Of a stretch of 64,000 bases of DNA, positions 1 through 64,000 are shown one piece after another. This DNA is from Ascidiella aspersa (taxonomy: Eukaryota), in NCBI GenBank assembly GCA_963924565.1, contig OZ004609.1, positions 10,912,001 through 10,976,000 on the forward strand, read 5' to 3'. The translations under genes were made by a program, and so were the position numbers. The notes under the pieces were generated by a model that made no database searches, was not told where the DNA came from, and worked only from the letters and a program-made list of their open reading frames with translations. The stretch's first letter is position 1, and every line of letters begins with the position of its first letter.

Positions 1-1085
1 GTATTGAACAGTATTTGTTGTATATTTTCGCTTGTGATTAGTAATTATCCATTTCCCATTACAGTAACTATAGGCCTTAATGTTTCTGCAATGAATTTAA
101 CGTTATATTTTAACAGTATATACAACATTTTTTTAAAACAACCAGCGTCTTGTTTTCTTTGGCATTTTTATAGTTGTTTTGAAATAACAAAAATATCAAC
201 ATTTTCATGAGTTTTGCATAAACCCGAAAAAATATATTTGATTTCGGTTCGACCGGCAGTCAGAAAAACATGTAAAATGGTTGTTAGACGACGCCAAGAC
301 ATTAATGCAGTACTTCAAACAACAATATGTTTTTAAATCAATGTATTTCTAATAGGTCAAAATTATGTAAAACAATACAGTTCTAGGTCAAAATTTGTCA
401 AAGTTTACATTTTTAGGTGTATCGTGTCATGGCAATGTTAACCTATGAGTGGATTTTGTATTTGGTATTGATACATTATACATACAGTAACCGGTGTTTA
501 TTAACAAAAGGGTAATTCTCCAAAAATAGAAAATAGACTAACATTAATAGGATGACATTTAGGCAATACTCGGATTATATTCAGGCAAATTCTCACAGAA
601 CAAAACAACTATTTCGAAGTAATTTTGTAACACGACGCTACGGCATTGGCCCACGTATTTCTCGGCCTTCATTCTTTACATTCTCAAGTCGTCTGATAAG
701 TTTTTTTGGTTACGTGACAAAGTTCACGTCGATCTGCATGGCGAGTTCGACTGAAGCCTTTCGCATCCTGTGTAGCGTTGCAAAATCGATTTGCAAGGCT
801 CTTGCTGTTTAGGCATGAGGCCAACGAGATAACATCATTTCGCTGTTCCGTTAAAAAAAAATCAGGATTTTACAATAGCAGAAATTACAAAAAACTACGC
901 TAAATTTTTTTGTTAAATGCATTTACATTGTCAAACATAGGCGTTGTTCAATCGCCCTGGTTATCAAGACTTTCTCAAGTCGTTGTATTTCTCACAAATT
1001 AACCATTTGTTCCAGTTTGGTGCCGCATACGTTAACGCATTTTTAATATACGTTTTTTCAACTTTGTTGTAAACAACGCGCTTAC

Positions 1086-3883
1086 GTCCTTCATGTTGTT
1101 CTTGCATGCTTGTTTTTGTTTGCACTGTTTCGAGATGAATGTCAATCCATTTTCCTGACGTATAACCGATTGACAGGTGTCCTGAAAATATATGCTTGAA
1201 TGATGTGAAATAAGCAAATAAACAATATTTACGTTGAGATCCAAGCTCGGTTAGTTGTTGCCACTTTGAACAATCAAAAGTTGTAAAAATAGCATGCCAA
1301 CATAATATTTCTATATCAAAAATAGATTAATGGCCTAAATATCGACTGTAGAGCGGGACTAAAATATAAAAAAGACAATTTGAATTTGTTTTTGTTCCTT
1401 GTTGAGTATTATGTTCAAATGTGGTCAAAGACACGTTAATACTCAGTTATTTCTTGTACGTCCCTACTTTTTTCGATTAGTAATTAGCATATGGTTAAAT
1501 ATATGACCCACTTGTTGTACATTTGTAGGGATTAACGTAGTGTTTGTGACCCGCGTGATGAAAAGGTTCGCAATCCCAGTCCTATGATGTTGGCTATGTG
1601 TTAGTTTATATTTTTTATAGCAAAAATTAAAAAAATCTATACTAACAACGCAGTTTATGATTACGACATTGATGCATTTCCTAAGATATAAAAGTATCCG
1701 TGGTAGGCTACACCTGTGCTCCGCAACCGGCATGCCGCGGCACAATGGTGTGCCGCGAGACCATGCCAGGTGTGTCGCGACGTTCCTGGAGGTGTGTTAC
1801 TTGCGTTTTTAAGGACACTCTTCAATAATTATAATCAGTCGAATAATTCCTAATTCATGGAAATACGGCCTAAATGGACAAAATGACGCCTGAACTGTAG
1901 TAAGAGTGTATTAGACCAGTGGTTCTTAAACTGGTAAATGGGTAAACCAATCAAAAGGGGTGAATAAGGGTGGACCGTCAGAAATGTGTGACAGCTCTGC
2001 AGTAAATCGACTACTGAACTGGTATTTTTTTGCTTATTGTTGCACTGAGTGTTTAAGTACAAAAATTTGATGACTGTGTTTTGTGCGTTTGTAGCTTTAC
2101 AATTCTGGACTCGAGAAATTGTAGATTTTTAATGATAAAACTTAGCTTGAGTTGATCTTAACAAAAATCGAAAAAAACTAAATCATTTTGTGCTGTTATA
2201 TATAGACGAGATAGTTTTATCATATCATTAGACAAGGGTGAATGAAATCTGGAGATCGATGCTAGGGGTGAACAAACTAAAAAAGTTTAAGAAGCACTGT
2301 ATTAGACGACCGGGGGCCATTGGTCTGGCATCGGATGATTTGGTTTTGACGTTTCGACTCATTCAGTTTGAATATGCATTGGCTTGTTTGCCCCTGTTTA
2401 GTGTTATTGGTGGGTTATGGGTTGGGTTAGAAATTAAGGTATGGTTGGAGATAGGTGAAGTTAGTGATGGAATTAGGGGTGGGGTTTGAGGCCAGGTAAA
2501 ATATTGTATAGGCCTTATTCTAGCTATTTAGGTCTTATTCCCACAGGTTTAGGACTTTCCGATTTAGACGATTTTACGATAATTATATATTATTTTGGTC
2601 TTATTGCGAACTGTGTTTTATCTCGAGGTATTAGTGTTGTTTTACTTTCGTTTTATGGCTGGAGTCCCTTATTGGACGTCATAAGATATTTAGGACAGGG
2701 GTCGGGAACCTATGGCTCGCGAGCCATATATGGCTCTTTTTGTGACGCTGAGCCATATATGGCTCTTTTTGTGACGCTGAGCCATATATGGCTCTTTTTG
2801 TGACGCTGAGCCATATATGGCTCTTTTTGTGAGAAAAATCTAAGCTATTATTTCTTAGCCTGATCTTAACTAAAACTGGATGCCGCCACGGCGGCTTTCC
2901 TAACCTTATATTACCTTTTTTTACACATAGCAGCAAATTCTATTTGTTGTTAGAGACTGTTATCCCATTTAAAGGTGTCTCCTTATATCCAAAAGCCCCT
3001 ATTTTTTCAACGAAACTTTGTAATCAAAGTTGTATACAAACTTAGCTAATTCAATTTTGTTGCATAGCATGTTCTGTCCTTTAAATGAGAACAAAATAAA
3101 CGGCCCTGCTCAGTTTACTATTTTTTGCTAGATGTTAAAAAAAATGATATGGCTCTCATGGAAATACAACCAAGAATATTTGGCTTTTATGGCTCCCTTG
3201 GCTAAAAAGGTTCCCGACCCCTGTCTTAGGAAGACCGTAAAACAGCAAAATCAAAACATATAAAAAAATGTAATACACCAAATTTCCGGCGCGTTCAATC
3301 GTTAATCGCTCCTTTATCTATGGGCTGCCCAGTATATGTTTGCCTTTTTGTGTATTGTTGATTTTCATATATTTCGAAGGTGTGCCGCCAAATTTTGTTT
3401 AGTTCTGTTGGTGTGCCGTAAGTGAAAAAAGGTTGCGGAGCACGGGGCTACACTACAGTATACCTCAGTTGATTTGCAAGTTTCAAGCCTTCCTCTGGTA
3501 GCACAGTCCGCGTTGCTAACTGTGTTTTCGCATCTCCAGCATTCAAGGGCTGCAAACGTTATTGGTATTTAAGAATAGCCAAAGCAAAAATGAAGCTTTT
3601 TGTCAAATGCACGAGAATATATCATTGAAAAGGACGAAAAAAATTGTAATACTTCTACATCTATTAGTTATTACACATACCCTTTGGCCTAAACTTACAC
3701 TTAAACATTTGTAATTTCCTCGCCTCGCGAAAAAATGCAATGCGTCCTTCGAGTAGATCAGTTTAATGTAAATTTAACATTCTGATTATCACGGTTTTAA
3801 CTATTCTAATAACACAACATCCACCCACCTTTAGTTGTGGCAAACGTCACAATTGACAAGAAACACAGCTTGAATACCAACAT
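1086..3883 (-). CDS. Secreted Ly6/uPAR (three-finger, LU-domain) cysteine-rich protein; exons 3883-3829, 3549-3464, 1181-1086; 3' exon(s) not identified
   Basis: GT-AG exons join in frame to MLVFKLCFLSIVTFATTKA-LECWRCENTVSNADCATRGRLETCKSTE-DTCQSVIRQENGLTFISKQCKQKQACKNNMKD: signal peptide followed by the LxCxxC start and Cys spacing of LU domains. The C-terminal CC..CN exon was not found. Confidence 0.75.
1917..2299. mobile_element. hAT-type MITE (nested)
   Basis: TIRs CAGTGGTTCTTAAACT / AGTTTAAGAAGCACTG; perfect TSD TATTAGAC. Confidence 0.9.
2696..3223. mobile_element. hAT-type MITE (nested) with internal 29-bp tandem array
   Basis: TIRs CAGGGGTCGGGAACCT / AGGTTCCCGACCCCTG; degenerate TSD ATTTAGGA/TCTTAGGA. 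Confidence 0.85.
2721..2832. repeat. 29-bp tandem repeat, about 4 copies, each containing the 16-bp palindrome GAGCCATATATGGCTC
   Basis: Units start at 2721, 2750, 2779 and 2808 and are identical (last one partial). Confidence 0.95.
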
Positions 3884-5745
3884 ATTTTTAATTATAGGTG
3901 TTACTTCCTAAAAAACACGGGCGTGAGTAAATAGTTCGAAAAGACCAATCTAAGAATGTTCACAGTTAAGTTAGCTAAAGTGTTACACCTTAAATCGACA
4001 CACCCGCTGTGTTTCTAACAACAAAAACTCTGGGGATTAAGAAAAATTAAATATTTTCGGGGTTAAAGGTGATCACGTGTTTTATTGCAACTCATAGTAG
4101 AAGGCTTTAGCTTCGTTATGTCGCCGATTGGTTAGCACGACTTGCCCTAGGGGCATCATTTGCATTGTTCACAGCGTTGATTTCGACCACTACAGATACG
4201 ATTTCGCGTGCTAACTCGCGGAAACTTAGCATGAAGCGTGTCTTGCTTCTTTTACTGGATTTACTAAATGATAAGGTAGGCTGTTACTTCAACGCGATCG
4301 TTTTGATGAACACAAACATTGGATGCATCCTTACGGTGTTTACCAAACTTAAAACAGCTCAAGTCGTGAAGGATTTTTTTCGTTTTTGCACGCATTTCTG
4401 TTTTTGTTTTTGCACGCACAAAATGTAAATTAACCTAGTTGGAGAACGTCAGTAGCTAAAACTTAAAGGAGGCACGATTTGAATATACATTACACTTTGA
4501 AATTATATTCTTGAATGTGTAACACCAGGTTGTTATAGTATCGAGAAAAACGGTGCGCTATACACATCATACCACTTTTAGCCTACATATTTTTTTACGT
4601 CGAAGCCAACTTTCACTATAATGAAAAAATTAAAAAAATTGAAACGCTAAATCATATAGAAAAATAAATGTTGTTTTTGTAAACAGGGAGCAGTCTAACA
4701 TATTCCACTTGCTCAAGCAATCATTTAAATAACGTAGCACAAAGTATATGTTTACGTTCAATACGCTTTCCATTTGTTTGAATTTGTGGCCAGGGCTTGG
4801 TATTTCATGGACTTTTTGCCATTTCGAAAACATTTACTGGATATTTTTTGTTGCAATTTAATTATTCCATTTTACCTTTATTCATTACAATTCCAACATC
4901 CAGATAGTAGCTTACTTCTTAGCCATAGAATGATTTTTTAATTTATGATTCGACTTTTTTTATGCTTGTTTTGTAAGCGAAAATTTAGTTGATTTTTTTA
5001 TCATTGTAGTTTTGTTTTAACTGATATTACTATATTTGCGTTGTTGACATCAATAACATCTTTTGACAGTTTTAGTTGCTTAAAAAAATATATATAAATA
5101 TTATTTCCGGTACACGCTAACTATGTTAATTGGTATTATGTATCCAGGGGGCGCCATACCATACACCTCTGAAACTGTATTTTTTCAAACTTTCTGATGC
5201 AAACAAAATACCCAGCGATTGGACTCTCCCGGTAACCAGCACTTCGTTTTAAGTTAATCTGGGTAGAGCGATGGGAAATGCAACTTTGGCTCGTGATCTA
5301 ATCAAGTTACACTTAATTGGTCCGTCTATAAAAAAGGTTACTCAACCCTGACCTAATTTAATACCACCTCCGCAAATTATTCTCTTTATAAAAAAATAAA
5401 AAAAAAATTTGAAAAAAGGATTACCTATGCACAAGATATTTTTTCAGGAAAAATAATTGAAATACTCAAATGTTATTCAGTGTGTCGGTATAAATTTAGT
5501 GGGACGTGAAAATGCATTTATTCTTTTACAAGTAAAATTTTAATAAAGCTCGAACAGGTATATAGCACATGATAATCCTATATAGCACAAAATAATACCT
5601 AGCTCATAGACTGGGCTCTGCTTTGGAAACAGCGGAGAATGCTTTGGGAAAATAGATAACATATAACAACACAAAGTAGTTCGCCTCGGGTGCAAACATT
5701 GACCTTTGCATGCTGAAGAGTTGCCATTTCGGACTCATCCTAGTC

Positions 5746-6833
5746 CAGTGGTTCTTAAACTTTTTGAGACACGGCCCCCTTTTACAATTTTAACCAAACT
5801 CGCGCCCCACCTTGTTTCAAAATAAAAAAACATTAAGCATAACAGCAAGTTATTTCTAGATAAGTTGCATTCATGCAAAGGATGTTTTTAACCCAGCCTA
5901 ACTCTTTTTCACCCAGCCTAACCTAGGGTTGCCATAGTTTGAAACGCGGCTTTTCTGACAAATTTACCGCGGTTTTAGTGGCCAATTCCAGATCAGGGAC
6001 CTTAAAAACACTCAAGAATATCTAAAAGCGGGGTGGAGTATGGATTTGGGAGCTTTCAGAATACATTTTGAGTTACATAAAACTGGAAAATAGATTAGTG
6101 ATGCTTTAGTTTAATATAAAAATTACAAGGTTTTCTGTGTTTTTAAGAAAAACGAGTATCGTGTTAGGGGAAGTCCCAGATTTTAGCAATTTTAGTGTTG
6201 CAATTTTGGAGTGTTTGCGGAGCCCCTAAATCTTGTCCAATTCTTTTGTAAACTTATTAAACTGTTTTTTATGTGACACTTAAGCCGAAAACATAATTTT
6301 TCAAAAAAAATTTAAATCTGGAACACGCAAAAACTCTACAAAAGCGAAAACAAAATGATTAAAAAGCCATAAACCTGGTAGTGTGTGACGTAACAATGAA
6401 CAGTATTTTCAAACAATTAACAGTATTAGCACTTCATCTGTGAATATTCGAGCTATTTATTAAACAGTACGAAAAATTAAACAAATTTTGGTATTAACAA
6501 ATAGGCTATCGTTTTTAATAACATGCGTGCGTGCGGCACACACCATGTTTTTCTCGAATGGCCGATCAGAGCGGGTAACTTAATCACGTGATTAATGCGT
6601 TAGCATAAAGTTTTTGTGGAATCATCTCCTCACAAAACGAAAATACTAACCTTAAAATCAACAGGAATATTCTACACGACAGAAAAAACTAATGTGTGAT
6701 AACTCGATGGTGTCCATTCAATGATCACCATAAAGTTTAGTCATAATTAATAGAGATTGTGTCAATTTTCGCGCCCCCCTTGTGAACCTCGCACGCCCCC
6801 AAGGGGGGCGCGCCCACCAGTTTAAGAACCACT
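5746..6833. mobile_element. hAT-type MITE
   Basis: TIRs CAGTGGTTCTTAAACT / AGTTTAAGAACCACT; left TSD TCCTAGTC, right remnant CTAGTC (small deletion). Confidence 0.75.
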
Positions 6834-6941
6834 CTAGTCTTTGTAGGAGCCGGCCAAAGTTTAAAAACGCGTGGAAAATGAGTCACATAACTTAATGTAC
6901 GCTTTACTACGTATATTTTGAAGAAAATCCTACAAAGGACA

Positions 6942-9900
6942 TCACGTGTCCTCCAACTCTTCGTATTTCACGGACTTTAGTTCAGCATTGGTGGCTACAT
7001 TTTGCGTTTCGCTACTGCAACTGTCTCCTTGGCGATTTGCTTCTAGATTTGAAGTATCCTCATTGGCTGGACTTTCTAAAACGTCATCGTTAAGCAAAGT
7101 GTCAGAGGTCATTTCTTCTTCAAGGAGGACGTCCTGCATCGCGCAGTCGAGCTGGTGACGCATGCGCAGTCGCTCGTCGAACTCGAAACAGCTCGGATGA
7201 TGACGTAATATCGACATGGGCGTCTCAGCCGAGTCGGTGAAGAAGTGTGGCGGCTGGACTTGTTCGACGTGATCTGCAACGCGAGTGGATAGCTACAACT
7301 AACAAACCTTATAAAACCCTTCCGAGGCATCCCTTTCTATAACTTATATTAATTTAGGAATCTTCCGCAGACCATAAAACGAATATGTTTTCATGTCAGA
7401 TTATTTCTTATTATTCGTCTGTTTAACAATATAGCGCCTTACAAAACAGGTATCGTCAGTTTTTAAAATTTAAAAACTTTACACATATTTAGTTGTTTTA
7501 ACTTAAATGGTTTCCTGTTTTTACCACTTTATTGAACAAAAAATTAGGAGTTTAAAAGTTTTGCTGTAATTCAAACAGCGATGTGCAAAATGAATGATAA
7601 CCACCATGATTGTTAGTAAAGATTAGCCACAAGTTAGACTCAGACATGTAAATGTTTTCCACAAACGCCTGAACTTTCGATTTGACTGATTTTAATAATT
7701 TTAATTTTAAACTTTATAAGCAAAACTATTAGGCCTATATTCAGTTGTGTATTAAACTCTGAGAAATTACAATTGGCAACAAGTTACAGTTTAATTTTTT
7801 ATTTTTTTTTGGGGGGGAGGAGGCTGTTGAATTATTATCTTGTATAGAAATTAAACCGACAAAATAAGTGATAAAGCTGTGGAAGCTTACAACGTGGGTT
7901 CTCGATATTGTGCTTACCAGTGTCAGCATCCTGAGTTTGCAAACAACTCTTTAGCTCGCTTCTAATGTCAGCCAGCTCCTCCTGTAGTTCACCGTTCTTC
8001 TTAGTTAGGTAGCTGTGAAAACAAAACTACAAGTCATTACTAAATTTAAGATTAAATTTTGAATATAGGCAAAAAGTCACGTTTAAGGTTGTGAATACAG
8101 CCTTTGATTTACATTTTGACAATCATTTTTCATTTTGGCCTTAGTATGAACTTTGCGAAGATATAACATAGAGAGACAAGACTATATACAATACACACTC
8201 AACGTTATAGTAAGGCCTGATTGTACAATGGTAACATAGGAATTACCTATTGATGTTTTCCAGTTTTTCTTTTTCGTCAATTATTGTCTTAACCAGTTCT
8301 ATAAGATTTTGATTTTGAATTTCTAACTCTTCAATTCTATCCCGAACAGCCTTAGGAAATCGTCTGTGGTTACCCAAAACTTTTGACGGTGTTAGAAACT
8401 AAAAAGAAAGATTATACAAATTAAAAAATGTTACAGTTTCAACTCCTTAAATGAAATCTATAAAACATGTAAATAAATATATACCTGTTATATGTATATT
8501 GGTGCATGTGTAACAAAATTACATTTAAATGCAATAGTTTTTGTCCAAACACAGTGTAATATTTTAAACAAAGCTGTTAACCTTTTTTCACTAACAAACC
8601 TGCAAAAGTGAATCTGGTTCACGGCAATCTTTCAAGTGGGATACTGGGACAGCCATTTCTTCATATTTCTTATTCATTTGGACTTTATTGTCTGGGGTAA
8701 CATTTGTAGCATTTGTGTTGCAACTAGCACCATCTTCTAATTGTGTTTTGTTTTCTAAAAATGTAAAAGTAAAAATGTGTGGAAAGGAATATAAATTCTA
8801 AATCATGTGTAAAATCAGACTACACATTAAATATTTACCCAAAACAAAAATATCAGAGCCTTTAAATGAAAAAATATAGTACAAGAAAACACACCTATTG
8901 ATAGTGTGGCTGCCTCTCTTCTTCTAATTTCAACAACCTCCTGCTGATGCAGGTAATTGTCATACTGCAGTTGTAAGCTTTTTTTAACCTGTAAAAATGA
9001 ATTTAGTTCAAAGGGTCTTCAACTGAAGGCCTACATTTTACATAGCTAGTTTGGTGCAGTGACATGAAGTTAAGTTACAGGCCTTCCATAATTATTGTAC
9101 AATATAGTTTTAAAGATTAATATCAATGAAATAACAGGATGCAATGAACTTTACAGGTGACAATGGTAAAAAATATATGTTTGTCAATGTTACAATGTCT
9201 AAATCAAAATTATTTAAAAAAAAAGATAAACACACAGATCACATAAATAGATATTAAATATATTTTGTATCTCAGTCGTATGAATAGTTGTATGATAAAA
9301 TGTGCTTTAGAAAATTTGTCAAGTAATACAATTATGGATGCAGTCTTGTTACATTTCTTCAATATTTAAAATAACTACAATACCTCAGTCATAACAGTGG
9401 CCTCCATAGCTTGAAATATGTATTGACTTGCCCTTTTGTAATGACCAATAGCATCATCCCACTTGCATTGCTCAATTAATTGCATTGCATATCGCTCCTC
9501 GAGATGGGCCTGCAAAATCATTCATCAACTTATTATTTTAGTAGTGATGTTTTTGTCTAATCAATTAATTAAGATGATATAAAAAAAATTAAGGGGTTTA
9601 TGAAAAGTTGACATATATATTGACAGTACCCAGTCAATTTTTGTACAAACTGAATGAGTGTCAAGACATTTTTTATATAAATAGCAAGTCTATTTATATA
9701 GGCATAGCGTTGACATTAAAATAAAACATTTGTTTACCTTATAAAATTGGTGAACTGTGAATGTGTTAAATTCTTTAAAATATTTTGCACAGCAACATCA
9801 AAAAGCGAAACACCAAGTTAATATCTATGACATTGACATTTAACAGTTAGCTAAAATACCCAATTTTGCTAAAAGTATCCCATTAAAGCACTTTCATTTC

Positions 9901-10118
9901 AGTAAAGTCGTTTAAGTAAATGACTTTAGTCCAAGCAAATTAAAAGTCACTTTTCTAAATGACGTAGTCAGGTCATGTATTTATTCTAAAAGATTTAGGT
10001 CATTTAAAATAGCGACTTACGACATTTTTTGTGTTGTACCTACCTTATTTACTGGCCTATTGTGAAACACGTCACAAGCAGACCAAATTAAAGGCGAGGA
10101 ATCCCGTTTGCTTGCCAT
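6942..10118 (-). CDS. NRBF2: Nuclear receptor-binding factor 2 (Atg38 orthologue; MIT domain plus coiled coil), 7 coding exons
   Basis: Exons ~10118-10044, 9509-9384, 8988-8895, 8754-8600, 8398-8247, 8012-7918, 7273-6942 join in frame. RPVNK-AHLEERYAMQLIEQCKWDDAIGHYKRASQYIFQAM..SLQLQYDNYLHQQ matches the NRBF2 MIT domain; EPDSLLQFL and PKAVRDRIEELEIQNQNLIELVKTIIDEKEKLEN match the C-terminal coiled coil. Confidence 0.8.
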
Positions 10119-10605
10119 AACGTTGAAATAAATAAGGTAAAACAATTGCACGTTGTTCTCAAAACACAAACTTGGCAAAAAAACACTCACCAAACGTAGG
10201 GTAACATAGATATAAGAGTCAAAACTATAACATAGATATAAGAGTCAAAAACAAGGTTTTTTCAGGAAACGATTTTAACCACTGGTGCATAAAAATGTTT
10301 ACTAGTGGTGCAGTAATGCGTGAAAAAAAATATCTGCATTCATAGAAATTATGGTAAAAATAAGGTTTAGGCGACATTGCCTGGTGCGCCCCTGCTCGAA
10401 ACGTTACGTTTTTAAATCGATTTATCAAGCCTTCTGTTCAGCAGGGAGTTTTAAGCACCCGTAAAACATTTCCTTCCCTAATTCTTTGTTACGTCAGTCA
10501 TATATCTAAAAAAAATGTTTAGGCTTCCAAAAACTATGGACCACCTATTGTTTCAAGTCTGTATACTTTGCTTGATTCTCATTTTGCCTTTCTTGACTGA
10601 ATAAT

Positions 10606-10722
10606 AATATATCAGATTAGTTTACCTTTGATTGTAAACAATTAACGAAGTGTGAACACGCCCTAAAAATATATACTTACATTTTAAAATATTAATTTGA
10701 ACGAGTGGCGAAAATGAATATC

Positions 10723-10724
<2 letters not shown>
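10606..10724 (+). repeat. Left arm of a 119-bp inverted repeat flanking AOX
   Basis: Reverse complement of 15620-15738 with one mismatch seen (GAACGAGTGG vs GAACGCGTGG). Confidence 0.95.

Positions 10725-10756
<32 letters not shown>
10724..10756. repeat. poly(T)33 tract
   Basis: Uninterrupted T run abutting the inner end of the left IR arm. Confidence 0.95.
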
Positions 10757-10757
<1 letters not shown>

Positions 10758-11004
10758 AATAATAGAGGCGTCGGCGTCGGCGTGTACCACAAAACTGCGC
10801 TATGTGCGTCATTTTGTTCCTCCCTTGTGACTGCAGTTCGATCTAAAAACGAATTTCCGTGTGCTTCTGTGGTTCACTTCTTTCAACATGCAAATTTCAA
10901 ACGTTATGTTATTGAAGTTCGGAGATGTATAAACAGCGAAATAGCTTGAAATATTAATTGAAAACACTATTGCAGTCTCCTTGAGTGTAGACTTTGGATT
11001 GGAG

Positions 11005-11201
11005 TGACGTAACAATGACATAGCGAAAACTTTTCATACGTCATCAATGTCTGACGCAATCTGCTGAAATTTGTGGAGCAGTGACGTAACGCACGACAAA
11101 ATCGCATAAATAAGCAATCTCTTTCGAGCTACGTGATCAAAACGCTTGTAGATTTAAACTGTAGTTGCGATGCACTCGTTCATAACAGTTTACTTAACCT
11201 G
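11005..11201 (+). promoter_or_regulatory. Putative AOX promoter and non-coding first exon with clustered CRE/ATF-like sites and an HRE-like site
   Basis: TGACGTAA 11005, TACGTCA 11037, TGACGCAA 11052, TGACGTAA 11082, TACGTG 11130; donor CTG|GTATGT at 11201/2 and acceptor TTTGCAG at 11725 just before the ATG. Confidence 0.35.
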
Positions 11202-11744
11202 GTATGTGGCTGTTGTACAGGTTGATGTTTGTCCAGCACCGCTCAACAAATATTGTTTTGTTTTTTACATACCTCTTGTCAACCGTACGGCAACAAAAGA
11301 AAGCGCTAAGTTGTGTGTTATTAGGTCACAAAAAACGTGCTTTGGCGTTTGAATATAAAATACCAAATTGTTTATAATTGAAAGGGTGTTCCCTGACTGT
11401 TATTCTACTTCATAATTTTATTGTTATAAATTCCATTGATGAATGTGATTTGATTTTTATTCTTAGTGCATAGTGTTATGAGATGATAAATATGGATAGC
11501 ATTACTTACTTTAAAGTGGCTAAGGAGTCCTTCCTGTGTTCTTTGAATAAACTTAATTTTAGAATCAGCGACAAAAGTTGGATTTAAACCATATTTTCAA
11601 AGCATAATATTGTTAGACTTAAGACTCTTTCAATTATACTATTTTAGGTATAGATATTGTTGTTTTACTTGAATATATTCAATCTTCAGAAAAGTTTTAT
11701 CAATGTTAGCTTGTTTTATTTGCAGAGATAAACTAGTGGTGAAC

Positions 11745-14700
11745 ATGATTGCAAGAGGTGCTGTGCGGTCTGCTGTTCTTGCACAAAGTTATTATTTACA
11801 ACCACACCTTTTGACACACACTCCAACACCTTTTAAGGTAAGTGGTTATTTTACCACATGACAACCTAATAATAGACTCAATGACCCAAGTTACAATTTT
11901 GTTTACTTGGCTGAAAACTGTAATTTTATTAAAAAGTTTAACATTGTGTTTTTTTAATTAAACATTAAACACTGCATAAACTCACTGGGTTTGTGAACTC
12001 TCAGCAAATGCTGGTTAGTTGGATAAAAATAAGATTTAATGAAATCTGACACCTTCAAAAGTTTATGACCTGTTTAAAATAGCGTCCGTTAAAAGTTTAG
12101 CTCCTTTAAATTCAATGATGCTAAGCAAAATAATAGGCATCAACAAAAATGATTTCATTGTTTGGTTAATTGTTTTTTAAAGAATTAAATATGCTGTCAA
12201 ATAGAACTATTTATTAAACTGCTTTAAAGAATCATTTTTGTTTTTGGTTAATGTTTGAAGATGTAACTCTGTTTCAATATTTTATCTAATTAAATACAAA
12301 AATATGCTTTTAATGAAATTTTATGTTTAATTTTTTTTGCAATAAAATTAATTCAGCTGAAACATTTTTTTCAGCTTACAAGCATTCAAACCAAATGGTT
12401 TCATTTGGCTGGAAGTGGTGTTTCTGGTGGATCCTGTCAGCAACATAATAGCAACAGCAGTGGAAAAGAAAAAGTTAGAATTGAAACATACCCACACTTT
12501 CGAGAAAATTTAAAAGATAATGTGTCTGAAACTCAAACAAAGACTGGAGGACTTTCAGCAGTTGATCCAATATCAGAAGACATTGAACAAGGCAAGGGCA
12601 TGATGGAAGGTGGATACCGACTTCCGCATCCTATTTGGAATGCAAAAGAATTGGAGTCAGTACAAATAACACATGAACCTCCCCTTGATGTAAGCTTGAT
12701 ATTACCACAGAAATTCATTTTGTGTTAAATATTGTGTTATGATTTGGTGCAATTTTGTTTGTTTGCAGAAAACTGATAAGCTTGCCTACTATTCTGTGAT
12801 GTGTCTACGCACTGGGTTTGATATTTTTTCTGGTTATACTTTGGGTAAATACACTGGTCGCTTAGATGAAAAACAATGGTTGAAACGAGTAATTTTTCTA
12901 GAAACAATTGCTGGTGTTCCAGGTACATATATTGCACTAAAATTTGTCAAATTTTTTTATTTCTGTTTTGAAAGGTATATTTTTAAAAATATTATGTTTG
13001 CAAAAACAGGAATGGTAGGAGCAATGGTACGGCATCTGGTTTCTTTAAGAAAACTAAAACGCGACCATGGTTGGATACATACCTTGTTGGAAGAGGCAGA
13101 AAATGAAAGAATGCATTTAATGACTTTTATGAAAGTCGCAAATCCTGGAATTATTATGAAGTCTTGCATAATAATGGCACAAGGTAAGATTGCAAATAGG
13201 GGTTATTTATAATTATTGGTTTAGGCTGACAAGGGTATAATGTTTCAGAACAGGTTTTGTAATGCATGGCATGCAGAGTGAAACATATGTAATGAGCTTT
13301 GTTTATGATTACTCTGCAATTAGTTTTGCGGCACATTTTAACAAAACATGTTACTGTCAGTCTACTGACAATAACAGTTGGTAATCTTTTTTAATATGTT
13401 TGTCATTGCTTCAGGTACACTACGTATATATGGGCTTGCAACTACTATGGATGTAAAATTGCCTTTTTTATTTTTAAACTAAGATTCACAGATTCCCCTT
13501 ATCGATTAGTACATCAATGCACATTTTTTTCGACATTTTTTGGCCCCAAGGGAAATAAGATTTTATGTTACACCCCCTGCTTTACAAAATTAAAAAATAA
13601 GTAATAATCAAAATGTTATTTATTGGGACAAAATTGTGTGTTTATTTAAAAGTCCCGCGCAATTTGATAAGTAATCCAGCTAAAATTTAAAAAGGGATAG
13701 GGAACAAATGACATTCAAAGGATTGCAGGTTTCATTAAATGCTTACCATACTTTTACACCAGTGGTTCTCAACCTGGGGGTCGCGACCCCCAAGTGGGTT
13801 GCAAGGGGTTGTCTGGGGGACGCCGTGTAGAATTTCAAAAAGAAAATAATCACAAGACTTAGGCAATATGAACTCAAAGTTTAGCAGTATAAAAGAAGCA
13901 GAAGCAATTGCCAGTCTAACATTTGTCTTTGTGTGGCTTTTGCTGCAGTGAACCTGTCGCGTTTATGACGTCACCATTACACTTTTCAAGTAATGAATCA
14001 AGCGTAGCTTCAGTCAAACATTGTCTAATAAAAATGAATGGACGCCCAAACCAGGGTTGCCAGATGGCCTAAAATTCGATCCAGAAACGATAAATTGTCC
14101 TAATTTACAGTGCTGTGTCCGACGGTATGTAAATCATTAGGACAGTTCGCTTTCTGTCTCAATTTTGCCGAATTTATTTTGAACATTGGATGGAGTAAAA
14201 CCATGGGCTCACGAAACTTCAAAAACGCGCAATTAATCGAAAACTTAAAAGGGGTCGCGAGAACAAAAAGGTTGAGAACCACTGTTTTACACTGTTGGTT
14301 TATTTTAGCCGGCGTATTCTGCTGAACTTTTTTAAAGCATGGGATTTACCCAAAATAATGCCTTTTTTGTTTTAGGAGTTTTTGTTTCTGCCTTTTCTTT
14401 GGCATACCTAGTATCTCCGAGATTTTGTCATCGGCTTGTTGGATACCTGGAAGAACAAGCGGTCAAAACTTACACCGACTGTTTGCAAGCAATCGACGAA
14501 AAAGAGCTGAAGATGTGGTGCAGAATGAAGGCGCCAGAAATTGCAGTGGAATATTGGAAACTTCCTGTAAGTTGATTTTTAATCACCAAAATTATTGGTT
14601 GATCTAACGAGATGTTATATTAACTATGAATCATAAATATTGGTTTAGTTACCATATAATGGAGGCCTTACTACACATGGCATGTGTTGTACAGACTGTC

Positions 14701-15010
14701 AAACAGCCAATCTTGGCCTAGCAAGAACAAAAAACTCAAAGCACTTTAGTGTCAAATCAAGCTAAATAGTAATTTGATATATCTGTATTTGTTTATTTTA
14801 GTGTTGGATTCTGGGCCTTACTGTGATAGAACAGTTGAAAAAAAAATCCCATTAGCCATAACTTATCATTTACGTTTGTTTCAGTTGGACGCAATGATGA
14901 GAGACGTTATTCTGGTTATCAGAGCAGACGAAGCACACCATCGCACAGTCAACCACACATTAAGCTCGATAAAACCAGATGACCAAAATCCTTACCCTCC
15001 AGGGCAGTAG
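11745..15010 (+). CDS. AOX: Mitochondrial alternative oxidase (ubiquinol oxidase), 6 coding exons
   Basis: Exons 11745-11837, 12375-12689, 12769-12922, 13010-13183, 14376-14566, 14885-15010. Arg/Ala-rich presequence; di-iron motifs LETIAGVPGM, LLEEAENERMHL, HRLVGYLEEQA, IRADEAHH; ends NPYPPGQ. Confidence 0.96.
13760..14284. mobile_element. hAT-type MITE in AOX intron 4
   Basis: TIRs CAGTGGTTCTCAACC / GGTTGAGAACCACTG; perfect TSD TTTTACAC. Confidence 0.92.
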
Positions 15011-15619
15011 CTGCGTACAACTAAGAACAGCATGTCACCTGAAAGAAACACTGTGCCTGGATAACTTTGTAGTGAATGACACTCACTGAAACTAGATTTC
15101 AATTCAAATCTTTTAATGTCGAAAAGGTTTGAGATTAAAACATCAGTAGTGAGTCGAATTTTTAGTCTTACTAAACTTGCACGAAAGACCAAGGTTGAAA
15201 TGGCGTGCAAGAATGCAACACGCCTTTCTTGCCATTATTAATATAGAGAAGCGACTTACATGATTTGCCAAACCCTGTTAATAAGATAATCCTATATCCA
15301 GGACCAAATTACTACACCCCTTTGTAGTTTCTTATTTATTTTTCGAAGTACAAAACCCTGCGTTGGATCACTAATCATGTCTCAGTTACTTTTGGATCGG
15401 CACCGATATCAACTTTGGATTAAAAGAGCACTGATACTACTTGGAACGGGGTTTGTGCTCTAATACGATATTATCATATTTCCCTATTTATTGCTCTTGG
15501 TGAATGCTTGGATCATATACTTTGGAAATCTAACTTGCCCCAGTAAAAAATACTTTTAAATTTTACACTTTTCTACCTACATTATATTGCCACCGTCTTT
15601 CTGTTTGATGAAACTTCTT

Positions 15620-15738
15620 ACGATATTCATTTTCGCCACGCGTTCAAATTAATATTTTAAAATGTAAGTATATATTTTTAGGGCGTGTTCACACTTCGTT
15701 AATTGTTTACAATCAAAGGTAAACTAATCTGATATATT
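15620..15738 (-). repeat. Right arm of the 119-bp inverted repeat flanking AOX
   Basis: Reverse complement of 10606-10724. Confidence 0.95.
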
Positions 15739-17099
15739 TTATGTAAAGTGTTATTTCATAAAAAAATTTAAAAAAAATGCTTAACCGTATAAATTTTAAA
15801 TATTACAATTTGCAAAGAATATTTTTATCTTGCAATGTCAATCATGTGTTTTGTCCACTTTGTGTCTCGCCACTGTTTTAACTGTTAACCCTTCTAATGC
15901 CGTGTTATGCTTTATAAATGAGCATTGTTTGTGTATTGCACTTCTTGATTTTTGTTTCGAAGTATTCGTGTTCATTACGGTAAATATTTTTTTTGGGATT
16001 TTTTGTACTTGTAATCAACAAACATCAATTTTACGGACGCTACCGTTTTAGCCTCATTGGTGTGTTGCACAACTCTATAGTCGTGACGGGTTTGTTGGTT
16101 ACTTTTATTACGTTTAAAGTGTATTCGGCAATACCCAATTGTATGGTCTTATTCATTTTAACTTTTAAATACATTAGAAAAAGTACGTATAAAGTACATT
16201 GTTTATTGTGCACATATAGCTATTGCTTTTTAAACCTGTTTTGTCTTAGTTAGAGGGTTAAATTAGTTTTGAAATTTTTTTAAAAAATATTTGAAGCACA
16301 AAACATAGAGAGGTTGTTGAGTGCTGCTCCATTAGGGTTACACAATAGCCGCAGCACTTTGGTGCGACCCTGCTTTCGTGCTTTGCTACTTTGCGTTAAA
16401 AGTAGTCTCCTAATACAACCGTCTCTAGTTTTATTTCGATTTTGGTACAACGTAACACGATCTTGACTAACATTATTTTAAATCATACAAAATCGCTTTT
16501 AAAGTTTTACTAAATATTCACAAGTAGGTTCTTTTGTAAAGCTTTTAAACGTTGAGGCAATTGCACCTAAAAGTGTTTTATTTTACTTGTATTTGGTCAA
16601 ACTCGGACGCCAATGTGCAACTAAACTCAAGTATACATTTTTAATAAAATGCCCCCCAAAAAATTGTGGGATTGTGTAAAACTTAGTCTGAACATTAAAA
16701 GGTTTACGTATTTTGCTTTATGTAAATGGTTATATTAGTTATTATTTACTGTAACGCTGCAATTTTCAGATTTATATTGCATAAAACCCGTGAGTTGATA
16801 CGATACTTTACTATAAGTTAGGCTACTATACGCACGTTACTTAAAGTTATGATAAGCTTTGATAAGTTACAAGTTTTTATAAGATACGTGTGCTAGGCGC
16901 ATCTAGTACGTTGATACGATACGTTGTGTTGGACTTGTTATTCTGTCTAGTTAAAACACGATACGCGCGGTACGATAAAAAGCATTAGATACTTCCGCTA
17001 AACACAATAATGTGCATCCAGTTTTATTTCAGGAACAGGCACACATTTCTTGCTTTATACGTTTAATACAGAAATGCAACGTAAAAAACGTTTAACATA

Positions 17100-18000
17100 T
17101 CTTCTCAACGATCCATGCACTTCGGGCTATAGTTGACAATTGACATCGAACGATGACCTCAGGTTCCTAAGATCGCTTTTTTAGGCGTAACTGTTTGACA
17201 TCATCTCTGAAAATGTCCATGCGTTCCGGTAAGCAATTTGTTCTACCTTAACCCCTGCTTATAGATAGGATTCGAGTTTTTGATGGGATATTCAAAAGCA
17301 ATAGTTTAATAATTTAAAAAAAGAAAGGTACACCTTTCCATAAATTGGAAAAAAAAAATTCAAACAATATTTTTAGGAAATTAGTCGAAATTACTCGCAA
17401 GAAATCCAGTTCGGTTCACGTCTGAAGAATGTTACTGCGCAACGTGCTGACGATACGCTTTCTAAGCTTTTTTGTAAGAAAAAATGGCTAGAGTGAAATT
17501 ATGCTGTCTGGAAACAAGCAAAATTACTAAAAAATACCTTGTTATACAGTTTCACCGACAAAAAGTCGTGGATGCCTCGGCAATAATTGCATAAGGCACA
17601 TCGTGTGTGAAAAGATTTACCTGCAACGCGAGCTAAAATCAGCCAAGTTTGACACGTGCGCGAGTATCTAACTAAATTTATGTCCTGAAAATACTTTTTT
17701 TTTCTAATTTTCTGAGTGAGTACGTTTTCCCAAAATGATGTGTTGCGTCACAAAGAACATAGACAATGGATGTTTGGCTGGTGCACAATTTTAGGAACAA
17801 TTTTTGTACGTTCAAATTTGTAATAGTCAGTACTGTAATGCCAAAATCACAGAACTTTAACATTCGAACAAAATGGAATAGTAAGGATATTTGAAAGAAT
17901 TTTTGGGCATCATGTCTGAACGGAAGAAGCGTGTTGATTTTTAGCAGACATTACAGTTAAGTTAGATGTCGACCCAGTCGCTTCTTCATCTCGAAAATGA
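17100..18000 (+). pseudogene. Highly decayed hAT-like transposase relic
   Basis: LTIDIER*..IAFLGVTV*H near 17134-17202 resembles the hAT first-Asp region (LTTD.WT..SFLGVTAH); many stops. Confidence 0.3.
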
Positions 18001-18849
18001 TTCATTATCCTGCAAGTTAAAGGTAAACTTTACATATCCAACCAATCGCTTTAGTCGTGGTCGGTGTTCGTGTTTGAATAAAATTGAGTGAGTTTTGTTT
18101 CTTAACTAGAGCGGTACAAGGTACAATTTAATTACGGTTAGATATGCATTCTTTATGCTTTACATTTTTAGAAATACCATGGGTTTTTAAACTTTGTGGC
18201 ACACTTAAACTTAAGGTATTTATATCACATCCGAAAATCTAAAGTGCGTTCACCATTATTTTTGTATGTAGAACGATCGGAATTATATACCCAGTCAGGG
18301 GCGCCCGCAGAAAATTTTCCAGGGGGGGGCAATCAGGGGAAAATCAAAAAAGGGGTCCTGAATTTTCAATTTAGGGAATTCCCCTATTTTTCATCTGACT
18401 TAATGAATAACCACGTCATAAAACAGTGACATTATGACGTCATGGAATGGTGATTGCAAGACGTGATAAAAAAACTAATCAGAAACAGCCAAATACGTCC
18501 TGCAAAAGCGACCACGTGCGTCGTCAACAATACTGTCAGGCGCCAGCTGCGAAACACGGTAACTTCAGGCAAAAAAAAAACAAATTGTAGAATACACACT
18601 TGCTAATCAGTCAACCTAAACAAATAACGAAAAAGAACAACTTTCAGCGTTTACGGTCGACCAAACAAAAGACGAAAAACGGCGTTTTGCACTCGATTTT
18701 GGTTTCGCATTAGATTAAGACGCGTGACCCAATTACTTTAAAAGCACGCCGCTGCGAACAGTTTTTTAAACCATGACAAAAACGAAAAAAAAACGAAGTG
18801 CCTTGCAAATTACTAGCGAAGAAAGACAGCAAATACTGTTTAATACATT

Positions 18850-19102
18850 TGTTCTGTCATGGAGTGTTCACGTGGTTCTCCTGAGAGAGGTTGCCCGCGG
18901 CCCCTGAGCCGCGTGCTCTAGTCACGTGTTTTGTAATCATTGCTTGTGTTGTACGTTAGTTGTATCGCAATGTAAATTACGCGACTACTCGCCTATAAAT
19001 GCTCGTGCCCTTCTTGTGTTATATCCATTCGAATTAAACCAGTTACTTACTTGGACTCTGTTTACTATTCTTGCAAGGCAAACAAAGGTTAGAAACACAA
19101 CA
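18850..19102 (+). mobile_element. 5' LTR of a Ty3/gypsy retrotransposon
   Basis: TGTTCTGT...ACACAACA termini, internal TATAAA and ATTAAA, followed by a PBS. Confidence 0.7.
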
Positions 19103-19108
19103 GAGTTT

Positions 19109-19121
19109 TGGCGACGAGGAT
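19109..19121 (+). other. Primer-binding site TGGCGACGAGGAT (complementary to the tRNA-Ser(GCU) 3' end)
   Basis: Lies 7 nt after the LTR's CA; complements ...ATCCTCGTCGCCA. Confidence 0.75.
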
Positions 19122-19190
19122 ATTGGATTCAAGGTCTTCTGAACGAGGTATCTACGCAGTTTGACTTTTCCAACTACTTTTGTTTGCGCA

Positions 19191-20759
19191 ATGGAAGAAA
19201 TACTGAAGCTCATGCAAGCACAGTTACAGCAACAAGCACAACGCCAGGATGAACAATCCAAACGCCACGAAGAACAGTCAAGACGCCACGAAGAACAAAT
19301 GCATGTAATGATGGCTCTGGTGGAAAAGGCTGGGTTACCGCAAGCAGCTACGTCTTCCGCAGCAGTACCAAGTTTCAATCCATTTGATTCTACGTCTGAG
19401 TTATGGAATGATTATTGGTCGAGGTTCAGCACGTTTATCAAAGCACACGCGGTCCCAAGCGAACGAAAGGCTCAGGTTTTCTTAACAAACCAAACTCCTA
19501 CAACTTACAAGCTGTTATCAAACTTGGCACTTCAGGGCAGCCCGTCCAAAAGTGTTAATGATCTATCTATTAGCGACATTGAGGGTTTTATGAAGAACCA
19601 GTTTGACCCAAAGCGATTCGTCATTCGGGAACGGTTCAAGTTTTGGAGTAATATGCAACGGAAGCCTGGTGAGACTGTTCAAGAATTGGCTGCACGCATT
19701 CGTCTTGAGGCAGCCACTTGCGACTTTTCGGCAATCAGAGACCCGTTGGACGAGGCACTTCGCACGCGCTTGATTTGCTCGATCGGCCATGAGGCTGTTC
19801 TCAAGGCACTTTTCAAAATTAAGGCTGATGAGCTCAGTTTTGCGCGAGCCATCGAAGTTTCCATTCAAACGGAGGATGCTGCTAAAGTTGCGAAGGAAAC
19901 TGTATATGGAAACCGAGGTTCTGTTCAAAAGGTACGCGAAGCAGCGAAGCCAAGTCCGTCTCCGTATACTAAAGTTTCAAAGGACGCCGCAAGTTATGCT
20001 TCGAGGGACAGTAAAGCCAAGACGAACATGTGTTGCTATCGCTGTGGCAAGTCTGGACATTTTGCTTCCACATGTCGTCACCGAAGTTCAACTTGCAAGT
20101 TTTGCAGACGTATCGGTCATTTGGAAGTAGCTTGTCGAAAGAAACTGGCGTCAACAAAACCTTTAAGCATGGTTCATACGGTGAAGCCTATTTCAAGCAT
20201 TGGGAGGTCAACTCCGAAGCTGGACGTCAATATTTACGTTTTAAACAAGATTTGTTGCTTGGAGCTTGATACTGCTACTACCGGAAACTTCTTATCTGTT
20301 GATACATGGAAGCGAATTGGCAGTCCAACGCTGGAGACGCCTACTTACCGTTTCAATTCGGCGACAGAACATTCAGTGCCACTAATCGGTATTTTTCAGG
20401 CAGAAGCAGCATATGACGAAACCAAGTGTACGCTAGAGTTCCACGTATCTAAGATACCGAACCTTGATTTACTTGGGAGAAATGCTATTCAGTCTCTAAA
20501 AATATCAGTGGACAAATTGATATTTACCGATGTTGTTCCCGTACGTGCTTTATCTGTTGATACTCAACCTGATATTCAGTTACAAACAGATTGCCGGAAA
20601 CTTTGCAGTCAATTTCCGGACCTGTTTAAAGAAGAGTTAGGTTGTCTAAAGGACTTTGAATTAGAGGTACAATTCAAATCCGCGACGAAGCCTGTGTTTT
20701 GTAAAGCTCGCTCAGTTCCGTTTGCTCTTCAGCAAGACGTGGGACCAGCATATATATGA
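19191..20759 (+). CDS. Ty3/gypsy (Mag-like) Gag-protease ORF, truncated just before RT
   Basis: Uninterrupted 522 aa from ATG 19191: capsid-like region (ERFKFWSNMQRKPGETVQE), two CCHC knuckles (CYRCGKSGHFASTC, CKFCRRIGHLEVAC), aspartic protease LELDTA..LLGRN, pre-RT linker KPVFCKARSVPFAL; no RT/RNaseH/IN or 3'LTR follows. Confidence 0.9.
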   Translation: MEEILKLMQAQLQQQAQRQDEQSKRHEEQSRRHEEQMHVMMALVEKAGLPQAATSSAAVPSFNPFDSTSELWNDYWSRFSTFIKAHAVPSERKAQVFLTNQTPTTYKLLSNLALQGSPSKSVNDLSISDIEGFMKNQFDPKRFVIRERFKFWSNMQRKPGETVQELAARIRLEAATCDFSAIRDPLDEALRTRLICSIGHEAVLKALFKIKADELSFARAIEVSIQTEDAAKVAKETVYGNRGSVQKVREAAKPSPSPYTKVSKDAASYASRDSKAKTNMCCYRCGKSGHFASTCRHRSSTCKFCRRIGHLEVACRKKLASTKPLSMVHTVKPISSIGRSTPKLDVNIYVLNKICCLELDTATTGNFLSVDTWKRIGSPTLETPTYRFNSATEHSVPLIGIFQAEAAYDETKCTLEFHVSKIPNLDLLGRNAIQSLKISVDKLIFTDVVPVRALSVDTQPDIQLQTDCRKLCSQFPDLFKEELGCLKDFELEVQFKSATKPVFCKARSVPFALQQDVGPAYI

Positions 20760-21044
20760 TGGAAACGAAGTTCAAAACCTAATCTGATAAACCAGGCCTG
20801 GGTGTTTAATTCTACCGGCTCGCGTATACCGTATCCTGCTCTAATGAAGATACAATGCAGTTCAAACGTCGTTAAATATAATTCAAAACTATTTTTTGTC
20901 GAATAAAAATTTAACTGAACAACAATTTTAAAAATATGACTTTAGTTATTTTTACTTTGTTAACGATTTATGTGCATTTTTAATCGATTTTGACGAAGTA
21001 ATTTTGAAAAATTTTGACCAAACATGTAAATTTTGACTTTTTCT

Positions 21045-21180
21045 CAGGGAGTCGAACCGTTTGACTTTTCCGGTTCAGGTTCGGTTCAGTTCCGGTTTCG
21101 GTTCGGAACATTCTAAATGTTCCGGGTTTGTTCCGGTTTTACAGCACGAGTTAGCGGTTCGGGTTTGGTTCCGGTTCGGG
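21045..21180. mobile_element. Terminus of the GAACCG-repeat hAT family (same family as 39625-40197)
   Basis: CAGGGAGTCGAACCGTTTGACTTTTCCGGTTCAGG is the reverse complement of the 40197 end. Confidence 0.75.
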
Positions 21181-21374
21181 GCTAGGCCTATGTTTACGTC
21201 AACCACAAACCCTTATTTTAATAACGTATAGAATATGTTTCAAAAGGTAGAAATATTCAATATAATCGACAAAGAAATTACACACTGCGCTTGTTTAGCC
21301 AAACGACATAAGATGGTTAGAAAACAATAACTTAATATTAATGACTAAGTAATAACATCCATATCGCTATACAC

Positions 21375-21705
21375 CAGTGGTCGGCAAATGTTTTTTGTCG
21401 CGGCGTAAAACCACTACGAAAACAGTGGCGGATTCAGGATATTTGTTTTTTAAGGTCAAATATTACACGGCACCTTGATGCCAGAACACTGCCATGCCAT
21501 AATGTAAAACATACTATAAAACAAAGAGCGCGCGAAATTTTGCGTTTACATCATTTGGCACGTGGGTCTGAACCACGCTGAGAAAATATAAAAATAATAA
21601 GCTACATGCACTTTTATAACAAAGTGGAACGAATGTACGGCTATTACGCAGCCCACAACTACATGATAACACTAAACTATTGAAAAGTGCCTTGCGGCCC
21701 ACTAA
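21375..21705. mobile_element. Partial hAT MITE (same family as 52470-52903, opposite orientation)
   Basis: Starts CAGTGGTCGGCAAA; the body is the reverse complement of the 52470 element. Confidence 0.75.
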
Positions 21706-22069
21706 AAATTCGATCTCCAGGTGTCTTCTGGAGTTTACACGGTCACTATTTTGCGAGGATTACTAAATATAATACTTCAGTACTATAATTTATCGTCTGC
21801 CAACTTTTATAGAACTTGCCAGGCAAATTCCCTTAATTCTCATGACGTCTATTACAGATGTCATGTCTAAACGGTTATTAAAATAAATTGCTATACAAAG
21901 AAGATGTGCCGATAGGTCATCTGCCGCGAACGTGATATTGACTTTAGCAAACTGAAAGAAAAAGCGGAGCGCAATTAGACACTTTGCGCATCGATTTTCG
22001 TCTGTATCGCAAATTTTGGTCACCTGCACACGTGATAAAAGATAGAGGAACATTGTTGAGCGTTATACC

Positions 22070-23523
22070 CAGGGCTGCCACTCCCAAAATTAAAAAAACA
22101 CTATATTGGACCATAAAAAAACACTAGATCCGGAGAAAAACCACTAGATTGTTATCGCGACAACGTATTGCCATTTTTATGTTGATTTAGCATCTCCAGA
22201 CGTTTAATCAATGTAAAAACAGACTATTTTTTAAGTCTGTGTGCCATAATTGCGTTATTAAAGCTACTATTTGCTAAATATACACAACAAAAGCTCAGTA
22301 TTATTCTTTTATGCTTAACACTGTCTTTGGACGGTACATTAAACGCCACTTGTGTTTGGTTGTTTTAACTTTATATAGCAAGCTTAGCATATTGCTGAAT
22401 ATCTATGAGTCTTGTCCGGTTTCAGTCGGGCTTTAAACTGTCATTATTCAACTAATTCACGGCAAAACAGGCGATAAAAACTTGTTTTTTCGTGGTGGAG
22501 TTACGTCACACTCCAACTATGATATCAATTAAACTGTTAAGTACAATAAAAGGGCCAATCGCAAAGATTGGGTTTGGGCCCTGGGGGCAGTTCTATTCAC
22601 TTTTAATGAGTATAACTGACCCTGGGGTCCTAGCCAGAGATTGCCAAAAATTCCTCCCTAAAGGTCGACTTTTTGAAAGAATTTTTTTTTTTGCCGGCTA
22701 ATTTATCAGCTTTATCTATATACCCTACCTAGACCTGCTCCTTCCTCTCACTCCCGTCTTCTTCCTTTAGCACCTTTGGTTGGCAAGCGGTGATTAAATA
22801 GGCTCACACCCTACAGCAGTGATTCTCAACCTTTTTTAGAGCCAGAGCCGCATTTCAAACCTAATGTTTGCAAGGAGCCGCATAAAAAACAACAGTAGGC
22901 ATACAATTAAAAAATATTAAGAAAGCAACAAGAAAACATCAAATACATTACGCTAGCCTAGGCTAACTAATTAACACTGTTTGCCATAGCTTGTCGATCA
23001 GGACTAAATATATTGTGACGTAACAAACCACAAAATTATTTTAAAGAGCCGGATGGAAGTACCCGGTAACATTAGTACTTCGTACTCGGAATCCTCGCTG
23101 ATACAATTAATTAATTCTTGATTTCTCTTACTTACTTTGTTGCAATTCTGCTACTTCTAACTAATTTTTCACTCGGTTAGAGAGGCGCAAAATGTACAGT
23201 TGAGAGCCGCGGTTGAGAATCACTGCCCTACAGTGCAGCACTACAGCTGTACAAACTTCTAAATATAGTCTGCTGCCCGACACTAACAGTAATCAGTATA
23301 GAAACTTGTTATTAACAAGCATCGAGCCATCGACGATCACCATAAAGGGAATTTTTCATTCACTTTACCATTTTTAACAATGGAAGCCGGGAAATAACCT
23401 AAAGTTTATTACTCCATTTCAAGATTATAAAAACCACTAGATGCTCCAAGAAAACCACTAAACGACTAGATTATTTCAAAAACCGCTAAATCTAGTGGAA
23501 AACCACTAGGAGTGGCAGCCCTG
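22070..23523. mobile_element. TIR MITE with AAAACCACTAGA subterminal repeats
   Basis: TIRs CAGGGCTGCCACTCC / GGAGTGGCAGCCCTG; perfect TSD GTTATACC. Confidence 0.9.
22817..23225. mobile_element. hAT-type MITE nested in 22070-23523
   Basis: TIRs CAGTGATTCTCAACC / GGTTGAGAATCACTG; perfect TSD CCCTACAG. Confidence 0.92.
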
Positions 23524-25275
23524 GTTATACCCCTCAAAACTATACATCGTTCCAAAGAAATACAGCCAGACCCGAAGCCTCACATTTTGTCGGTTAGCTT
23601 TTCCACCGATTCTGTTGTACTGTATTTACACGTTTTGCAACCAATATCATTGTCAAAAGCAAATTAACGAGAATATCGACCAAAAATCGACAGAAAAAAC
23701 ACAGGGTAACGAAAAGGTGTTTAAGATCGGGTATGTTTATGTGCAACAAGTTTCAGAAAGAAAATTCTAGTCAAATATTTTAATTTTACAACTTTGGTAT
23801 TACTGTTGAAATAGATGATTACACCGTATTATTAGTACATCCTCCAACACCTTTTCCGTCATGTTTGTTCGCAGTGGCGAAAGAATAAATTTTAAGCAGA
23901 AAATGCTCTCTCCACGTTGACTTGGGTTGCTGGAACTGCCAAAACTACTTGTGAAAGCTGGTACAGTTCTGGCTTGAATCTTTGGATGATTTCCAGTATT
24001 GTAGTACGTCTTCGTTTTTTTAAGTCTTGGTTCGTTGACATTGGAGGTGAGCAGCGCAGCAATACAGGCTAGTCCTTTTTTATTTTTGTTAAATTCTCCT
24101 CGCCGCTGCTCTGCTTCTTTCTCTCGAGCCTTAATAAGCAAGTCTAAGTCGTCATCGGCACTTGATGTTTCAGACGAATCCTTTTCTAACCCAGTCAAAT
24201 TTACGGTGGGCTCTTGCTGCACAGAATTTAGACGATCCCATGTTCTTTGCAAATGCTGAGTCGCAACACTTTGGTCGCTTTCTGAAAGGAACATTTTGTA
24301 CCTTGGGTCTAGGTACAGGGAACTTAAAAAAATACAATTCTTGTAAGTCAACTTCTCTTTTTTTCATGGCAGACAGCAACAATTGTGCGAAAGGAGAAGT
24401 TGTTAATTTTGAAATTTGTAATTTGCAGTTTACCCAAATTCCAATATAAGCTGCTCACACTGTAACGATTTCGTGGCAATTTTTGCAGGCTCCAACACTG
24501 AAAGAAGAACAGAAAACGTGTTCCAGTCAGATTATTGTATATACAGATCCGGGTTTGTTGTCGCCATGTCCTGACAAAATTCTTTGAGAAGCATAAGACG
24601 GCGAATCATGTCATAGGTCGAATGCCATCTAGTTGGACTGTCTAATATAGGTTTTTTAAACTGATGGTGTTCTTAGCTTTTTGCACACCGACCGAGCCGT
24701 CGATATTATACTGCACAAAAATGATTACTTTAAAGCATCACTTACGGATAATTGCAATGTGTGGGCTGCACAACGCACACCTCTCCACATAATATTTGAG
24801 TTTGAAGTGTCGGACGGTGGGACAGCGCTAAGTAAAACTTCCACGTTTATAAATTTATTAACATTATCATCATCTTCTTCTTCTTCTTCGTCGGTGCTGT
24901 TTTCTATTTCCCTTTCCCAACTGCTGCATTGAAATGCCATACTGCTCAATGGTGTCGTTTATTACATTTTTCAAATAATTTGCTGTGTGGCTCTTTTTCA
25001 ATTCTTTGACGGCCAAAGTACGTAGTTGAATTTTGCCATCTGCCACGAATTGCAGGTTTTTGCCCAATACCGACCTATCTTGACAAGTAGCTGCATCTGC
25101 CTTTAACGATAGCAGTTTGCCCTTTACTTCAAGCTTTATGTTATTTCGCACTTCATTCGCTTGCTTAGCGATTTTTTCACGTATATTTTCCGCATTTATA
25201 GTAAAATTGCTACGCAGCCAACCTAGCAATGCGTTTAAAATTTTTCGAAACCCCGAGTCGTCCATTAATTTAAAG

Positions 25276-28200
25276 TAGGGTTGGGCATTTGACCGGTCAA
25301 ACACTCGTCAAATAGGTCAAATACTATACACACTTTCAAAATGCAATTGAAGGTAAAAATCAACCTTGATTTTTACTTTAAATAAAATATATGAACGTTT
25401 TAGCTCAAGTACAATGGTTTTTAAAACTAAAACAATTATTTTTTAAACATTAATAATAATTTTTCCGAAACTATGACATCTTGCAAGCAACACTAGATAT
25501 ACCGTAGTAATTTTTACCACTACTTCAACCACTAAGTTAAGCCAACAAGTTTATTAACGAAATTTAACAAGTAAATGTATCAGTACACAAAACATTTTTA
25601 CGCCTCATCAGAACTTGTCACTATCTGAATTTCCGAAGTCATCACCAGTATCTGAATCAGGATCCACTGGAGACAAAGGATTCGGTTCTTCAAAATTCCT
25701 AAGTAGCCTGAGATTGTGGTATACCCCAACCAGTTTGCCAACCGTTGATGTTTTAAGTCTGTTGCGATTTTTTGTGTGGATATTTCCCCAGACAGACCAG
25801 TTGCGTTCAGCACAAGCAGAAGAGCTTGCAAGAGAAAGTAGTATTTCAGCTACTTTACTCAAAATACAAGAAGGGGCAAGGCCTTTCCACCATGAGCTAG
25901 GTTTAAGGCGGTTTGCTTTGACTGACGAAATTGCATTCCACAATATTTTTCTGGCAAATATGCCACTTTTAGCTCTAAAATTTCCAATTTGTGCAATTAC
26001 TTCATCATTGCATGAGCTTCCTTTAAAATTTGCAATAGAGGTAATCACATCACATGCTTCATCAAACTCTTCATCTGTAAGCTCCTGGCCTTGAAATCTC
26101 GGGTCAAGTAAGTATGCCGCATTGTGTGTCGGCGTCACTACTTGATTTTTACGGAACAAAATTCTTGCCTTTACATTTTCCTCTTCTAAGCATCTTAATG
26201 GGCTGGAATGTACAGCCCCGTCAATGTGTTTTTGGATAGTTGAAAACTCTTGTCTAACATCAGACAAGTAGTCACATCACTTTCTAGTTTGTAAATAGAA
26301 TCAGCAATTGGCTTAAGTAAATCTAAAAGTTTTGCATTTTTGGTCCAAAATACATCATTATCTAAAATATTATTCCGTATATCTTTGGGACATGCACTTG
26401 ATACTTCATCTTCTACAATTGCAGATTGCAGGGCCTTTTTACAGGTTTGCAGATTTTGAATGCAGGTTATCATAGACGCCCAACGTGTGTTACAAATTCT
26501 ACTGAGTGTGGAAGAAATTGAGTGCTGCATTAACTGTCGTTTGAATATTGCTGCTGGAACTTGCTTGTTTTTGAAAAATCTTACAATTTTATTGACACTT
26601 GGGAGTATGGGATGACACTGTTGTAAAATTTTCGAGATCTTGTATAAAAAGTTGTAAAGTGTGTGCAGAACATCCATAACATTGGATATGTGGAATCTCT
26701 TCCTTTATTATGTGCCAAGCAGCTTTCATGTTCATTTGCAGCATTGTCTCTTACAATAGACATAACCTTTTCAGAACCAATCTCCTGTATAACATATTTG
26801 AATTGATCTGCAATATATGCTGCTGTATGGCGATGTTCTGTAGTGTTTTGGAAAGAGTAAAAGATAGGGTTAGGTGTCGTAACCATGAAATTAATTATTC
26901 CCTCATTGCGCATGTTACTCCAGCCATCTGATACAATTGAGACAAATGCAGCTTCATGCAAAATATCCTGAACCTTTTTCTTTATTTCGTCTGCTTCCTC
27001 ATCTAAAAACCGTCCAGATAACATCTTGCGAGATGGCAAACTATACACTGGTCTTAGCTTTTCAAAAAACTCCTTTACATATGGATTTTCCACAATGTGA
27101 AATGGCATGTTACTTGCATACACTGCCCTTGCAAATGATTGGTCTAAATCAGGGATGTCAACATTTTATTATAGTGGGCCGCATTGACACTTGAAATAAT
27201 TCAATGGGGCGCAGAACCTATTAAGTTTAAAGATTAAGTATTGCTCTTTAGAGTTATAACGGGCCTTCAGAGTTATATATATATTTATTTCCCCATATTG
27301 TACTATTAGTGCGCCCCTAAAAGCTGACTGGTACATTTTAATTGGGCTAAAATTGAACGTTTAAAATACTACTTGGGAGTGAAAATGACTAGCGGGCCGC
27401 ACAAAAATTTCAGACGGGCCGCAACGTGGCCCGCGGGCCGCAGGTTGGACATCCCTGGTCTAAATGCTGTTTTGATAGTGGTGTCATTCGGTCTACAAAT
27501 CCTTTAATACTACTTTGATATGAAGCTGCATATGCAGAAGACACTGACATCTTATCACTTTCTTCTTTTTCAAATAAATTTACACTTATTTTATTGCTGC
27601 TAATACTGGCTATATCTTGTGTAGATCCTGGCTTTCCTGTTTGAAGTTGCATAATGGTTTCTTTCACACTAGTTGGACAGGAACTGCATTGTGACATTAA
27701 ATGTTTTACCATCCTGTCCACATGGGTTACATACTCTTTAGCACAAAACCTACACTGTGCTTTAACTTTGCTGCCCCTTTTAATTGTGTTGTAAAATTTC
27801 CAAATAAAGGTCTTTGGCTTACCCATAACTTTAGCAATGACAAATTCTGTAAAGATAAAAAAACATTAATGCTCAGTATAATCAATAAGTTACAAGCACA
27901 TTTCCTGTTAAAATTTACTCCTAAGCTACTGACAAAAGATGACTACACTGCAAAGCTGTAAATCAAATCTGAAACTGCAAAACCAAGTATTCTATTACTT
28001 TCCTTCTATTCCTTTTATGACAAACACAATTCACCACCATTGTGATGTCACAGCAAAAGAAAGCCAGTGAATTTACACTGTATGGTGCAACTCATACTAG
28101 TAAACAGACTGGAAGACTCAAAAATATGAAATGCATTTATTCTACTCTAAACAAAATAAAATCACTTTTGCTATTACAAACACTTTGTTATTACCACAAA

Positions 28201-28404
28201 ACTTGTGTTTTTGTATCAGGTAAACACTACCATTTTATATTTAAATTCTTTAAAAAAGTTACACTTGGGATTATTAAAAACTTCACAAAACAACCGCCGA
28301 TAAAATTTACAACATTTGCTTCCGAAACGAGTATTTGACCGGTTAAATAAAGTGTGGTCAATTGACCGTATTTGACCAGTCAATTGACAGGCTTGCCAAC
28401 CCTA
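25276..28404 (-). mobile_element. Full-length hAT element with BED-finger/DUF659-type transposase (frameshifted)
   Basis: TIRs TAGGGTTGGGCA / TGCCAACCCTA; perfect TSD ATTTAAAG; BED finger (IWKFY..AQCRFC..HLMSQC), SIVSDGWSN, NTRWAS, AYLLDPRF, SSACAERNWS. Confidence 0.92.
27150..27457. mobile_element. hAT MITE inserted in the inner transposase
   Basis: TIRs CAGGGATGTC / GACATCCCTG; perfect TSD GTCTAAAT. Confidence 0.92.
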
Positions 28405-28999
28405 ATTTAAAGGGTCGACCATTCACTGTCACCAGTTCTAAACATGCTCTTTCTAAGGTCTGTTCGTCCATTTTAACTCTAATTGATCTTGTAAGAATTT
28501 CGTCTATGGAACTTTCACGCTTTTTGAAGCTGCTTCTGATAATAATCAGCCCACCTTTGTGGTTCGTTTTGTTTGTTGCACAATTTTCTCTCAAATCAGT
28601 TGGACTATCACTTTTACGATGTCATAGTAGTAGGACTTGCCCTAGTTATCAGTAATGCCGATTTCTATTAAACAATAATAGTGTGGTAATCGTTGGATCG
28701 CCAAAACTTTCAACCCTGATTTGAGTTCAAGCTAAGTCATTTAGCCGCGGTATAGAATCCTACCACAACGCAAATTGTTAGGGTTAGGGTGGGTCAAGAA
28801 TTAGTATTAAATAATGAGTGAATGACTATAATAAAACTTGACCCACCCAAATATTGTCATAGGCTCCAAGTTGACTACCTAATCAAAAATGTGTCTTGGC
28901 CCTGTAAAATAGTTGTATGTGTATCAGAACTACAAAAAACAATATAATGTAAACAGAAAATAAATTATACTACAAATGTATACAACATTATAAAGCTAC

Positions 29000-29790
29000 A
29001 GGTGACCTATTTTTTTAGCGATTTTCGTAAGCTAACATTTTGATCTTTTTGATAACATCTAATTTTTAAAAAGAAATAGCAAATTTTGTTGGCAACTTCG
29101 ATTAGAATTTTGTTGTCCTCATTTCCAAAGTCACAACGTATTCTATTAACAACATTACAATTAATATTTTTATAAATTATAATTGCGCCGAAAACTGAAC
29201 CTCAAAATAGGCTAAAAGATCTGTCATGCGTACTTTTGGTGCCGTTAGCCTTCCATATGTGTCATTATTTAGTGTTGAAATAAGTGAGCCTTCTGAAAAA
29301 TTAGCTTCTGGGTCTTTGAGATCTAAGATAATTTGTGCAAAATACATCCACCAATATATTTCAAAATATGCCGGTCATCAACAGTAACAGAATTTATTTT
29401 TTGATTTGTTTCCAGATCTAACTTCTTAAACTTTGCTATGTATTTATCAAACAATTTTTTTGTTAAATCCAAACTGTCATCCCTCGATAAATGTTGGGAG
29501 GAGGTTAGGAATGACAAACATTCTATCTATGCTGAATTTTAAAAGAAGAAAATTGCCATCTGGTTTTGATCTGAAAATCCTAAAAAATATTCCCAAGCTT
29601 TATCTGGTATATTTAAAGCTTCTCCCCCAACTTGGCTCCACCACATCTTTATCTCCTCCACACTCTCACTTTCAAATTGTATCTCTACGACTCCAGAAAA
29701 TTCATCCTCAACTTCGTTTGAGATAGCTTCTAGCTGCCGTATTGTAGCTGAGTCCAAAAATATATCAGAAATACCCTCAACACTGCTAAA
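29000..29790 (-). pseudogene. Degenerate transposon-associated coding fragments, family uncertain
   Basis: Broken ORFs including LKYIGGCILHKL, loosely like the L.YI.GY...KL segment of P-element/THAP-related proteins. Confidence 0.25.
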
Positions 29791-31199
29791 AAAAAGTGGT
29801 AATAAACCTAAACCTTTAAAACAATTTAATGAACAAGGTTGTCTATTTACACATTTTACCGGTTAGAAGTGGTTTTCGCAAACAGCATAACAATTTTAAC
29901 AGCAATAAAAAACTTCACACATTTTGCTTACTCCTTATAACAGGAAATATATTGCGTAACTAAGACGTAACCAAGGCTTTCTTCATATGCAGCGAACCGT
30001 ATCATACGACCAAACCAAAATGCATTTGTTAAACGGGGAAAATGATCACGTGACTACGAGTTGCACCTCATTTGTTAAAGTCTCTTTGTGTGGAGGTTGT
30101 TGCTGTTTTTTGTGCAAAGGAGAATAATGGTTGCAAGTGATTTATTGGTAAGTTGCTTTGTATATTGCGTGGAACTGCCGAAACATATTGTATAGTTTGC
30201 AAAGGAAAATACTTGTTGTTTTGCAGCCTACCCTTAAAACCTGTGAATATTCAAAATGTATAACTTCTGCTAAAGTTTACTGCGATGACTTTGTCAGTTC
30301 GCGCGGAATTAACTGTCTTGTGTTATAATGTTTTCTTCATTGGTGTTGATACTGTTCTCATTATTTTAGTTTAGTTTCTTTCTTGCTTGCTTGTAAACAC
30401 TTGAAGCGTGATAGACATTTGACCTGCCCAATAAAATGCTTTGCCCAACATTTAGGTAAGAATGATGCGTGTGACATCACAATTGTTGAGGCGTTGGAAA
30501 ATAACTGCTTGAACAGTCGTCGTCTTGATTCTTCGGATCCCCAGATAGTTGGTTTCCTTTAGATATGAGTTTTTGGTGTGAAGTATATATGTATTAAAGT
30601 ACACTTTAACTGTTGCTTTTAATGTAGAGTGATCTAGTTTATAAGCAAAAGGCATTTTTTTAGATGAATAGAAGAAGGATTGCACAGACAGCACAAAGAG
30701 TTGCTTTGAAAAACTTACAACATATGTAAAAATTGTTTCATGTCTGTGGTCACATCATTGTTATCAAGGGTCTATAACTAACATGTAACCCAACAGCATA
30801 GACAAGTAATATGCTATTTTAAGGACTACAGGCACATACACAATGGGCTTCAGAAATATCAATAACACAACTCTTGGTACAAAGCATAGCAAACAGTGAA
30901 AATTTGATTGTTTGTTGTATACATCATCTACTTTTCATGGTTGCAACCAAAATCATGTTTCGTTGCGTATTTTTGGGAAGCACAAGTACCGTCGTTTTCC
31001 TTAATTCATCTGCTACACGAATTGAATATTGTCAAACATCTTTAGCTTTTGTTATTGGCCAAGATTGCGGGATTAACGTTAATATTTGTATTTTTCGCGA
31101 TGTGGCTCCCTGAGTAATTTCTCCCTGATATAAAACATAATTTTCAAAACGATTGAATCTTTTTCATGCTGAGATTTAGTAATGTCTGTTTTCTTTCTC

Positions 31200-32110
31200 C
31201 AAGATCACATGCATCCACTCCAAGTTCAAACGCAAACGACCTTTGCAAACTGTGTTTGGCTGTATGAAGTTTTATTTTTGCTTCACTTAATCTTGCATGT
31301 TTTGGCTAGCTATGTGCTTTAAAAGGTGAAAACACCAGAATGAGAGTCGGAAAAGTTTGCTTGCACAGATACGTAGAAACAGACGGGACGATTGCCCGAA
31401 ATGCTGCTTTTGAGGTCTTAGGATTGGAATGAAACATGGTGACCAATCTTGAGAAATCCATTTTTGCTTTCATGACAAGACGATCTTTCCTTAAATCCTC
31501 TATAGTTCATCTTGAATTTCTTCGGGACACCTGATATAAAACCATCGCAGAAAAGGCGAAGATTTTAGTTCCCCGTACCAGATCGGGAAAATACTTCTGA
31601 AATCTTACAAGCGATTGCAAATGTTCGTAAGTATCCAATTTTATCTAAGCAGGGAGACCAGCAAGTTCAAATCCTGAAAGTATTTCTAACATTGAAAAGT
31701 TGCAAAGATTTTTCGAATTCAATACTTTATCTTTTCAGGAAGCTACACAACACACCTTAAAATTGCAAAATCTTTTGTATCAGGTCCTTGAAGCCTCAAA
31801 TTAAACTTGTTTAATTGTTCAAATCTGCCAGCGAAATAAGCAAGACCAACTAGCAATGTTTCGTCACTAAAATATTTGACAAAAGTAGGCTTTTTTATTT
31901 CTAAAAATAGTTTGATTTTGGCTCTAAGTTTAAAGAAGCAGGTAACAACCAAAAATAAATCGAACTGCTGTGTACAGCAGAAGAGGTTAATATCTTTGCA
32001 AAGCTGTTTGAATATAGACGGGAAGTGGAGGCAGTTTTGCTTTACAGAGTTTACTATTTTTACAGTTGAATTCAGCACATTCTTTAGAGAAATGGGAATC
32101 GTCTTACCGG
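31200..32110 (-). pseudogene. hAT Charlie/Buster-type transposase relic
   Basis: VKIVNSVK, FKQLCKD, LAYFAGRFEQLNKFNLRLQG and STYLC.Q.F motifs, with frameshifts. Confidence 0.75.
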
Positions 32111-32449
32111 ACAGCGCACATCTTTATATTCCTCCTTTAAAAACCCAAACACTGTTAATTATTTCACGAAAATAATCACTGAAAGAACATTGCCAACATT
32201 TAACACTATCTGGATACGGTACGAGGTTTTATTTAGAGGTACATAGAGTAAGAAAATAAAACATCGCTCAACCTTCAAAAAAGTTATCCAAGGTTGCAAA
32301 TCTTTTAAGTCAAAGTCGATTGCTTTTCACGAGAAAAGCCCGTTCATTAGCTCGCTCGTGTTATGAAGGGCAAAAAATACCAGCGACAGCTACGGCTCAA
32401 ATAGCATTAAATCAGCTTAATCAGCAATACAGCAAAATAATTGGCAATT

Positions 32450-32800
32450 TATTCAGAAACGCTCACGTCATTGCTAAGCACTGAAGACCGATTTGCGATT
32501 GCACTTGGTTGTGTGAACTTGATGAGAAAAGGGTCTTGATGTCTACAAATCCTATCATAGTAGAAAATCGCGCAAGACCTTTGTTAAAGAAATTGCTATA
32601 ATTTGCAAAGAAGAAATAAGGGCAACAAAAAATAATTCCTTCAGTATAACTTGTGATGGTGCAACGGACAGCATCATAACGGAACAGACATCCGTTTACG
32701 TCCGCTATAGCGTTAGGGGCTTGGTGCAAACTAAGTTTGTCGCCTTTGGAAGCCCAAAGTGTCCAAGTGCTGTAGGCATTTATGAAATTTATTTTAGAAG
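32450..32800 (+). pseudogene. ZNF862-like hAT transposase fragment
   Basis: Reads VKEIAIICKEEIRATKNNSFSITCDGATDSIITEQTSVYVRY, the first catalytic Asp region (S...DG.TD...EQ..VYVRY). Confidence 0.65.
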
Positions 32801-32909
32801 TGGTTATAACCAGGGAGGGAAGAGATTACTTCGAGGTTAGTTATTTCGTGAGCGAAGAGATAGCTCTCTTGCAGTCTTGTATTCAGCTTATTCATATGTG
32901 TTATATGTC

Positions 32910-33333
32910 CAGACTTGGACAATTAGATTAGAATTAAAATTACCGAATTCTTAAAAAAACGAATTTGAACTAGGATTTAAACTAAAATTACATTTTATTA
33001 TCCACAATCAACATTTAAATCGAGAAGTATTTTAATAGGAATGTGCATGTCAATTATGTGTGTGCTAATTTTTAAGCATTTAAGCATAGCGTATGATTTA
33101 TAGTCCGTGAAAATTACGTTCCAACCAAAGAGTTTAAATTCAAATTATTTGTTTTCACTAAGAGACTAAAAATGCCGTTGGACGAAGTGGGATTTTTGGT
33201 AAAATCCGAATTAGATTAGAACTAGAATTAGAGCCCACAAGCAATTCACAAATTAGGTTAGAATTAGAATTAGTCGCATTTTGTTCTAATTCATTGAATT
33301 AGAAAACTAGAATTATCTAGTTTCCCAAGTCTG
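32910..33333. mobile_element. TIR MITE with AATTAG subrepeats
   Basis: TIRs CAGACTTGG / CCAAGTCTG; perfect TSD TATATGTC. Confidence 0.88.
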
Positions 33334-33503
33334 TATATGTCCACAGCAAAAGCAAAATCACAAAGCCAATTTATGTTTTTTATATCAGGGTCTTCGGTTT
33401 TAGAAGCTTTATAAATTGTCGATGGTGAAATCCTCTCCCTTTTATGAAATTCATCAGTTTTACCACTGCCTTCACTACATGATTAAGCTGCAATACAGAC
33501 TTA

Positions 33504-34820
33504 GGGGAAAGCGGGGCAAAACGAACCCCCCACTTTTACCATTTGTTTGCTGAACCATGACAAATGTCAAGGAAACGCTTGGGTCAAACAATCAAATAAA
33601 TTTGACATTGAACAAACCAGTGAGGGGAAATATAAGTTTTGGAGGATTTCGATATAAGGACAATATAGTAAAATAATGTGCTGTTTACCAAAGTAAAAAG
33701 TGAAGTTGCTTTTTTGTTAAATCATTAGTATAAAACAGACTGTTTAATATTTCAAAACAGTTAAAGTTTTCGATTTTTAAGATATTAAAGAAATTGCGGT
33801 TTCGTGCGGTAGATAGTGTTGGGGCAAAACGGACCCCTCACAAGGTAGTCCGTTATCACTAGTTTAACTTAAAGCTCTACTGATTGTTTTTATGATCGGA
33901 ATTTTAGTAAAGCTTTCTTAGCATATGAGATCCCTAATTTCTTATGATTTTACGTTTCGTTTAGATTTCCTAACTAACAATTAAGCACAAAATTATATTT
34001 AAAATTAAGCACAAATTATATTTTAAAAATCGTGTTCGACTGATCGAACAAAGTGGTCTAAAGAAAATATGAAACAGATGCAAATAAATGAAATGTCTTA
34101 AATGTGCAACAAAAGCATCCACTCTTAGACGACATACGAACAAGACGGCATTCACACCTGGGGATGCAAAGTTAGGTTGTTTTAGAGCTGCACTAAAACC
34201 AAGAAGTTGAGTTGGTGAATTTAACTCGAGAAACTATTTGCTCACTAGCGTATGATTTTGCAAAAGCTAACAGCATGCAAGTTTCTTTCGACAACCAGCA
34301 AAAGAGAGAAGGGAATGACTGGCTAAATAGCTTTTTGAAACAACACCCAGATCTGACTTTTAGGAAACCTGAACCAACCAGTTTATCCCGCGCAGTTGGT
34401 TGCAATAAAGTACAGGTTTTTTTTTTGGTTTTTTTTCGTTTTTTTTTAAGATTAAAGGAGGTTGGGACACGTTACAACATACCTGCGCGTAATATTTACA
34501 ATGTAGTTAAATCCGGTATAACCTGCGTTAAAAAACCGTGTGCAATTATTGCAGCAAAAGGGATAAAGCAAGTGGGCTAAGTGACCAGTGCTGAAAAGGA
34601 AAACAATAACAGTTGTTTGCGCAATGATTCTTAGTGGGAGATATATTCCTCCAGTGATATTTCCTCGCAAGAGGATGCTTCCTTCTTCAATGAATGGAGC
34701 ATCACAAGGCTCAAAAGGGTTTGCTTACGGCAAAATATTTTTTGAATGGATGATTGTATTTTTTTTTATTATTACGCTGAAACAACAAAATAGAAAGACG
34801 GACGAGACTAAAAAATAGCA
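33504..34820 (+). mobile_element. pogo-like (Tc1/mariner, CENP-B HTH + DDE_1) element, left end and decayed transposase
   Basis: TA|GGGGAAAGCGGGGCAAAACG terminus; ORF pieces LAYDFAKAN..GNDWLNSFLKQHPDLTFRKPEPTSLSRA, NIYNV..SG, TVVCAM..SGRYIPP.IFPRKR. Confidence 0.85.
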
Positions 34821-34949
34821 CCTATCAAGAAGCGACAGGATGGGCTAAAGGCCAGCCAACTTGACTTTCGAGATTTTCGGAATTTAAAACACAGATATAC
34901 TCAGAGTTTTTTATAGACTTGATTATAAAAACAAACATAGAAATCGTCG

Positions 34950-36050
34950 GTAATGTCTTTGCATACTTACAACGGTATATAACGAAGCGGGCACAGTAAG
35001 CAAATCAACAAATCATTGTCAACACCCGTTCCAAACAGCAGAGTTACAGGGTCGTTTTGCAAGGAAATTAAAAGTTTTGAGGAAATCCAAGATGTCATTT
35101 CTTCCCAATAGCTTTCAATATGAAGACAATTATAAAATATATGCAAAATAGTCTCAGGGGCATTTTGACAGAAAACACATTGGTCGGAGTCAGTTTTCCC
35201 AAAGGAGTGTAATGCTTCGTTTGTTACTATCGCACGTAGGTTAAGTTTGATTTGAAACGAGCGTAGCTTGGTTTCAATTGTTGAACTGTAGAAATTACAA
35301 TACAGTTTTTGCCAAGGAGTTGTATTTGGAGAAATACCTAAGTACCGCTCCCAGTTTTTTTGTTGCTTTTCGGGGGAAACCGATAAATACTGCTTAATTT
35401 GATTGTTAAGAGCCTTTGGAGTGTCTATACATTTGTTAACTAACACCCTGATTTTTCAAAATGTCGTCAGTATGGTCCAACTCCGGTAGTAAGGCAGCAA
35501 TCATTTTAATAAAGGATTTAGTCTTCGTTATTCGGTTTAAAGTCGTATTTTATTGCCAATTGGTCATACTTAAGATATTCTCCCTCAGAATCGAGTAAGT
35601 CTGAGTGTTCGAGTATTCCCGCATCGATGAGAGGCTTCAAGTAAAATGTTGGGTTTTTAAATTTGACGCTCCTTGAAACCCAGTGACCTGCTGTGCGTTT
35701 TACCTAGATGGACAATTTGGATTATGGCTCTGAGGTCTGATATTATTTTTCGTATAGTTTGCAGGTGGACAAGTTTTTCGCTTTGTTTTAAGTTTATTCC
35801 CAGGTTGCCTCTAACCAGCACTCTAGCTGCATTAAGGATAACTCATTTTTTTTCTAAAAGTTTCCAAGGGGCTGTGTAATTAACATCTAAAAATTTTGAT
35901 TTAAGGTTTAAAGCTAAAATATAGGAATCGACTGACATATTTGCATTTCCTAGTTCAATGTTTGAAGTCAGTTTGTTTCTTTTTACTCTTTCTCATCTGG
36001 AGCCCCAGATAAATTGAAATAATTTGGTTTTTAATTGACTATCTGTTTTG
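34950..36050 (-). mobile_element. L1/Tx1-clade LINE ORF2 3' fragment
   Basis: zf-RVT-like KLRSFQIKL..CVFCQNAPETILHIFYNC..W; upstream FKFIW-like piece near 36010; broken frames. Confidence 0.8.
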
Positions 36051-36476
36051 TGCATTATTCTTAAAGTTTTACGTTTGTTAGCAATTCCCGATCAATATAT
36101 CTCACGGCTTTTTTTACTTAAAATATGAGTAGTTTTAAAATAGAAGAAATAATTACAATGTTGGTATCACTGTATTTTTTCAGTTTTTAGAGAAAGGGAG
36201 CCCAAAACAAAACGTAATCAAGAAGCATTTAACATACAATATTTACAAAATAAGAAAGAACCTTAATACAATCATTAAACAACAATAATAATCAAAACGA
36301 ACAAAACATAACCTGAACAACAACGTACATTAACACAACTAAATGACAGCCGAATACAACTCAAGCTAAATTAAATATTGAAAAAGAAAACAAACGCGAA
36401 ACGGCCGTTTTGCTTAACATATTATTGTTTTGAACGTTTTTTTTTCGGTTTTGATTGGTTGCTCTGGTGTGTTTGT

Positions 36477-37970
36477 TTATTCAGCTGTAGTGACAATTGG
36501 CACAGTGAGTTTTCCATTCGTGGATATTACTTTCTTTTCTTTAATTTTATTTTGAAAAAAACATCGTTGTTTTTTTGCTTGACTCTCTTTGGACAACTTT
36601 GCCCATTGTGCCATGGCTATGGTATAGCGTTTCCATGCGCCGAAAAACATATATTCTCCCATTCCATAAATAACTTTTTCTAAACCATTTGTTGGTTGGT
36701 AACCAGTTTGGTAATAGTGCCAATAAGGTCCGACAGCGTCTGCTTTTTCCAATCGGTTGCTACCTTAAATACGTGATTAATTGATTCAGAGTTATTATTG
36801 GTCCAATTGTTTGTGACTGCTTTGTTAATATTTGGTGTAACCACTCCAGTTTCCAATAATGGCAGAAGTCGGTTTTTACAATATTGAACAAACTGAGGAT
36901 ACTTTTCGATGGTATCAGTAAACACTTTACATCTGTAATAAAAAATATCAAGGGGAATTGTGTATTGTAAGACCTCCATTGCCAAATATTTGACCTTTTG
37001 TGTCATTTCGAGTGTTGCGACTCGCCCCAACTTTATCGCGAAGATATTCCTCGACGTTATTTTTTAAGTGTCGTGAACATAATACGCAGTATGAATCTTT
37101 AAAAACAGACTTTAAAGCCACTGTTATGGATTTTTTTATCGTCAGAACCAAAGATAATTTTACTGGAATATTCACTACCAATTGCTATAGCAATTTCTGA
37201 AAAAAATCTTTGAAAAATTTCTTTTGTTGACATTACATGTAACAGAATAGGACCAAACAAGATAGGATTTTATTTTGTTTTTTTCCTGATAATGCCCAGT
37301 GCTTGAAAAATGTGGCTGTTACATAGCATTTTCCTAACTTTCGCAACACATATAGCTTTAATTAAATGAATCATGGTATCATTAAATAAAACGATGGATG
37401 GCGCCTTTTCCCCCACAAAGATTAATTGACCTGACCAAAGGATGGGAGGGCGAACATGCCATATTCAGAATTTCCAGAAGTTCATCAGCAAATTTTTGGG
37501 GTTAAGGAAAATCGTTGTTTTTCTTTTGCCTCTTTGTTGTGTGTTTTATATTTTCTATTTGTTTTTTATTTCGCAAACCCCAGTTGAAGAAAATTGCTTC
37601 CTGAGTTGATTTTATATATCTGATGTTTTTTTATCAATATCTTCCTTTACTTTGTCTAGAACTCACGGGTCGGTTTCCGTGAACAGCCCAAATATTCAGC
37701 CATATATATTTCTGGCTGGTTGCACAACCACGTGATCCGTCTTTTATTTTGTGGTTGATCTTTCAGAGTTGTATAATACCGCTTTAAGGACACTACTTTG
37801 CAATCTGATTCCACTGAAATTTCTGTGTATTTTGGGCCTTTCCTGTATGTGAAATATTTTCCTCCGCGTTTCACAATAGAAACCATAGAGCCATCGGGGA
37901 TAATTAGGTATAAGCGTTTGTGACAGTTCCACTGTTGGCTGACCATGTTCCGCAGTCGTCGGGAAAACAA
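36477..37970 (-). pseudogene. MULE-type transposase relic
   Basis: LKRYYTTLK..RRITW, VLCSRHLKNN (CxxH), WTNNNSESINHVFK (catalytic E region); frameshifted. Confidence 0.7.
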
Positions 37971-38463
37971 TTTATTCTTTTTCGTTTTTGCATGTTAAAC
38001 GAATTGGACACCAGAAAAAAAAAACGTTTTCCTTTTTTCCTATAGGAATTGTTGCGTGAGCCAAGCCTTCAAATTGCTGAGTTTCTCAAATGACGTCACT
38101 TGCCTCAATACATTTGTTATTTGGCAAGTTTCCACCAATTGATTCGTGATCTTGTTCTATGTCAATTGCCGCATCCTCTATTTTTTTCGCTAAATTAACG
38201 GATATGATATTCGTTAAACAAAACTTAGGACAAAAATCGATATCAAATGTTTATTCTATATTAAATTCTTCTTCTAAGTCATTATTTTGCTGTGCATCTT
38301 TGTTGTTTGGTACTAAAGCCACGAAATGATTTGGGACCCAAGTATTTTTTTTTTGATTTTCCAAGGTAGCTCCACATAATAGTTACTGCATCGTTATTTT
38401 TTGTTTCGTGGTTTATTGAAATTGTAGGCCTAAATGTTGTAGATAAAAAAAAAAAAAAAAAGT

Positions 38464-38982
38464 TTAAAAGTTTTGCATGCCCATCGTTTTGCCATTGCAA
38501 GGTGTATAAACTGACGAAATGGGCATTTTTAAAACATTACACAAAGCCAAAATGGTCCAGGCAGAAGAAAATCCGCCTGGTGTCGCACAATCAATGCATG
38601 ACTGATCGTAGTCCGGAGAGATAAGCTCGATGTTGCTACTATTCGGGTGTTCAAGGTATTTTTTTTTGTTCATAACCATTTCTATGCAACATGCCATTTT
38701 TAGTGAAATCGCTAATCTTTCGCTACAGCAAAGACATAATGGCACAGCGTTAAAAAGACAATTTCTATTTGGTGTTGCTCTTATGGGAAGCATATTGGCA
38801 GCTATTTTGCATGTTTTAATAATATTTTCGGCATCGGAATCCAACAGTAGGGTCGTAACATTAAAATCTACCTTTGTGAAGTTCGGTGAAAACTTTTTAC
38901 TGATTTCTGCTTCACGAACCATAATTTGTTGAACGTGCTGAATTCCTTTTGACGCAGCCTGAAAAACAATCAACGGAATCAA
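38464..38982 (-). pseudogene. Vertnin-like OTU-fold domain upstream of the MULE transposase
   Basis: PIRATPNRNCLFNAV..L.I.L...CCIEM..N...Y and SSAWTILALCNVLKMPISSVY resemble vertnin/OTU motifs (canonical GDGNCLF here PNRNCLF). Confidence 0.65.
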
Positions 38983-39624
38983 TTTATTGCAAAAATATCA
39001 GATAATTATATACTTCATCGAATAGAGACGATAGGAGAAACAAACATAATTAAGTCACTTCTGAAGAGTCCTGTTTGTGCCATTAAGACCACCACGAACA
39101 TATTAATTATTAGATATATCACAGTATGCGTAATAATTGCAATAATTGCAATACCTTCTAACGCTAAGATTATGATTAACTTACCTTAGACAAAAGTGTA
39201 GCAGATTGCCTTATCATGAAAGCAGATGTGCTTTTTTGAGAGCATTTGCCACACATAAAGGCTAATTCAGTTTTTCCAAGTTTGGAAAGATCCTTTTCGC
39301 TTAACTTCTCACAGGCCGCGTGATACTAGAAATTGCAATTATCACAGTATACACAGTTATTACTGCAATTCCGGTTACAGTTCCCACTCGGATATGCACC
39401 ATTTTTTTTTCATTTTACAACTCCTCAGAAAAAAGCCTCCACTCTTCTAAAGAAAAAAATCATATTTCATTAAAAGACAACGTGTTGGACGAGCAGCGAA
39501 AGAAAATCTTTCTAACAACTTAACGTAAGGAACTAGATCACGACTAACACGTTTTATTTAAATGTGCCGCTAAATTTTTATTAAACTTCTTGTCTTTGCT
39601 TTGAATCCAGAAGTGTGTTTAAAG

Positions 39625-40197
39625 CAGGGAGTCGAACCGGAACTTTATGAACCGGTTTTGGGTCAATTTTATCCAAACCGTAACCGAACCTGAACCGGTT
39701 TTTATAAGATTTTAAGGAGCCGAACCGGAACTGAACCGAATAATTTGAAAGTACCTGAACCTTAACCGAACCTGAACCTGTAAATAAAAGCGGTTCGCTC
39801 CTGCATGACGTCATAACTTCTATTTCAAGTTACGCCATATTCGAAATTTTATAAAAAAAATATGAATATTGAATGAAAAAAACGTTGATTTTTTAATTTT
39901 TAGATATTTCAATAATGAGTTGCTGTTTTTTAATACGTCACGTAACTTAGATTAAATGACTTAAATTCAAAGATTATTCTCTACATTTATCGACCCACAT
40001 TTTGAAAACTAACGCAAATTATATTGTATCTGAACCGGAACTTTATGAACCGGTTTTGAAATAGCGATGGTCGAACCGGAGCTGAACCGGAACTTTTAAA
40101 TTCCTCCGAACCGAAACCGGAACTGAACCGGATTCCGAAAAAATCCTTGAACCCGAACCGAACCTGAACCGGAAAAGTCAAACGGTTCGACTCCCTG
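39625..40197. mobile_element. hAT MITE with GAACCG subterminal repeats
   Basis: TIRs CAGGGAGTCGAACCG / CGGTTCGACTCCCTG; perfect TSD GTTTAAAG. Confidence 0.93.
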
Positions 40198-41525
40198 GTT
40201 TAAAGCAATTGCTTGCTGGTAAACTTTACTTATGACGTCAAAACACTCCCTGTGATTTAATTGTGACGACATACATAACAGTAAGAGCGCAAAGCATCTG
40301 CTAAAAACGTAAGTGCTAATATAATTTAACGAATAACGAAAAAAATCTGTGGTAACAAAACGCCACCCTAGAAACATATGCAGGAAAAATGTATCAACTT
40401 CATTGGAATTGAGGATAACCTTTCATAAAGCGTATACATCTTAACTGTAATCTTAAATGATCTATAGCGGTCATGTTCAAAGGGCGGATCGCGATCCGGT
40501 TCCGGATCTTTTCAGCGTTTCGTGCGAATCTTCTAATGTAGTCTTAAAAAAATAAATTTTTACAGTGTTTTCATGTGAATAACAATTGTCAGTGTTAACT
40601 AATTTTGTAAAAAAATCAAGCATACAACGAGACTCCCAAATGCTAATCTTTGTGAGCTATGAGGATATCAGTCAGCGACAGAAAGCCCCAATTCGATGCT
40701 ATTGCAAGACCTAAAGTCTAAAACAGGGGTCGGCAACCTACGGCCCGCGGGCCGGATCCGCCCCGCCAATGTAATTCATTCGGCCCGCCGCCTATTTGAC
40801 AAACTAGATACGAGTCCATTTCAAATACTTTTTACTATTTTAACTACGTAAGTGCAAAAATTTTCCCGCTTCGCGCGAATCATCTTTGTACGTCCGGCTT
40901 GTTTACGTTTTGATGCGGTCTTTTGAACTAGGTCAGCGCTTCTTTACCGTTAATGGAAAGCGCATTTAAAAATATTGGACATATATTTTTAACATTTTGC
41001 ATTTTCGGCAATGTAATAAAAACTTGCAAGAAATTTAAAAGAAATGCCGGTGTACCTAAAAAAATCGCGCTCGCTTCGCTCGCCACGTTCGCCCTGACTT
41101 GCAAAGCTTAAGAGACACTAAACAACATTACCTATTAAAGTTATCGCGTTTACTTAGTAAAGCACCATAAACATTAAAGCGTGTCCAATATGTTTACTAT
41201 TCGTATTTGGTAGATCATCATGTTGTCAGGTTGGGCTGTGGTGGATCATGGCAGAAATCATTTAAACACCCCTGATCTATAGTTTTTCTATAGAATAAAT
41301 ACATAAATCTATTCCGTTACTTTGTCCAGAAAATGCTAGTTTACAACCTGCTCTATAAAAAAGTGAAAAAAATCCATAGGGCCAATAACAGTATTGCAAA
41401 ATTATATGGCAAAACAGAAGCAGTTAACCCAAACCAATCGGAAGTTTTTTTTTTCCAAACGAGGCTATAGAAATCAAAAATATTTTTTTACTGTAACACT
41501 ATATGTTAAGCTAAGTCATTATTAT

Positions 41526-41816
41526 GGTGTTTAGTGATTCTCCTACGAGTTACAATGGGTTCTAATGGGTTCCATTCGGTTCCGTTGGGTTCCGTTCAGT
41601 ACCATTCGGTGTTTAGTGTATCTATTACGAGTTACAATGGGTTCTTTGGGTTCCATTCGGTGTTTAGTGTTTCTATTACGAGTTACAATGGGTTCCATCC
41701 GGTTCTATTCGGTTCCGTTGGTTTCTATTCGGTTCCATTCGGTACAATTCGGTATTTAGTGATTCTCTTACGAGTTACAATGGGTTAATTCTATTGGGTT
41801 CCATTCGGTACCATTC
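41526..41816. repeat. Compound minisatellite: ~36-bp block x4 separated by variable numbers of 10-bp GGTTCCATTC units
   Basis: Blocks GGTGTTTAGTG..TCT.TTACGAGTTACAATGGGTT start at 41526, 41608, 41659, 41751. Confidence 0.9.
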
Positions 41817-42868
41817 TTTCGTTTTAAAAATGCTCTCTTGCGAAATGATATGCTTCAGTCTATAATTCAATTAGATTTAAAAGTAAAACAGACGTTTAAT
41901 TTTGTTGGGATTCGTTAGCATTCAATTGCATATAGTTCCATTCGGTACCATTCGTGTTATTCCGTCCATGCGAGTGCTGATTGATAGCCTCTCGCTAGGC
42001 TGGCGAATTTGTTGCTTAGGAACCCTGTAGCGAAAACTAATATCAGGGAGACCAGCGGTTTCAAAACGGGGTGGGCGAGTTCTACTTCAACATTTCATTT
42101 TTTACAGTGATTTTAATGGTTTGTGTTCATTCTGGTAATAATGTCCCATGCTTTACATTAAAATTACCCGATCGTGTGTAGGCCTATAGTTGAGTAAATG
42201 AAGAAACAGTTTAATGTTTTGCAATTTGCGTGTTTTGTTGTTATCACAGCTTCTCGTTTTTTAACTATAACTGCTACTTTTACAACCAATTTTTGCTATA
42301 TTTAGTCAGAACAATATGGTGGTTTAGCCTAGTTGCACGTTGTTAATATATGGGTTGGACACTTGGGTAAGTTATTGTGCACATTCGATCAAAGTTGTGC
42401 CATCGGGTTGGGCACCACTCCTACAGCTGTACAAACTCTTGAAACCGAAAAAAAAATTTCTGGTTTTCTTAACTGTATGTATATATAATGTTTTTGCCGT
42501 CGTATTGGTGTCATTACATCTTTTAAAACACGATAACGCTTGACTAACAATACACTTCGCTATTTTCATATTGTCTCAGTGATATTTAATTAAAAAAATG
42601 CCGAATTGCTATTCGTAGGAGGGCATAAGGTATAGGAAAAATACCAAAAGTGGGCGCGGCTAAAAAAAATTAGGAAGCACTGATACACTTCCACATTGCA
42701 CCATACAAAATGTTCACAATCGATAAAAATCAACTATGTCATGTCAAGTTTGTCTAATTATTGTATATATGCTAATAAAAAAGCATTGGAAAAGTTTAAA
42801 ATAAGGATGTGTTCATTATCAACCCAATTCAGTAACATAATAATACATCGCGGAAAAAACGGAACCCT

Positions 42869-43921
42869 GGGGCAGGCAAAACGGACCCCTCACCTTTCTC
42901 GTTAACGAAAATTGCCAGCGTCAATAATTGTTTTCTGAACAGTGACTATCGTCGAAAAAACGTTTGTCGACAAATATCAGACTGATTCGATTTCGCACAA
43001 ACCAGGGAGGGGAGAAAATGTGTTTGGGGGATATTGATATAAGTATAGCGCAGTAAAATGATGCGTTTATTAGTAAAGTTCAAGTAAAGACGGAGTTACT
43101 TTTTTTGCTAAATAATTTGTAGGTAAGGGTGTGTTTATTAATCCGAAACAGTTGGCGTTTTAAGTTGAACGATTTGAAAGAAACCAGGTTTTCGTGCGAT
43201 TGATAGTGTTGGGGCAAAACGGACCCCTCACAAGTCAATCTGTTATTACTAGCCTAAAACCGCACTGTTTGTAATCATTATTTAATATGTTTAAATCAAT
43301 TTTGTAGGAAGGCCAAACAATCAGAAATTTTACCAATATCTGTTGTAAAAAAGCTCGATTGCTATTTGTTTTAATACTTATGAGTTGGTATGCATTAAGA
43401 TAAATATAAGGCAGTTTACGTACGGTACGGCCTATTTATAACCATGTAACTTATAAAGAGTGACAATGCTACCAGTACTTAGTATAGTGCTATTTTGTTT
43501 GTTTTTTGTATGTTTTGGCTTACTTTAGTAAAATATTTTCAAGCTATGAAGGCGCCATGTATACCATTACTTAAATTATGACGTCACGTTGTGACGTAAC
43601 TTGTGACAATATCTCTGAAAATTTTTACTCGCCACTTGAACACAAATCCTTGATCCGGCATTTTCACACAACAAAGCAATTAAATTATGTTTTATAAGTG
43701 GGGTCCGTTTTGCCCCGCCAGGGGTCCGTATTGCCCCGTTTAAAAATCGACAACAAAAGTTAATTTATTCAGAAGGAATGCTTCTTTCAGTTTTTGTTTT
43801 TAGCATAGGAGTAGCTTTCAGCAAGACCTTTCAGTTGATAACCTATTTATCAAAAAATATTTTGTGAAACTCGTAATATAGCATTTATCCGTTAAGGGGT
43901 CCGTTTTGCCCCGCCTTCCCC
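42869..43921 (+). mobile_element. Non-autonomous pogo-like element related to 33504
   Basis: Shares TAGTGTTGGGGCAAAACGGACCCCTCACAAG with 33815; right TIR GGGGTCCGTTTTGCCCCGCCTTCCCC followed by TA. Confidence 0.8.
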
Positions 43922-45969
43922 TAATAATATGCCCTACACCACGATCACTGTGTAATGTAAAAAATACTGATGAAGCAACTTTTAAGGCCTTAGCATTGAT
44001 GCAAAAATCAATATACGTTCGTTTTGAACAATTCGGCCGTTATTGACTGTAAGACCAGATTTAACTTCTTTTGTTTACTGATCTCACAGCCATGCCCAAC
44101 CTAATATTTAGGGAGTTTTACCGCCTATACTCAAAGAGTTTTACGTTACTGAGTTTTGCAACCTGCGCATTATGATTACATAAATAAAATTGCAAGCTCT
44201 CTTATTAACAAATGTGCTTTTGAACTTTCGTGGCTAAAGGTAGATTTTTCGAGTTTGGCAAAGTCACATATAGCTAAGTTTATTGAACGTTTTAGCCGGA
44301 TTCGAATCCATTTCGTTAATCTATTCTCTCTCGTTTTGGCGCTGAAATGGATTAAGTTCTATCGTTTCTTAATCCGTCAAAAGGAGTGTTTTATAATCTG
44401 TTCGCTGCAGATAGCGTGATTCTTTGTCCGGCGGCCAAAATCGAGCGTTGAAGTTTAAATTATTTTTAAGGGTTACGACAGCAAAGTGTGAAGCAGAGTA
44501 TTTACGAAGTCAATAGTAGTTGCTAGTGTTTGACAAAAAAACAACAGCAAAGTTTTCACTGGTTAGGCTGCAAAAGTATATCTAGTGTGGTGTTAGTCTT
44601 ATTTTTATAGTAAGGAAAAATAAAGGCGCTAGTCTAGAATCCTACCACAGCGAACATTATTTGAAGTAGGATGCGGGTTTTGGTAGATTTTTAAGCGATA
44701 GGATGGGAAGTAATGAACAATATTGTCTGCAGTTGGAAGAGAGTCGCAAGAACCAAAATTATACAACAAAATTTTCAGAAAAATTACCTGTTTTGCAACA
44801 AAGAAACATATGCATAGTGCAGCTCGTATACTTAAGCTGGCTTGAATTTCGCGCCATGTAATTATGACGCTGGGACGGTTAACTTTTCAACCCGGATTGA
44901 ACCTTAATCTAACATCTGCCTGCGAAAGGTGCATATAAACGGGCTTGTTCTTAGAATGGCTTATAATAGAGCTGTAAAAAACGGGACTAAAGGATCATCG
45001 TCACCGAGAAATGTAAACTATAAAACTCGTAAATAACTTTATAAGCTGTCGTTTTTATATTTTCTTTCCATTTTTAGGTTAGGCTACTCTAGTGTAAAGG
45101 TGTTCATTTTACTTGCGTCCGCGAATGCCTATGCAAATATGGAACTAGTTCATGGGCTAAAAAGGTTGGGAATCACTGGTTTAATCGTATAGCTGTTTTT
45201 TTTTTCAAACACGGCAGACCACACCTACCTGTAATTACCTCAAATATATCCAGGTTTCTTTTTATCTTCCTTGGCGTCGGACACCAGGCCGAGCAGCTTT
45301 AAATGACCTGCATTGATTTGTTTTCGTTTTAGCTACCGGTACCAGCATTTTATAGTTTTTACACTCCCGCTAAAGTACTTGAAACGTTCAAACAATAAAC
45401 ATTTTCAGATACTTTTAACTTGCTAAAACTTCCATTGTTTGTGTTTCATTGTGACGTAACACGTGCCTTAATATTTTTTTGGTAAAAGTTTGAGAGAGAC
45501 TCAGATAACCTAGGAAGCGAAATTTGATCTTTTGAACATGTTAAATAGAAGATGAACATAGGGAACTTTGTAAACGGATATACGAAGCCAAACGGAACAA
45601 ACCATCTCAATAAAAATACGAATTGGAACCTAATAATACAAAACTATTACAAAAACAGCGAAAGTAAATTAAAACACGTCAGAACTGTAATGGTCATTAT
45701 CAAAAAAAGGAGCGTGCTGAACCTACTATATTTGAAACATGACCCTTGACCTCACACGTAGTTAGCAAAGCGTGCAATTTGTCAGCAGCTTACTTCCATG
45801 AAAGCATGTTATTATTGTTGTCGTGCTGCAAATACCTATGTTTGCAGCAATTTTAATTGGATTTTTTAAGCAAAATCACACACGTTGTGTAACACCATTT
45901 AGGAACACGCAACTAATAGGAGTTTTTTGTAGGTTAAGCTGCCGCTTCAGTAATAAAACCAATATTGCA

Positions 45970-48347
45970 ATGGCTAAAGAAATATCGTGTAACAAAAGTT
46001 TCGGGGGGTTTCAAAAGGTGTTTGAACACGAAAGTGAAGAATGCAAATGTTCTATGAAGTTTGGAATTTATTTTCCTCCTCAGGTAGAAATTAAAGATTT
46101 ATTATTTACCATGTGTAAAAAAGTTTAGGGCAAAAGTGCATTCTGTCGTTATATTTTTAACAGACGAAACACTACCTGTATAAATTGAATGTGCACTCAG
46201 ATTTCCACATACGTTAAACACCCACTTTTTTCGGACTTGTATTCGTAAGTTAAGATCTACTATGCTTTCTAAACAGGAGCATGAATCCATCATCAAAACG
46301 TAAACACTTTTTTCACTGTACAGCTAACTTTAACTCCCGACTCATTGTTAGAAGTCTGTGAAAATGTTCTTTGCAACGTATCCCTACCAACATTTAATGA
46401 AACATAGTGTAACATTTTATGTTTTTAATTTCCTTAGAACAAATAACACAGTTAGTTTTATTCAATTTAGGCAGAAAAGGGAAAGTGTCCTGTTCTTTAT
46501 TATCTATCAGGATTGACATGCACTGAACAGAATTTTATATCAAAATCTGGAGTTCAAAGATCAGCTGCCAAACATGGAATTATCATTGTTGCTCCAGACA
46601 CAAGTCCAAGTAAGATCCAGATGTCTTTGTTATATTCCTCTAATTCTTTGGTTCCCAAACTTTGTCTACCATTAAAGTTAACAAATAACCAAATTTTAAA
46701 CACACAACACAATTGTAGTGAAATAGAGAAAGGTATTTTTGCTATACCAGTTGTCTGATGTGAGGATTCACTTTGCTGACAGCTTATTAAACATCACAGA
46801 AGTATTAGGTCATAGTAAGTGACTGTAGAAGACTTTTAATTGCCTTACTACTCAAGCTGTAAAACATCATCGTAAACATCACTGAGGAATACTATTATAC
46901 AATACAAAGCATTAAAATAAATTAGAACATAAAATAGAATAGCACATAAAATTCAGCCTTTTACCTCATTTGTATAACTAAAGCAAGTAACAAACCAGTC
47001 AATCATATGGTTGTGTGCATAAATTTTTATTTATTAAGCTTCATAGGTACCACACCTCGGATACCTTGATATAACTCAAAAAAGTAGTTCACATATCATA
47101 GTTTGAAAACCACTGCTCTAAATTTATTTTTATATCAATATAACTTACAAACTATTATAGGAGGGTGCAACATAGAGGGGGAAGATGATGCTTATGACTT
47201 CGGTTCTGGTGCTGGATTTTATGTTGATGCTACTGAAGAAAAGTGGAAGACCAATTACAGGATGTATTCTTATGTTACTAAAGAGGTCTGTTCAGATAAA
47301 AATATCTACAGATTCAGTTGAATAATTTTAACATTTTACTTAATGTTGTGTTTTCAGCTTCCCACCGTCATAAATTCTACATTTTCAAGCCAAGTCAACC
47401 CTGAGAAAATGTCAATTTTCGGCCACAGGTAACAGCAATAAAACTGTAAACTGTTTTAAAGTACTTAGTGTTGTGTTTGAGTATTTAATATAAATTATAG
47501 GATTATTTTTACAATTAAATTAATTGCATCACATCCACATGTTTTCAATTATTGTGTAGTTTATGCTTATAGAAAAACCGTTTGTTGCAATAGTTGTGAA
47601 TTTAACTTTTGCCTTTATTTTAACTTCTGTTTCTCTAAATTACAGTATGGGTGGACATGGAGCATTGGTCTGTGCATTAAAAACTGGAAAATACAAGGTT
47701 TGTGGCAAACTATTTGTTTTTCATGTACCTTGTCCAGTGATTTTTGCAATTTATAAATGTATGTGATAGCATTTTTTTATTTTTTAGTCGGTGTCCGCCT
47801 TTGCACCCATTACCAACCCTGTCCAATGTCCCTGGGGACAAAAAGCACTCAAAGGTTACTTGGGTGAAAATGAAGAGGCTCACAAGGTAGGCTTACAGAA
47901 ATACTGATATTCGTTCGTTTAGGTTGAAGAACTACGTATGAGCATGTGAGTTAAATAGTTATATTTTATGGATATTAACCTTTTAATAATACTGATTTAT
48001 TTAAATGATATCACTTTTACACACATGTTTTAATAGGAATATGATTCCTGTCACTTAGTGAAGAATTACAAAGGCCCAAAGTTGAACATACTTGTCGACC
48101 AAGGTGCTAAAGACCAGTTTTTGTTTCAATTGTTACCTGAACATTTTGTAGCAGCTTGCGCTGATGCTGGAATGCCCCTTAACCTGAGAACGCAAGAGGT
48201 AAACTAAATGCTGTTGGTTTAGATAAGTTACGTGTTATGTTTTATCGACATTATTAATTTTCCCAGGGTTACGATCACAGCTATTATACAATTTCAACAT
48301 TCATGGATGATCATGTGGAGCACCATGCCAAATATTTAAATGCCTAA
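45970..48347 (+). CDS. ESD: S-formylglutathione hydrolase (esterase D), 8 exons
   Basis: Exons 45970-46083, 46471-46609, 47161-47285, 47358-47428, 47646-47697, 47788-47886, 48037-48198, 48267-48347. Motifs [45 protein letters not shown]. Confidence 0.96.
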
Positions 48348-48646
48348 CGTGAATCAAGCTAAAGTGTGCGTTTAATTACCATGCCATATCGTATTAATTC
48401 TTTTCCAATTTTTAGCAAAAATAAAGTGCAACACTCTTTAAAATTTAAAGTGCTTTGTATTTCACAATAAGTTAAAAAAAAATTGAAACTAAGTTTGTAA
48501 TGAATAGGCAGAGTTACATCTTTCAATTTAACCTAATATTTATGTTATCCATAAAACATTGTGTATAGTAAAAGTTGTTTCAATCAGCTTCTATATTTTC
48601 CGATGCAAACAGTTTTATAGAATTTTGTGCAATTATGTTAAATGTG

Positions 48647-51600
48647 TCAATCGGTATCCGAACTTTCCGAATGTTTTAAGACCTCGCTTTTGCGTACAAG
48701 TTTTGCGACCACTGGCTTTGATTTGGTGGTAGCCTTCCTTTTCTTTTGAGGTTTAACATCTGCTTTAACCAAGGGGGCGATTGCGCGTTGAACTCGCTTG
48801 CTCTTCTTAGTTTGACGCATATTAGAAGGTCGACGTGGCAGAAAAGACGAGATTAACGGCTGCTGCGAAATCTTTCTTTCGGCAAATCTCTTGAGAATTG
48901 GAAGCAGGTCGCTGTCCACCTTTTTTCTGCAAAAAAACAAAAAACAACACACTTCAACATAGTTGTTTACGAAATGTACACGATTTTCGAATGATTATAA
49001 AAATCACAGGCACAATTCTTACAAAGAATAACGTCCACCTAATCTCGCGATGCTCTCACGTTAAGCTTGCTTGCCGAACCAACGCCACAACCAAATCTCT
49101 CGTTTTCCATTCCCACTTTCATAAAGCATACGGAGACCACCCCATACAAGTCCTAAATGGCCCCGTCTAAAATTGAGTGTTTATGCCACTCGCGAACACT
49201 ATGTGTAGCACTTATTTGGAACACATTTGAATTATTATTTATTAGGAAATTTAATATTGCGAAAATAAACCAAAATCATCTGGGGGCTATTTTTACTTGA
49301 CTCTCACGAGCTGTAGAGATGTAACATTTGCAGAACATTAGGAGGTGATTAAAATCTTGTTTTACTTGAACGTCCTCTGATAAGTTTGACCCAGGCCATC
49401 ACCCAAAATTGCTAATTAAGCTAAAGTTTAGCTCGACGCAGCTACAACACGAAAATGTTTTTTATGTTTATAGGATAAGCTGATGTGTTCATATTTTTTT
49501 GTTGTTCTTTGTCAGTGCTCCACCTGTTTTGACTCGCAAGGTTTAAACATTTCAGCAGAACAACCTCCAAAAATGTACCTAAAATATACACATGGACATA
49601 GTCGCATATCTAAGGCTGCTAATAGCAAAATGCCTTTCCAATAAACGCACTGGGGTACAAACACAAAAAGTCAAAAATATATAAATGTTTGCAGGTCTCG
49701 GTTAAGGGATTTTTGACCGAACGACATTTCGAAAATTATTCGTAAAGATTTATAAAAAAAACATTTCTTAAGGACAAAAATGCCCCTATTTTTACAATGG
49801 TACTTATATAAGGTTCGCACAAAGCTATATCCGCACGTCACCGAAATCGAATGTAGGCCTAACACACGGTAATAAAAATCTAACTTTCGGATGAGTTAAT
49901 CTACTGTTTACGTCAAATTTCTTGCTTTGGTGTATTTTATGTAAATTCTACACAGTATCATACAAAACCTCTTTAAATAGCGCAAGTAAAAAAAACTGCG
50001 CTATGTTGTGGAGCAGCAATGTATACATAAAAAACATCTAGGCTATACCTAGTCCAGTGAAGTTTTTGCTCAGCGAAGTTTCTTAGACCATCTAGATCAG
50101 GATAGCCCCAACTGAACTGATCCAAAGACTGGTTAACTTTGGGTTCCAGATATGCTTGAACAACAAGATCGGAGGGAAAACTTTGTGGTAAGTTGATTCG
50201 ACGCAGTTGGCTTTTTATCTTGGTTTCACTGGAAGGAGGCTTAACCTGCAGATTTCAATTAGACCACTTTCAAACTAACTAATTCTATCAGGATCACCGA
50301 TTTAGAAAACATTAAATAACAAACATTTCTACCATTTAAAGTCAAAATTTTTTATAGGGCCAGTGATTAAATTTTTAAATATTGCTTAGCACCCTAAAAA
50401 CGTATAAAAATCAAATCCCCAAAAAGCTTTACTTCTAGTTACTTTTTTGTTTTATGTTAACATTTAAAGATCTTAAAAATTTAACAACTATTTTAAAAAT
50501 ATGCTCATGTTTCGCTAACTAAATTTCGCACAGAAGCACAACATAAAATATATTTTCAATGCTTGGGTTTTAACCTGTTTATGAGCTTCCGTCCACCATA
50601 TTTTAAATGCTTTTAAACTTTCTATTCCATCGCCCGGGAACTCTTTCATTACTTCCAGGCCTCGGACAGGTCCAACTCCTTCTACACCTGTAGCAGAGAA
50701 GTTAAGGGGTTCATTTTATAGTTTAAGTTAGGGATATCAGATGCCATCCTATACCAAATGATGTCATTACTCATTACTATGCTCAAACAAGCAAAATTGA
50801 TAAAACAGAAACGATCAAATGTATTTTTTTCCAGGGTATTAGGTCAAAACGTGCTTACTTGTTAAGAAGTTTAGTTACCTACAATTGTTAACCTTGCGTT
50901 TTTTTAAATTTACCATTCCAAGGTAGAATCACTGCATTTGATCGCAAATCATGGCCGAGATTTTCATATAGATTTTGGCACCGTGATCAGCTCCGATTCG
51001 AAATTATATTACTATACATTCCTAGTTTAAGTACCTTTTTTATGCTGGTATAGTGGCAGATGCTAAAAGTAAGTGCAACATATTTGCAAAATAGCACCAA
51101 AGTGCCAGAGGGGCTGTTTTTCATAATCGTAAGAGAAAATAATACCCATAACTTTACTCCGGGCAATTTTAGTTTACTTTGTTTAAATGGATTGTATTGC
51201 CACAGGATTGTCAACTATTTTTACTCACCAGTGGTGTAGTCACTTCCACTTAGAAGGGCTATATTTATAAAGTGCTGCTGCTGTAAGCCAAGCTCGGTTT
51301 TAATATCTATTAGCTTGTAGCACTTTGGTTCCCTTTTCCGATCAAAGACGTCCTTGTAAGTCACAGTGCCACCGAATGGCCAAATGTCAGAATCTTCAGT
51401 TATAGTGCCGCAAGTTAAACCTTTCTTGTCGAGAAAGGCACACTGCGCTTCAGCTTCCTGTGAAAATTCGAGGATAAAAAATTAGACCTAATATTTAGGG
51501 CAGAGTCATGTAGTTTCTTTTTTAGTAAATATTAACATTGTTTAACTTTATTTAATCAGAATCATCTTTTGTTTGATAAATATGATGTTTTTTTCAATGA

Positions 51601-54600
51601 TTTTGATTTGTTTAGCTCAACGCCCAACGATACAAGACCTGTTTTACACAATAATTAAAAATATGAATATACTGTTACTGCCAGGCATTGTATCAATTAT
51701 AAAGGGGTTCTTCGGACAAATATTCAGCGCCGGCGTTTTGATTTTCTATGCGAGTAATCTTCTTCAAGGCAATAAACTTCAAGGGTATAATATACAGTGA
51801 GTCAAAAGACAAAAAACAAGACGAAAAAGGGAAACAAGACGCAAATAACGGGAGAATTAGAAATGTATTTTGGTGATCAAACTGATAGAGTGCTAGATTT
51901 CAAGCACCGTATACTAATTGTTCTCCACTTAGTGTAACTAAAGGTTGAGTTACAACTTCACAGGAAAGCATTACAAAAATATAGAGTTTTACCTGTGGAC
52001 TAGTAATGTAGGGTATACCAAACAACTGTAAAAGCTCCTGGCATTCAGTGGTTGCAGTATCGGAGATGTCTCTCGATGCCCTGGCAGCTGACTGCATTTT
52101 CTCCAATAAAATGACATCCTCTCTGTCAAGGTCATCACCAATTCTAGACAAGTCATCTTGTGTTACGCCTTCCCATGGATTTACAGGCTTCTCTGTGTGT
52201 GTAGCTTCTTGCCTAAAAACATTGCTAAAAATGTTAGGAAAAACAGGTTGCTGCTGTTACACAACGTCAACTATATTTCTTGAAAAAACAGCAAATCAAG
52301 TTATGATAGAACAGGGAAACTTTCAATTTTTTAAAATTATTAGACAATGAAGTTTAGTTATCTTCAGTTGTTAACCATTAATTTAAAAAAATACATTTTA
52401 AGGTAGAATCGCTGCATTGCATTGATTTTAATACGCTATGCTAAAAGGAGGGGTTGTGATGACTTAGGTCAGTGGTCGGCAAACTGTGGGCCGCAAAGCC
52501 ATTTTTAGTGGGCCGCGGGCTACTTTTGAATAGCTTAGTGTTATCATGTAGTTGTGGGCCGCGTGATAGCCATACATTCATTGAACTTTATTTAAAAGTT
52601 TGTGTGGCTAAGAATTTTTGTATTTTCTCAGCGTGGTTCAGACCCAAGTGCCAAATGTGGTCCCGATAGTCTGTATAACTATATTTTTTACCAATTTTAC
52701 CTATTTGTTAGTGCAAAACTTTTCGCACTTTGCGCTTTTAAATGTTTTACATTATGTCATAGTGCTCAGTGTTTTGGGCATTAAGGCGCCGTGTAATATT
52801 TCACCTTATGAACAAATATCCTGAACTCGCCACTGTTTTCATAGCGGTTTTACATGGTGGGTCTTCAATAGCTTTGAAAAAAAAAAATGTTTGCCGACCA
52901 CTGACTTGGTTAAAAATAAGTGTTTTTATTCAAGATTAGTTTATCATTTTAATAGTTTATTGTTTTATTTTGATATTAGTAATTTGACTTGGATTGGGAC
53001 ATGTTTGTTTACAACGGTGCTAAAAAGTTTAGCACAAAAATATTCCTCAGTAATTGTAATTTAACTTGGAAAAACTGAAATGCTATATTAAATTAAGTTT
53101 AAGTAGCGATACTACCAGTTGACATCCCGATTCGATGTTTTCAGACATTCCTAGTATTATTTATAATAAATATAACTGAGAAAAGTAGTGTAAGTAAATG
53201 TAAGTAAAAAAGGAACATTTAAGTATGAATAAATGCACATTGCATAACTCTTGGTCTCGGCATTATGATATGATAAACGACAAGATGATTAACATTACTT
53301 GTTGCTAGACATGTCATCAATTATGTCCGGTCCTCTAATATTTGAGTTTGATGGCACCTCCTCGTTTATCTCCAATGGTTGAGAAACATCTTCAAAGTCA
53401 TCAATGTTGTCTGAATCTGAGGAGCTACTGGCAACAGAAAGACTAACATCCTTAGGTTTGCTTTCTATACCTATTGTCCTTGTGTTAGACATAGGCATGT
53501 TTTCCATACTGTGAGGTTTGCTTTGCTCTAGTGTTGCTGTCTGTTTGGGTTGTGATTTAGTTTTAGGGAAGTTGACAGGTGTAGATTCACTAATGCTTTC
53601 GAAACTAGTATTCAAAATTTCAGTTTTTTGACTCTCTTTTTCAACTTGAAAACTCTGTGGATTTGCAAAATGTGTAGGAACTTGATTATCAAGATGCACT
53701 GTTCTTTCTGGCAGAACATCTTTAGAAATTTTGGTATCTTGAAACTGAAAGGAATTTGTTGGGGTTTCACTCAACAGTCCCTTTTTACTGGTTTCATTTA
53801 TTTCTGGAACATTGTCATCTGATTCGGAATTGCTGCTGATAATAAGTTCTTTTGAAGTGGGAGACTCAGTGTTGGTACTTGTGTTTAAAGGATCATAGTT
53901 TGACTGAGAGGCAACATTATTAACCTGTTCCACAGAACTTGGCTGCTGTGACAACTGCAATAATAATAACACATTAAGGTTTTATGCACACCTAAATAAA
54001 TTGAAACCTTGTGATACGCTCATAAAAATTGCATGTCTGTTTTATTTATCTTTTTATCCAATTGACATATATAAACATAATTGTTTTTGACATGGGTGTT
54101 TTAAGTTAAATTTTATGAATTTCGTAATTGTTGGATATTGGCTTTCCAAATCACTGACCTCTTTATTTGGATTTGATCTCAATCCTCTGATCAAGATATA
54201 ATGGGCAGTGTCTTCAGAACTTATTTTATTTGCTGAAATGTTCTGAGCTTGGTAGCCTTCGTCAATTGCAAACTGTGCCATGGATGCTGTGTTTCTTTCT
54301 TCCATGCATTTCTCCACAGATTTAATTTTACTTGATAATGTCTTCTTAGCGAGTAGGCCTAAAAATGGAAAGAGCTAAGAAATAAGTAACACTTAATTGC
54401 ACTAAGAATGATAAACAGTTATTTAGAAGAGGGTGTAAACCAATATTGTTGGACATATGGAAATATAGACCTGAGAGTTGAAAGCTGGAAAAGGATTCTG
54501 ATGCTTCGGGCATAGATTCCACCATGGTCCTTCTTCTCTTTTTGATTTCTTTAAGGTCACTTAGCATCTCATGTTGAATATCTGGTGGAAGAGACTTAAA

Positions 54601-57333
54601 ATCGTCGGATTCAATGTCAAGAGACATTAGATCTTGATAGCTGCTCTACAAAGAACAATCATTTTAAACCTAACTAAACTTAAAATAATGTTTTAAATTA
54701 AATAGTACAGTGGTATCATTAAAATATGTCTGTATAATGTATCCATATACAAAGAGCTACACACATTTTTCCTCTACAAAAAGTAGAATTTATATGATGT
54801 AATTATACATAGTTTTATCATCTTTTTATTTTCAGTTTTAAATCAAATAAATTATTAAACTTTACAAATAACAAGAACAAAATAGTTAAAAAATAAAAGT
54901 TTTCAAAAGTGTTAACTGTTAACACATACCAAGTTGGAAGAACCAAATAAAGAATCCTTAATGTTCGCTTTTAGTTTCCAATCTGTTTCTATTTCATCCT
55001 CAGAACAGGCAGTTTCAAGTTTATTTTTCATTGGTGGCAGGATGAAAAGATTATCTTCTTCGCCTTGCAACTTTTCTTAAGAAATATTTTTAGGACTTAC
55101 TCAAATTAATTTTAATTAAAAACAAAAATACTTACTTGAATGCTTAACCAAAGAGGATACTTCATTTATATCTGAAGAGTTTTCAGTCTGACTTTCATGA
55201 TTGTCACCATTACTTCTGTATAGTATTAATCAAATATTAAACAATTTAACACAAAAAAATATTTATAAGACGCATTTTTTATTAAATAAATCTTTATGTT
55301 TAAAAGATAATTTTTATAAAATATAAATACTAGAAAATGTAGAAAGGCCAGCAATGAGATTAACATACTTTTTCGATATTGCGAGTTTAAGCACTTCCTT
55401 TTTTAGATAATTTTGCAACATCTTTTCTGATGCAACTTGATAATTCTGCTTTTGCTGGTTCATTTTTTGTCGTCTATCTTGAATTGTTTTAATTTTAAGC
55501 ATTGGTGCTTGTCCGTCGAATACAAAAATGGGTTTGACTCCAAAATGGAGCAACTTGCAGATTCTAGAAATCAGAAAAAAGTGTACTTCTTGTCTTGTAT
55601 CCATGGACAACACTGTGTTTTTGATGCTTGGGGTGTTCAGCCCCTTAAAACAATGACAAATCAACCTGGAAGGCCATGACCTACCCCAAACTGTATTTTT
55701 AGAGTTAATAACCACCTAAATGTTTAATCTTTTTTTCAGGGTCTTCATTGAATTAAAATTAGCACTTCTAGTTGGGCAAGTGTCTATCTATCACCATGCT
55801 GGCACACCGTCGGCGAATTTCCGGACTACCAAATTGTTTTTCAATAATTTCACCTGCCTTACTATTTCGGTGGAGAAACAAAGTTCTTAAACAGCAAAAC
55901 AGCATGTTAATTAAAAGGATAGATGCACAAATGGAATGTCATTATGTGCTTAACACTTACTCATGTTATCATAGGAAATCCTTACAACCACAAGTTATCT
56001 AAATGAACAATAATTTAAACTAATGATCAATCCTTGCAACTGAATCATAGGTTTAAAGTCATTATAAATGTACTGGCCAAGTGCAAAATACCAACCCTGT
56101 TATTATACCATGTTTTGACCAATTAAAGCGATTGTTTTTAGCAACAAAAGTCAACAGTCATGATTGTATATAATATTAGGCACATATATATTATGTGTGG
56201 TTATACTTTTTATTAGGGTTGGCAAGCCTGTCAATTGACCGGTCAAATACGGTCAATTGACCGGACAATTGACCGCAGTTTATTTAACCGGTCAAATACT
56301 AATATTCGATTCAAATAGTGTAAATTTTTTAAGAGTTGTTTTGTGATTTGAGTTGTTAATAATCTTGATTGTAACTTTTTTAAAGAATTCAAATATAAAA
56401 TTGTAGGGTTTACCTGATGCAAACACATGTTCTGTGGTAATAACAAAGTGTTTCTAAAAGTAAAGTAGATTTATTTTGTTTAGAAATTTAGAATAAATGC
56501 ACGTATATGATGAATCGCGTTTGTCATAAAAGGAAACACTAGTTGGGGTATACCACAATATTAGGCTACTTAGAAATTTAGAAGAACCAAATCCCTTGTC
56601 TTTAGTGAATCCTGGTGATGATTTAGAAAAATCAGATAGTGACAAAAGTTGTGACGAGGAGTAATAATACTTTTTTACCTGATGCATTTACTTGTTGTTA
56701 AATTTCGTTAATAAACTTGGTGGTTCTAGTAGTAGTAAAAATTGCTACAGTAACTGCTACAGTATTGCTATAAGATGGGCATGGTTTTGCAAAAATTCTT
56801 ATTGATAGTCAAAAATAAATTGTTTTTGTTTTACAAACCATTGTATCTGAGCCAAAACGTTCATATATTTATTTAAAGTTAAAATCAAGGTTTATTTTTA
56901 ACTTAAATTGCATTATGATAGTGTTTATAGTATTTGACCAATATTTGACCTATTTGACGAGTATTTGACCGGTCAATTGACTGGATTTTATTTGACTGGT
57001 CAAATGCCCAACCCTACTTTTTATGATTAGCTCTTTAATTCAAACCTGTGAAATAAAGTTACAAGATGGGGGTTACTGCTGCTGTTGAAGTCCCTCATTC
57101 CTTTGACAGCCATGTTCAACCAGATGCTGATATCTGAATACAACAATGATTTAACCAATCAATTTCACTAAATTTTCCAAATTATTGTTAGGTTGAAGTT
57201 AGAGTACCGTAGTTACAAGGTTATACAAAATAGCAGTATTCTTACCAACTGCAACAGTTTTTCCCTCTAAGGATTCCAAGGTAACAGGGTGTCCACTTCC
57301 TTCTAGAAGTTTCCAGAGGCCAACAACCCCCAT
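48647..57333 (-). CDS. ERCC5: DNA excision repair endonuclease XPG (multi-exon)
   Basis: N-domain [38 protein letters not shown]; UBM-like [11 protein letters not shown]; I-domain [48 protein letters not shown]; PIP-like QPLISSFL; basic tail. Internal spacer exon boundaries approximate. Confidence 0.95.
52470..52903. mobile_element. hAT MITE in an ERCC5 intron
   Basis: TIRs CAGTGGTCGGCAAAC / GTTTGCCGACCACTG; TSD ACTTAGGT vs ACTTGGT(T). Confidence 0.88.
56214..57016 (+). mobile_element. Internal-deletion derivative of the 25276-28404 hAT, in ERCC5 intron 2
   Basis: Same TIRs TAGGGTTGGCA / TGCCCAACCCTA; perfect TSD CTTTTTAT; keeps the transposase tail [19 protein letters not shown]. Confidence 0.92.
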
Positions 57334-58242
57334 CTTGATTTAACCAGCAATAAATTAGCCAAGTTATGTAAACTGCAGCCTAAAATATAAAGTAAACACA
57401 AAAGGGACAATAGAATAAACAGCTTTAGGGTAATTTAGACTCTGTTAAACAATAAATGATTATTATTTTCTGACTTATGTATGAAAACACGATAAATTAT
57501 TCTTGACAATCTAAAAGGCGGAACTACCCAGAAAATAAATAGGAATTTTTAAACAGTTCATATAAATAAAGCGGAAACATTGACATAAATGTTGAACAGT
57601 GTGTACCCCATTTTATTAATCTTTCTCTCTTACAATTATAGAGCTACAGAGTTGACATTAAGTACAAAACAAGAATATGATAGAAATCAAATAAATTATA
57701 AAGCATAATAAAACATTATAACAGACTATTTTAAGGAAGAGGCTATTTAATGGTTAACAAATACTTCTAAATGGACTAAGGGATAAATCATACAACCACC
57801 CAAACCTAAACACTAAGGTCAACCCTAACTTAAAATCATGCAATTTAAAAAAAATAACAACTCAATGTACACACACTGATGGGTGTATGCAAAACCTGAG
57901 AAAGTCAGACAAATAGCTACTTCCTTTTTGTAATTTAAAATAAATGTACCTATAGCAGTAAACAAATCAACTTAAAGTAAAATCACATTGTCTTGTGAAT
58001 AAAACATTGGCACAGGGTTTACTTATTTTAGCTGATCTTTATTCACATTAAATTTTGATCAACAAACTCTTACACTACTAGTAATTAGTAGGTAAAACAA
58101 GATAACATTTTTGTGTAAATTGATAATAATACATCGCAACTACTCTGCTTCAGGGTTAATATTTTTTGACGGTGTTTAAAAAAATTTTAAGATAGTAAAA
58201 ACATACTTTATGTGGATTGAGTTTAAACCAAACAGTAGGCAT

Positions 58243-58815
58243 TCACACATCTGCCTTATTTCCAACAAGTGGAATATCTTTCATGTCCGATTTAAAGCAC
58301 AAGTATTCACCAATAACAACCATTAAAACCATGCAAACTAGCTGGACAAGCCACCACACAAACAACGCAGGAAAAGATCCAGAATATATCCAACAAATTA
58401 TAAAATGAACAAGGTGTAAAGTACTAGCAAAGTCTAAACATTGTTTTGCCCTCTGTACGACATACCACAGCGCAAGGGCACCACATACAGAGTTCAACAT
58501 ATGCGCAACCATAATTAAACGGTTTTCAGCGCCATAGTAATGCACAGTTCCTGTATCAAAAATATAGTTGAGAGAAGGGGGAAACTTTCCAAATGAAAGG
58601 AGTAGAGTTGATAACAAACCCAGACTTGTGTAGTACAGGAACTGCATTGTTAGCATTTGCGAAATGATCAGTGTTGGGTCCCAAACATAGCTTCTGAATC
58701 GACCTGTCAGAGTTGCACCAACTGAATTTGTGCTCAGCTTTTGATAAAGAATTCCTGGACACAAACGAGATAGTTGCCCAACGAGCAGGGACTTCAGTTG
58801 AAGGCAGTATTCCAT
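58243..58815 (-). CDS. SYS1: Golgi membrane trafficking protein SYS1, intronless; start uncertain (ATG 58815 or CTG 58710)
   Basis: GRFRSYVWDPTLIISQMLTMQFLYY...VQRAKQCLDFASTLHLVHFIICWIY..FP..WW..IGEYLC..MKDIPL..KADV. Confidence 0.93.
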   Translation of the reverse strand: MEYCLQLKSLLVGQLSRLCPGILYQKLSTNSVGATLTGRFRSYVWDPTLIISQMLTMQFLYYTSLGLLSTLLLSFGKFPPSLNYIFDTGTVHYYGAENRLIMVAHMLNSVCGALALWYVVQRAKQCLDFASTLHLVHFIICWIYSGSFPALFVWWLVQLVCMVLMVVIGEYLCFKSDMKDIPLVGNKADV

Positions 58816-59068
58816 CACAAATTGGTGATGATCAAGGTAAAATGTTTCCTCACAATATGCATACAAGTGTTTACGTTAACATTACTACAACCTTTAAACA
58901 GGTTAGGTAAACAGTGGGCTGAAAAATCAAATGAATTGTATTAGACTCATCACTAAATACACAATTATGGGGCTTTGGTCTAGAATCCTACAACAACGTT
59001 GAAACAAAAAACAAATATTGAATCAACGCACAATAATATTTAATTAACCAGAGCTTAATAATACTGTT

Positions 59069-59299
59069 GGCGCTGGTCTAGAATCCTATCATACAACGAA
59101 CATTAAATAGGTTAGGGTGCGGGTTAGCGTTTGCGTAGGTTAAGTGTTATATTAACACTATAATTATTATTATTATTAATACTCGATCCACCCTTCCCCA
59201 ATCCCATACACTAACCCGTAGTCCGCACGCTAACCCAAATATTGTGTGTTGATTCAATCATTGTTTTAACGCTGTGGTAGGATTAGCGATCAGCGCCCC
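59069..59299. mobile_element. TIR MITE with GGTTAG-rich interior (Merlin-like, family uncertain); fragments of the same end at ~28749, ~44624, ~58970
   Basis: Ends GGCGCTGGTCTAGAATCCTA / TAGGATTAGCGATCAGCGCC; flanking direct repeat ATACTGTT. Confidence 0.7.
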
Positions 59300-60346
59300 A
59301 TACTGTTTAATGACCACATAGTGTAACAGTCCTTTTAACAAAAAACAATCTTTTATAAGCGACTGACAAATAATGCAAGAACAACGTTCAGACAATATAA
59401 CTAGTGATTTCACCAATTCTTACGTCACAATATGCAATTGAAATTGTCTCACATTAGGGTATTTTATCATAGAATACTAACAAATATAAGGTGATATAAA
59501 ATTTTAAAAATAACTCTTGTAAACTGAGGCATTATTGTAATACACAGATGAAGCAAAAAAGTTAGATCTGACGATGAATTAAATTAACCAGACTCGGGGG
59601 TAAATTCTGTTTTTACACAACCGAAATAAAGATATAACTTCACAATACAGTTAAAATGTTGTTCGATGCAACTCAAAACTAAATTTCAATACAATTTTAT
59701 TTTAACGAGAATTTAAGCAAGCACATAACAGTTTTTTAAATTTTAAAAACGATTTTTTTGCATTTTGTATACGACTTTGACATGAAATAATTTAGACAAT
59801 TTTTAACTTTATATCTTTTTGTAGCTTTTGCACACCACTGAGTTAGATTTACCGCTTCTAATATAGAATTTATAAGACAATGATCATAATAGGCCTACAT
59901 CTTAATTCATTTTCAACATAGTGAAAGGCACTGACAATTAAAAAATGTAATCTATGCAAGATTGCTTTTTTGATATTTGTTGTTTGCTTTGTAAAATATC
60001 TCTGCAAAAAGCGTCATAAATATAGACTTTTCTAGGTGAAAAATGTACTTTTTAGCTTGACATTCGTAAGGTGTTTTGATAATCTTTAGGTAAATGTAAA
60101 TCAGTGAATATTTTTTTGTGGAGAGAGGGGTTATCTAGGTACATGTTGAAAGTTAGTTTGATTATTTGGTTTAAAGTACTGGCTAGCCATTAGTGTTTTT
60201 ATTAAAAATGGCGATTAGAGGACCTTTGGAACAGTCGGTTCCATTGGTCTCTCGATCATTTTGTGATCATATTTTTAGATTTTAAAGATATTAGTATGCC
60301 AACTTTTAAGACAAGAACATCTAATAAGGGGTTGTTCACTGAGGAC

Positions 60347-60650
60347 TAGGGCTGCGAAGTCGGACTCGGACTCGGTACTCGAAGGAGTCGGACTCGAGTA
60401 AGACCACGTAGAACTACCAGAGTACCGAGTCCAACGGGCGCATGCGCAGTACCAAAAACTGAAATTGCCGTCAATTGCAGCTTGTAACAGCGGAATAGCA
60501 TATGGTGGATATTTTCGAACCTTTTATTGTGAGTGGATGAATTATATGACATCCCTATGAGTGGATTGCTGAACATCCACCGTATTTAGTTACGTAATTT
60601 GGCGGAATATAGGCTGTAGAGTCAGAGTCGGGCTCGGGACTCGACGAAAT
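60347..60650. mobile_element. hAT-like terminus with GACTCG subterminal repeats
   Basis: TAGGGCTGCGAAGTCGGACTCGGACTCGG..; partner end not found. Confidence 0.5.
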
Positions 60651-63600
60651 CGTACATTTGAATATTATTATATTTGCAGATAATTTTCTCCTAAAATATA
60701 AAAACAATTGATATAATAAACCGGCATTGCAAATTCTACCAGAAATAAAAAAATATTATTTCAACATTTCATGCTTGTTTCCATGTTTTTATTTTATTTC
60801 TCAAAATACGTTTTCTTGTGCCACTATTTATACACCGTTAGCTAAGTAGTTATGCACTTCAGGAATACTCAGCGCGGTGTTTTCAGATGATATCATGCTC
60901 TGTTCCATAGGTCCTGTGGGGTGGGACCGATGGAACAAAAAGTTAGGTTTTATAAATTAAAAAAAAACTTGGAAAAATATGTCAGATTTCAATTATTTTT
61001 TCCATGTAGGTACCCATATCTGTAAGCTTTCCAAAGAAAATAACCGCGAGTGCTTTTGAGTTGTAATTCAAAAGATATTACGGAAAAAACAAATCCGTTC
61101 CATGGGTCCCGCACCTCCCCTACCGTGATTTTGCACGAAGGCGCCGCTCACGTGAAAACAGTAGTTGACGGTGTCAGGTTACAACAAAGCCCATGACAAA
61201 TCGTGGGCGTGAGCCATGTAGTGCTAGTCTATAATGTAGTTAGGTCTGGAGTCCTTTGGGAAAGTAAACAACCCGTCGATTTACAGGGGTTAGCAAAGTA
61301 AATTTAAATTGTTCGAAACCGCTTATTAAATGATGCCTAGGTTTAGGTGCATAGCAACGTGCAGCAAGTTAAATTCAAACGTAGGCCCTATATGGTTCTT
61401 AGTGTAGGTTGCACAGAAAGTGTAATATGTGTACGCTGGTACTTTAAAAAGTATTCTAAAATCATTAAAAGCATCTTTCGTTTTATCTGAAGAGCGTATT
61501 TTTATGTTCTTCGTTTTTTACAAGAAACGTGTATATAGGTTAAGGTGGTTTTATTATATCCTGCTAAAAATATTAAGCTATATTTAAAATTAGACTTGAT
61601 CACGAAACACAAGCGTTTTTCATTCGATTTTTTTACCTTCAGTGGGCCTATAACAGGTATGGCAAACAACTGACCCGCGGGTCACGAAGTGGCCCACCAC
61701 AGATTTTTTAATGACCAACTTGTTTTTCTAGAAATACCGAAATGTTATCGATCATTTTCAGGAAAGCATAAATGTAAAAAACAATTCTTTCGTTAAATAG
61801 AGGTTCCTAGATGGTGAGGCACAAATTTTTCCGAGTCACGTTTTTCTTTAACAACCACAAAAACGGTACAGTACTAATAAAAATAAAAAAAAGTTTGAAC
61901 TTTTGTTATTTAGCTTTTGCCATTATGAACTGCATGTCGAACACAAATAAATATGCTAGCAAACCGTTTCGAGAAGCAACTCACTGAGTTTTAGCGCAAT
62001 ACTCCATTCAGGGTCCAAAAAGAAAATGACTAAAAAGTAGTAAAACTACATTAATATAACAAACGTAATAATGACTACATCGTTTATGACGTAACCCATC
62101 GAAGGTGTGACAAGCCTGTGATCGACTGATGTGGTAGGCTGCTGCTCATAAAGGCTACAGAACAAATTATTATTAAGAGTACAATATTTATAAGTTATTG
62201 GGGGGCCCATGGCCCCCTGGCTACACCCATGACATCTACACAGTCATTATTTTTTTATTAATCTCTTTGAAAGTTGCGTGTTATTTTTTTTTGTCCAGTC
62301 GTCAAATGCAAAACTTTCAATCTTGCAACAGGTCTGCCTTTATTTATTACTTCAACTTAAGAGCTTTACACTACAAGAAGTAAATGTACACGCACTATGC
62401 GGGAATTCAAGCGGACAAAAAAGGTTTCATAGCTTGGACGTCACAATTGAGGCATGCCTCAAATCATAGCTAAATTGTTCATGTTTTCCGAAAGAATTCG
62501 CAAAAGAAAAAGGCACGCATAATGCAGTGTATGGAACTTTTGTGATCTGAAGAGAGGCACAGCTTGGCGCTGCCTTACTTTGCGTATTTCAACGATTTTG
62601 ACCGCGTGGACGCTTGATATGCATAACGCAACAGAAATAGAAGAAAAAATAAAGCACGCTTTAGGTATGGAAACATAAAATTTGCTGTAGACATATAACT
62701 GATATAACTTTTGCTTGATATAACTTTTGATTTACAGATGTTGCCAGGTTAGGCACTGCCTCACCTGCCTTCCCTGACTGCACGTCCCTGGTGGGTCGTG
62801 TTAAAATGTTTTAGGGGTGACGAGTATGCCTACATTAATTGCACTTCAACAAATGCGTGCAGAAAAACAGAAAACTAAAAGCATTTTGTTTATTGCTGTA
62901 AAACGTAAAGAGTGGCGATCCTTTAATTTAAGGGAAATTTAAATCTCGTAGATTAACTAAAAATTCTGAAAACCCTGGTTTAACCATGTTGAAAAGCTTT
63001 CTGCTGAACTACTGTTATCCCATAAAAAATGGTGCAGGATTTCTTAAGTAGGTTACTAAAATTCGCGGGGATCCAAATTTGGAAATCGTCCAAAAATCTT
63101 GAATTAGCAACCTAGACAACAACACTTAAAACGACACAGCAGCAAAGTTTCACATAAAATTGGCATATAATTAAACAAATGACTCACTTGCATTTTGTAA
63201 GAATTAAGGTCGTGTTTGTAACCCACGCAATAAAAAAGGTTCGTCATCATCCCTTAAATAAACCATCTTTACTCATTTTAAGCAATTTACTTTCGCCGTT
63301 CCAATATAAATCGCGGCGGCCAAATTGGCGATGAAATTCCTTTTATTTATCTTTTTGCAAGAGAACAAAACTTCAAATACCTTTCTTATTACTGCGATTT
63401 AATTAATCGTGTCTCGGTGTTTCGCTCACATTTTTCATAAATTTTGGAGCAGTCTTGGTCAGAACCAACCTCAATAAATTTAACCATATGCAGTACTTCG
63501 GTCGGCGACCCAACCAAATCAATCAGCGGCCTAACATTGGGTCACGACGCATGGGTTGAGAAACACTGATCCAGTGTGATCAGTAGAATGACAGACTCTA

Positions 63601-63659
63601 AATTAAAAAATCCTTCGTCCAGGAGCAGAAAGTGAATTTCGTGTCAAGGGCGCGCAAAC

Positions 63660-63890
63660 TTAGAAATGAGAGGACGAAGATGATCGAAGACGCTGAAGCT
63701 TGCGCAGAGCTGGCGGAGGCTTATCTCCGCTCCTGTAGGAATCCAACTTGTGGAAGGTCAGCTGTCCAACGTCGGATGTAGTGACGTTAACGCTGTAGTC
63801 CTTGTTCAGCAATTGCGCTATTTCGGTCGTCATAAGGGAGTCGGCTCCCAACCGAAGAAGCGTCGCTGATCGACTAACTTTTTTCTCATC
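63660..63890 (-). CDS. Apparent terminal exon of a fatty-acid-synthase-like/PKS gene encoding an acyl-carrier (phosphopantetheine-binding) domain; rest of gene lies beyond the window
   Basis: After acceptor TTTTCCAG: DEKKVSRSATLLRLGADSLMTTEIAQLLNKDYSVNVTTSDVGQLTFHKL, which parallels the animal FASN ACP (TLADLGLDSLM.VEVRQ.LE.E..L.LS..EVRQLT..KL), then a 27-aa tail and TAA. Confidence 0.75.
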   Translation of the reverse strand, partial: DEKKVSRSATLLRLGADSLMTTEIAQLLNKDYSVNVTTSDVGQLTFHKLDSYRSGDKPPPALRKLQRLRSSSSSHF

Positions 63891-64000
63891 CTGGAAAATA
63901 ATTGAGTTTAACATTACAATCTTGTTAAAAAGAATGTGGCAAAGGTGGTTGAAAGTGACGGATAACAATGAATTTTGGAGCTCGATATTTTTCTCAACTA

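Follow-up and report, generated by a model that had tools for sequence, protein, structure and literature searches.

A predicted fatty acid synthase paralogue without a thioesterase in the ascidian Ascidiella aspersa

Near the right-hand edge of the 64,000-nucleotide stretch of Ascidiella aspersa DNA analysed here (the window; G000:C3:10912001-10976000), a minus-strand exon carries an ACP and then stops, raising the question of what kind of synthase ends in this way. The original prediction took it for the last and only visible exon of a host-encoded fatty acid synthase (FAS) paralogue lacking a thioesterase (TE), and proposed that the enzyme might belong to the animal FAS-like polyketide synthases (AFPKs). 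As detailed below, the absence of a TE and the intactness of a host gene stood up to examination, whereas membership of the AFPK family, as judged by KS phylogeny, did not. The distinction matters for how such enzymes are counted. The excerpts of Lin et al. 2024 (PMC10764717) consulted here state that every animal FAS has a TE and class enzymes by KS, an AFPK being one whose KS lies outside the animal FAS clade and scores between FAS and PKS on HMMs. They further report FAS alone in 232 tunicate transcriptomes and a TE absent from mollusc AFPK mo-clades 1-3.

The exon (63660-63890, minus) is the last of 35 in what we term gene A, and comprises the second part of the ACP, a tail of 22 aa and the stop. 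Its frame, from 63890 to 63660, reads DEKKVSRSATLLRLGADSLMTTEIAQ...LTFHKLDSYRS, then GDKPPPALRKLQRLRSSSSSHF, and closes with TAA at 63660-63662. The intact GADSL site that had been predicted is borne out, both by this frame, in which the phosphopantetheine Ser codon TCC falls at 63837-63839 (Ser2090 of the gene A model), and by a Pfam PP-binding match of 26.5 bits (cut-off 20.8, E 8e-6). The tail (63663-63728) is, as predicted, short, basic and Ser-rich; a low-confidence, single-sequence structure model renders it weakly helical at 60-71, with a mean pLDDT of 62. The top three matches of the exon in the PDB were mammalian FASN chains, with EcPKS1 next, and a protein atlas lookup returned generic KR-ACP clusters only. 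Intron 34, 581 nt in total, has its 3' end at 63891-64000 and extends beyond the window edge; its T-rich acceptor (63910-63891, minus) ends ..TTTTCCAG at 63891. The remaining 34 exons do lie beyond the window's right edge.

Several observations bear on whether the stop is the true end of the gene. The exon measures 231 nt in phase 0, and its 5' boundary is identical to that of the 375-nt ACP-linker-TE exon of gene C, the canonical FASN of this genome. The ACP exon of C runs into linker and TE, and those of genes A and B (231 nt each) and D (177 nt) are shorter, so that a splice directly following the ACP is not expected, and gene A stops at the position of the linker to the TE. Genes A and C together supply 71 donors, and on a matrix derived from these, whose own scores have a median of 7.6 bits, a 5th percentile of 4.9 and a minimum of 3.0, the two GTs of the tail reach -4.4 and -6.9 bits, in agreement with the earlier remark that no strong donor follows the ACP; the best late-exon GT, at 4.9 bits, is located within the last ACP helix. 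The TAA also falls, with no differing letters, within a 513-nt DNA contig of run X1, which may be the assembly's own sample. Candidate polyadenylation signals lie beyond it on the same strand (ATTAAA at 63403-63398 and AATAAA at 63347-63342), and sparse RNA reads cover this flank in the expected direction.

Transcript support for the stop at 63660 is weak, and the expression of gene A appears low in the single raw-read run used (X4, about 6% of reads). RNA depth was 0.3-1.8 in the bins of the KR-ACP exons and the 3' flank, with the direction expected of a minus-strand transcript; no RNA fell in the four bins within intron 34 or in the bin where the ACP exon begins. In the bins of the ER exon, reads ran in both directions at 88% likeness, where A is indistinguishable from B. 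Most reads were placed partially and were repeat-like, and no splice joint of gene A gathered three or more of them. Since reads are sparse and joints absent, the RNA leaves the 3' end neither established nor contradicted. A gene end with no confirming spliced read, together with decayed FAS fragments between genes C and D, could point to a dying truncated copy or an assembly artefact, the true gene extending into a TE. We give this reading very little credence, as the gene model is intact, its twin B has the same end, two Phallusia records share the tail, DNA contigs match across the stop, and no TE occurs nearby or elsewhere outside gene C.

Assembled from the sequence to the right of position 64,000 by spliced alignment of the Phallusia FAS P0123, gene A spans G000:C3:10990535-10975660 (minus) in 35 exons encoding 2148 aa, and the KS, AT, DH, ER and KR exons that had been called for are all found upstream of the ACP. 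Its layout is KS-AT-DH-psiMT/psiKR-ER-KR-ACP plus the 22-aa tail. The model has no stops, no frameshifts and GT-AG at 34/34 introns, one donor having been shifted by 12 nt to agree with gene B; the psiMT, assigned by alignment to P0123 only, is shorter than its canonical counterpart. Seven of the eight exons submitted to Pfam drew a family match, and on single exons of gene A the KS, KS-C, AT, DH and KR were confirmed, with the ER under the cut-off. Residues whose catalytic roles we assume to be those of mammalian FASN are present throughout: C163/H295/H333 in the KS, S587/H689 in the AT, H885/D1032 in the DH, GSGGVGQA/K1724/D1750 in the ER, K1930/S1956/Y1969 in the KR, which also keeps its LRD motif, and S2090 in the ACP. 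The KS tunnel of gene A matches that of rodent FASN. All five tunnel positions that, according to the part of PMC13303079 consulted, were targeted in mouse FAS (G113, S117, M132, A160 and T196) are identical in gene A.

The absence of a TE extends well past the window. Seven TE queries found no TE-like exon in 214 kb of C3 that includes the whole window (best E 0.052), which bears out the prediction that none lies between the stop and SYS1. Searched genome-wide, the TE exon of gene C matched a single place, gene C itself, and FASN-type TE sequence was found in the genome at that gene only. Pfam Thioesterase had three matches in the genome, of which one is gene C. The second lies on contig C20 among long, dense, bacterial-type ORFs at 48% GC, and for that reason was dismissed as a release partner; the region (G000:C20:13001-23000), with its intron-less ORFs resembling what we take to be a bacterial menaquinone operon, is by all signs bacterial DNA in the assembly. 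The third (C3:18503087) is a weak match, at 17 bits, to an unrelated alpha/beta hydrolase. A TE-like tail that appeared after gene D in the alignment was discarded as noise. No free type II TE was found by Pfam Thioesterase, in an exon-by-exon search that could miss one.

Gene A has three type I relatives in this genome. A KS search gave 18 matches at five loci, four of which are genes A-D; the fifth, G000:C3:23956585-23957409 (C3:23.96 Mb), is possibly the mitochondrial KAS, though this is a guess. Gene B (G000:C3:11055264-11074061, plus) lies head-to-head with gene A, is 88.5% identical to it and has the same type of end, with the same tail. The separate canonical FASN with a TE that was to be sought elsewhere is gene C on C1 (C1:7515228-7483422), 63.5% identical to Phallusia FAS and 48% identical to gene A. 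Gene D (G000:C1:7523263-7548804), head-to-head with C and 87% identical to it, ends five residues past the ACP with no TE, and is a young copy of C and apparently a second, independent TE loss. Intron phases are identical among A, B, C and D at 34/34 shared introns. In each of B and C, a mini-exon introduced by the aligner was taken out of the model as spurious. Both FAS pairs, A/B and C/D, are thus arranged head-to-head. Between C and D, at G000:C1:7518280-7521738, scrambled FAS pieces (KR, psiKR and a frameshifted ACP) lie on both strands, and are in all probability remains of the duplication. Where D differs from C, the changes are concentrated around the KS tunnel (STGSQ, M132I), in the DH and in the psiMT.

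Constraint on the pair was gauged by pairwise dN/dS, which averages over both lineages. Between A and B it is 0.24 overall and 0.15-0.25 in catalytic domains, rising to 0.57 in the ACP and tail (100 codons); the corresponding figure for C and D is 0.22. A disabled gene, the counter-case raised with the original prediction, is at odds with a model free of stops and frameshifts. The dS between A and B ranges from 0.10 (KR) to 0.65 (psiMT/psiKR), a spread that suggests patchy gene conversion. Judged by its sequence, gene A is an intact FAS duplicate that lost its TE and that groups with ascidian FAS.

The same type of gene is found in a second ascidian. Two proteins of Phallusia mammillata, CAB3243759.1 (P0052) and CAB3243741.1 (P0241), have KR and PP-binding matches and no Thioesterase match in Pfam, where P0123 does have one. 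Both are named 'fatty acid synthase', N-terminally partial and uncharacterised. Their C-termini carry LRLGADSLMTTEI and a RKFQRL(R/C)SS tail as in gene A, P0052 being 52% identical to gene A and both tails being longer; the RKxQRLxSS core is common to A, B and these two proteins. With the ER exon as query against proteins of 176-2000 aa, P0052 was the one ascidian-named match among the best 120 of 310; with P0052 against proteins of 1503-4290 aa, the top 120 of 5980 included no ascidian other than Phallusia FAS; and the ACP with its tail, against proteins of 30-470 aa, gave none among 22 candidates. A search of representative proteins, with a profile of 858 positions rather than the tail alone, added P0241 and the FAS of Ciona savignyi. 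In these searches, orthologues of gene A were found in one other species only. A putative TE-less FASN paralogue is, then, conserved between two ascidians, and each species seems to have come to its two copies independently.

The four proteins are also set apart by their KR. The loop that precedes the catalytic Tyr could be located in 301 of 391 sequences; it reads NGTK in A, B, P0052 and P0241 only (4/301), and RGN in 189 of 214 TE-bearing sequences. Three of the four tails contain RxRxxS/T, which we take to be a kinase-type motif. This motif, the conserved tail core and the low apparent expression in one RNA run could be read as signs of a regulatory or otherwise non-biosynthetic subunit, which would work as a partner of canonical FASN, or by way of its basic RxRxxS tail, and perform little synthesis of its own. 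We regard that role as very improbable, as purifying selection has kept all six catalytic domains, and heterodimers of A and C are doubtful given that the two are only 48% identical.

Descent was assessed with trees of two regions, neither of which contained a named mollusc AFPK, EcPKS1 and EcPKS2 being compared by score only. In the ER-KR tree (28 rows, LG+C20 PMSF), A, B, P0052 and P0241 form one group (100/99), C, D and Phallusia FAS another (98/95), and both unite with Ciona savignyi FAS, on a long branch, at 99/97. In the KS tree (23 rows, LG+G4), support is 100/100 for a group that joins A and B to C, D and the FAS of Phallusia and Ciona savignyi, and the AU test rejects (p 3e-8) a 13-row FAS clade from which A and B are excluded. 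An 87-row FastTree, composed with most vertebrate FASN rows left out, was concordant. Scores run the same way: exons of gene A favour FASN over EcPKS1 at the KS (85 vs 47 bits), ER (142 vs 96) and KR (92 vs 64), they also score higher on FASN than on EcPKS2, and P0052 reaches 699 bits against FASN and 480 against EcPKS1. With the KS exon as query, the highest summed score went to a PKS matched in two stretches, and the modular PKS chain CurL (80 bits) stood among FASN chains. On our own 15-sequence FAS HMM, which is not one of those of Lin et al., A scores 635, B 626, C 678 and Phallusia FAS 664, and multi-module PKS outgroup rows 285-356. Eight further proteins of about 2200-2480 aa (P0314, P0322, P0296, P0338, P0316, P0349, P0375 and P0306), at least one of them bacterial (Gemmatimonadales), lie on branches nearer to animal FAS than those of modular PKSs are.

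Because their clade is nested within tunicate FAS, A and B are, on present phylogenetic evidence, a tunicate duplicate of FASN, AFPK in layout and not AFPK by descent. It is on these grounds, and on the intact ER motifs, that the AFPK part of the original prediction falls, and that its other part, a host-encoded FAS paralogue with no TE, is upheld by the 35-exon model and the TE searches. Relative to canonical animal FASN (the human, pig and mouse structures 8VF7, 2VZ8 and 5MY0, the Phallusia mammillata protein CAB3243712.1 and gene C), gene A has the same KS-to-ACP order, the same catalytic and KS tunnel residues, 34 intron phases in common with C and a place inside tunicate FAS; it differs in ending 22 aa past the ACP with a basic tail and no TE, in a KR loop of NGTK rather than RGNA/P and in an ACP of GADSL rather than GLDSL. 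With P0052 and P0241 it shares one clade (100/99), the ACP motif, the KR loop, the RKxQRLxSS tail and the absence of a TE. Like EcPKS1, EcPKS2 and mollusc AFPK mo-clades 1-3, as described in excerpts of PMC10764717, PMC10515154 and PMC11831141, it is ACP-terminal, TE-less and present beside a canonical FAS, but AFPKs branch outside the FAS clade and gene A inside tunicate FAS.

The layout recurs beyond these groups. Among ER-KR-complete proteins, 100 of 310 have no TE match, many of them partial or bacterial, and they include FAS-like proteins of ticks (Amblyomma XP_077491843.1 and Dermacentor P0015), which end about 115-165 aa past the KR core. The tick proteins, on a separate branch, would represent an independent TE loss if their gene models are taken as given. 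Novelty is limited by the TE-less copies already known in molluscs, and what appears new here is a TE-less FASN paralogue in tunicates. A literature search covering few subscription papers found no description of a TE-less tunicate FAS, and the portion of PMC9235097 consulted holds nothing on TE loss. Such a paralogue would count as FAS in a KS screen, and its existence implies that FASN can give rise to an ACP-terminal layout by shedding its TE in a chordate lineage, as has apparently happened twice in this genome.

With no TE, release of the product would fall to a partner enzyme, to self-cyclisation or to back-transfer to CoA. We favour the first, at a probability of roughly 55%: gene A would run full reducing cycles as FASN does, and the long acyl chain on its ACP would be released by a separate enzyme. 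A FASN-like KS tunnel and intact ER motifs make long-chain, fully reducing synthesis the likeliest activity. The AT would load the chain, the KS, to judge from its five identical tunnel positions, would elongate it to long chains, and the KR, DH and ER would reduce it in each round. The chain would then remain as acyl-ACP until accepted in trans, candidate acceptors being an acyltransferase, a reductase, a PLP-dependent condensing enzyme or a free thioesterase, and the product would go into a lipid of its own, whereas gene C supplies the pool of free palmitate. Free C16/C18 fatty acid, the product of canonical animal FASN, would not be expected of gene A in the absence of a TE in cis. We predict that the KR loop of the clade, the GADSL ACP and the basic tail are adapted to the product or to the partner. 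The altered loop may, however, mean skipped reductions instead of full cycles, and excerpts of PMC10515154 caution that the products of such enzymes are not yet predictable from sequence.

Skipped reductions are central to the second route, in which gene A is a convergent FAS-like PKS: the changed KR would skip late reductions and the chain release itself as an alkyl-pyrone or similar product, as in EcPKS1/2. The ACP-terminal layout resembles that of EcPKS2, for which the available part of PMC11831141 links the pyrone to the missing TE and the polyene to an inactive ER; the substrate-side loop of the KR is uniquely changed in 4/4 TE-less ascidian proteins; and neither Pfam Thioesterase nor the scan of neighbouring genes yielded a release partner. 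Yet enzymes of the mo-clade 1 or EcPKS type are described, in the same partial sources, as having a dead ER, a methylmalonyl extender and a partly reduced polyketide product, and EcPKS2 itself combines an ER0 with a methylmalonyl-CoA substrate, whereas gene A keeps the ER motifs (the NADPH motif, Lys1724 and Asp1750), all KR catalytic residues with the LRD motif, and the FASN-leaning scores given above. We judge this route unlikely.

The third route would make gene A a self-sufficient acyl-CoA synthase whose AT returns the finished chain to CoA and which requires neither TE nor partner. The catalytic residues of the AT are intact, and mammalian MAT does back-transfer short and medium chains. 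It favours the short ones, however, and the KS tunnel of gene A is of the long-chain type; nor did we identify any AT change pointing that way, and we consider this route quite improbable.

Taken more broadly, ascidians may twice have re-invented an AFPK-like synthase from FASN, once in the A/B clade and once in gene D, yielding chordate, host-encoded enzymes that make specialised long-chain metabolites (alkyl-pyrones, or acyl chains passed to a PLP enzyme and on to ascidian amino alcohols) and that KS-only surveys file as FAS. This is a tentative proposal with the odds against it, but gene A would in any event be a concrete host enzyme candidate for ascidian specialised lipids.

The neighbourhood offers no evident pathway. 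Across 118 frames in the 34 kb downstream and the 64 kb between A and B, no release partner was evident. Downstream lie SYS1, confirmed where predicted in an open frame at 58246-58875 (minus), and, from the frame scan, an XPG-family nuclease (50990-55715, minus), an esterase (PF00756; 46471-47318, plus), an OTU-like frame (38467-38997, minus) and a zf-RVT retroelement piece (34970-35455, minus). Between A and B the scan placed a phospholipase A2 (L005:4084-4413), an intron-less glutathione S-transferase (L005:6455-7135), an EMP70/TM9SF gene (L006:5153-8742) and a PRKG1-interacting domain (L007:7002-7382). KR matches on the small contigs C18, C48 and C67 belong, like the C20 region, with the bacterial DNA in the assembly, and many single-exon short-chain dehydrogenase/KR-like genes are clustered at G000:C7:6.38-6.75 Mb and C3:28.72-28.77 Mb.
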